Assembly (NCBI RefSeq): GCF_006345805.1 | Contig: NW_021832498.1 | Span: 1 to 32,173 of the forward strand | Source: Octopus sinensis | Taxonomy: Eukaryota | Length of the DNA stretch: 32,173 nt | Reading direction: 5' to 3' | Shown here: piece by piece, positions 1 to 32,173 of the stretch | Numbering within the stretch: the stretch's first letter is position 1 | Layout: each line of letters starts with the position of its first letter | Position numbers and translations under genes: made by a program | Notes under the pieces: generated by a model | What the model was told of the DNA's origin: nothing | Database searches by the model: none | The model's input: the letters and a program-made list of their open reading frames with translations, nothing else

Positions 1-607
1 CCACCTTGGCTGCTACATTCCTGGCTGCTTTTTCACTTTTAAATTGCACTGTTATGGTTCCGTATTGTAATCCTTTTGTCATGTACACAATTTCCTCTCC
101 TGTCTGCTTGAGAGCCTCTTCAATTGCTTCCATGTTAATTACTTCCATCTTTTTCCCTCCATTCATAAAAACTTTATATTTAATGGTTCTACGATGGAAC
201 CAGTCTCCGCGCCCTACTGAGGGCAGCAGCTCAACCTCTCCGTTCTCGTTCTCTTTCACAAACTCCTGGAGGCCCGTCAACTTAGCCAGGTCTATCTCTC
301 TTTCCATTGACTTCTTCGTTACACCTGCGTAGGTGCCTTCCATCTTTTTCACCGCCAACTCCTCCTCAGATGTCGAAATTTCAGAGAAATTTCTCCCTTC
401 CATCTCCTCCGTTTGATGGAGGCGGCTCATAATCGCCTCAGACCGAAAAACGGCCTCCCGAACCGAAAAAGTTTAACGCGCTGAACGAGCGAAACGCGAA
501 ACCGCGTCAACGCCGTTCAGAGTTTCCACAACAACAACCACGCTTTTTTTTCTTTTTTACCGAATTTTCAGGAGCCGAAAAAAACACAACCGACGCCAAA
601 CGAAGTG
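1..607 (-). mobile_element. Unit A (5' part only) of the ORF1-only non-LTR-type element
   Basis: Aligns to the 5' portions of units B-D and is cut by the window edge. Confidence 0.85.
2..430 (-). CDS. N-terminal 143 codons of ORF1/Gag-like protein (MSRLHQTEEMEGRNFSEISTSEEELAVKKMEGTYAG...), open to the window edge
   Basis: Hand translation from the ATG at 430 is stop-free to position 2 and in frame with the ATG at 343. It is absent from the ORF track, probably because no stop lies in the window. Confidence 0.8.
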   Translation of the reverse strand, partial: MSRLHQTEEMEGRNFSEISTSEEELAVKKMEGTYAGVTKKSMEREIDLAKLTGLQEFVKENENGEVELLPSVGRGDWFHRRTIKYKVFMNGGKKMEVINMEAIEEALKQTGEEIVYMTKGLQYGTITVQFKSEKAARNVAAKV

Positions 608-619
608 CTAACGTTTCTG

Positions 620-2283
620 ATTTCTTTATTACCCACTAGGGGCTACATAGAGGGGACGTTACAAACATTGGGGACATGGAACATCACAATTACATATAAA
701 TGAGCAAAATGGAATATGAAAATGATATATGAGAGTGATACCGACGGCCCCATCCGCCAGCATCACTTATCTGTCCTTCTTCACCCAATTCCAATTAATA
801 TTCCCGTTTTTTCTATCACAACATTCGTTTTTCTTTTAGCCATCTCTATCCATTTCTCTTTCATTTCCACTGTCTTCCACCGCACACCCTCTTCCTCTAA
901 CCTTGTCGCCAATATACCCTTATCATCACTATCCACAGCCGTATAACTCCACTCTTCGTATTCGTACCACTTGGTTAACACCAGGTTTTTAACGTTTTGT
1001 ATGTCTTTCCCATGTACAACAAATAAAAAATGGGTCTTGGGACTTTCTTTGCTCTGTGTGTTTGTTTTGGATTTTCGTGTAGGCGGGGAGTGGGTGGAAT
1101 CACTGTTTGCCGGGGAGGGTTGGGACTCCAAGGGTATGGGTGGTGTCGGGGTGGGTTGGGGCTTCGCACAGTTTTTCTTTTTCCTTCTTTTTCTCTTTGT
1201 TCCCCCTTCTTTCCACTCTTGTTGCATCTCTTCTTCTGTCGTTTCCTTCTCTGTTTGTTTCTGTTTATTTTCTTCCTCTCCTGAGGCTTCCTCAACGCTT
1301 TCCTTTTCTTTTTCCTTTGGTGGGGGAGGGCAGTAGGCTCTTATGTGACCCCTTTGGCCACACTTGTAGCACCTGGGCGCCCTACCCTCCACCCACACTC
1401 TCATAATAATATTTCCAGTTTTTATGCTGTCCGTAATCCTCTCTATAACGTCCGCCTCCGTTTGAATGTTCATAACTAGTGTGGCACCTCTCACGCCTTC
1501 ATACTTCATAATGGCGTGGAGGATGTCCACTTTATCTTCATTTCCTTTTATTACCGCAGCCGTTATTACTTCGCCCTCTAGGTGTGGAGGTATTCCTTCC
1601 ACCCTAATTCTAGTTGTCCGCCTATTCAGATACGAGGGTAACAAGTAAAACTTTTCAGTACTCACCACCTTGGCTGCTACATTCCTGGCTGCTTTTTCAC
1701 TTTTAAATTGCACCGTTATGGTTCCGTATTGTAGTCCTTTTGTCATGTACACAATTTCCTCTCCTGTCTGCTTGAGAGCCTCTTCAATTGCTTCCATATT
1801 GATTACTTCCATCTTTCTCCCTCCATTCATAAAAACTTTATATTTAATGGTTCTACGATGGAACCAGTCTCCGCGCCCTACTGAGGGCAGCAGCTCAACC
1901 TCTCCGTTCTCGTTCTCCTTCACAAACTCCTGGAGGCCCGTCAACTTAGCCAGGTCTATCTCTCTTTCCATTGGCTTCTTCGTTACACCTGCGTAGGTGC
2001 CTTCCATCTTTTTCACACCAACTCAGATGCCAACCCTCCTCAGATGACGAAATTTCAGAGAAATTTCTCCCTTCCATCTCCTCCGTTTGATGGAGGCGGC
2101 TCATAATCGCCTCAGACCGAAAAACGGCCTCCCGAACCGAAAAAGTTCAACGCGCTGAACGAGCGAAACGCGAAACCGCGTCAACGCCGTTCAGAGTTTC
2201 CACAACAACAACCACGCTTTTTTTCTTTTTTACCGAATTTTCAGGAGCCGAAAAAAACACAACCGACGCCAAACGAAGTGGTG
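620..2283 (-). mobile_element. Unit B, full-length ORF1-only element (~1.66 kb)
   Basis: CpG-rich 5' UTR (~2105-2283), one long ORF, 161-nt 3' UTR ending ...GGGTAATAAAGAAAT. No ORF2. Confidence 0.85.
781..2007 (-). CDS. ORF1/Gag-like nucleic-acid-binding protein, 408 aa from the ATG at 2007: RRM-like core, CCHC zinc knuckle, K/E-rich and P/S/T-rich linker with KRKRRKKK, ~88-aa C-terminal domain
   Basis: Long ORF in the track (781-2016 from GTG). CYKCGQRGHIRAYC (1330-1371) is an exact CX2CX4HX4C preceded by RVWVEGRAPR, a context typical of L1/Tx1-clade ORF1 and ZCCHC3-like proteins. The ancestral N-terminus (ATG 2104) is frameshifted by a net 10-bp insertion. Confidence 0.85.
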   Translation of the reverse strand: MEGTYAGVTKKPMEREIDLAKLTGLQEFVKENENGEVELLPSVGRGDWFHRRTIKYKVFMNGGRKMEVINMEAIEEALKQTGEEIVYMTKGLQYGTITVQFKSEKAARNVAAKVVSTEKFYLLPSYLNRRTTRIRVEGIPPHLEGEVITAAVIKGNEDKVDILHAIMKYEGVRGATLVMNIQTEADVIERITDSIKTGNIIMRVWVEGRAPRCYKCGQRGHIRAYCPPPPKEKEKESVEEASGEEENKQKQTEKETTEEEMQQEWKEGGTKRKRRKKKNCAKPQPTPTPPIPLESQPSPANSDSTHSPPTRKSKTNTQSKESPKTHFLFVVHGKDIQNVKNLVLTKWYEYEEWSYTAVDSDDKGILATRLEEEGVRWKTVEMKEKWIEMAKRKTNVVIEKTGILIGIG

Positions 2284-2292
2284 ACGTTTCTG

Positions 2293-3952
2293 ATTTCTTT
2301 ATTACCCACTAGGGGCTACATAGAGGGGACGTTACAAACATTGGGGACATGGAACATCACAATTACATATAAATGAGCAAAATGGAATATGAAAATGATA
2401 TATGAGAGTGATACCGACGGCCCCATCCGCCAGCATCACTTATCTGTCCTTCTTCACCCAATTCCAATTAATATTCCCGTTTTTTCTATCACAACATTCG
2501 TTTTACTTTTAGCCATCTCTATCCATTTCTCTTTCATTTCCACTGTCTTCCACCGCACACCCTCTTCCTCTAACCTTGTCTCCAATATACCCTTATCATC
2601 ACTATCCACAGCCGTATAACTCCACTCTTCGTATTCGTACCACTTGGTCAACACCAGGTTTTTAACGTTTTTAACGTTTTGTATGTCTTTCTCATGTACA
2701 ACAAATAAAAAATGGGTCTTGGGACTTTCTTTGCTCTGTGTGTTTGTTTTGAATTTTCGTGTAGGCGGGGAGTGGGTGGAATCACTGTTTGCCGGGGAGG
2801 GTCGGGACTCCAAGGGTATGGGTGGTGTCGGGGTGGGTTGGGGCTTCGCACAGTTTTTCTTTTTCTTTTTTCTTTTTCTCTTTGTTCCCCCCTCCTTCCA
2901 CTCTTGTTGCATCTCTTCCTCTGTCGTTTCCTTCTCTGTCTGTTTATTTTCTTCCTCTCCTGAGGCTTCCTCAACGCTTTCCTTTTCTTTTTCCTTTGGT
3001 GGGGGAGGGCAGTAGGCTCTTATGTGACCCCTTTGGCCACACTTGTAGCACCTGGGCGCCCTACCCTCCACCCACACTCTCATAATAATGTTTCCAGTTT
3101 TTATGCTGTCCGTAATCCTCTCTATAACGTCCGCCTCCGTTTGAATGTTCATAACTAGTGTGGCACCTCTCACGCCTTCATACTTCATAATGGCGTGGAG
3201 GATGTCCACTTTATCTTCATTCCTTTTATTACCGCAGCCGTTATTACTTCGCCCTCTAGGTGTGGAGGTATTCCTTCCACCCTAATTCTAGTTGTCCGCC
3301 TATTCAGATACGAGGGTAACAAGTAAAACTTTTCAGTACTCACCACCTTGGCTGCTACATTCCTGGCTGCTTTTTCACTTTTAAATTGCACCGTTATGGT
3401 TCCGTATTGTAGTCCTTTTGTCATGTACACAATTTCCTCTCCTGTCTGCTTGAGAGCCTCTTCAATTGCTTCCATATTGATTACTTCCATCTTTCTCCCT
3501 CCATTCATAAAAACTTTATATTTAATGGTTCTACGATGGAACCAGTCTCCGCGCGCCCTACTGAGGGCAGCAGCTCAACCTCTCCGTTCTCGTTCTCCTT
3601 CACAAACTCCTGGAGGCCCGTCAACTTAGCCAGGTCTATCTCTCTTTCCATTGCTTCTTCGTTACACCTGCGTAGGTGCCTTCCATCTTTTTCACCGCCA
3701 ACTCCTCCTCAGATGACGAAATTTCAGAGAAATTTCTCCCTCCATCTCCTCCGTTTGATGGAGGCGGCTCATAATCGCCCTCAGACCGAAAAACGGCCTC
3801 CCGAACCGAAAAAGTTCAACGCGCTGAACGAGCGAAACGCGAAACCGCGTCAACGCCGTTCAGAGTTTCCACAACAACAACCACGCTTTTTTTCTTTTTT
3901 ACCGAATTTTCAGGAGCCGAAAAAAACACAACCGACGCCAAACGAAGTGGTG
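2293..3952 (-). mobile_element. Unit C, full-length ORF1-only element
   Basis: Aligns end to end with unit B. Confidence 0.85.
2454..3772 (-). pseudogene. Frameshifted ORF1 copy in unit C
   Basis: Versus units A/B: -1 near 3740, -1 near 3653, +2 near 3551, -1 near 3220, plus in-frame indels (9-bp KNV duplication near 2660). Some single-base indels could be assembly errors. Confidence 0.8.
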
Positions 3953-3961
3953 ACGTTTCTG

Positions 3962-5643
3962 ATTTCTTTATTTACCCACTAGGGGCCACATAGAGGGGAC
4001 GTTACAAACATTGGGGACATGGAACATCACAATTACATATATATGAGCAAAATGGAATATGAAAATGATATATGAGAGTGATACCGACGGCCCCATCCGC
4101 CAGCATCACTTATCTGTCCTTCTTCACCCATTTTCAATTAGCATTCCATTCTTTCCTATCACAACATTCGTTTTTCTTTCAGCCATCTCTATCCATTCCT
4201 CTTTCATTTCCACTGACTTCCACCGCACACCCTCTTCCTCTAACCTTGTCGCCAATATACCCGTATCATCACTATCCACAGCCGTATAACTCCAATCTTC
4301 GTGTTCGTACCACTTGGTCAACACCTGCTTTTTAACGTTTTGTATGTCTTTCCCATGTATAACACATAAAAAATGGGTCTGGGGACTTTCTTTGCTTTGT
4401 GTGTTTGTTTTGGATTTTCTTGTAGGAGGGGAGTGGGTGGAATCACTGTTTGCCGGGGAGGGTTGGGACTCCAAGGGTATGGGTGGTGTCGGGGTGGGTT
4501 GGGGCTTCGCACAGTTTTTCTTTTTCCTTCTTTTTCTCTTTGTTCCCCCTTCTTTCCACTCTTGTTGCATCTCTTCTTCTGTCGTTTCCTTCTCTGTTTG
4601 TTTCTGTTTATTTCTCTTCCTCTCTGGGGCTTCCTCAACGCTTTCCTTCTTTTTTTCTTTTTCCTTTGGTGGGGGAGGGCAGTAGGCTCTTATGTGACCC
4701 CTTTGGCCACACTTGTAGCACCTGGGCGCCCTACCCTCCACCCACACTTCATAATAATATTTCCAGTTTTTATGCTGTCCGTAATCCTCTCTATAACATC
4801 CGCCTCCGTTTGAATGTTCATAACTAGTGTGGCACCTCTCACGCCTTCATACTTCATAATGGCGTGGAGGATGTCCACTTTATCTTCGTTTCCTTTTATA
4901 ACCGCAGCCGTTATTAATTCGCCCTCTAGGTGTGGAGGTATTCCTTCCACCCTAATTCTAGTTGTCCGCCTATTCAGATACGAGGGTAACAAGTAAAACT
5001 TTTCAGTACTCACCACCTTGGCTGCTACATTCCTGGCTGCTTTTTCACTTTTAAATTGCACCGTTATGGTTCCGTATTGTAATCCTTTTGTCATGTACAC
5101 AATTTCCTCTCCTGTCTGCTTGAGAGCCTCTTCAATTGCTTCCATGTTAATTACTTCCATCTTTCTCCCTCCATTCATAAAAACTTTATATTTAATGGTT
5201 CTACGATGGAACCAGTCTTCCGCGCGCTCTCCTGACTGAGGCAGCAGCTCCACCTCTCTCCGTTTTCGTCCTCCTTCACAACTCCTGGAGGCCCGTCAAC
5301 TTAGCCAGGTCTGTCTATCTCTCTTTCCATTGACTTCTTCGTTACACCTGCGTAGGTGCCTTCCATCTTTTTCACCGCCAACTCCTCCTCAGATGACGAT
5401 ACTTCCGTCGAAATTTCAGAGAAATTTCTCCCTTCCATCTCCTCCGTTTGATGGAGGCGGCTCATAATCGCCTCAGACCGAAAAACGGCCTCCCGAACCG
5501 AAAAAGTTTAACGCGCTGAACGAGCGAAACGCGAAACCGCGTCAACGCCGTTCAGAGTTTCCACAACAACAACCACGCTTTTTTTCTTTTTTACCGAATT
5601 TTCAGGAGCCGAAAAAAACACAACCGACGTCAACGAAGTGGTG
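3962..5643 (-). mobile_element. Unit D, full-length ORF1-only element (5'-most, outer end of the array)
   Basis: Aligns end to end with unit B; homology ends at about 5643-5652. Confidence 0.85.
4124..5465 (-). pseudogene. Frameshifted ORF1 copy in unit D
   Basis: -1 indel near 4748 splits ORFs 4124-4747 and 4690-5253; several indels at 5218-5320; in-frame 12-bp insertion near 5400. Confidence 0.8.
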
Positions 5644-5666
5644 CCGTTTCTGCCAGCTCGCTGTCT
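5644..5666 (-). other. Remnant of a tRNA-derived SINE head (A-box region), presumed insertion target at the outer array end
   Basis: Minus strand reads AGACAGCGAGCTGGCAGAAACGG. TGGCAGAA matches the head of the degenerate SINE at 19761, and AGAAACG matches the junction spacers and 32111-32125. Confidence 0.6.
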
Positions 5667-6207
5667 TCGTGAAGCTATAAACAGTAGCAGGTAAATATCC
5701 GGTTGAAAAACGCTTTGAGATAAAAAGTTGGAGGCTCCCGTAGACAAGAGAGTCGTTCTAAAGTTGGACCAAAGCATTTCCGTCCATTTTCAAAGCTTTA
5801 TTCTTACCGGCGAGAATTGTTTGTTGTTGATGTCATAGGAATTTATAAACTTTTGAGAAAACGTGAAATAATTATTTGTTTTTGAACAATGGATCTCGAA
5901 GCACGTAAAGCAATAAATACGTGTTTCGAGTCCCACTGTTCCAGAAAGAATTGTTTTATGATCTCTCGAGAGTTTATACATTTTTATGACGTCAACGTGA
6001 GAATTATTTTCGCTTTCACTTTTAGCGAATAGGAAAACTAGTGCTCACGAATCTTTATAGAGGCTCCGAAACTGGAACGCTCATGGGATAGAGCAAGGTG
6101 TCCTTAATTTGGGGACTTGGGCCGAATGCTTGCAACAGAGCGGATCTTGCTAAAGGTACCCAAGGACCAGGGGATGTTAAACAGAGCGACGGATTCAATC
6201 TAGTAAA

Positions 6208-6300
6208 TTCTTCTTCTTCTTCTTCTTTTTCTTCTTCTTCTTCTTCTTCTTCTTCTTCTTCTTCTTCTTCTTCTTCTTCTTCTTCTTCTTCTTCTTCTTC
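6208..6300. repeat. (TTC)n microsatellite, ~31 units
   Basis: Direct reading. Confidence 0.97.
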
Positions 6301-6315
6301 TTTATATGTGTGTGT

Positions 6316-6716
6316 CTCTCTTTTTATCTCTTTTATCTCTTTTACTTGTTTCACTCATTTGACTGTGGCCATGCTGGAGCACCGCCTTTAGTCGAGCAAA
6401 TCGACCCCAGGACTTATTCTTTGGAAGCCTAGTACTTATTCTATCGGTCTCTTTTTATCGAACCGCTAAGTTACAGGGACGTAAACACACCAGTATCGGT
6501 TGTCAAATGATGTAGGGGGACGGGACAAACACAGACATACAAACATATATACACATATATATACGACGGGCTTCTTTCAGTTTCCCTCTACCAAATCTAC
6601 TCTCAAGGTTTTGGTCGGCTCGTGGCTATAGGAGAAGACACTTCCCAAGGTGCCATGCAGTGGGAATGAACCCGGAACCATGTGGTTCGTAAGCAAGCTA
6701 CTTACTATACAGCCAC
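6316..6716 (-). mobile_element. tRNA-derived SINE, family S1 (CORE-like CCTTGGGAAGTG motif, internal microsatellite, (GAGATAAAA)n-type tail)
   Basis: Homologous to copies at 14790, 15606, 27545, 28440 and 31190; B-box-like GGTTCATTCC on the minus strand. Confidence 0.85.
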
Positions 6717-7706
6717 AGAACTATGTGTATGTGTATATTATAAATATATATATATGTTCTTTTGTATTTTTAATTATTTGAAGTCTTCCTGTAAGGAAGG
6801 AGCTAGTTTCTAACAAAAATACAAGCCTCCGTGTTTGGAACGCAGATAAAAAAATTATGTCATATTTTGAACTTAAGAAAGCTCTTGCATATTTTTACTG
6901 TTTCACTCGCAAACTGTAATCATAATGTACGTGTTAGCTGGTTGATTTCTGTTTCTGAAAACTCTATCTTTTCCAGACTGTCACTTAGGTATTTACTAAC
7001 AAAACCAATTAGACATGTTATTATTGGTAAAAATGTGAATTCATAGTTGAATATAGAATATCTCTGGAATATTCCCTTTGAAATATTTACAACATCACAG
7101 ACAATCGTTTCGCTTTCAGTCGTATGAGTTAGGATTGAGGAAGTAGAAGCAGTAGTTATCGTTTATGATTTTCTGTGTAGATCCAGGTCGGTCGCATTTC
7201 GTGTAGGTCTATAATCGAATTTATCAAATGTTAACTTGGTATAATTACTACCACGAATGTTAGTTTTAAGTCTGAGTTCTCAGTTCAATTAGTTCTATTA
7301 CTTTACTTAAAAATCCAGAATCAATTCTACATAGATACCTTACATTCAGTAAAAAAAAATCCTATGGTTACACGAGTTGGTCATGCGACATAGTACATAT
7401 CATTCGCAGTAGTGTGATGTTTAAAATGTTGTTCGGAGAAACAGAAGGAATTAACTGGGGAAGATTTTTAATGCATTACGAATGAGATGATTAACTAATA
7501 TTAAATAATTTGTATGCGGCCATGTTACTTGAGATATATCCCAAAACATGCGTAAGTATCTAAAGGTTTTCTTTTACACAATATTTACACGCTATTATCA
7601 ATAGCTTTATCTACTTCGAGTTCCATCGTTTAAAAAAACAATCATTTCGCGTCTCCCGAATTTGCTAAATTCTTATGACGCTAAACAACACGCACACAAT
7701 AAATGA

Positions 7707-7747
<41 letters not shown>

Positions 7748-8404
7748 TGCATATGTGAATGCGTGTGCACACCCCTATATATATTCTTTTCTAAGTGACC
7801 GCAACCGAGATGCATTTCATCTTACAGTTCCAGGAATTTATATCTTCCTTAGCTTCGGTAAATTCTTGACTCTGTGTCTCTCCTAATAATATCTTTGGAA
7901 TTGTCATAATACATGCTAAACAGCAGATTCATTCCCCACTACATGTCTCCAATTAAGTTTTTAAAAATTTAGATTTTGGGGTTGTACTAGGTGCTTTTTT
8001 TGACAGGAAATACCAATCACACTATTGGTTACAGTTTTTATTAATTAGAGATGCAATATTAATTGATTAATAATACCTTTTGGTTAACAACATTAAATAT
8101 GTTAACGCTATATACCTATATGCACTGATATATAAATCCAATTAGGTATACACGTATTTTTTCTTTGTAGATACGTGTATCTCTAGTTAGCTAAATGAAT
8201 CTAAAGATATGAATGCAAAGATCTATGAGATATACGTCATCATATATACTCACGTGTGAGTATACATGTGATCTATATGAGAAATTAAGTCGCCATCTTA
8301 AATCCTTTATATACGATAGTACTGAAATCTCAATGAACACAAACGTTCATTCTGACATGCGACTAAGTTAGACAACTACATTGCATTCCTTTCACAAAAT
8401 TTGT

Positions 8405-8467
<63 letters not shown>

Positions 8468-8485
8468 CACACACACACATATATA

Positions 8486-8536
<51 letters not shown>

Positions 8537-8859
8537 TACATTTATACTACAGAAAATGTATATTTCCTTTTATGAATGCTTATGTATACATATATATATA
8601 TATATCATATATATATATATATATCGGTAATTGTTGGACTTTGAATACATGGTTGGTCATATGCCGTTTAAACCACTTTCAACGTTTAGGCTACCTGATG
8701 TCAACCATTTTCGGTTTCCCCTCATTCATTATAAACTCTTACTTTCTTTCTCTCCCTCCCCCTCCCTCCCTCCACTCTCTCTCTCTCTCTCTCTGTATAT
8801 ATATATATATATATATAACAATAATAATTCTCTGAGCGAGATATAAACAGTAACTGTTC

Positions 8860-8996
8860 TATAACATAAGGGGGATCAGCCATCTGAATGTGGCTAGGGA
8901 CAGGGCGGGGTGTGGTGGGTGGGCTAAATGCATCAGTAACACACCCACCACCCCGCCCTGTCCCTAGCCACATTCAGATGGCTGATCCCCTTATGT

Positions 8997-9000
<4 letters not shown>
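8860..9000. repeat. 141-bp near-perfect inverted repeat (MITE-like or hairpin)
   Basis: Arms 8860-8921 and 8942-9000 are reverse complements apart from a 1-bp and a 2-bp indel; 20-nt loop; TA-rich ends. Confidence 0.9.
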
Positions 9001-9029
<29 letters not shown>

Positions 9030-9033
9030 TACA

Positions 9034-9497
9034 CATTAATCCCTCGACTATCGCGGGTGTTACGTTCCAAACCCCACTGCGACGGTGAAAGTCTGCGAAC
9101 TAGATACAGAACTGTGAATTCTTTTAAAATCATTTTTACAATTTGTATATATTTACTTTATCGTAGATGCAAAACAACACAACACACTCATCTCCCGAGT
9201 TTCGTCTACCATACAGTATGTCGGTACACTACGTATTTTCTTTTAATATGTTTTGATTAATGTTATACAGTGCAGTAACTTACTGTATTTTATTAATTAA
9301 TTTACTATTTTTATGCGTGAAAATGTTTATTTAACCACAGAGATAATTAAAATCTAAAATAATATGAATACATATCGGCCGCAGAAATCCGCGATATACT
9401 GAGGAGTCTGCGATATAAATTTACATATATTAGTTAGAAAAATCCACGATACTCTGAGGGCGTGATAGGTGAACCGCGATATAACTAGTAATTACTG
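9034..9497. mobile_element. Degenerate pogo/Tigger-like non-autonomous DNA transposon (MITE)
   Basis: Left end CATTAATCCCTCGACTATCGCGG and right end CCGCGATATAACTAGTAATTACTG are imperfect inverted repeats resembling CAGT..-type pogo/Tigger TIRs; repeated subterminal CCGCGATA motifs. Confidence 0.55.
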
Positions 9498-9504
9498 CAT
9501 GTAT

Positions 9505-9925
<421 letters not shown>

Positions 9926-10438
9926 CCATACGTGTGTGTTTGTGTGTGTGTGTGTATTTAGAGGCATATATATATATATATATATACAACTTATAAATAA
10001 GGGCAAACGAAAAAAATTCTAATGCCAAATATGCCGAAATTGGACATATTGTCCATAACCAACATGTTTATAATTTTAACCTTGAAAGGTATTTTTTAAT
10101 ATGCTGGCCATTGATAAAATATTTTCTTTCGAAAAAAAAATTTTATCCTACATTAAATATATATATATATATCCACACACATATATATAATATTATATAA
10201 TATAATATAATATAATATATATATATATAATATATAATAATATATATGTATGTATGATATATAATGTATTAATATGTATTGTGCGTGATTGTATGCGTGA
10301 TGTAAGTGTGTGTGGGGATATATTTTAGATGATAGAGAAATTAGTAGAGTGGACTGGTAAACCTTGAAGGTTGTGCTGTAGCATGGCCAGTATCCTGAAA
10401 CGAAGCAGAATATATATGCGAGTGTACGTGAGGAGTAC

Positions 10439-10504
<66 letters not shown>

Positions 10505-10981
10505 GTATGTATGTATGTGTGCCTAAGTAAAACATTTAACGTGTTGCTAATAAGTGTTGGTAGATAGAAAATTCACCACAAACGAATAAGAGGCGTATGT
10601 TGAAAGACAACGTGTACAGTGTATACAGAAACGTTTGGAAAGGCAAAAACTTTCTAAGACTTTTTACACTTCTGTCAACTCTGTCAGACAATCATTAACG
10701 GTAACCATATTCTTTGATCATTAATCATCGTTCCAATCAAGTGTCTGTTATTACCAATTAATGGAAGCGTCATTAACGTGGTGTTCTTCAGTGTTACGCT
10801 GGAGACGTTCTTTTAACTGATGCTAACGATTCCATCTAATAGTTTACTACTGGTCGTAAACGGCACGCCGACCGGATGCGAACACATTCTTAGCCATATA
10901 TATATATACAACACACGCACACAAAAGTACTTCGTACATACATATGTGTACACATACATGCAATATATATACATACATACA

Positions 10982-11013
<32 letters not shown>

Positions 11014-11089
11014 AATATATATAATGTACACACACAAAAAATAACAGACACAAAATCAGACGCATAAATACAGAATCTACACTCAAACA

Positions 11090-11277
11090 CTCATGATATA
11101 TATACATATATACATCTGCATACATAAATTATATATATATATATATATATGTTATATTATATATATGTATATATATATATATGTATATTTATATATATAT
11201 ATATAGATTTATATATATGTATATATATATAGATATATATATATATAATATTATATATATGTATATATATATGTGTG

Positions 11278-11310
<33 letters not shown>

Positions 11311-11416
11311 TATATATATTATGGAATATATATATATTATATATATATTATATATATACATCCTCTATACTATATATAATATATATATATATATTATATA
11401 TATGTATATATATATA

Positions 11417-11448
<32 letters not shown>

Positions 11449-11600
11449 CATACAGACACGGAGAGTCAGATATAGGTAGGTAAAATACAGATGTATACAC
11501 TAAAATACACACACACACTCGCACACATATATGTATATGTATATATAAACACATTATATACACTAGCATACCCGAGTGCACAAAGCCATTAATGTATATG

Positions 11601-11632
<32 letters not shown>

Positions 11633-11689
11633 CAACAATTTTATATATATATATATATATATATACATTAATGGGTTTATCTATCGATC

Positions 11690-11779
<90 letters not shown>

Positions 11780-12010
11780 CTATCTATCTATCTATCTATA
11801 TATATATATATATATCTATATAACTATTATCACCCCTCCCACCGCTCACTACACATAAAGTAAACTTATGCATGACACATTTGTGTATTTATCTCTCCCT
11901 AACTTTACTCATACTAAACACAAACAAAACACACACACACACACACATACAGACACACACACGCACTCACCACACATGCGTTCATGCACACACAAGACAC
12001 ACATAACAAC

Positions 12011-12058
<48 letters not shown>

Positions 12059-12061
12059 GTA

Positions 12062-12092
<31 letters not shown>

Positions 12093-12222
12093 CATATATG
12101 TGTGTGTGTGTGTGTGTGACAATAGTTTCGCGTAATTGAATGTACACACCAGAACATACCTGTGTGCACTTATACACCCACGCACTCACAACTCATGTCC
12201 ATCTGTGTATCCATATCTATCA

Positions 12223-12275
<53 letters not shown>

Positions 12276-12284
12276 CATATACAC

Positions 12285-12327
<43 letters not shown>

Positions 12328-12440
12328 AAACATTTGATTAAAATATAAGTATGTATAAATTTATGCATATATTTAAACACATGTAGTCCCATACTTTAGC
12401 ACACATGTGTATATGTACATATGGATACATGCATGTGTTG

Positions 12441-12471
<31 letters not shown>

Positions 12472-12675
12472 GTGTGTGTTGTATGTGAGTGGGTGTGTGT
12501 GTGTGTGTGGTGTGTGTGTGTGTGTGTTGTGTGTAGATATATACGTATACACACTCACAACACACACTCACACAAACAAATGTACATATCATATGCTTAT
12601 ATATGTAAAAGTATATATATATATATAATATATATGTACATATGTAAATAAATTTATATATATATATGTATATAT

Positions 12676-12716
<41 letters not shown>

Positions 12717-12909
12717 TATATTTATACTTACAAATTTATATATATTATATGTGTGTGTGTTTACATATTTACATATATACACTGAAATATATATATAACT
12801 GTACATATATATCATATATATATAAGATATATATATTATAAATATAAATATATGAATATAGATCAATTTGTGTATAGATATATATACAAAGTCATATATA
12901 CTACATATA

Positions 12910-12947
<38 letters not shown>

Positions 12948-13024
12948 ATAAATATATGAATATAGATATAAATTTATGTATACAAATATATATACAAATA
13001 CATATATATACAGATACATGTATA

Positions 13025-13060
<36 letters not shown>

Positions 13061-13521
13061 TTTGATTTTGATTTTTCCAGTTTCAGCTCATGAGCTGTGG
13101 CACTTATATATATATATATAAATTTATGCACACACAAGCATATATACACACAGACACATTTATATGCCAGAGTCATATATCGATAGGAACGTATTCATGC
13201 AGATACATAAATAATGAACACGTGCGCAAACATAATTGTTTAGTTTTTCGTAATGTATGCATAATGAATATATATTATACATTACTCGTTTAATTATTCA
13301 ATTAATCTATCATTCAATTCATTTCTCCATGTTTCTGTATGTATGTATGTATGTATGTATGTATGTATCTATCTATGTATGTATGTATGTATGTATGAAT
13401 GTATGTATGTATGTATGTATCTATCTATCTATCTATCAGTCTTTATTCTATACACACGCAATTATACATATATTTATATACAAGTACGTATTATATATAT
13501 GTATACATGTATATGTCTCTG

Positions 13522-13598
<77 letters not shown>

Positions 13599-13675
13599 GT
13601 ATCTATGTATCTATGTATCTATCTATGTATCTATGTATCTATCTATCTATGTATCTATGTATCTATGTATCTATG

Positions 13676-13751
<76 letters not shown>

Positions 13752-13799
13752 AATGCATATATATACACTCACAAACACGCACACACTCACACACACAAA

Positions 13800-13850
<51 letters not shown>

Positions 13851-13880
13851 CTCACATATATGTATGCGTATATGTAAGTA
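11090..13880. repeat. Compound microsatellite block: (AT)n, (ATCT)n, (ATGT)n, (AC)n
   Basis: Direct reading; it accounts for the many Y/I/H/T low-complexity ORFs. Confidence 0.95.
13058..13101 (-). mobile_element. Short 3'-end retroposon fragment with (AAAATC)n tail
   Basis: GTTTCAGCTCATGAGCTGTGGC is shared with 24401-24456. Confidence 0.55.
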
Positions 13881-14378
13881 TGTATGCATTTGCAAACTGG
13901 AGCTTATACGAAGTGTATTCGCCTATGCTTACCAATACATAATAATAACTGCACATCGCATTGTGCTCTATTTGGCAGACATCGCGTACCTCCGCGTATA
14001 TACTCTGCCACGTATATACATTCACACACATAATGGATTTCATTATGGGTAATTAACTTATCCCAATAATTAGATTTCGGCAAATTACCTTATTGTCACT
14101 GTAATAGCCATCGCTAATATCGTTAGTGTTATTTTCTTTACTTTTATGATCAGTATGCTTTTAATTTTCAATGTTCTCATTATTTTTCTCTCATAATGAT
14201 GTTACATTTTTGCTCTTTCTTCTAGGTTGTACTTTATAATAGAATATTGTACTCTATTATACTATATTGTACACTATTGACCTCTATTGTACTCTATTAT
14301 ACTCCATTGTACGGCATTTTATTACGTTATATTTTGTTTTGTTCTGATTTATAAAATAACCTCTCTCTACATGTATCT

Positions 14379-14429
<51 letters not shown>

Positions 14430-14488
14430 ATATATATACATACTACCACACACATATATACGTGTGTGTGTGTGTGTAAATATATATA

Positions 14489-14711
14489 GGCGCGTGGCCT
14501 AGTGGCCTAGGCGCGTGGCTGTCGCTCTCACGATCGCTAGATTGTAGGTCCATCTCCAGGCAGGGCGGCGCGTTGTGCTCTTCGGCAAATTCCTTACCTT
14601 CTTACCAGTAGCGGAATGTTGGCCTGCTTGCCTGGCCAGCAGGATGGCGACATTTGGAAGCTAAAACAATGCAATAGTGCATTGGGACAAGAGATATGTA
14701 ACAGCATCTGA
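14489..14711 (+). mobile_element. Degenerate tRNA-derived SINE
   Basis: Head GGCGCGTGGCCTAGTGG (A-box-like) and TCACGATCG..GATTGT..GGCGCGTTGTG resemble the head of the SINE at 18648-18893, but the 3' part differs. Confidence 0.6.
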
Positions 14712-14789
14712 TATATATATATATCAAGAAGTATAACTTAAGTGTAGATAAACATTATTTATGTGTGTGTATATATATATATATATTAT

Positions 14790-15165
14790 TCTTTTATTTG
14801 TTTCAGTCACTTGACTGCGGCCATAATGGAGTACTGCCTTTAGTCGAACAAATCGACCCTAGGACTTATTCTTTGTAATCCTAGTACTTATTCTATTGGT
14901 CTCTTTTGCCGAATCGCTAAGTTACAGGGACGTGAACACACCAACATAGGTTGTCAAGAGATGGTGTGAGACAAATACAGACATACAAACATAAACACAC
15001 ATACACACACACACATTTATACAACTTCTTGTAGTTTTCGTGTACCAAATCCACTCACAAGATTTTGGTCGGCCTGAGGCTATAGTAGAAGACACTTGCC
15101 CAAGGTGCTACGCAGTGGGACTGAACCCGGAACCATGTGGTTGGTAGACAAGCTACTTACCACAC
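14790..15165 (-). mobile_element. SINE family S1, near full length
   Basis: Alignment to other S1 copies; CCTTGGGCAAGTG CORE-like motif on the minus strand. Confidence 0.85.
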
Positions 15166-15605
15166 ACACACACACGCGCACGCACACACATACATACACA
15201 CAAACACACACACACACACACATACACATTCAAATAAGCTATCATTATCTTTAAAGATATAATGACAAAGTAGCTAGCGAACATAACCAAAATAAAGGCA
15301 AGATATATATGTTATTAAAACTCTCTAAACCACGTATCTCCCACTATATGTCAACATGCACGGAGAACGTAACCAGTATACTAAAAAACAGTCTTCCCAT
15401 TTATAAGACCACAAAGAGAAGAGGAGATATCCCAGTATCAATTGATTTCGCCGAATGGCACTTAAACATCATCAGCTTGACTTATTACGTAAACTATCTT
15501 TAGATGCGTGGTTTAGAATAGTTTTAACACTTCTTTCTAGCAAACAGGTGCATATTGTACCCTGACTTTTAAATTTATACACACACACACACACACATAT
15601 ATATA

Positions 15606-15835
15606 TCTTTACTCTTTACTCTTTTACTTGTTTCAGTCATTTGACTGCGGCCATGCTGGAGCACCGCCTTTAGTCGAGCAAATCGACCCCGGGACTTATT
15701 CGTTGTAAGCCCAGTACTTATTCTATCGGTCTCTTTTGCCGAACCGTTAAGTGACGGGGACGTAAACACACCAGCATCGGTTGTCAAGCAATGCTAGGGG
15801 GACAAACACAGACACAAACACACACACACACACAC
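15606..15835 (-). mobile_element. SINE family S1, 3' half, well preserved, (GAGTAAA)n tail
   Basis: Alignment to other S1 copies; ends at the internal (AC)n. Confidence 0.85.
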
Positions 15836-16275
15836 AAGAATTTAAATCAGGTACAATCATTTTATTTTAAATATTCATTCAAAATGCGTTTGCAGTCGGG
15901 AATAGAATATGTGTACAACACTGTGTTATTAGTCAACAGATAACACGATAGAAGATGCACCAGGAATAAAGAGTATATGAAGTTATTTAGTTAGTTAGTG
16001 AAAGAGTTTGCAAAGATAGTCAACTGAAATATATAGTATAAGATTATGCAAAGATATTCAACGGAAACGCGCGATACAAGAAGGAATATAAGAAAATACT
16101 CAACTATACTACTCGGTACAAAAGAGAAAATAGATAAAGTTTATTGAACTATACAACATGTCAGGAAAATGGAGTATATTATGATATTCAACTACACCAC
16201 TCAGTGCAATGAGGAGTACCCAGAGATACTTGACTACACCAGACGATATGAGGAGGAAGATACAAAGATACTGCT

Positions 16276-16333
16276 GGAGCACTCCATCGGTTATGATGAT
16301 GAGTGTTTCAATTGAACCAATCAACGGAACAGC
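16276..16333 (-). mobile_element. Degraded 3'-end fragment of the SINE family at 25986-26369
   Basis: AGCACTCCATCGGTTATGATGATGAG...ATCAACGGAACAGC matches 25991-26046. Confidence 0.65.
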
Positions 16334-16521
16334 TTAAAAGTACTAAAAGAAAGCAATTATTCAAGGCTTGACTGTCTGGAAATTTTTTTTATAAATTCAT
16401 GTTCCAAGATTGCTATAATTTCAATCTCTGAACTTTGTGGTATTTTGAACTCTAATTTTTCACAAATTTAAATATTCATTGCATTCACTGCAGAAGTTTC
16501 CGTTTTGATTTGCTACCACCC

Positions 16522-16558
<37 letters not shown>

Positions 16559-18647
16559 CAAGACCCCTCAAAGCACCCAATGTCCCCATGGTATTATTTC
16601 GATATTTGCCGTTCTTTGTAAACTTACAACATCCCCGGATCAAAGAAGTGTCACCTCCCCCGGTTAAGCATAAAATAATGATCAACGACGTATTGCTGTA
16701 GATATTTAGCTTCAGATTGTGTATTTTAATCTCGATCACCCTTGCTTTTTTAGCTGACATAGTGCGCATTGGATTCCATTATGCAACGTGTCCTTCCTGA
16801 GTGACCATCCCCCGCCAAGGTTAGTATGAGAGAGGCAAAGTAGGGATTATAACGGTTCATTGCTGGAAAGAATTCAAGAACTGTAATCTACTGCAGAAAT
16901 CGCGAAATATAAGATTCTAAAAAGTAATATCTAATGTCACATTCTGAGTAGGATCGAACACAGGATATGAGGACTGCGATAAGTCATGATCAAGTGCTTT
17001 GTAAGTACTTGATTACGACTGCTTCCATACATATATGTGAACTAAACTAAACAGTCGTTAGTATACATACATGTATGCAAGGGCCATACACACAAACAGA
17101 TACACCGCCAAAGACACATAGATGTGTATGTGCGTATACATACACAAAGACATGTGTATGTGTTGATGTAAGATGTTGGCACATGTATATGTATATATAA
17201 ATATATAAATCTGTATAATATATATGTATATGTGTGTGTGTATTCGAGTATGTGTGTGCGTGTGCATGTGTGTGTGTAAATATGCAAATATATACATGCA
17301 TATATACATATACGTACCTATATCTATATGGGTATGTATATTCATATATATATATGTGTGTGTGTGTGTGCGTGCGTGCGGGTGTGTGTGTGTGTGTATA
17401 CATATATATATTTATATAAATATACACTGAAATATATGCGCGTGTGGAGTATATAAGTGTGTATATGCATTTATCGATTAATATAGTTCAATCACGCCAT
17501 ATACACACCTACCACATTTGCATATATTTGTTGATTCATTCGCCATTTTCCTCATTTTCCAAGTGCCATCGGTTGTGACAAGAAAAAAATAAAACACATA
17601 AATACATACACCTACAATTCACAAATATAAAACGAAAAGGTGAAAAGAAAATTGCACTTCATTATGACTTATTCGTTCAGCACCTACGTTATTTAGTACA
17701 CTCCAGTGAATTCTACGACTGTTATAAAGCTATTTTCTCGGACATATCTTTGATCCGTCTCCTACAGTTGTTAGTGTTAGCGTTGCAATATTAGCAGCAG
17801 CCCCTCTTCGACAATTTTCTTTAGCAGACGAGCGATTGATTTTGAAACGGTTTGGCGGGAAATATTATTAAAGGCATGTGAGTGTAATGGCTGAAAGATT
17901 TCTTTGCGAGGAAAATAATATATATATATATTATATATATATAGATGTGTGTATTTTCCCCTTGTCTTTGTGAATGTATATATATATATAAAACAGTAAC
18001 CGTGTATGTGTATGTACGTATGTATACACGCACACACACACACACACACACATATATATTATAATATATATATATATATATATATACATATACACACACG
18101 CGCACAAATACATTTATATACATTGCTTATATATATATACATAAATATGTATATGTATACCTATATATATGTATATATTTATATATATATATAATGTTAT
18201 ATACATACACACAAACGGACGCACGCACACACACACACACACACAGAGATATAGTACAATTCAACACAATGTCACTCATGCACCCACGTACATATACATG
18301 AACTTATACACGAATATATATATGTATGTAGACACACACATGCGCGCACGCAAACACAGAACTACACACATACACACACACAAACACTAACATAAGTGGT
18401 CAAAATATTCTAAAGATAAATACAACCGAAACGAGTGTGAATTCATTAGTATTTGTATTCAGTCTAGGTTTGTGTATGAACAATGTGATTTTGCTTGTGT
18501 GTGAGTGAGATTGTCATTATGTATTAAAATGCATGCATAGATGCATGCTTGGGTGCTTTTACGTATAGGTACATTCGAACGCATGTACGTACGATCCCCC
18601 ACGCACACACGAGTGTGCGTGTGTGTGTAAAAGAATAATACAAATAA

Positions 18648-18893
18648 ATGCGTCCTTTTAAAGCCTAGCCAGGCCCATGGTCCCGGTTTCCCGGTTTCTA
18701 TGGCGTATGTGTTCCCCAGCAGGACGAGACGCCAGTCCATCGCAGCGTTACCCATTTTTGTCAGCTGAGTGGACTGGAGCAACGTGAAATGAAGTGTTTT
18801 GCTCAGGAACACAATGCGTCGCCCGGTCCAGGAATCGAAACCACAATCTTATGATCATGGTGCTGACACCCTAACCATTAAGCCATGCGCCTC
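18648..18893 (-). mobile_element. tRNA-derived SINE with a V-domain-like core
   Basis: Minus strand has A-box TGGCTTAATGG, B-box GGTTTCGATTCC, and CTGCGATGGACTGGCGTCTCGTCC resembling the V-SINE central domain (domain name from memory). Confidence 0.7.
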
Positions 18894-19037
18894 AACAATA
18901 TAAAGAATAAATAATTTTTATTCGGTAAGCCTTTGCAAAAACTAAATGAAGCGATGAGCTTCAACAACTGGAACGAAAAATACTTCTAAATGTGTTTTCT
19001 GATTGTTCGTTGCTCATTTGAAGAGGGGATTATTTCG

Positions 19038-19162
19038 TTGCTTGGAAACAGGTAAAGGTTAGCGACAGGAAGAGTGTGATACCCTAGAAAGATCTGCCTT
19101 TACAAATTCCGTCTGACTCAAGCAAACGTAGAAAAGTAGACGTTAAAACGACCATGACGATG
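19038..19162 (+). mobile_element. 3' tail fragment of an RTE-type LINE or partner SINE
   Basis: GGTTAGCGACAGGAAG...GAAAAGTAGACGTTAAAACG followed by a degenerate (ATG)n-like tail resembles RTE-associated tails (from memory). Confidence 0.45.
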
Positions 19163-19219
19163 TTGACACAGTCACGCCAAAAAACTATATATACGTAATA
19201 AATATAACGAAAATATAAA

Positions 19220-19268
<49 letters not shown>

Positions 19269-19760
19269 CATACATGCATATATATATGTATATATATATG
19301 TATATATGAGGGCGTGTATGTCCATTGGCATTAACACTCTCGTTGTAATAATTCTGGTCCTAATCGTAGACTTCACCATATCAATGCTTCATTTCAATTT
19401 GCGAATATGTGTCTGAGTCTAAAATAATTTCATTTCCTTTGCAAATTGGATATTCTCCATTAAGAGCCGTGTTGATATCCGTTTCAATAAATTCGATCAG
19501 GTTGTTTAAAACGTTATTGCATAATCATATATATATGTGTGTGAGTATATGTATTTGATAAATGTTCACCAAAGTAGACAATTACAAGAGCCAGACAGAT
19601 AGACAATCCTATATATTTTATAGACATTTAGATGTTCTATTTATTTACAGATGTAATGCAATATTGTAATATACGGTTCAAATCTTAACCAAATACAAGT
19701 CATTCCGTATTCCACTTCTAAAAATTATTTATCACGAAGAGAACAGTAAAGAACACTAAC

Positions 19761-19868
19761 GTGGCAGAATCTGTAGCGATACTAGTTACATACCTTTACG
19801 CTCTGAGTTCGAATTCAGGAACAGAACGATTTTATCTTTTACGTTTTCGGCCAAATAAAAATAAATCC
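19761..19868 (+). mobile_element. Highly degenerate SINE of the same head family as 31757-32173
   Basis: GTGGCAGAATCTGTAGC ... TTTACGCTCTGAGTTCGAATTC matches the CTACGTTCTGAGTTCAAAT head segment at ~32070. Confidence 0.5.
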
Positions 19869-19951
19869 GCTTGAAGTTCTTTTCTACAGGGTGTTGTCTT
19901 GTAATCTAATGGTCGATGTTATAGATTGCTAAAAGATAACTGTCGTCAATA

Positions 19952-20510
19952 TACGAAAGGTCCCTAAAAGAAACCGGAATTTTGCAATATTATTTTATTC
20001 ACTTAGTTTTTCATGTTTACACTTTTATCGCCTTCAAAGTGTGGAGACATTTGAAGCAAAGAATCGATTTAGACGCATTTTCCACTTTTCGTAGTAATGC
20101 TTGATCCCTTGCAAAGTGATGCCTTTTAAAGCCTCCACCGTTTTTTTTTCCTCACCTCTTCTATATCTACAAATTCCGTAGCACCAGCTTTCGTCACCAG
20201 TGATGACCTTCGAAAAAGGTCCGGATCAATTTCCAAGTGTTCATGACACACGTTCATTCGTGATTGATTTTGACCTTCCGTGAGAAAGCCAGGCACAGAT
20301 CTTGCTGCAATTCTTTTCATTCACAGTTCCTCGCTCAAAATTCGTTGACATGAGCTCCAGGACACATCAATCATATCAACATCTTCGTCAATTGCACAGT
20401 GATGGTCCTCCCAGATCAGTTCATGAATTTTCCTGATATTTTCATTCGTTCGGGAATTTGACAGACGACCTTTCCTAAAGTGAACTTTCCCAAAGCGTTA
20501 AAACCACTGA
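19952..20510 (-). mobile_element. Internally deleted mariner (Tc1/mariner, DD34D-type) transposase remnant with one TIR
   Basis: Minus-strand translation gives QWF*RF..GRLSNSRTNENIRKIHELI..SCQRILSEEL*MKRIAARSVP.., then after a frameshift KVITGDESWCYG (20179-20208), fused to C-terminal EALKGITL..YEKWKMRLNR..FEGDK. TIR-like TACGAAAGGTCCCTAAAAGAAACCGG at 19952. Confidence 0.85.
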
Positions 20511-20603
20511 GGGTGGCATCAAGTGGCTTCGAGCGGCGGAAGCCTGAACTACAACGGGCTTGTCCAACAGAGGACGTTTCCGGTTACATTTGGGCACTTT
20601 CCC

Positions 20604-20716
20604 GGTTACTGGGTTCATTCATTCCCACTGCATATCACTCTGGGCAACTCTCTTTTACTATAGACTGACCAAAACTATCAGTGGATTTAGTGGACGGAAA
20701 CCGAAAGAAGCCTATC

Positions 20717-20720
<4 letters not shown>
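20604..20720 (+). mobile_element. Degenerate 5' half of an S1 SINE
   Basis: CCCACTGC..CTGGGCAA..TACTATAG..GTGGATTTAGTGGACGGAAACCGAAAGAAGCC followed by (AT)n. Confidence 0.7.
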
Positions 20721-20756
<36 letters not shown>

Positions 20757-21303
20757 TCACACACACATACCACACACTATATATATATATATATAATATA
20801 TATATACATATTCACACACACATCCACACACACTATATATATATATATATATATATTATATAGATATATATATATATATACATATTCACACACACATACA
20901 CACACACTATATATCTATATATTATATATAGAAAGAGAGAGATAAAACTTATTTGGAAATGGATGCGTGGCGTTTAATCATATAATAATATAAATAATAT
21001 ATAAAGATATATGCATACATGCATATATATATATGTACATACATATATTTGTATATATATGCATATATGGGCACAGGACACCACGGAACGTAAACAACAT
21101 GAAATACGAAAAATGAAAACATGGAATACGTTTTTTTTTGCGAACAACGAAAGAAACAATGGAAAACAAGACAAGCAACATGAATAAACGACACTTCATC
21201 AGTTGTTGGCTGTTTTCTTCTTCGTATTTCGAGCATTTCACAACAAGCTACGTTTTCAACATAACAGTTATCCCGCAAAGCAAATTAAATAAAATTTGGG
21301 ATT

Positions 21304-21336
<33 letters not shown>

Positions 21337-22144
21337 GTGTGTGTGTGTGCTTTAGATCCCCGCGAGACCGATACCAAGTTTTAAATATTCCTGGAGTCGC
21401 GTCGTTCGAGTAAGAGTCTTTAAGGTAGGCGGTTGCCCAGAATAACCGCATTCCAATGGCTGGAAGATAATATATAAACCCGTTCACTCTCTCTTACACA
21501 CGCATAACCAGGAAGGGGTACCCAGCGTTGTCCTAATATGATGAAATAAAGTTTTGTTAAGCCTAAATGATTTAACTTGTAGCAAGTTTTTATGTAGCGC
21601 CTTTTGTATGTAATTATATTGGCCTATATCGTGTGTATTGTAATACAGATAGATGTTGAAGGCTCAATTTTTCCTGTGTAAAGTTTTGAAACTACATTTA
21701 TTGGCGATTTAAATTTCGAGAATTTAGAAATAGTAGGTTTATGCGTATGTGGTGCTCCCTGGATGGCTGTTGATATAAGGCGCGGTAATAATGTCCTCAG
21801 GGATTGGATATTTGAATTTGAAATCAAAGAGCTTGAAAAAGATACAAAAGAATTCACAGATATAAATATATATACATATATACCTCTGGTTAAGTCGTTT
21901 CAACTTACGACACTTTCGAAGATACGTCGATCTTTCTAAAATATTAAACAAATATTAAATACAGTATTAATTGATGTCGTCTGGCAAAACAGCAATAACG
22001 CCCACGCTATACTGAACTGTTAGTTCCAGGTTGTATCGATTGGTTACGTTCGTATTCGTCTCCAGGAAATAAATGATAAAAAGTAACAGAAACATATAAT
22101 CTGTATTGCATATTAAAATTAATGTTAAAATACAGTATGCATCA

Positions 22145-22714
22145 ATGATCCCGAGCCGTTTTACGTTGAAGAAAATGCAAGAGGCTTTTTTCTCATTTAG
22201 ATAAATGTCTTGCTTTATGAGGAAATAAATCCCAATACTCAACGTTTTGTAAAAATATTGGTGGTGGAGAGGGTGTCAAGATACTATTGCACCTTATTAC
22301 CTAATCCTTGAAGAGAAGAAGGAAAAGACAATTCAAGGAACTTTTGACAAGTTCGCACAGCGATCTACACCATCACAACAAGAGTCAGCTGACGATCCCC
22401 AACCATCGACATCTAGCGGGTAAACTTCTCCTCTTCTTCCTCCTCCTCCTCCACCCCTACACCAGTCTCAACGAATAGCATCGATGTCAGCCATCAGGTA
22501 GGCAGCGGTACAGTATTTGAAATTAATTCTTTCTAATATAAAATCAGTCTAGGCTTGCCTAACAATTTACCGAATTCGTAGGCTAACATAAAAACAACTT
22601 AGTCTAGCCTTGGTTTTAATTATTACATGTATATACATTTAAATAATGGTTTTATTTCGACTTAAGTCGTGTCCTCTGGACCCAATTAACGACATAGGGT
22701 AAGGTATGATTGTA
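22145..22714 (+). mobile_element. 3' remnant of a pogo/Tigger transposon (transposase C-terminus plus probable TIR)
   Basis: With frameshifts it reads RFTLKKMQEAFSHLDKCLA-YEEINPNTQRFVKI..QDTIAPYYLILEEKKEKTIQGTFDKFAQR..PSTSSG*, paralleling the Tigger1 C-terminus (..DPNVERY..AIQCYRVIYDEKK..QTSLDHFF). Degenerate TIR-like end followed by TA at ~22712. Confidence 0.7.
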
Positions 22715-23257
22715 TAATTAGTTTATTTTTATTATTTTGGGCGAAGTTCTTACATTGTGCTATTTCATCCTTTTTTAGAACCTTCAACATGATTTTTTAC
22801 CTGTAAATTAGTTAATTAGATATATTATGAAGAGAATTGTTGCAGTAATATTAAAGATGAAGTTAATTATAGACTGGAGAAATTTCATGGAGTCATTATT
22901 TTCTCTATAGAATCTTCAATGTCTTCATTGTACAGAGTAATAGCAGTTTCCAGGGGCTATATATTTTCGTTTAATTTTAAACTGAAATGTAACAGATAAA
23001 AGAGAAGCAATTCTCATCAAAATATGTCTTATTTAGGAAGTGCTTTGTGTTAACCAATAAGTCTTCTGTATTTTTATGCTTTGATGAAAAGATGTTTAGG
23101 TCTACCTTCACGCATTCATTATAGATCTATGAAAGAAACGTGGATTTGTCATTTCAATTCTAGAGACTCCGGAGTAATTTACCGTGTAACTTGTTGCTGG
23201 TTATAGAAAAAAGACTGGGCCATCGGAAACAAAAGGAAGCTGTTTAATATGACATAT

Positions 23258-23513
23258 CTAATGAAATGAGGGTAATGTACTGCACGAAAACCTTTTCAGC
23301 TTTGGTGTCCGGCGTATTGGAGGGCCACTAGGGGTGAGGCAGCCCATAGCTTTTGTAAAGCATGTCTCTAAAACCTGCTTCAAACCCAGGCTACATCTAC
23401 TCCGATAGTCGGCGGTGACTTGGTCCGCGAATTCTCTGTGACGGTCAACGGCAAGATGAGCTGACATGGATCGGACTATCTCAAAGAGTGTTAACATCAT
23501 CTTTATATATGTT
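23258..23513 (-). CDS. Candidate coding exon of an unidentified gene (TYIKMMLTLFEIVRSMSAHLAVDRHREFADQVTADYRSRCSLGLKQVLETCF...)
   Basis: ~85 stop-free codons of normal composition in a locally GC-richer island; AG acceptor at 23515-23514 with a weak pyrimidine tract. No family recognised. Confidence 0.3.
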
Positions 23514-23584
23514 CTACAGATATTATAGTCAGCACTGATTTCTTTAGAAAATTTGTAGCGATGACCTTAACACGTGAATTATGT

Positions 23585-23729
23585 GCACTGCTAATACAGT
23601 ACTGCACTTCTAACACAGTACTGCACTACTAACACAGTACTGCACTGCTAACACAGAACTCCACTGCTAACGCAGTACTGCACAGCTAACACAGTACTGC
23701 ACTGCTAACACAGTACTGCACTGCTAACA
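23585..23729. repeat. 19-bp minisatellite (CTAACACAGTACTGCACTG) x ~7.5
   Basis: Units start at 23591, 23610, 23629, 23648, 23667, 23686, 23705 and 23724. Confidence 0.95.
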
Positions 23730-24257
23730 TGGTGTTCACATATAGAAACGTTTAATACACTTTATAGCGTGTTATGTTGCCTAACGAAATGCCGTGTGCC
23801 TACAAGTCATTAATATTGGAAATAGTGTATGCATGAATCTAAAGATCGGATGTGAACTTGTATTCTGACAGAAACGCCAAACACTCGTTGGTCGGAGCCG
23901 GCTCAACCCATCCCGGGTGAATGTTGCCACAAGCACAATTAGGTAGTAGTACAGCCTTGGCCCAGCCTGTCATAAAAAGTAGCTTTGATCATAAGATCGA
24001 TAAGAGAACCATGGCAGTTTGTCTTGTAACTATGTAGAATTTTGATGACCGAATCTGGCAGCAACAAAATGAAGACTCTTACACTTAAATGCAGATTGTA
24101 GGTGAGTTAGGGAGAGTTGACATTAGTGGACTGAAGAGAATTAAAGAATTCTGTTGAATAGGTGACACCTGATTACAGTCCACCCCATATGGGTGATAAC
24201 TAATGGCAGAATTAAGCTGTGTACTCGTAAATTCTTCTCGTAAAGTCTTCGTCGAGT

Positions 24258-24292
<35 letters not shown>

Positions 24293-24340
24293 CTTCTTCT
24301 TCTTCTTCTTCTTCTTCTTCTTCTTCTTCTTCTTCTTCTT
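24258..24340. repeat. Compound (TTG)n-(TTC)n microsatellite
   Basis: Direct reading. Confidence 0.95.
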
Positions 24341-24400
24341 TCTGTCTGCCTGACTGCCTTATTTTCTTTTTTCTTTCGTTTCTTTCTCCTTCATTTCATA

Positions 24401-24456
24401 TTGATTGATTGATTCTAGTTTCAGCTCATGAGCTGTGGCCATGCTGGGGCACCGCC
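24401..24456 (-). mobile_element. 3' end of an S1-related retroposon with (ATCA)n tail
   Basis: GGCCATGCTGGGGCACCGCC matches the S1 3' end; variant hairpin CAGCTCATGAGCTG. Confidence 0.7.
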
Positions 24457-24679
24457 ATATTCATTCTTTCTTTTTCTTTTTCGCTTCATGCTCTTTTTTT
24501 GTTCTTTTACTTTTTCACACACACACGCACACGCACACACACAGCTCAGATAGTGCAGTGTGACTAGTACTTGAAATGAGAGAAAAAAACTCAAAGTATA
24601 TAACATATATATACAGAAGCAGTTGAAACACTTCTACTAAATCGTCTCATACTCGTTTCTGTTTGTCTTTACCTGTATT

Positions 24680-24713
24680 GCTTTCTTTCTTTCTCTCTCT
24701 CTTTCTTTCTTTT

Positions 24714-24745
<32 letters not shown>

Positions 24746-24906
24746 TTTCTCTCTCTTTCTCTCTTTCACTCTCTCTTTCTTTTTTGTTTGTTTGTTTGTT
24801 TCTTTCTTTCTCTCTTTCTTTCTTTCTTTCGTTCTCTCTATCTTTCCTTCTCTCTCTTTCTCTCTCTCTCTCTTTCTTTCTCTCTCTCTCTATTTCTTTC
24901 TTTCTC

Positions 24907-24963
<57 letters not shown>

Positions 24964-24985
24964 CTCTCTTTCTTTCTTTCACTTT
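24680..24985. repeat. ~300-bp polypyrimidine (TTTC/CT)n tract
   Basis: Direct reading. Confidence 0.95.
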
Positions 24986-25985
24986 CTGCTTGTTCCTCTT
25001 CTTCTCTATTTCAATCTGAATGCTAAACCTTTATCACCAACCGATCTATCCGCTTATACATCTTCAGCTATGGTGTTTATCTAAGATCGCCGGTTTGTTA
25101 GTCTTCAATATTTCCTACTGTCCCACGAGAGTGTATATACGTGTGTACGTGCGTATGTGCATACAGACATGCTCGTGTTTGTGTGTGTGTGTGTGAGTTT
25201 GTGTGTGAGTATGTGTGGGTGTGTTAATGTGTGTGAGAAACAGAAAGAATGTGCAGTGTGCCTCAAGTGAAAACGATATTGGTTACCAATGCACAAAAAA
25301 AATTCTTCATAGAAACATACACATATATACACAGACAGGCAGACAGATAAACATACAGACATACAGATAAATTCGTATATTCTCGGAGACAAATATACAA
25401 ACTCAGTAATTCTGTTGGACAAACACATTTGTTCCTTCAGATAGAAGTGGCTGACATACATACATGCATAGGCATTCATTCAAAGAAACTACCTCTTTCA
25501 TTCGTTCAAAGAAACTAGTTCTTTCATTTACAGGCACAGACCCATTTATATAGACACAGCGACTCATTCATCACAGCGGCCATAGAAACTCATTCATCCA
25601 TGCAGACACAGAAACATATTCATCGAAACAGATAAACTCTTTCATCGAGGCAATGAAATCATTTCAACCAGTCAACATATCACTCATTCCCGCAGACACA
25701 CAAACTCATTCCTTCAATTAATACAAGCACACGAATTCCTTACTCCAGGTAGGCCCAAAAACTCATTCACTCGCTCATTCACTTGCACTGACAGACTAAT
25801 TCGTTCAATCAAAGAAACTTTCAATTTAGTGAGTCAGACAAACTGAATCATTATTCCATTCATTCAGTGAAATTCATATCTTTATTCGAACGGTGAGTAA
25901 AAGAGTAAGATTGTCAGACAGTCACACAGTCAAGCAGTCAGACAGACAGGCAGATAGACAGACAAATGGCCAAGACTGGTGGACC

Positions 25986-26369
25986 TCTTGAAGCACTCCG
26001 TCGGTTACGACGACGAGGGTTCCGGTTGATCCGATCAACGGAACAGCCTGCTCGTGAAATTAACGTGTAAGTGGCTGAGCACTCCACAGACACGTGTACC
26101 CTTAACGCAGTTCTCGGGGATATTCAGCGAGACACAGAGAGTGACAAGGCCGGCCCTTTGAAATACAGGTACAACAGAAACAGGAAGTAATAGTAAGAGA
26201 AAGTTGTGGTGAAAGAGTACAGCAGGGATCACCACCATCCCTGCCGGAGCCTCGTGGAGCTTTAGGTGTTTCGCTCAATAAACACTCACAACGCCCGGTC
26301 TGGGAATCGAAACCGCGATCCTACGACCGCGAGTCCGCTGCCCTAACCACTGGGCCATTGCGCCTCCAC
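25986..26369 (-). mobile_element. Full-length tRNA-derived SINE with a Nin/Deu-like domain, flanked by an 11-bp target-site duplication
   Basis: Intact A-box TGGCCCAGTGG and B-box GGTTTCGATTCC. ACTGGTGGACC occurs at 25975-25985 and 26370-26380. GGAGTGCTCAGCCACTTACACGTTAA resembles the Nin/Deu domain (name from memory). Confidence 0.9.
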
Positions 26370-27498
26370 ACTGGTGGACCATCAAACTTACTGACGAACA
26401 AATTCTCTTCTCGCCACTTCAACTGTTCCAACGTTCTATCAGCTACTTTTATCAGGGCACATATTTAAAGCCTGCTTCATTAAACACACGGCTATGCTCA
26501 AGTTTTATCATTTCTATGTTAGATTTTTCATATTTTCTATCGGCTTTCTACAGTTTTTTTGAAACAGGGAAATTCTTAAATCTATATTCGAATTTTCCGA
26601 ACCTTCACAGTCTCATTTGCAAGGAATGGATAAATTTGGCATCTGTGTTGTATCTTACATAGTAATTGAATTCATGTAGACTTGCCCGTCAAAGACTTTT
26701 TGAGCGTTAGTATAACATATGAGATGTCGCGTGTTGATTTGCCTGTAACAGTTAAATTTTGACCGTTATGTTGTTTTTTTTGTCAGTAGTCACGTGTGTT
26801 TGAGGATCAATTTTGACATTGTTTTCGACCGCGACAAACATATTAACACGTGACTACAGATACATTATGTTGCCGGTAAAAAGATTTGGTGGGTAAAGTC
26901 TACACGAATTCAATCAATATCTAAGAAACAATACAAATGACACCAAATATATTCAGCTTTTGAAAATAAGTCGGTGGAGATCTAATAAAGTCGCAGGTGG
27001 CTTTAAGATCTCTATTGTTCCAAAACAACAGTAAAAAGCTACTAAGAAAATAAACAAAATCTGAAATAGGAAGGATAAAAAGCTGTATTTAATGAAGCGT
27101 GCATAAAAAAATGGATAGCATCATTTCGATTTCGTGGTCGTAGTAATCCGTAAGAACTTAATTATGTAATCAGCGTAAGGATACTTGGTGATTATTGTCT
27201 TCTGAGAACATGACTAGAGGTTACGAGTCTCCTCTCTTAAGGTGATCCTCGATGAGACAAATGTCGTAACCTCTGGCTATGTTGTAAAATCAAGGTAAAC
27301 ATCAAGTCTGTGCATGGCCTATCAGTGGTATTCCTTTCTATCAGTATCATGTGTGAGTGTGTGTGCCTGTGTGTGTGCATGTGTTTGTGTGTGTGTGGGT
27401 GTGTGAGTGCTATCAGTGTTTTATAATTTGGGTGTGTAGGCGAGCGCTATACGCATCAATGCCAAATAGGGTAAAATTATTGTAAATATTTACCTCAC

Positions 27499-27529
<31 letters not shown>

Positions 27530-27544
27530 TAAACATTCACACAC

Positions 27545-27972
27545 ATTTGACTGCAGCCATGCTGAAGCACCGCCTTTAGTCAAACAAATCGACCCCAGGA
27601 CTTATTCTTTTTAAGCCTAGTACTTATTCTATCGGTCTCTTTTTGCCGAACCGCTAAGTTACAGGAAAGTAAACACACCAGCATCGAATGTTAAGCGATG
27701 TTGAGGCGACACACACACACACACAGACACAAACACAAACACACATACATACACACAATCAGATACACACACACACATACATATACACATATACTCACAC
27801 ATATACACATATATACGACAGGCTTCTTTCAGTTTGCGTCTACCAAATCCACTCACAAGATTTGGTCGGCCCGAGGCTATAGTAGAAGACATTTGACCAA
27901 GGTGCCACGCTGTGGGACTGAACCCATGTGGTTGAAAAGCAAGCTACTTACCATACAGTCACTCCTGCACCT
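27545..27972 (-). mobile_element. SINE family S1, near full length including the 5' start
   Basis: Alignment to other S1 copies; the head begins AGGTGCAGGAGTGACTGTATGG on the minus strand. Confidence 0.85.
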
Positions 27973-28439
27973 ATATATATATAATCATGGAGAATGATAT
28001 CATTGATAGTGACTTCGAAGTCTTGGCCAGCTAAGCCATCTTCGGTTAGCTTAGCTGGTCGAAACTTCGAAGTCCTTGTTAATGATATTCTTGTTTAAGA
28101 TTAACAAAATCTATACTCTACAAAAGTATCAAGTAACCCATTAGATTAACGTAAATATGCTTTTGTTATGAGTGAAGGGGAAAAAAAACATTAACACGGA
28201 GGCACACAGACACAGATGCACACGCACATACAGACACACACGCATACACACACACATACATACATACATACATACATACATACATGCATACATACATGCA
28301 TACATACATGCATGCATACATACATGCATGCATACATACATACATACATACATACATACATGCATGCATGCATACATACATACATGCATGCATGCATGCA
28401 TACGCACATACACACACACATACATACATACATATATTT

Positions 28440-28676
28440 TCTTTTATTCTTTTACTTGTTTCAGTCATTTGACTGCGGCCATGCTGGAGCACCACCTTTA
28501 GTCGAAAAAATCGAGCCCAGGACTTATTCTTTGTAAGCCTAATACTTACTCTATCGAGCTCTTTTGCCGGATCGCTAAATTACGAGGCCGTAAACACACC
28601 AACATCGGTTGGCTAGCGATGGTGGTGGGACAAACATAGACACACAAATACGTGCATGCATGCATACATACATACA

Positions 28677-28708
<32 letters not shown>

Positions 28709-28807
28709 CGACGGGCTACTTTCAGTTTCTTTCTGTCTACCGAATCCACTCACAAGGCTTTGGTCAGCCCAAGGCTATAGTAGAAATCACTTGCCGAAGT
28801 TGCCACG
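28440..28807 (-). mobile_element. SINE family S1, 5'-truncated
   Basis: Alignment to other S1 copies. Confidence 0.8.
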
Positions 28808-29957
28808 TACCAAGCAACGTAAACAGAATCTAATAATATTGTTCACTTCTTACATTATGTGAGTGTGTGTGGATGTGTGCGTGTGTGTGCGCGCGCGTGT
28901 GCGTACAAAATACATGATATGTTAGACTGTTCTACTGGTTGTGGAGACTGGTTATCAATCTACTGAGTGATGGATTATCAAAGTGAATACAGTTATGTGC
29001 TAAATAATATCTATGTAAGATAAGATCATTTCATCGAAATGAAAAAAACAAACAACAAACCTGATTGGTTATAAGGTCAATGTATTCAATGTAGGGGAGT
29101 ATCAGAAAGATCAATAAGTCATCGTTTCCAAAAGAGGTACTCCATCAAGAGGGAAAAGGGAAAGATAAAACGGAGGAAAAAGACGATCATGCACAAATTT
29201 AAAATGATTCAATGACAAAGCGGGAATTGCGGAGTTAAGAACTTGCTTTTTAGCCAAGAAGAGTGAAGAGTAAAAATTGTAAGTGTAGTAAGTAAGCGTG
29301 AAAGAAGGTGGTATGGTGAGGTACGTTGGTGTACTTGTGTGTGAGAGAATAGAGAATAAGAGATATAAGTGTTTTGAGCAAAGAAAAGTGCCAATGTATG
29401 AAGGGAAATTAAGGTGTGTGTGTGTATTTATGTCTGTGTGTAAAAGACGAAGCTAAAAAAATTGGGGCGGGCAATAGAAAAAGAAATGCCCAAGAAGATG
29501 ACAAATTTTGGAGTTGATGGAGATGAAATCCAAGAAGAGTCGAAGAAATTAACGAAAACAATGAAATAGTTGAGGTGTTCACGGTTGAAGTGAGGTTGAT
29601 ATACTCCTCGTCGGCGTAACAGTTTGTTATTATAAGCAATCACAAGATTATACTTGATGGGTTGTTCTGTAAATTATAGCTTTAAAATCCAAGCGTGGAT
29701 GGAACTTGCGGAAGCACGGTTTGAATCGAACAAAGGTGTTGTAAGTACATAGTATATATACAAAGTCTATATATTCGTTGATTATAGTGAAATCATGTCA
29801 ATCGATTATAGATTTTCGAATCAGTACTGATTGTTTGGAAAAATGAAAGCAGTTATTTTTGGTGAACTACACACACACGCCATACACACACCACACACAC
29901 AATAACACACACACAAGCACACACACACACCCACACCTCACACACATCACACACACA

Positions 29958-30000
<43 letters not shown>

Positions 30001-30457
30001 CGCATATGGATATATATATACACACAAACACACACATACATATGTATATATATGTATGTTTATATAATGTATACTTGTGTATATGTTTATCTACCTATAT
30101 ATTTATATGAAATTATCTATGTATGGATGTATGCATATAAGTATGTATGTATGTATGTATTTATGTACGTACTGTAAACTGGAATACAGATTTTTCCAAA
30201 GACCAAATTCCGAAATTCCAAATGACAACGGTTTTCTTTAGGTTCGCTAAAGTGAAACAATATATTGAAATGGTCGGGTAGATATTTACTGCAAGTGTAA
30301 AGGTCTAAGCCTGACCTCAAACAAAGACAGAGGTCTGGATGACTGATTCGGTGGAGTAATCCATTTGAAAACAATCACTGCGATTATGCCATATCGATCA
30401 GTATCGCAATAATACAATCACACATATTAATACATACATACATATATATGTTATTAC

Positions 30458-30501
<44 letters not shown>

Positions 30502-30506
30502 ATGTA

Positions 30507-30623
<117 letters not shown>

Positions 30624-31138
30624 TCTCTCGTTTTCTCTCTCATTCATTCCGCCCTTCCTCCTTCTTCTCTCTCTCTCTTGAAAGAGGAAAAAACAAAAAA
30701 GATAAAAAGTAAAAAAGAAACACGTGTAGGCAGATACACTTGCAACCACTGCCCATCTTCTTTCTGTCATTCTCTATCACATACAAACGCACTCACTTTC
30801 TCACATACATATATGTACGCATGTATATAAGCATATATGTATATAGGAAAAATACTACACACACACACACATAAGTAGTTAGATAGCTATGTATGTATGT
30901 ATGTATGTATGTATAAATGTATGTATGTATATATATATATATATATATACACACACGACAAATACACAGGCAGAAACACACAAAGCAAAGCGCAGACACA
31001 TAGGCTCATATATTCATGTTAGAATGTTTATACATTTATCGCTTTTTCTGTGTATTGCTTCAATCACTCACCTTTCTTCTCCTTTTCTGTTGTCTGTCTG
31101 ACTGTCTCTCAGGCCGTCTGTGTCTCCCTCAATACATG

Positions 31139-31189
<51 letters not shown>

Positions 31190-31394
31190 TATTCAGATTT
31201 GACTGCGGCCATGCTAGAGCACCACCTTTAGTCGAACAAACCGACCTGCAGGACTTATTCGTTTGTAGTACTATTCTATCGGTTGCTTATGCCGAACCGC
31301 TAATTTTCGGGGAGGTAAACACACCAACATCGGTTTTCAGGCGGTAGGGGGCGACAAACACAGATACACAAATGCATATACATACATACATACA

Positions 31395-31425
<31 letters not shown>

Positions 31426-31571
31426 GTATGTATATGCATTTGTGTATACATATATATATTCGACGGGCTTCTTTCAGTTTCCCTCTACCAAACCCACTCA
31501 CAAGGCTTTGGTCTACCCGAGGCTATAGTAGAAGACACTGGCCAAAGGTGCTACGCAGTAGGACTGAACCG
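31190..31571 (-). mobile_element. SINE family S1, degenerate
   Basis: Alignment to other S1 copies. Confidence 0.8.
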
Positions 31572-31590
31572 AGAGAATAAGGATCAAGCT

Positions 31591-31690
31591 TAAAACAAAA
31601 ATAAGTATTGGGGTTGATCCATTCGACAAAAACTTCTTCAAAATGATGCCCCAGCATGGCTGCAGTTAAATGATTGCAAAAAGTTAAAGA
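31591..31690 (+). mobile_element. 3' fragment of an S1-related SINE
   Basis: ATAAGTATTGGGGTTGATCCATTCGAC..GCCCCAGCATGGCTGCAGTTAAATGATTG. Confidence 0.65.
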
Positions 31691-31756
31691 CGAAAAATAA
31701 AAAAAATATAGACGCAACGATATGACTGAGAGAAGTAAAAGAACACACATAAACAT

Positions 31757-32173
31757 ATTTTCTACTCTGGGCACAAGCCCTGAAATTTTTGGCAAGGGAG
31801 CCAATCGATTAGATCGACTCCAGTACACAACTGGTACTTAGTTATCGACCCCAAAGGATGAAAGGCAAAATCGACCTCGACGGAATTTGAAATCAGAACA
31901 CAAAGAGAGAGGAAATACCTATTTCTGTACTACCCACAAGGGGCTAAACACAGAGAGGACAAACAAGGACAGACAAAGGGATTAAGTCGATTATATCAAC
32001 CCCAGTGCGTAACTGTTACTTATTTAATCGACCCCGAAAGGATGAAAGGCAAAGTCGACCTCAGCGGTATTTGAACTCAGAACGTAGCTTGTTGTGTGTG
32101 GTGTGTGTGTGTGCTAACGTTTCTTATTTCTTTATTGCCCACATGGGGCTAAACATAGAGGGGACAACAAGGA
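31757..32173 (-). mobile_element. Nested head-to-tail chain of tRNA-derived SINEs with a Meta/MESC-like central domain
   Basis: Two copies of GTTCTGA(G/T)TTCAAAT..GAGGTCGA(C/T)TTTGCCTTTCATCCTTT(C)GGGGTCGAT, and two copies of the tail ..AGCCCC..GTGGG..A(A/G)TA(A/C)AGAAAT (ending at 32126 and 31921), each directly followed by SINE-head sequence. Confidence 0.85.

What the first reader, a model, noticed from the sequence alone, without database searches (positions are those of the whole stretch)
1..5652. RT-less, ORF1-only retroelement forming a head-to-tail array
Seen: at least four ~1.67-kb units, each with a CpG-rich 5' UTR, one intronless ~410-440-aa ORF with a CCHC knuckle, and a 161-nt 3' UTR with AATAAA but no poly(A). 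There is no room for ORF2, no LTRs and no TIRs. Known: HAL1 ('half-L1') elements encode only ORF1 and borrow RT in trans; Drosophila HeT-A is a Gag-only element in head-to-tail arrays; Tx1-clade LINEs often have CCHC ORF1s and are sequence-specific. Inference: this is a non-autonomous ORF1-only element of L1/Tx1 type in a mollusc-like genome. I do not recognise it as a described family.
Basis: partly seen in the sequence, partly recalled or inferred. Interest (0 to 1): 0.85.

Follow-up and report, generated by a model that had tools for sequence, protein, structure and literature searches.

The report
ORF1-only LINE array in octopus
The repeat is a real head-to-tail array of a small octopus retrotransposon that keeps only the RNA-binding first gene of an L1/Tx1-type LINE and borrows the copying enzyme from full-length relatives, an invertebrate counterpart of mammalian "half-L1" elements rather than a new kind of element.

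Summary
The array is real. It holds three complete units and one unit cut by the window edge, each about 1.66 kb, on the minus strand of window 1-5652. One 15-nt spacer lies between neighbouring units. Only one unit has an open ORF (408 codons from ATG); two are frameshifted.

The ORF is a LINE ORF1. Its relatives sit directly upstream of an endonuclease+RT ORF2 (human L1 ORF2p, E 2e-71) in Octopus vulgaris, O. sinensis, O. bimaculoides and Argonauta. Its model shows two RRM-like folds plus a CCHC knuckle, the Type I ORF1p layout.

The last 45-70 nt of the unit match the 3' ends of those LINEs and of an octopus SINE subfamily.

Two solo ORF1-only copies in O. sinensis have open ORFs, no ORF2 and 16-19-nt target-site duplications. 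Pairwise dN/dS among the three open ORFs is about 0.2.

The spacer equals 15 nt of a SINE head, and the array's upstream flank is the SINE's 5' end. The element therefore inserted into a SINE. The duplicated target was then re-used, or the array grew by unequal exchange.

This is a new member of the HAL1-like kind.

The parts
5653..5685 (-). Upstream flank of the array: the 5'-terminal ~33 nt of an octopus SINE, ending ...GCGAGCTGG
   Evidence: Aligns with the 5' end of SINE copies in O. sinensis locus L001; sequence read.
5638..5652 (-). Spacer S0 (CAGAAACGGCACCAC): target-site copy, the next 15 nt of the SINE head
3962..5637 (-). Unit U1, 1676 nt, full length at both ends; ORF broken (8 frameshifting and 2 in-frame indels relative to U3, no substitution stops)
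3947..3961 (-). Spacer S1 (CAGAAACGTCACCAC)
2293..3946 (-). Unit U2, 1654 nt, full length; ORF broken (3 frameshifting and 3 in-frame indels relative to U3, no substitution stops)
2278..2292 (-). Spacer S2 (CAGAAACGTCACCAC)
620..2277 (-). Unit U3, 1658 nt, the only unit with an open ORF
2008..2277 (-). U3 5' UTR, 270 nt, CpG observed/expected 1.68; the first 180 nt are 82-85% identical to the O. sinensis L009 copy, against 67% in the RRM-CCHC coding part. Presumed internal promoter (inferred).
781..2007 (-). U3 ORF, 408 codons from ATG plus stop (the mechanical ORF starts at GTG 2016, 411 codons): ORF1-type protein
   Evidence: homologues.
1666..1854 (-). First RRM-like fold (about aa 55-117 of the 411-aa ORF)
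   Evidence: AlphaFold2 model with pLDDT 81; Foldseek best hits are tandem-RRM proteins.
1387..1629 (-). Second RRM-like fold (about aa 130-210)
   Evidence: the best-conserved block of the family.
1327..1374 (-). CCHC zinc knuckle (aa 215-230, CYKCGQRGHIRAYC)
   Evidence: Pfam 19.3 bits; family profile against HIV-1 nucleocapsid knuckles, E 3e-7; cysteines invariant.
784..1308 (-). Family-specific C-terminal half (aa 237-411): K/E-rich linker, conserved Pro-rich motif and a ~90-aa C-terminal block. It has no counterpart in the LINE ORF1 or ORF2.
620..780 (-). U3 3' UTR, 161 nt. The last ~65 nt (620-687) form the tail shared with autonomous LINEs and a SINE subfamily. It contains AATAAA, ends ...GAAAT and has no poly(A).
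605..619 (-). Spacer S3 (CAGAAACGTTAGCAC), identical to the 15-mer of the SINE head at O. sinensis L001 9439-9453
1..604 (-). Unit U4, 5' part only, cut by the window start; the upstream ATGs are in frame here
32111..32173 (-). Separate copy of the same kind of 3' tail (32126-32173; its body lies beyond the window end), followed directly by the same SINE-head 15-mer (AAGAAACGTTAGCAC, 32111-32125)

Best explanation
The array consists of copies of a 1.66-kb non-autonomous non-LTR retrotransposon of octopods. The element encodes only an ORF1-type RNA-binding protein: two RRM-like folds, one CCHC knuckle and a family-specific C-terminal half.

Shown here:
- The ORF is homologous to the ORF1 of autonomous L1-superfamily LINEs of Octopus and Argonauta.
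- The element has no ORF2.
- Its last 45-70 nt are shared with those LINEs and with a SINE subfamily.
- Independent solo copies with open ORFs are flanked by 16-19-nt target-site duplications.
- The ORF evolved under purifying selection.
- In the window, one 15-nt copy of a SINE-head sequence separates the units, and the array's upstream flank is the 5' end of that SINE.

Inferred:
- The conserved CpG-rich 5' UTR acts as an internal promoter.
- The transcript ends just after its AATAAA.
- The ORF2 protein of a partner LINE recognises the shared tail and copies the RNA in trans by target-primed reverse transcription. This gives full-length, poly(A)-less, TSD-flanked insertions.
- The element's own ORF1 protein coats its RNA in cis.
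- The array began when the element landed in a SINE head and the duplicated 15-nt target was used again (double insertion). Unequal exchange may then have added units.

The two frameshifted units suggest that much of this array is decaying, if those indels are real.
For: ORF1 homology and partner LINEs:
- O. vulgaris locus L002 has at least 3 head-to-tail 5.28-kb units. Each holds an ORF1 31% identical to window aa 17-234 and a 1132-aa ORF2 with Exo_endo_phos, RVT_1 and zf-RVT.
- That ORF2 matches human LINE-1 ORF2p at E 2e-71 over residues 3-868.
- The same ORF1+ORF2 layout occurs in O. sinensis L009, Argonauta hians L011 and O. bimaculoides L014.

Fold:
- The AlphaFold2 model has pLDDT 81 and pTM 0.63.
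- Foldseek top hits are IMP3 RRM12 (E 8e-6), NONO, raver1 and hnRNP A1 UP1.
- The knuckle is supported.

Shared tail.

Solo copies:
- L001 9458-11055 has an open 384-385-codon ORF and no ORF2. It is flanked by CAGAAA(C/T)GTTAGCACGCCG on both sides, inside a SINE.
- L009 2497-4184 is 67% identical to the whole unit. It has an open 463-codon ORF and a perfect 16-nt TSD.

Selection: pairwise dN/dS is 0.20-0.24, with dS saturated.

Cis elements: the 5' UTR and the tail are better conserved than the RRM-CCHC coding part.

Spacer and flank equal the SINE head.

Target re-use elsewhere:
- An exact 17-nt repeat brackets a LINE that directly abuts a different LINE in L014.
- GAATACTCGTCAT recurs at three junctions of unlike LINEs in L009.
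- TSD-like junctions occur in L002.

Literature:
- A TSD inside the junction is the signature of double insertion, as in the Drosophila R1 array (10.1101/158386).
- L1-Tx1 families are reported as recently active in O. vulgaris (PMC13282606).
- Type I ORF1p is defined as RRM plus CCHC (PMC5203782).
Against: - No autonomous LINE with a closely similar ORF1, 5' UTR or full 3' UTR was found. The nearest LINE ORF1 is 31-37% identical, against 46-58% among ORF1-only copies.
- The partner is therefore inferred only from a 45-70-nt tail that also contains a generic AATAAA.
- No conserved RNA structure was detected in the tail.
- The solo copies come from another genome and belong to other subfamilies (66-67% nt identity). 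Dispersed copies of this subfamily in the source genome were not seen.
- The downstream end of the array lies outside the window.
- Two of three complete units are frameshifted.
- All four units have identical full-length 5' ends and the same spacer. Unequal exchange alone explains this as well as repeated insertion does.
- The re-used target sequences at the different loci show no evident common motif, so the reason for re-use is unknown.
Confidence: 0.8

Rival explanations
1. The array is a TE-derived macrosatellite. One ORF1-only element inserted once into a SINE, and the array grew purely by unequal exchange or replication slippage between its flanking 15-nt duplications and then between units. 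The array says nothing about continuing mobility.
For: The units are 97-99% identical. All are full length with identical ends and the same spacer. Three of the four spacers share the same two departures from the SINE sequence, as copies of one another would. Two units carry frameshifts. Expansion of TE dimers by unequal exchange is documented (10.1101/158386).
Against: Related arrays in L009 and L014 join unlike elements across the same spacer. Unequal exchange cannot do that, so serial insertion at one site does occur in this LINE group. This rival concerns how the array grew, not what the unit is, and it is compatible with the main explanation.
Confidence: 0.3
2. The units are copies of a domesticated host gene. 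On this view an ORF1-derived RNA-binding protein, comparable to vertebrate ZCCHC3 or L1TD1, was amplified as a tandem gene cluster for a cellular or defence role.
For: dN/dS is about 0.2. The upstream region is CpG-rich and conserved. There is a compact promoter-ORF-AATAAA unit and a family-specific C-terminal half absent from the LINE ORF1s. Annotators have called relatives as genes.
Against: Copies at non-orthologous loci are flanked by their own 16-19-nt target duplications. The 3' end is the LINE/SINE tail. One copy sits inside a mixed LINE array. Two of three complete units in the window are frameshifted. Purifying selection is also expected for an ORF1 that the element needs.
Confidence: 0.07
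3. The unit is the remnant of an ordinary full-length LINE that recently lost ORF2 by internal deletion. On this view it is a deleted copy of an already catalogued L1-Tx1 family that then duplicated locally.
For: Internal deletion derivatives of LINEs are common; HAL1 arose this way several times (PMC5753468). L1-Tx1 families are catalogued in O. vulgaris. Repbase and Dfam could not be searched here.
Against: Three copies share the same ORF1-only architecture, the same 5' end and the same C-terminal half. Synonymous divergence among them is saturated and nt identity is only 66-67%. The loss of ORF2 is therefore old and the lineage has diversified since. No similarity of the C-terminal half or the proximal 3' UTR to LINE ORF1, ORF2 or UTRs was found.
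Confidence: 0.08
4. The array, or its unit number and frameshifts, is an assembly artefact of a long-read assembly.
For: There is an unusual excess of 1-nt indels over substitutions between units: 9 of 15 indel events in U1 and 5 of 10 in U2 are 1 nt.
Against: The units differ by 12-48 substitutions and by longer indels, and the spacers differ. They are therefore not copies of one read. Analogous arrays occur in three independent assemblies.
Confidence: 0.05

Closest known systems
HAL1 ('half-L1') of mammals
   Same: Both are non-autonomous LINE derivatives that encode only ORF1p and rely on the ORF2 protein of an autonomous L1-superfamily element (PMC5753468).
   Different: HAL1 has the mammalian Type II ORF1p (coiled coil, RRM, CTD) and a poly(A)-type 3' end (own knowledge). 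The octopus element has a Type I layout (two RRM-like folds plus CCHC) and a C-terminal half not found in the LINE ORF1s. It has a specific poly(A)-less tail shared with a SINE. It forms an old, diversified lineage, and it occurs in arrays.
L1-Tx1 LINEs of Octopus (13 recently active families reported in O. vulgaris, PMC13282606) and the Tx1 clade in general
   Same: The partner LINEs retrieved here have an RRM/CCHC ORF1 and an APE+RT+zinc-finger ORF2 similar to L1 ORF2p. Tx1-clade elements are known for sequence-specific insertion into repeats (own knowledge; PMC4640811 appeared but was not read). The tail here abuts the same SINE-head position at three independent loci.
   Different: The window element has no ORF2. 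Clade membership of the partners was not tested by phylogeny. The target is preferred but not exclusive: the L009 copy used a different target.
Drosophila melanogaster R1 tandem array and TE tandems formed by double insertion (McGurk & Barbash)
   Same: In both, head-to-tail non-LTR elements are separated by one copy of the duplicated target. The proposed origin is double insertion at one site followed by unequal exchange (10.1101/158386).
   Different: R1 is autonomous and targets rDNA with a 33-nt spacer. Here the element is ORF1-only and the target is a SINE head with a 15-nt spacer.
HeT-A / TART / TAHRE telomeric arrays of Drosophila
   Same: A Gag/ORF1-only element (HeT-A) lies head-to-tail with autonomous relatives. 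O. sinensis L009 shows a comparable mix of an ORF1-only element and full LINEs.
   Different: The Drosophila elements belong to the Jockey clade, sit at chromosome ends, join poly(A) to variably truncated 5' ends and lack TSDs (own knowledge). Here the retrieved related loci (L001, L002, L009) lie inside chromosome-scale records, the units are full length, and target copies lie in the junctions.
SINE-LINE tail sharing (stringent-type LINEs)
   Same: The 3' tail is shared between an autonomous LINE and its non-autonomous passengers. An octopus SINE subfamily carries the same tail as the ORF1-only element; the concept is described in PMC5786205 (listed).
   Different: This passenger is protein-coding and 1.66 kb long. 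It has a CpG-rich 5' UTR instead of a tRNA-type head.
Domesticated ORF1 genes (L1TD1; ZCCHC3)
   Same: All are stand-alone ORF1-derived proteins. ZCCHC3 has an RRM-like plus CCHC layout (own knowledge). L1TD1 is covered by PMC4161310 (listed).
   Different: Those are single-copy syntenic host genes. The octopus units carry TSDs and a LINE tail and lie in TE arrays. No named ZCCHC3 or L1TD1 hit came back from any search here.

Membership tests
ORF1-only non-autonomous LINE derivative (HAL1-like) | Encodes a protein homologous to the ORF1 of autonomous LINEs | tested here: met
   The protein is 31-37% identical to ORF1s lying directly upstream of APE+RT ORF2s in L002, L009, L011 and L014. A deep HMMER search gave 253 relatives at E<=1e-3.
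ORF1-only non-autonomous LINE derivative (HAL1-like) | No reverse transcriptase or endonuclease gene in the element | tested here: met
   The unit is 1.66 kb, with 270 nt of 5' UTR, 1.23 kb of ORF and 161 nt of 3' UTR. TBLASTN with a LINE ORF2 finds nothing in the window.
ORF1-only non-autonomous LINE derivative (HAL1-like) | Dispersed copies bounded by target-site duplications (evidence of retrotransposition) | tested here: met
   L001 has an 18/19-nt TSD and L009 a 16/16-nt TSD, in O. sinensis. This was not testable in the source genome itself.
ORF1-only non-autonomous LINE derivative (HAL1-like) | 3' end shared with an autonomous partner that can supply RT | tested here: met
   A 45-70-nt tail is shared with LINEs of O. 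vulgaris, O. sinensis and Argonauta hians. Whether any of these is the actual partner is inferred.
ORF1-only non-autonomous LINE derivative (HAL1-like) | Derivation from a full-length LINE by loss of ORF2 (collinearity on both sides of a deletion) | tested here: inconclusive
   Only the RRM-CCHC part and the tail are shared with the LINEs retrieved. The C-terminal half and the proximal UTRs have no match. Closer LINEs may exist but could not be searched for.
L1 superfamily, Tx1 clade | ORF2 with APE endonuclease and L1-type RT (for the partner LINE) | tested here: met
   Pfam finds Exo_endo_phos, RVT_1 and zf-RVT. Human LINE-1 ORF2p matches at E 2e-71 over EN+RT, against 1e-24 for R2.
L1 superfamily, Tx1 clade | RT groups with Tx1 reference elements in a phylogeny | not testable with these tools
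   No reference LINE library (Repbase/Dfam) was available. The literature lists L1-Tx1 families in O. vulgaris.
L1 superfamily, Tx1 clade | Sequence-specific insertion into a repeated target | tested here: inconclusive
   Three independent tails abut the same SINE-head position: the window array, window 32111-32125 and L001. The L009 copy and the LINE arrays use other targets with no evident common motif.
Type I LINE ORF1p (RRM + CCHC; Khazina & Weichenrieder classification as cited in PMC5203782) | At least one RRM fold | tested here: met
   The model has pLDDT 81 and shows two beta-alpha-beta-beta-alpha-beta-like modules. Foldseek best hits are tandem-RRM proteins at E 8e-6 to 1e-4. No Pfam RRM hit was found by sequence.
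Type I LINE ORF1p (RRM + CCHC; Khazina & Weichenrieder classification as cited in PMC5203782) | CCHC zinc knuckle after the RRM | tested here: met
   The CX2CX4HX4C motif lies at aa 215-230. Pfam gives 19.3 bits for the window protein (cut-off 20.8), and relatives score above the cut-off. The family profile matches HIV-1 NC at E 3e-7.
HeT-A-type telomeric Gag-only element | Located at chromosome ends, with junctions of poly(A) to variably truncated 5' ends and no TSD | tested here: not met
   The junctions carry a 15-nt target copy and the units are full length with no poly(A). TRF reported no telomere-type repeat in the window. The related loci lie deep inside chromosome-scale records.
Tandemly duplicated host gene | All copies lie in one (syntenic) locus, with no TSDs and no TE termini | tested here: not met
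   TSD-flanked copies at different chromosomes of O. sinensis. LINE/SINE tail.
TE tandem formed by double insertion (R1-array type) | Exactly one copy of the target-site duplication in every junction, identical to the flank | tested here: met
   Four 15-nt spacers, one at the upstream flank and three internal, match the SINE head. The downstream flank is outside the window.

The most novel reading that the evidence does not exclude
Octopods may harbour an old, independently evolving 'ORF1-only' LINE lineage. It has its own promoter region and its own C-terminal protein domain, and it is kept under purifying selection. Together with several L1/Tx1 subfamilies and a SINE, it repeatedly re-uses the same insertion sites, namely SINE heads and the 5' borders of resident elements. 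This would build interstitial mixed head-to-tail arrays, a non-telomeric analogue of the HeT-A/TART system. The cause of site re-use is unknown and may be a targeting principle not yet described for L1-type elements.
Probability: 0.25. Interest if true: 0.7.

Novelty: new member of a known kind. Interest (0 to 1): 0.5.

Why it matters
ORF1-only LINE derivatives are documented mainly as mammalian HAL1. This case would show that the same strategy evolved in a mollusc from a Type I (RRM+CCHC) ORF1. The lineage is long-lived, under purifying selection and shares a stringent 3' tail with a SINE. That pattern argues that keeping one's own ORF1 protein pays off for a passenger element.

The arrays also give clean, sequence-level examples of how retrotransposons turn into tandem repeats, because target copies sit in every junction. 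In addition, they flag LINE ORF1s that octopus genome annotations currently list as host genes.

In practice, units of this kind should be masked as repeats in cephalopod annotation.

Tried and rejected
- Tandem Repeats Finder did not report the array, because its longest period is 500. The repeat finder and BLASTN were used instead.
- Rfam at gathering thresholds found nothing in the window or L001. ARAGORN found no tRNA. The SINE head is therefore called a SINE only by its recurrence and box-B-like motif.
- RNAalifold on ten tails gave 2 invariant pairs and no covariation. A conserved stem-loop in the tail is not supported.
- The word-indexed protein search returned one hit each time. Family names and a deep alignment for structure prediction therefore could not be obtained. 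The model rests on 4 sequences.
- Sequence and profile searches of the PDB hit only CCHC knuckles. The IGF2BP3 RRM scored E 1.2, not significant.
- The idea that the C-terminal half is a remnant of the LINE ORF1 C-terminus or of ORF2 was rejected, with no hit better than E 0.7.
- The idea that the window array and L001 are orthologous was rejected. Their flanks are unrelated apart from the SINE, and the elements are only 66% identical with saturated dS.
- The idea that the 15-mer belongs to the element's own 5' end was rejected. The L009 copy lacks it and has a different TSD.
- Look-ups of P0006, P0008 and P0012 found no record.
- The sigma-70 promoter scan was not used, because it is irrelevant to a eukaryote.

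Full report
**1. Observation**

The repeat finder shows five direct-repeat families tiling window 1-5650, with start-to-start spacings of 1664-1692 nt. Tandem Repeats Finder missed the array because its period limit is 500. BLASTN of one unit against the window returns three full copies and a fourth cut by the window start, at 95-97% identity including gaps.

All coding sense is on the minus strand. Anchoring on the end motif gives these units:

| Unit | Window coordinates | Length |
|---|---|---|
| U1 | 3962-5637 | 1676 nt |
| U2 | 2293-3946 | 1654 nt |
| U3 | 620-2277 | 1658 nt |
| U4 | 1-604 | partial |

Counting substitutions only, the units are 97.1-99.3% identical.

- The 5' UTR is 270 nt, with CpG observed/expected 1.68, against 0.63 in the CDS and 0.89 in the rest of the window.
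- The 3' UTR is 161 nt, contains AATAAA, ends ...GAAAT and has no A-run.
- A CX2CX4HX4C knuckle is present (Pfam 19.3 bits, cut-off 20.8).
- Nothing in the window resembles an RT or endonuclease.

Two points differ from the finding. First, only U3 has an open ORF: 411 codons from GTG and 408 from ATG. Relative to U3, U1 carries 8 frameshifting indels and U2 carries 3, and neither has substitution stops. Many of these are 1-nt indels and could be assembly errors. The longer 428-437-codon form is visible only as the in-frame start of U4 and U1. Second, the units are not directly abutted. A 15-nt spacer lies between each pair and before the first unit.

**2. What the ORF is**

The word-indexed search found a single relative, Octopus sinensis LOC118767527, at 46% identity. 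The exhaustive HMMER search with aa 1-235 found 253 relatives at E<=1e-3. Every named one comes from an octopod: O. vulgaris, O. sinensis, O. bimaculoides or Argonauta hians.

Genomic context settles the identity.
- In O. vulgaris (L002), a relative 31% identical to window aa 17-234 is the first ORF of a 5.28-kb unit.
- The second ORF of that unit, 1132 aa, has Exo_endo_phos, RVT_1 and zf-RVT domains.
- It matches human LINE-1 ORF2p at E 2e-71 across endonuclease and RT, far better than R2 proteins at 1e-24.
- The same ORF1+ORF2 arrangement is seen in O. sinensis L009, Argonauta hians L011 and O. bimaculoides L014.

The window ORF is therefore an ORF1 of an L1-superfamily LINE group.

An AlphaFold2 model of aa 43-235 was built from only 4 sequences and reaches pLDDT 81 and pTM 0.63. 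It shows two beta/alpha modules followed by the knuckle. Foldseek's best PDB matches are tandem-RRM proteins: IMP3 RRM12 at E 8e-6, then NONO, raver1 and hnRNP A1 UP1. RRM plus CCHC is the Type I ORF1p layout, which the literature associates with plant L1 and Tx1-type elements (PMC5203782). A recent O. vulgaris repeat annotation lists 13 recently active L1-Tx1 families (PMC13282606). Clade membership itself was not testable here.

**3. Is it a mobile ORF1-only element or a gene cluster?**

Four lines of evidence bear on this.

(a) Shared tail. The last 45-70 nt of the unit align with three other classes of 3' end:
- the 3' ends of the autonomous LINEs in L002 and L009, and of the Argonauta LINE in L011;
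- the two O. sinensis ORF1-only copies;
- a subfamily of an octopus SINE present at window 31921-32000 and at 32126-32173.

No covarying RNA structure was found in the tail. The conservation is at sequence level.

(b) Solo copies with target-site duplications.
- L001 9458-11055 (1598 nt) has an open 384-385-codon ORF, no ORF2 and the same tail. It sits inside a SINE, flanked on both sides by a 19-mer (CAGAAACGTTAGCACGCCG and CAGAAATGTTAGCACGCCG).
- L009 2497-4184 is 67% identical to the whole window unit. It has an open 463-codon ORF and is flanked by a perfect 16-nt duplication (GGATGTGATATAATGA).
- Both copies start within a few nucleotides of the window units' 5' end.

(c) Selection. Pairwise dN/dS among the three open ORFs is 0.20-0.24, with saturated dS. 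The ORF1-only architecture is therefore old and the protein has been kept functional.

(d) Distinct lineage.
- The C-terminal half (aa 236-411) is conserved between the window and the L009 copy and partly in L001.
- It has no detectable match in LINE ORF1 or ORF2.
- ORF1-only copies are 46-58% identical to each other, against 31-37% to LINE ORF1s.
- The unit is thus not a fresh deletion of any LINE retrieved.
- Its 5' UTR (82-85% identity over the first 180 nt) and its tail (84%) are better conserved than the RRM-CCHC coding part (67%). This fits cis-acting roles: a promoter at the 5' end and RT recognition at the 3' end (inferred).

**4. How the array formed**

The spacers are CAGAAACGGCACCAC, CAGAAACGTCACCAC (twice) and CAGAAACGTTAGCAC. 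The last is identical to the 15-mer of the SINE head at L001 9439-9453. The sequence upstream of the first spacer (window 5653-5685) aligns with the SINE's 5'-terminal ~33 nt.

The element therefore landed in a SINE head, and each junction holds one copy of the duplicated target. This is the signature of double insertion at one site, with possible later expansion by unequal exchange. It was described for the Drosophila R1 array (33-nt rDNA spacer) and for P-element tandems (10.1101/158386).

For this homogeneous array, the two routes cannot be separated. Serial insertion is nevertheless real in this LINE group:
- In O. bimaculoides L014, an exact 17-nt repeat brackets one LINE whose downstream copy abuts a different LINE subfamily.
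- In O. sinensis L009, the ORF1-only element and at least four unlike LINEs lie head-to-tail, and the same GAATACTCGTCAT spacer sits at three junctions.
- L002 junctions carry a copy of the upstream flank.

The same SINE-head position is used by the window array, by L001 (a different subfamily in a different locus) and by the unrelated tail at window 32111-32173. This points to a preferred target. Other loci use unrelated sequences, and I could not find a common motif. Why sites are re-used remains unexplained.

**5. Mechanism: best account**

Shown:
- ORF1 homology.
- Absence of ORF2.
- The shared tail.
- TSD-flanked solo copies.
- Purifying selection.
- Target copies in the junctions.

Inferred:
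- Transcription starts from the conserved CpG-rich 5' UTR.
- The 3' end forms just after AATAAA.
- The element's own ORF1 protein coats the RNA.
- A partner LINE's ORF2 protein recognises the tail.
- Target-primed reverse transcription produces full-length, poly(A)-less copies.

**6. Comparison and novelty**

The element works like mammalian HAL1 (PMC5753468). It differs in ORF1 type, in its tail-dependent 3' end, in its own C-terminal domain and in its age. It resembles HeT-A only superficially.

I file it as a new member of a known kind, namely ORF1-only non-autonomous LINEs. Whether the family is already in Repbase or Dfam could not be checked. The octopus literature I could search reports L1-Tx1 families but mentions no ORF1-only elements or LINE arrays.

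**7. Limits**

- There was no access to the source genome, so there is no copy-number census, no view of the array's downstream end and no identified partner at high identity.
- The structure model rests on four sequences.
- The frameshifts may be assembly errors.

Noticed in passing
L009 1-20850 (O. sinensis CM016867.1), L002 4437-20000 (O. vulgaris OX597840.1), L014 9783-20675 (O. bimaculoides CM046605.1): Full-length L1-type LINEs of different subfamilies lie head-to-tail, with target-like spacers in the junctions. Three of the six chromosomal LINE ORF1 loci sampled were such arrays. In L009 the ORF2s of the three complete LINEs are each interrupted (at least 2, 1 and 3 times). The first L002 unit has both ORFs open.
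   Followed up: partly
window 32111-32173 (-): A second, independent LINE/SINE-type tail at the far end of the window is followed directly by the same SINE-head 15-mer as in the array. After that, an (AC)n run replaces part of the SINE.
   Followed up: partly
window 31750-32110 (-); L009 569-720; L013 14350-14440: The SINE subfamily carrying the LINE tail is repeatedly followed, at the same junction (...GAAAT then A/TGGTATTTC...), by the middle of another SINE copy with a different tail. This looks like a composite (dimeric) SINE family that spreads as a unit.
   Followed up: partly
window 1033-1302 (-), unit positions 976-1245: The K/E-rich and Pro-rich linker of the ORF is 82% identical at nucleotide level between the window and L009 copies, more than the RRM-CCHC part (67%). 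It contains a conserved Pro/Thr-rich motif (KPQPTPTPP...THSPPTRK). This could be a cis-acting RNA element, a protein interaction motif or a sign of recombination between subfamilies.
   Followed up: no
window 1-5652: There is an excess of 1-nt indels over substitutions between units, only partly in homopolymer runs. This may reflect long-read assembly error, so the 'broken' ORFs of U1 and U2 need read-level confirmation.
   Followed up: partly
L003-L008, L010 (Logan contigs from runs SRR11869384-94): Contigs of about 1.0-1.7 kb from several sequencing runs carry a 294-aa (or 133-aa) relative of the ORF, with UTR-like flanks and no ORF2. They may be transcripts of another ORF1-only family in an unidentified species.
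   Followed up: no
P0004, P0034, P0035 (database names): LINE ORF1 relatives are annotated as host proteins: 'EPM2A-interacting 1-like' in O. vulgaris, and 'ABC transporter F family member 4-like' and 'C2H2-type domain-containing protein' in O. bimaculoides. These are likely annotation artefacts.
   Followed up: no
window 6208-6302; 8400-14450; 23584-23729: A (TTC)n run of about 32 copies lies 550 nt upstream of the array. A 6-kb block at 20-30% GC is made almost entirely of AT-, TATC- and TCTA-type microsatellites. A 19-nt tandem repeat occurs in 7.7 copies.
   Followed up: no

What the first reader, a model, noticed from the sequence alone, without database searches (positions are those of the whole stretch)
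605..657. ORF1 element and a SINE 31 kb away share the same ~40-nt 3' tail and adjoining target
Seen: 605-657 versus 32111-32165 are identical at 49 of 53 aligned bases plus a 2-bp indel; homology stops just beyond GAGGGGAC. A third copy lies at 31921-31960. On the minus strand the tail has a small stem-loop: GCCC-CTAGT-GGGT (unit), GCCC-CATGT-GGGC and GCCC-CTTGT-GGGT (SINEs). The differences fall in the loop or swap G-U for G-C. Known: SINEs mobilised by stringent LINEs share the LINE 3' end, often a stem-loop. Inference: a protein-coding half-LINE and a non-coding SINE are both clients of one unseen autonomous LINE, making a three-component system.
Basis: partly seen in the sequence, partly recalled or inferred. 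Interest (0 to 1): 0.8.

Follow-up and report, generated by a model that had tools for sequence, protein, structure and literature searches.

The report
Octopus half-LINE and SINE share LINE tail
A tandemly repeated, ORF1-only "half-LINE" and a nearby SINE in this octopus-type window end in the same small stem-loop tail, and that tail belongs to an L1-type LINE with reverse transcriptase found intact in other octopod genomes, so this is a real but conceptually familiar three-tier retrotransposon family.

Summary
The segment 605-657 recurs at every junction of a tandem array on the minus strand (units of about 1.67 kb, window 1-5652). It matches two SINE tails at 32111-32165 and 31920-31969.

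Each array unit is an ORF1-only element. It encodes two RRM-like folds plus a CCHC knuckle and has no ORF2.

Relatives of that ORF in Octopus vulgaris, O. sinensis and Argonauta hians sit directly upstream of an L1-clade ORF2 with endonuclease, reverse transcriptase and zf-RVT domains. Those LINEs end in the same tail: U-rich arm, GC clamp, CUUGU loop, then AAUAAAGAAAU. The GC clamp covaries between lineages.

ORF1-only copies elsewhere carry the tail and clean target duplications of 16 and 19 bp. They cluster together (50-55% identity against 27-38% to LINE ORF1s). The "SINE fragment captured once" alternative is therefore refuted.

The 15 bases at 605-619 are target DNA, a duplicated piece of a SINE head. 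The same head position was hit at least three independent times.

This resembles HAL1 or HeT-A with a stringent LINE/SINE pair, so it is a new member of a known kind. Trans-mobilisation is inferred, not shown. No RT gene lies in the window itself.

The parts
620..657 (-). 3' tail of half-LINE unit B (GTCCCCTCTATGTAGCCCCTAGTGGGTAATAAAGAAAT). The hairpin GCCC-CUAGU-GGGU is at 631-643.
605..619 (-). 15-bp piece of a SINE head (CAGAAACGTTAGCAC) between units B and A. It is target-site-duplication-like, not part of the element.
1..604 (-). Half-LINE unit A, 5' part only because the window edge cuts it. The 5'UTR and ORF start (ATG at 430) have an open N-terminal reading frame.
620..2277 (-). Half-LINE unit B. 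The ORF at 781-2016 gives 411 aa from a GTG; the ATG region near 2103 is frameshifted. There is no ORF2: only about 160 nt separate the ORF1 stop from the element end.
2278..2292 (-). Second copy of the 15-bp SINE-head piece (CAGAAACGTCACCAC).
2293..3946 (-). Half-LINE unit C, with several frameshifts. Its tail is at 2293-2330.
3947..3961 (-). Third copy of the 15-bp SINE-head piece.
3962..5637 (-). Half-LINE unit D, the 5'-most unit on the minus strand, with frameshifts. Its tail is at 3962-4000.
5638..5690 (-). Remnant of the target SINE head upstream of the array (..TTCACGAAGACAGCGAGCTGG + CAGAAACGGCACCAC).
32125..32173 (-). 3' tail of a SINE copy, cut by the window end. The hairpin GCCC-CAUGU-GGGC is at 32137-32149.
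32088..32124 (-). Head of the next SINE, hit at the same position (AGAAACGTTAGCAC at 32111-32124). About 35 nt of that head are then replaced by CA-rich sequence.
31757..32087 (-). Dimeric SINE. The A-monomer carries an internal type-A tail (31920-31969, hairpin 31932-31944). The B-monomer ends in a type-B tail (31757-31805).

Best explanation
The window carries, on its minus strand, at least 3.4 tandem copies of a non-autonomous ORF1-only LINE derivative (a 'half-LINE'). This element belongs to an L1-clade LINE family that is found across octopods.

The autonomous members encode ORF1p (two RRM-like domains plus a CCHC knuckle) and ORF2p (APE endonuclease, reverse transcriptase, zf-RVT). Their RNA ends precisely, without a poly(A) tail, in a conserved stem-loop. 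A U-rich arm pairs with AAUAAAGAA around a short GC clamp with a CUUGU loop.

The half-LINE kept the 5'UTR, ORF1 and the last ~120 nt of the 3'UTR, including this stem-loop, and lost ORF2. The SINE kept only about the last 45 nt.

Most likely (inferred), ORF2p of the autonomous LINE recognises the stem-loop. It then starts target-primed reverse transcription right at ..AAAGAAAU on its own RNA, on half-LINE RNA and on SINE RNA, giving 15-19-bp target duplications.

The 15 bases next to the tail are target DNA. The first half-LINE landed in the head of a resident SINE, at GG^CAGAAACG, a position hit repeatedly. The array then grew by a second insertion at the regenerated site and/or by unequal exchange between the duplicated 15-mers.
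For: Shown directly:
- Array structure and junctions.
- The ORF has homologues almost only in octopods: 437 at E<=0.001, with named members from O. vulgaris, O. bimaculoides, O. sinensis and Argonauta.
- In L002, L003, L004 and L005 the homologous ORF1 is followed by ORF2. That ORF2 has Exo_endo_phos, RVT_1 and zf-RVT domains and matches human L1 ORF2p at E=2e-71.
- Those LINEs end in ..GTCCCCTCT.TGTT.GCCCCTTGTGGGTAATAAAGAAAT.
- Joining the L001 flanks rebuilds an intact SINE (193/240 identical), so that 1598-bp ORF1-only element is a clean insertion with a 19-bp duplication.
- The L004 half-LINE has an intact 463-aa ORF and a 16-bp duplication.
- The half-LINE ORFs are 50-55% identical to each other and 27-38% to LINE ORF1s.
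- The half-LINE 3'UTR aligns with the LINE 3'UTR at scores of 67-95, against 28+-5 for shuffles.
- Between the window and L004 half-LINEs, the non-coding ends (81% identical) are better conserved than the ORF (69% nt, 55% aa).
- Hairpin: 86-90% of cells are paired and 3 of 4 pairs show double-sided changes. The covariation score is 0.42-0.45 against 0.18-0.19 for shuffles (0/500), and slid controls reach at most 0.16.
- Argonauta LINE and SINE tails share the GCC/GGC clamp, and Octopus LINE and SINE tails share GCCC/GGGU.
- The AF2 model of residues 20-235 (pLDDT 80-90) matches tandem RRM structures.
Against: - No ORF2 or RT of this family lies in the window, and the window's species is unknown. 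The partner LINE is shown only in related genomes.
- All window units carry frameshifts, so these copies are dead.
- The stem-loop is small and AU-rich. Folding energies are not better than shuffles (z from -0.9 to +1.0).
- Covariation rests on about 4-5 independent lineages, and treating the type-B SINE tails as homologous is an assumption.
- The half-LINE 5'UTR shows no significant similarity to the sampled LINE 5'UTRs.
- Recognition of the tail by ORF2p, and trans-mobilisation itself, were not and cannot be tested here.
Confidence: 0.85

Rival explanations
1. The tail in the unit is a SINE fragment that happened to lie next to an ORF-bearing sequence. It was then copied only by local tandem duplication.
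For: Within the window the tail is seen only at array junctions, next to SINE-head sequence. The units are 95-99% alike.
Against: - Dispersed ORF1-only copies in O. sinensis (L001, L004) carry the same tail at the same place, with their own target duplications.
- RT-bearing LINEs carry it too.
- The half-LINE tails share a private loop variant (CUAGU) that is absent from SINE tails.
- Homology to the LINE 3'UTR extends about 110-150 nt, well beyond the SINE-shared part.
Confidence: 0.02
2. The ORF units are a host gene family: a domesticated gag/ORF1-like gene amplified in tandem, not a mobile element.
For: Relatives are annotated as ordinary genes by NCBI and UniProt. The L004 copy has an intact ORF. 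The protein is a plausible RNA-binding protein.
Against: - Three of the four window units are frameshifted and the fourth is cut by the window edge.
- Copies have target duplications and lie inside other repeats.
- Copies share LINE UTRs.
- Close relatives are ORF1 of intact LINEs.
- The non-coding ends are more conserved than the ORF.
Confidence: 0.04
3. ORF1-only copies arise again and again as deletion products of full-length LINEs during or after integration. They do not propagate as their own lineage, so there is no stable 'middle tier'.
For: Internal deletions of LINEs are common (general knowledge). Only three half-LINE loci were seen.
Against: - All three share the same architecture: ORF1 end ..GGTAAGYGATG, then ~120-160 nt of 3'UTR, then the tail.
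- They are each other's closest relatives.
- The window and L004 copies share an 81%-identical private 5'UTR and the CUAGU loop.
- Two of them have their own target duplications.
Confidence: 0.07
4. The SINE-head bases next to the tail (605-619) belong to the element. On this view the LINE, half-LINE and SINE share a 5' end, and arrays come from template jumping at RNA 5' ends. The bases would then not be target DNA.
For: - The same joint AAAGAAAT + (C/A)AGAAACGTTAGCAC occurs in three contexts.
- LINE arrays in L004 have almost direct tail-to-head joints.
- The L002 LINE 5' end (..AGGACGTTAC..) faintly resembles the SINE head.
Against: - In L001 the two flanks rebuild one continuous SINE with a 19-bp duplication.
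- The SINE head continues about 35 nt upstream of the joint at the 5'-most unit.
- The L004 half-LINE and the L005 LINE have unrelated targets.
Confidence: 0.05

Closest known systems
HAL1 ('half-L1') of mammals
   Same: A non-autonomous L1-clade derivative that encodes only ORF1p, keeps the LINE ends and depends on ORF2p supplied in trans (described in PMC5753468 and PMC5786205).
   Different: Here ORF1p is of the RRM + CCHC type rather than coiled-coil/RRM/CTD. The 3' end is a specific stem-loop without poly(A). The host is a cephalopod. A SINE shares the same tail.
HeT-A / TART / TAHRE of Drosophila telomeres; Ag-Sponge of Anopheles
   Same: A gag/ORF1-only element works beside RT-encoding relatives (PMC5786205). 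HeT-A and its partners form mixed head-to-tail arrays (own knowledge), as seen in L004.
   Different: Those elements belong to the Jockey or CR1 clades. HeT-A is telomere-specific and domesticated. No SINE partner is involved, and the arrays here are interstitial.
Stringent LINE/SINE pairs with a shared 3' stem-loop (e.g. eel UnaL2/UnaSINE1, tortoise CR1/PolIII SINE; Ohshima & Okada, cited in PMC9115989 and PMC5786205)
   Same: The SINE 3' end is homologous to the LINE 3' end. There is a short conserved stem-loop, and copies end precisely without a poly(A) tail.
   Different: The partner here is L1-clade, where relaxed poly(A) recognition is the textbook case. Stringent L1s are known from Ohshima 2012, cited in PMC5786205. 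A protein-coding middle tier is also present.
Tx1-group and Zepp-type L1-clade elements that pile up head-to-tail or in specific repeats (own knowledge)
   Same: L1-clade ORF2 with a C-terminal zinc knuckle and an RRM + CCHC ORF1. Insertions lie in repeats ((ATT)n in L003, a SINE head here), and tandem arrays form.
   Different: Strict target specificity is not met: the L004 half-LINE and the L005 LINE have unrelated targets. No RT phylogeny was done.

Membership tests
LINE/SINE pair sharing a 3' tail (stringent type) | SINE 3' end homologous to the 3' end of an RT-encoding LINE | tested here: met
   Tails were aligned in A7 and A9. LINE tails are in L002, L003, L004 and L005, and SINE tails are in the window, L001, L004 and L005.
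LINE/SINE pair sharing a 3' tail (stringent type) | Conserved secondary structure in the shared tail | tested here: met
   A 4-bp clamp with 3 pairs changed on both sides and 86-90% of cells paired, beating shuffled and slid controls. It is a small helix from few lineages, and the folding energy is not exceptional.
LINE/SINE pair sharing a 3' tail (stringent type) | SINE head derived from a Pol III small RNA (tRNA, 5S, 7SL) | tested here: inconclusive
   ARAGORN finds no tRNA. Rfam finds no tRNA match even at E<=1 on full copies. Only a box-B-like GAGTTCAAATTCC was seen by eye.
LINE/SINE pair sharing a 3' tail (stringent type) | The tail is required for recognition by the LINE reverse transcriptase | not testable with these tools
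   Needs a retrotransposition or binding assay.
ORF1-only non-autonomous LINE (HAL1-like) | Encodes a homologue of LINE ORF1p and no ORF2 | tested here: met
   ORF1 homology to the L002-L005 LINEs and no ORF2 hit in the window. Only ~160 nt lie between the stop codon and the element end.
ORF1-only non-autonomous LINE (HAL1-like) | Shares terminal sequences with the autonomous LINE | tested here: met
   The 3' end is shared over 110-150 nt. The 5' end is not significantly similar to the sampled LINEs, so only the 3' side is met.
ORF1-only non-autonomous LINE (HAL1-like) | Dispersed copies with target-site duplications | tested here: met
   L001 has a 19-bp duplication and a rebuilt empty site. 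L004 has a 16-bp duplication.
L1 clade of non-LTR retrotransposons | APE endonuclease + RT + C-terminal Cys/His motif; closest to L1 ORF2p | tested here: met
   Pfam Exo_endo_phos, RVT_1 and zf-RVT. The best solved-structure matches are human L1 ORF2p at E=2e-71. A formal RT phylogeny was not done.
Site-specific LINE (Tx1-like) | Insertions confined to one target sequence | tested here: not met
   Targets differ: a SINE head (window, L001), a LINE 5' end (L004), (ATT)n (L003) and a unique site (L005). Only a hot spot in the SINE head is supported.

The most novel reading that the evidence does not exclude
Beyond tail sharing, this family may home to the ends of its own relatives. Three independent insertions hit the same nucleotide of the SINE head. 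A SINE landed exactly at another SINE's 5' edge. A half-LINE landed in the first 16 nt of a LINE. Different LINE subfamilies stand head-to-tail in one array. If this reflects a real targeting mechanism, octopods would have interstitial, self-assembling mixed arrays of LINE, half-LINE and SINE, analogous to Drosophila telomeric arrays. The mechanism could be endonuclease or priming preference, or template jumping. The ORF1-only lineage would be long-lived, with its cis-acting ends more constrained than its protein.
Probability: 0.35. Interest if true: 0.6.

Novelty: new member of a known kind. Interest (0 to 1): 0.45.

Why it matters
It names a likely driver for part of the SINE load of octopus genomes. 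That driver is an L1-clade LINE with intact ORF1 and ORF2 in O. vulgaris. The octopus TE paper I read lists only RTE and Dong elements as full-length candidates (PMC9115989).

It also gives a compact natural system to study how an L1-type reverse transcriptase recognises a specific 3' structure. The system has an autonomous LINE, an ORF1-only element and SINEs that share one small covarying stem-loop. The same system can address how ORF1-only parasites persist and how transposon tandem arrays form. The principle itself is well established.

Tried and rejected
- **Rfam and ARAGORN.** Rfam at gathering thresholds and ARAGORN on the window gave nothing. This removed an early idea of hammerhead-bearing retrozymes or Penelope-like tandem elements. 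It also left the tRNA origin of the SINE unconfirmed.
- **Exact look-ups.** Exact look-up of the window ORF, and of P0009 and P0152, found nothing on record. I therefore could not extend the window leftwards to see the far end of the array.
- **Word-indexed protein searches.** These returned only 1 and 5 relatives. The full HMMER scan was needed to find the family.
- **LTR idea.** I considered that tail plus head might form a short LTR of a gag-only LTR element. I rejected it: there is no terminal repeat structure, and the ORF2 relatives are L1-like.
- **Shared 5' end idea.** I considered that the SINE head belongs to the element. The L001 empty-site reconstruction rejects this.
- **Microhomology priming.** I considered priming between the tail's AGAAA and the target's CAGAAAC. 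I rejected it because both motifs are kept in full at the joint.
- **AGGTAYTTCC.** I first read this as part of the SINE tail. It is the start of the second monomer of a dimeric SINE.
- **RTE-like fragment.** An RTE-like LINE fragment in L001 (15641-15988) ends in (ATG)n and does not carry the tail.
Full report
**1. What the window is**

The sequence is SINE-rich and full of microsatellites. Its repeats match Octopus sinensis, O. vulgaris and Argonauta loci fetched later, so it is octopod DNA of unknown species. Rfam at gathering thresholds and ARAGORN find nothing in it.

**2.

- blastn of the right-hand SINE region against the window aligns 605-657 with 32111-32165. There are 49 identities in 55 columns, two of them gaps.
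- blastn also aligns 31920-31969 with the same tail.
- A 25-nt tail pattern finds four sites against none expected by chance.
- The segment also lies at 2278-2330 and 3947-4000. These are the junctions of a tandem array of a ~1670-bp unit that fills 1-5652 on the minus strand.

**3. The array unit**

Each unit has four parts:
- a ~175-nt 5'UTR;
- an ORF of about 445 codons;
- about 160 nt of 3'UTR;
- the tail ..GTCCCCTCTATGTAGCCCCTAGTGGGTAATAAAGAAAT.

Units B, C and D carry different frameshifts. Unit A is cut by the window edge.

Pfam sees only a CCHC knuckle in the ORF. An AlphaFold model built on 16 relatives is confident for residues 20-235 (pLDDT 80-90). That region matches tandem RRM proteins such as IMP3 and HuR. 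The protein is therefore two RRM-like domains, one zinc knuckle and a long disordered basic region. From my own knowledge, this is the make-up of 'type I' LINE ORF1 proteins.

**4. The relatives reveal the autonomous LINE**

The word-indexed search gave one relative. The full HMMER scan gave 437, of which 94 had E<=1e-10. The named ones come from O. vulgaris, O. bimaculoides, O. sinensis and Argonauta hians.

Fetching the DNA around four of them was decisive.

- **O. vulgaris (L002).** The homologous ORF1 is followed by an intact 1132-aa ORF2. This ORF2 has Exo_endo_phos, RVT_1 and zf-RVT domains. It matches human L1 ORF2p over residues 3-868 at E=2e-71. Three such 5.3-kb elements stand head to tail.
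- **O. sinensis (L004).** This locus holds one ORF1-only element followed by three ORF1+ORF2 elements of different subfamilies.
- **O. sinensis (L003) and Argonauta (L005).** Each holds a single full LINE.

All of these LINEs end in the same tail, for example ..TTGTATTGTCCCATTCTTCGTTGGCCCCTTGTGGGTAATAAAGAAAT in L004. The 'unseen autonomous LINE' therefore exists. It is L1-clade and carries the tail. No ORF2 of the family lies in the window itself.

**5. The unit is a true, mobile half-LINE**

- In L001 the 1598-bp ORF1-only element sits between two copies of CAGAAAYGTTAGCACGCCG. Joining the flanks rebuilds a continuous SINE, 193 of 240 positions identical to a neighbouring intact copy.
- In L004 the ORF1-only element has an intact 463-aa ORF and a perfect 16-bp duplication, GGATGTGATATAATGA.
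- The three half-LINE ORFs are 50-55% identical to each other but only 27-38% to the ORF1 of RT-bearing LINEs.
- They share the same layout: the ORF1 end at ..GGTAAGYGATG is the ORF1/ORF2 overlap of the full LINE. It is followed by only ~120-160 nt.
- That 3' stretch aligns with the last 110-150 nt of LINE 3'UTRs at scores of 67-95, against 28+-5 for shuffles.
- The window and L004 copies also share a private 5'UTR (z about 38-40) and a private loop variant, CUAGU.
- Between these two copies the non-coding ends are 81% identical, while the ORF is 69% identical in nucleotides and 55% in amino acids. This fits elements whose cis-acting ends matter more than their protein.
- The half-LINE 5'UTR shows no significant similarity to the sampled LINE 5'UTRs.

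**6. The SINE**

Full copies are ~215-250 bp and begin ..GGTGGCGAGCTGGCAGAAWCGTTAGCACGCCGGGCGAAATGC... I saw two tail types.

- **Type A** is the LINE tail discussed here.
- **Type B** is ..AAATTTCGGCCTTGTGCCTAGAGTAGAAAAGATTATT. It resembles the tail of the distant L003 LINE, which ends in (ATT)n and sits inside an (ATT)n tract.

A monomer with type A as its real 3' end and a 17-bp duplication lies at L001 18016-18232.

The window's 'third copy' is different. The stretch from 32087 to 31757 on the minus strand is a dimeric SINE, with an A-monomer then a B-monomer. It is colinear with an independent copy in L004, 288 of 334 positions identical. Its type-A tail is therefore internal.

Neither ARAGORN nor Rfam recognises a tRNA in the head. 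Only a box-B-like motif is visible.

**7. The stem-loop**

RNAfold shows the same design in LINE, half-LINE and SINE tails. A U-rich arm (UCUUUGUU) pairs with AAUAAAGAA around a 3-4-bp GC clamp closed by CUUGU. Energies are not better than shuffles (z from -0.9 to +1.0), as expected for a short AU-rich helix.

The comparative signal is better. The clamp differs by lineage:

| Tail | Clamp |
|---|---|
| Octopus type A | GCCC/GGGU |
| Argonauta LINE | UGCC/GGCG |
| Argonauta SINEs | AGCC/GGCU or GCC/GGC |
| L003 LINE | GCC/GGC |
| Type B SINE | GGC/GCC |

On 18 and on 23 tails, 86-90% of cells pair and three of the four pairs show changes on both sides. The covariation score is 0.42-0.45 against 0.18-0.19 in shuffles (0 of 500 reach it). 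Slid registers reach at most 0.16.

LINE and SINE tails match within a lineage. A covariance model built from the tails finds no further copy in window 6-31 kb.

The caveats are that the helix has only four pairs, that only four or five lineages are independent, and that homology of the type-B tails is assumed.

**8. The 'adjoining target'**

The bases 605-619 (minus strand CAGAAACGTTAGCAC) are positions ~13-27 of the SINE head. At the 5'-most unit the head continues upstream (..TTCACGAAGACAGCGAGCTGG, 5653-5690). The array therefore lies in a SINE head, and the 15-mer is repeated between units like a target duplication.

The same nucleotide, GG^CAGAAACG, was used in three independent cases:
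- by the diverged L001 half-LINE, with a 19-bp duplication;
- by the window array;
- by the SINE at the right window edge, which abuts AGAAACGTTAGCAC of the dimer's head.

Other insertions have unrelated targets. This is a hot spot, not strict specificity.

**9. How the arrays form is not settled**

The window units are a mosaic of 95-99% identity. That fits repeated insertion at the regenerated site followed by unequal exchange, a model proposed for Drosophila TE tandems (own knowledge). The mixed-subfamily array in L004 has almost direct tail-to-head joints. It cannot be a local duplication and points to successive end-targeted insertion or template jumping.

**10. Comparison and verdict**

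ORF1-only non-autonomous LINEs are known: HAL1 from L1, HeT-A from Jockey and Ag-Sponge from CR1 (PMC5786205, PMC5753468). Sharing of a LINE 3' stem-loop by SINEs is classical. The octopus paper I read lists only RTE and Dong elements as full-length LINEs (PMC9115989), so this L1-clade family and its clients may be undescribed there. I could not check Repbase.

The finding is real and well interpreted, and it is a new member of a known kind. What remains inferred is that ORF2p recognises the tail and mobilises the half-LINE and the SINE in trans.

Noticed in passing
L004 2476-20850 (O. sinensis CM016867.1): One head-to-tail array holds a half-LINE followed by at least three full LINEs of different subfamilies. 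Their ORF2 is 68-95% identical to the O. vulgaris copy. The joints are almost direct (tail + CA/CC + ACTGAATACTCGTCAT..). This cannot be a local duplication.
   Followed up: partly
L002 4400-19300 (O. vulgaris OX597840.1): Three near-identical 5.3-kb full-length L1-clade LINEs stand in tandem. The first has intact ORF1 and an intact 1132-aa ORF2, so it is a candidate active element.
   Followed up: partly
window 5638-5652, 32111-32124; L001 9439-9457 and 11056-11074: Three independent insertions (two diverged half-LINEs and one SINE) use the same nucleotide of the SINE head, GG^CAGAAACG. This is a hot spot with no obvious microhomology explanation.
   Followed up: partly
window 31757-32087; L004 433-816: A dimeric SINE: an A-monomer with an internal LINE-type tail, joined at GGTATTTC to a B-monomer with a second tail type. 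It is present as independent copies in two genomes, so the dimer itself transposes.
   Followed up: partly
L003 9700-9790 and 15320-15375: A distant LINE of the same family ends in (ATT)n and lies inside an (ATT)n microsatellite. SINE tail type B also ends in ATTATT, which suggests a second LINE/SINE pairing.
   Followed up: partly
window 620-2277 versus L004 2492-4185: Between two half-LINE copies, the 5'UTR and 3'UTR are 81% identical but the ORF is only 69% identical (55% in amino acids). The non-coding ends are the more constrained part.
   Followed up: partly
window 32088-32110: About 35 nt of a SINE head (GCCGGGCGAAATGC..TCTGCCG) are replaced by 23 nt of CA-rich sequence.
   Followed up: no
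window 6330-6715, 27860-27990, 31440-31560: Copies of other short interspersed repeats (..GACGGGCTTCTTTCAGTTTCC.TCTACCAAA.. and ..TTGACTGTGGCCATGCTGGAGCACCGCC..). They are unrelated to the tail family.
   Followed up: no
window 10000-14000: A very AT-rich stretch (GC 21-30%) made almost wholly of AT, TATC/TCTA and ACAT microsatellites.
   Followed up: no
window 23584-23729 and 6208-6302: A 19-bp tandem repeat (7.7 copies, 90% matches) and a (TTC)32 tract.
   Followed up: no
L001 15641-15988; L001 327-1208 and 2748-3176: An RTE-like LINE 3' end finishing in (ATG)n, without the tail, and mariner-like transposase ORFs.
   Followed up: no
protein P0026 (O. bimaculoides, MetaClust): A predicted 1135-aa protein combines Helitron-like N-terminal and PIF1 helicase domains with a fragment of this ORF1 family. 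It is probably a gene-model chimera across nested transposons.
   Followed up: no

What the first reader, a model, noticed from the sequence alone, without database searches (positions are those of the whole stretch)
602..5666. Array junctions look like repeated site-specific insertions into a SINE/tRNA A-box
Seen (minus strand): junction 1 is tail|CAGAAACGTTAG|CACTTCG (608-619); junctions 2 and 3 are tail|CAGAAACGT|CACCACTTCG (2284-2292, 3953-3961); the outer end is AGCGAGCTGG|CAGAAACGG|CACCACTTCG (5644-5666). The spacer therefore varies from 9 to 12 bp and continues upstream into a TGGCAGAA A-box-like head. The same AGAAACGTTAGCAC follows the SINE tail at 32111-32125, and TGGCAGAATC starts the degenerate SINE at 19761. 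Known: target-primed reverse transcription gives variable TSDs, and Tx1-clade elements target multicopy RNA genes and microsatellites. Inference: the endonuclease cuts the head of an abundant SINE and regenerates the target each time, so the array grows by serial insertion. This would be a retroelement that parasitises SINEs and probably disables their Pol III promoter.
Basis: partly seen in the sequence, partly recalled or inferred. Interest (0 to 1): 0.85.

Follow-up and report, generated by a model that had tools for sequence, protein, structure and literature searches.

The report
ORF1-only retroelement array in SINE head
A 1.67-kb retroelement that carries only a LINE-type ORF1 gene sits as a head-to-tail array inside the promoter end of an octopus SINE, at the same nucleotide where a distant relative is inserted in another octopus species, so it looks like a target-specific retrotransposon of a known general kind with an unusual target.

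Summary
All four junctions hold a 15-mer of constant length (CAGAAACG-TTAG/TCAC/GCAC-CAC) differing by 2-3 substitutions.

The repeat unit (1669-1691 bp, 96-99% identical) is a half-LINE: 5' UTR, one ORF1 (two RRM-like folds plus a CCHC knuckle), a 3' tail shared with a local SINE, and no endonuclease or RT gene.

The 15-mer is SINE head sequence, not part of the element. The array's outer flank continues into the upstream SINE head.

In Octopus sinensis, a solo copy only about 66% identical, at a non-orthologous locus, splits an otherwise complete SINE at the same TGG^CAGAA position. It has a 19-bp target-site duplication, and the joined flanks rebuild an intact SINE. A SINE tail at 32126 abuts the same position.

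Site-specific insertion into the A-box-like head is therefore well supported.

Array growth by serial insertion is plausible. R1 arrays in Drosophila rDNA are an exact precedent, and a weak deficit of nonsynonymous differences between U3 and U1/U2 hints at separate source copies. It cannot be separated from unequal exchange, and U1/U2 look like a local duplication.

Tx1 membership is untested.

The parts
1..619 (-). Unit U0, cut by the window edge. It holds the 5' 619 nt of a unit: the 15-mer, the 5' UTR, and the start of ORF1, whose reading frame is intact from the ATG.
   Evidence: Alignment of units; translation from the ATG.
620..2292 (-). Unit U1, 1673 bp. It runs from CAGAAACGTCACCAC+TTCG to GGGTAATAAAGAAAT.
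   Evidence: It is 99.0% identical to U2.
781..2016 (-). The longest open ORF1 (411 aa from a GTG). It has two RRM-like domains plus a CCHC zinc knuckle, then a disordered K/E/P-rich tail.
   Evidence: ORF list. Pfam zf-CCHC E 0.0012, below the cut-off. AF2 model with pLDDT >90 over about residues 30-230. Foldseek top hits are tandem-RRM proteins. 269 homologs were found, and the closest are Octopus proteins.
2293..3961 (-). Unit U2, 1669 bp. ORF1 is broken by several private 1-bp deletions.
3962..5652 (-). Unit U3, 1691 bp. It is the outermost (5'-most) unit and the most divergent (96%), with many private indels.
605..619 (-). Junction 15-mer J1, CAGAAACGTTAGCAC. It is identical to the SINE head consensus from the insertion point on.
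2278..2292 (-). Junction 15-mer J2, CAGAAACGTCACCAC.
3947..3961 (-). Junction 15-mer J3, CAGAAACGTCACCAC, identical to J2.
5638..5652 (-). Outer 15-mer CAGAAACGGCACCAC, at the 5' end of U3. It is the left copy of the duplicated target.
5653..5690 (-). Upstream part of the interrupted SINE head (..GCTTCACGAAGACAGCGAGCTGG), ending at the insertion point TGG^CAGAA.
   Evidence: It aligns with the 5' parts of intact SINE heads from O. sinensis.
620..660 (-). 3' tail of the unit (GTCCCCTCTATGTAGCCCCTAGTGGGTAATAAAGAAAT). It is homologous to the SINE tail. The same tail lies at 2293-2333 and 3962-4003.
   Evidence: BLAST of U1 1636-1673 against window 32165-32126 (87.5%) and against the L001 SINE tail at 6124-6163 (85%).
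32126..32173 (-). 3' tail of a SINE (cut by the window edge) that ends in AATAAAGAAAT.
32111..32125 (-). AAGAAACGTTAGCAC, the head of the next SINE, starting at the same position (within 1 nt) directly after that tail. It looks like a SINE-into-SINE insertion at the same site.
31749..32110 (-). Rest of the target SINE, whose interior is replaced by (AC)n, followed by a third, 5'-truncated SINE.
19761..19880 (+). Degenerate SINE copy that begins with GTGGCAGAATC.

Best explanation
The unit is a non-autonomous, ORF1-only derivative of an APE-type LINE (a half-LINE). It shares its last 40 or so nucleotides with a local SINE that has A-box-like and B-box-like motifs. A partner LINE acting in trans integrates it by target-primed reverse transcription at one fixed position of that SINE's head. 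The bottom strand is nicked between TGG and CAGAA, inside the A-box-like motif TGGCAGAAWCG. The top strand is cut 9-19 nt downstream, which duplicates CAGAAWCGTTAGCAC(GCCG).

Because the duplication recreates the cleavage site next to the resident copy, the same SINE can be hit again. This gives head-to-tail units separated by the duplicated piece of target. The array seen here most likely combines at least two such insertions (U3 versus the rest) with at least one local duplication by unequal exchange (U1/U2).

Shown:
- the anatomy of the unit;
- the SINE origin of the 15-mer and of the outer flank;
- an independent insertion at the same nucleotide, with a TSD, in a second species.

Inferred:
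- the nicking specificity and which protein provides it;
- the order and number of insertion events;
- loss of Pol III promoter function in the interrupted SINE.
For: 1. Unit anatomy. There are four units 96-99% identical, each running from CAGAAACG..CAC+TTCG to AATAAAGAAAT, with one ORF and no second ORF.

2. ORF1 identity. The ORF has a CCHC knuckle and two RRM-like folds. A distant homolog (27% identity) lies directly upstream of Exo_endo_phos and RVT_1 genes. That RT is closest to human L1 ORF2p among solved structures (1.7e-35, against 6.7e-15 for R2).

3. O. sinensis solo copy. L001 reads ..GAGCTGG|CAGAAACGTTAGCACGCCG|element of 1598 bp ending AAATAAAGAAAT|CAGAAATGTTAGCACGCCG|GGCGAAATGC.. 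followed by the rest of the SINE. The joined flanks align colinearly with four intact SINE copies.

4. Independence of the two insertions. The elements are only about 66% identical, and the two loci share nothing but scattered repeats.

5. The window's outer flank aligns with the upstream SINE head.

6. In 53 kb, every tail ending exactly in AATAAAGAAAT is followed by (C/A)AGAAAYGTTAGCAC. That is 3 independent cases and 5 junctions. The 14-mer occurs far above chance.

7. Hint of separate sources. Differences between U3 and U1 are 29 nonsynonymous of 47, against 34.5 +/- 2.9 in spectrum-matched neutral simulations (P 0.044). For U3 versus U2 the figures are 34 of 55 against 40.3 +/- 3.2 (P 0.038).

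8. Precedent. R1 arrays in Drosophila rDNA have units separated by the 14-bp TSD and are attributed to reinsertion into the TSD (PMC2718515). Double insertion followed by unequal exchange is documented (PMC5932611). Tx1-clade LINEs target other transposons (PMC4494074). L1-Tx1 families were recently active in O. vulgaris (PMC13282606).
Against: - Only two half-LINE insertions and one SINE junction could be examined. No genome-wide census was possible.
- The far (3') end of the array lies outside the window, so the downstream remainder of the SINE was not seen at this locus.
- All junctions have the same length and the same 5' end, and J2 equals J3. This is what amplification of one event would give.
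- The 5'-most unit, U3, carries the most private changes. The R1-type model of reinsertion at the 5' TSD predicts that this unit is the youngest.
- Other copies of the tail-sharing SINE sit at unrelated sites, including a TSD-bounded dimer at an AT-rich site in L001 (18014/18244). The machinery is therefore not strictly head-specific, or several partner LINEs are involved.
- The selection signal is weak (P about 0.04), and the two tests are not independent.
- ARAGORN and Rfam do not recognise the SINE head as a tRNA, so the A-box call rests on motif resemblance alone.
Confidence: 0.7

Rival explanations
1. There was a single site-specific insertion. The whole array was then built at the DNA level, by unequal exchange or replication slippage between the two 15-19 bp TSD copies and later between whole units. 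No serial insertion took place.
For: The predicted structure is identical: unit plus one TSD copy. All junctions have equal length and the same 5' end. J2 equals J3, and U1/U2 are 99% identical and adjacent. D. melanogaster R1 tandems with identical junctions are interpreted in this way (PMC2718515, PMC5932611).
Against: There is a weak deficit of nonsynonymous differences between U3 and U1/U2, which in situ neutral divergence does not predict. J1 differs from J2 and J3 at two adjacent-but-one positions while matching the SINE consensus exactly. A first exchange between repeats of only 15 bp is inefficient.
Confidence: 0.3
2. The 15-mer belongs to the element itself, as a terminal redundancy or as read-through past the AATAAA signal into the next unit. 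On this reading there is no target specificity, and the array is just a tandem duplication whose phase makes it look like a spacer.
For: Within the window, the 15-mer is an invariant-length part of every unit. It also follows a related tail at 32111-32125.
Against: Intact SINE copies carry the same 15-mer in continuity with GGCGAGCTGG upstream and GCCGGGCGAAATGC downstream. In O. sinensis the sequence after the tail runs on through the whole SINE, and the 19 bp before the element repeat it. The window's outer flank is also SINE head beyond the unit boundary.
Confidence: 0.04
3. The SINE sequences were attached at the RNA level, by 5' transduction from a source copy lying in a SINE or by template switching of the RT onto SINE RNA. 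Precise homing could also be helped by a co-transcribed downstream SINE sequence that anneals to nicked SINE DNA. On this reading a sequence-specific endonuclease is not needed.
For: Co-transcription with the target is known to sharpen integration of R1/R2-type elements (cited in PMC4494074). The partner machinery also places the SINE at non-SINE sites.
Against: The direct 19-bp repeat and the seamless empty site in O. sinensis are the signature of integration into a pre-existing SINE. The junction lies at least 22 nt inside the conserved SINE 5' region, not at an RNA 5' end. Two elements 66% identical share the 3' junction but differ in the 5' junction, which fits a fixed first nick and a variable second nick.
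Confidence: 0.1

Closest known systems
R1 tandem arrays at the 28S rDNA site in Drosophila (Stage & Eickbush 2009, PMC2718515; Roiha et al. 1981 as cited in PMC5932611)
   Same: Both are site-specific non-LTR elements found head-to-tail at their normal target. Units are separated by a piece of target the length of the TSD. Both are explained by reinsertion into the duplicated target, with later amplification by unequal exchange.
   Different: The target here is an interspersed SINE head, not an rRNA gene. The element is ORF1-only and must be mobilised in trans. The 5'-most unit is not obviously the youngest.
Target-specific Tx1-clade LINEs (Tx1L in Tx1D, Tx1-Mar in Mariner-N4_AMi, Keno in U2 snRNA genes; Kojima 2015, PMC4494074)
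   Same: Both are LINE-type elements that home into one position of another repeated element or small-RNA gene. A dependent SINE shares the target preference. L1-Tx1 families are present and recently active in Octopus (PMC13282606). The ORF1 carries a CCHC knuckle.
   Different: Clade membership is untested, because the element has no RT. In the sources I read, listed Tx1 targets are DNA transposons, LTR elements, snRNA and 5S genes, satellites and microsatellites, not a SINE head. Here the target is the very SINE family that shares the element's tail.
HAL1 (half-L1) of mammals (Bao & Jurka 2010, as cited in PMC5753468)
   Same: Both are non-autonomous LINE derivatives that keep only ORF1 between the LINE UTRs.
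   Different: The lineage and ORF1 type differ (RRM+CCHC here). HAL1 is dispersed, not site-specific, and does not form arrays at a target.
Double insertion as the seed of TE-derived satellites (McGurk & Barbash 2018, PMC5932611)
   Same: Tandem junctions contain the TSD, and dimers can expand by unequal exchange.
   Different: That evidence came from population data and from distinct 5' truncations. Here there is a single array with uniform 5' ends.

Membership tests
Target-specific non-LTR retrotransposon | Independent copies are integrated at the same nucleotide of the same target sequence. | tested here: met
   The window array and the O. sinensis solo copy (about 66% identical, non-orthologous loci) both follow ..GCTGG and are followed by CAGAAAYGTTAGCAC. 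A SINE tail at 32126 abuts the same position within 1 nt. The sample is only n=3.
Target-specific non-LTR retrotransposon | There is a target-site duplication, and the target is restored when the insert is removed. | tested here: met
   L001 has a 19-bp TSD with one CpG-to-TpG difference. The joined flanks align colinearly with intact SINEs. At the window locus only the 5' side is visible.
Target-specific non-LTR retrotransposon | A large share of all genomic copies (>20% in Kojima's criterion, PMC4494074) is flanked by the same target. | not testable with these tools
   No cephalopod genome can be searched. DNA pattern scans of the three collections gave 0 hits.
Target-specific non-LTR retrotransposon | The element encodes its own endonuclease and reverse transcriptase. 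| tested here: not met
   There is only one ORF per 1.67-kb unit, and the same holds for the 1.6-kb O. sinensis copy. The element is therefore non-autonomous.
Tx1 clade | The RT domain is placed within Tx1 by phylogeny. | not testable with these tools
   The element has no RT. A distant ORF1 relative is linked to APE and an RT closest to L1 ORF2p. That places the wider ORF1 family with L1-like APE LINEs but does not separate L1 from Tx1.
LINE ORF1p with RRM plus CCHC | RRM fold(s) followed by a CCHC zinc knuckle. | tested here: met
   The CCHC is at residues 215-230, with Pfam E 0.0012, just under the cut-off. C216 and C219 are nearly invariant in homologs. The AF2 model has two confident alpha/beta domains, and Foldseek matches tandem-RRM proteins at E about 1e-4.
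Half-LINE (HAL1-like) | ORF1 only, between LINE-type 5' and 3' ends, with a 3' end shared with an autonomous partner. | tested here: inconclusive
   The ORF1-only structure is met in two species. The tail is shared with a SINE. The autonomous partner was not found, because no genome was available.
R1-type tandem array by reinsertion into the TSD | Units lie at the normal target site and are separated by a piece of target the length of the TSD. | tested here: met
   Three internal junctions of 15 nt are SINE head sequence, and the outer flank is SINE head.
R1-type tandem array by reinsertion into the TSD | There are signs of separate events, such as different 5' truncations, different TSDs, or units tracing to different source lineages. 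| tested here: inconclusive
   The 5' ends are uniform and J2 equals J3, while J1 differs at 2 positions. There is a weak nonsynonymous deficit between U3 and U1/U2, P about 0.04.
tRNA-derived SINE (SINE2) | The head is homologous to a tRNA and carries internal A and B boxes. | tested here: inconclusive
   The motifs TGGCAGAAWCG and GAGTTCAAATTCC, about 50 nt apart, resemble the A-box and B-box consensus (my own knowledge of TRGCNNAGTGG and GGTTCGANNCC). ARAGORN and Rfam find no tRNA.

The most novel reading that the evidence does not exclude
The autonomous partner LINE has an endonuclease aimed at the promoter head of the very SINE family that borrows its 3' tail. LINE, half-LINE and SINE would then all home into SINE heads. 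Each hit would silence a SINE competitor, give the newcomer a harmless landing site, and recreate the target. SINE heads would become seeds of tandem arrays and new satellites in octopus genomes.
Probability: 0.25. Interest if true: 0.7.

Novelty: new variant of a known kind. Interest (0 to 1): 0.5.

Why it matters
Target-specific LINEs are known for rDNA, snRNA and 5S genes, microsatellites and a few DNA transposons. A family that homes into the Pol III promoter region of a SINE sharing its own tail would be a case of one retroelement parasitising, and probably inactivating, another that depends on the same machinery.

It would also give a concrete and testable route from an interspersed repeat to a tandem array in octopus genomes, where about two thirds of the DNA is repeats and SINEs and LINEs each make up more than 10% (PMC13282606).

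On the practical side, the ORF1 homologs carry misleading gene names in public octopus annotations.

Tried and rejected
- **More octopus loci.** Exact look-ups of the window ORF (GTG and ATG starts) found nothing on record.
- **Profile searches.** Only P0001's locus could therefore be fetched.
- **L002 and L003.** The loci reached through P0155 and P0016 are unrelated full LINEs without the octopus SINE. They serve only to show that this ORF1 family belongs to APE/RT LINEs.
- **DNA pattern scans.** Scans for the tail-head junction and for the SINE head in metagenome, prokaryote-genome and viral collections gave 0 hits.
- **tRNA origin of the SINE head.** ARAGORN and Rfam gave no tRNA match.
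- **Orthology of the two loci.** Rejected. Only scattered, non-colinear repeat matches were found.
- **Age gradient along the array.** The four-unit tree is ((U1,U2),(U0,U3)) with no simple gradient, so the direction of growth could not be read.
- **Sequence search of ORF1 against PDB.** It found only the CCHC knuckle.
- **Whole-window repeat finder.** The output was swamped by microsatellites.


Full report
**What is in the sequence**

Positions 1-5652 of the window form a head-to-tail array on the minus strand. It has one unit cut by the window edge (U0, 1-619) and three complete units:
- U1, 620-2292;
- U2, 2293-3961;
- U3, 3962-5652.

The complete units are 1669-1691 bp long. U1 and U2 are 99.0% identical. 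U3 is 96% identical to both, and U0 is 97-98% identical to the others.

The claim of a 9 to 12 bp spacer does not hold. Between the tail ..AATAAAGAAAT and the conserved TTCG, every junction is 15 nt long:
- J1, 605-619: CAGAAACGTTAGCAC;
- J2 and J3, 2278-2292 and 3947-3961: CAGAAACGTCACCAC;
- outer, 5638-5652: CAGAAACGGCACCAC.

The 9 versus 12 reading requires CAC or CACCAC to be counted as element sequence. Two to three substitutions explain the data equally well. The 15-mer is among the more variable stretches, but 36 of 640 windows of the same size are as variable. The motif is far above chance: 4 matches against 0.17 expected.

**What the unit is**

Each unit holds a 190-nt leader, one ORF, about 190 nt of 3' UTR, and a tail ending in AATAAAGAAAT.
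- The ORF is open for 411 codons in U1 (781-2016).
- It is in frame from the true ATG in U0.
- It is broken by private indels in U2 and U3.

The protein has a CCHC knuckle. In an AlphaFold model with pLDDT above 90 over residues 30-230, it has two alpha/beta domains whose best PDB matches are tandem-RRM proteins such as raver1, SFPQ/NONO and HuD.

An exhaustive HMMER scan finds 269 relatives. The closest are unnamed or misnamed proteins of Octopus sinensis, O. vulgaris and O. bimaculoides. A distant relative (27% identity) lies directly upstream of Exo_endo_phos and RVT_1 genes. That RT is nearest to human L1 ORF2p among solved structures.

The unit has no second ORF. It is therefore a half-LINE, comparable in architecture to mammalian HAL1 (PMC5753468), and must be mobilised in trans.

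Its last 40 or so nucleotides are homologous to the tail of a local SINE.

**What the 15-mer is**

It is SINE head sequence. Intact copies of the SINE in O. sinensis read ..CACAAGGTGGCGAGCTGG CAGAATCGTTAGCAC GCCGGGCGAAATGC...

The window's outer flank (5653 to about 5690, minus strand: GCTTCACGAAGACAGCGAGCTGG) aligns with the part of the head upstream of the 15-mer. The array therefore sits inside a SINE head.

The break lies inside TGGCAGAAWCG, which resembles the Pol III A-box consensus. A B-box-like GAGTTCAAATTCC follows about 50 nt downstream. ARAGORN and Rfam do not call a tRNA there, so the tRNA origin rests on motif resemblance only.

**The decisive outside evidence**

The only close database relative of the ORF, P0001 (46% identity), led to a 20.7-kb stretch of O. 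sinensis chromosome CM016880.1 (L001). A solo 1598-bp element of the same architecture lies there, about 66% identical in the ORF and 72% in the 3' region. It interrupts an otherwise complete SINE:

..GGCGTTGAGCTGG | CAGAAACGTTAGCACGCCG | TGTTTGACACTTCG...AAATAAAGAAAT | CAGAAATGTTAGCACGCCG | GGCGAAATGCTTAGC...

The 19-bp direct repeat differs only by one CpG-to-TpG change. Joining the two flanks gives a sequence that aligns colinearly with four intact SINE copies.

The two loci are not orthologous. They share only scattered, non-colinear repeats.

Two elements that have diverged to 66% identity were therefore integrated independently at the same nucleotide of the same SINE head, in the same orientation. 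The 3' junction is fixed and the 5' junction varies (TSD of 19 nt versus 9-15 nt). Target-primed reverse transcription with a fixed first nick and a flexible second nick gives this pattern, as described for R1 and R2 (PMC2718515).

A third case lies in the window itself. The SINE tail at 32126-32136 is followed directly by AAGAAACGTTAGCAC and the body of another SINE.

Within the 53 kb available, every tail that ends exactly in AATAAAGAAAT is followed by this head fragment. SINE copies with variant tails are not.

**Limits of the specificity claim**

- The sample is three independent junctions, and two of the loci were chosen because they contain the element.
- The tail-sharing SINE also occurs at unrelated sites. 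One example is a dimer bounded by a repeated AT-rich flank at L001 18014/18244.
- So either the partner's endonuclease only prefers this site, or more than one partner LINE is involved.
- The array's far end is outside the window.

**How the array arose**

Two mechanisms give the same structure.

*Serial insertion.* The TSD recreates the site next to the resident copy, and the SINE is hit again. This is the accepted explanation for R1 arrays whose units are separated by the 14-bp 28S TSD (PMC2718515). It is one route to TE tandems in Drosophila (PMC5932611).

*Unequal exchange.* One insertion, or a dimer, is amplified by unequal exchange. This is how D. melanogaster R1 tandems with identical junctions are read (PMC2718515, PMC5932611).

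The evidence here is mixed.
- The equal junction lengths, the uniform 5' ends, J2 being identical to J3, and the 99% identity of the neighbours U1 and U2 all speak for at least one local duplication.
- Differences between U3 and U1/U2 in the ORF show fewer nonsynonymous changes than neutral simulations matched for mutation spectrum and CpG context. The counts are 29 of 47 against 34.5 +/- 2.9 (P 0.044), and 34 of 55 against 40.3 +/- 3.2 (P 0.038).
- That deficit hints that part of this divergence arose in transposing lineages, which would mean U3 and the others came from different source copies. The signal is weak and the two tests overlap.
- The four-unit comparison gives ((U1,U2),(U0,U3)) with no age gradient.
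- The 5'-most unit carries the most private lesions. This does not fit simple R1-type growth at the 5' TSD.

I therefore rate "at least two insertions plus local duplication" as somewhat more likely than "one insertion plus unequal exchange". I do not regard either as shown.

**Consequences for the SINE (inference)**

The left copy keeps the A-box-like motif but is separated from the B-box-like motif by at least 1.6 kb. It is followed within 35 nt by a T7 run at the element's 5' end. The right copy lacks everything upstream of CAGAA. Normal Pol III transcription of the interrupted SINE is therefore unlikely.

The CACTTCG...T7 motif at the element's 5' end is conserved between the two species' elements despite 66% overall identity.

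**Comparison with known systems**

- The closest functional analogue is R1 in rDNA: the same array structure and the same proposed mechanism.
- The closest family candidates are the target-specific Tx1-clade LINEs, which home into other transposons and small-RNA genes (PMC4494074). L1-Tx1 families are recently active in O. vulgaris (PMC13282606). Tx1 membership cannot be tested without an RT.
- The architecture is HAL1-like.

In the literature I could search, a SINE head is not among the listed targets of site-specific LINEs. The coincidence that the target SINE shares the element's tail is also not described there. I classify the finding as a new variant of a known kind, of moderate interest, pending a genome-wide census.

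Noticed in passing
window 5600-5637, 3910-3946, 2241-2277, 568-604 (minus strand); L001 9458-9482: The element's 5' end keeps CACTTCG followed within 3-20 nt by a run of seven T in both species, although the elements are only about 66% identical. This is a Pol III terminator-like run placed right behind the split SINE head.
   Followed up: partly
window 31749-32173 (minus strand): Three SINEs lie in a row. The middle one has its interior replaced by (AC)n. Its variant tail (GTACAGAAATAGG) abuts a third SINE truncated at ..TATTTC, which is a different position from the TGG^CAGAA site.
   Followed up: partly
L001 18014-18400: This is a SINE dimer in which both copies are preceded by ATATTTTATCTKAWTAAGG. 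It looks like a TSD-bounded double insertion or duplication at an AT-rich non-SINE site. It shows that the tail-sharing SINE is not strictly head-specific.
   Followed up: partly
window 6208-6302 and 6340-6600: A (TTC) run of about 32 copies directly abuts a copy of a different, abundant SINE family. The same SINE recurs at several places in the window and in L001.
   Followed up: no
window 23584-23729: A 19-bp minisatellite (TGCACTGCTAACACAGTAC) with 7.7 copies and 90% matches.
   Followed up: no
proteins P0003, P0019 (public records CAI9742213.1, XP_052828248.1): Homologs of this ORF1 carry misleading names in public octopus annotations: 'EPM2A-interacting 1-like' and 'ABC transporter F family member 4-like'.
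   Followed up: no
protein P0073 (1135 aa, MetaClust): An ORF1-like stretch (residues 477-657) lies in a predicted protein that also has Helitron_like_N and PIF1 helicase domains. This is probably a gene-model fusion of neighbouring transposons.
   Followed up: no
L001 4227-8046: Three copies of a repeat of about 790 bp (two of full length, one of about 390 bp). Each full copy matches its own reverse complement at about 89-92% identity, and the copies match each other at 86-91%. They lie upstream of the solo element in O. sinensis.
   Followed up: no
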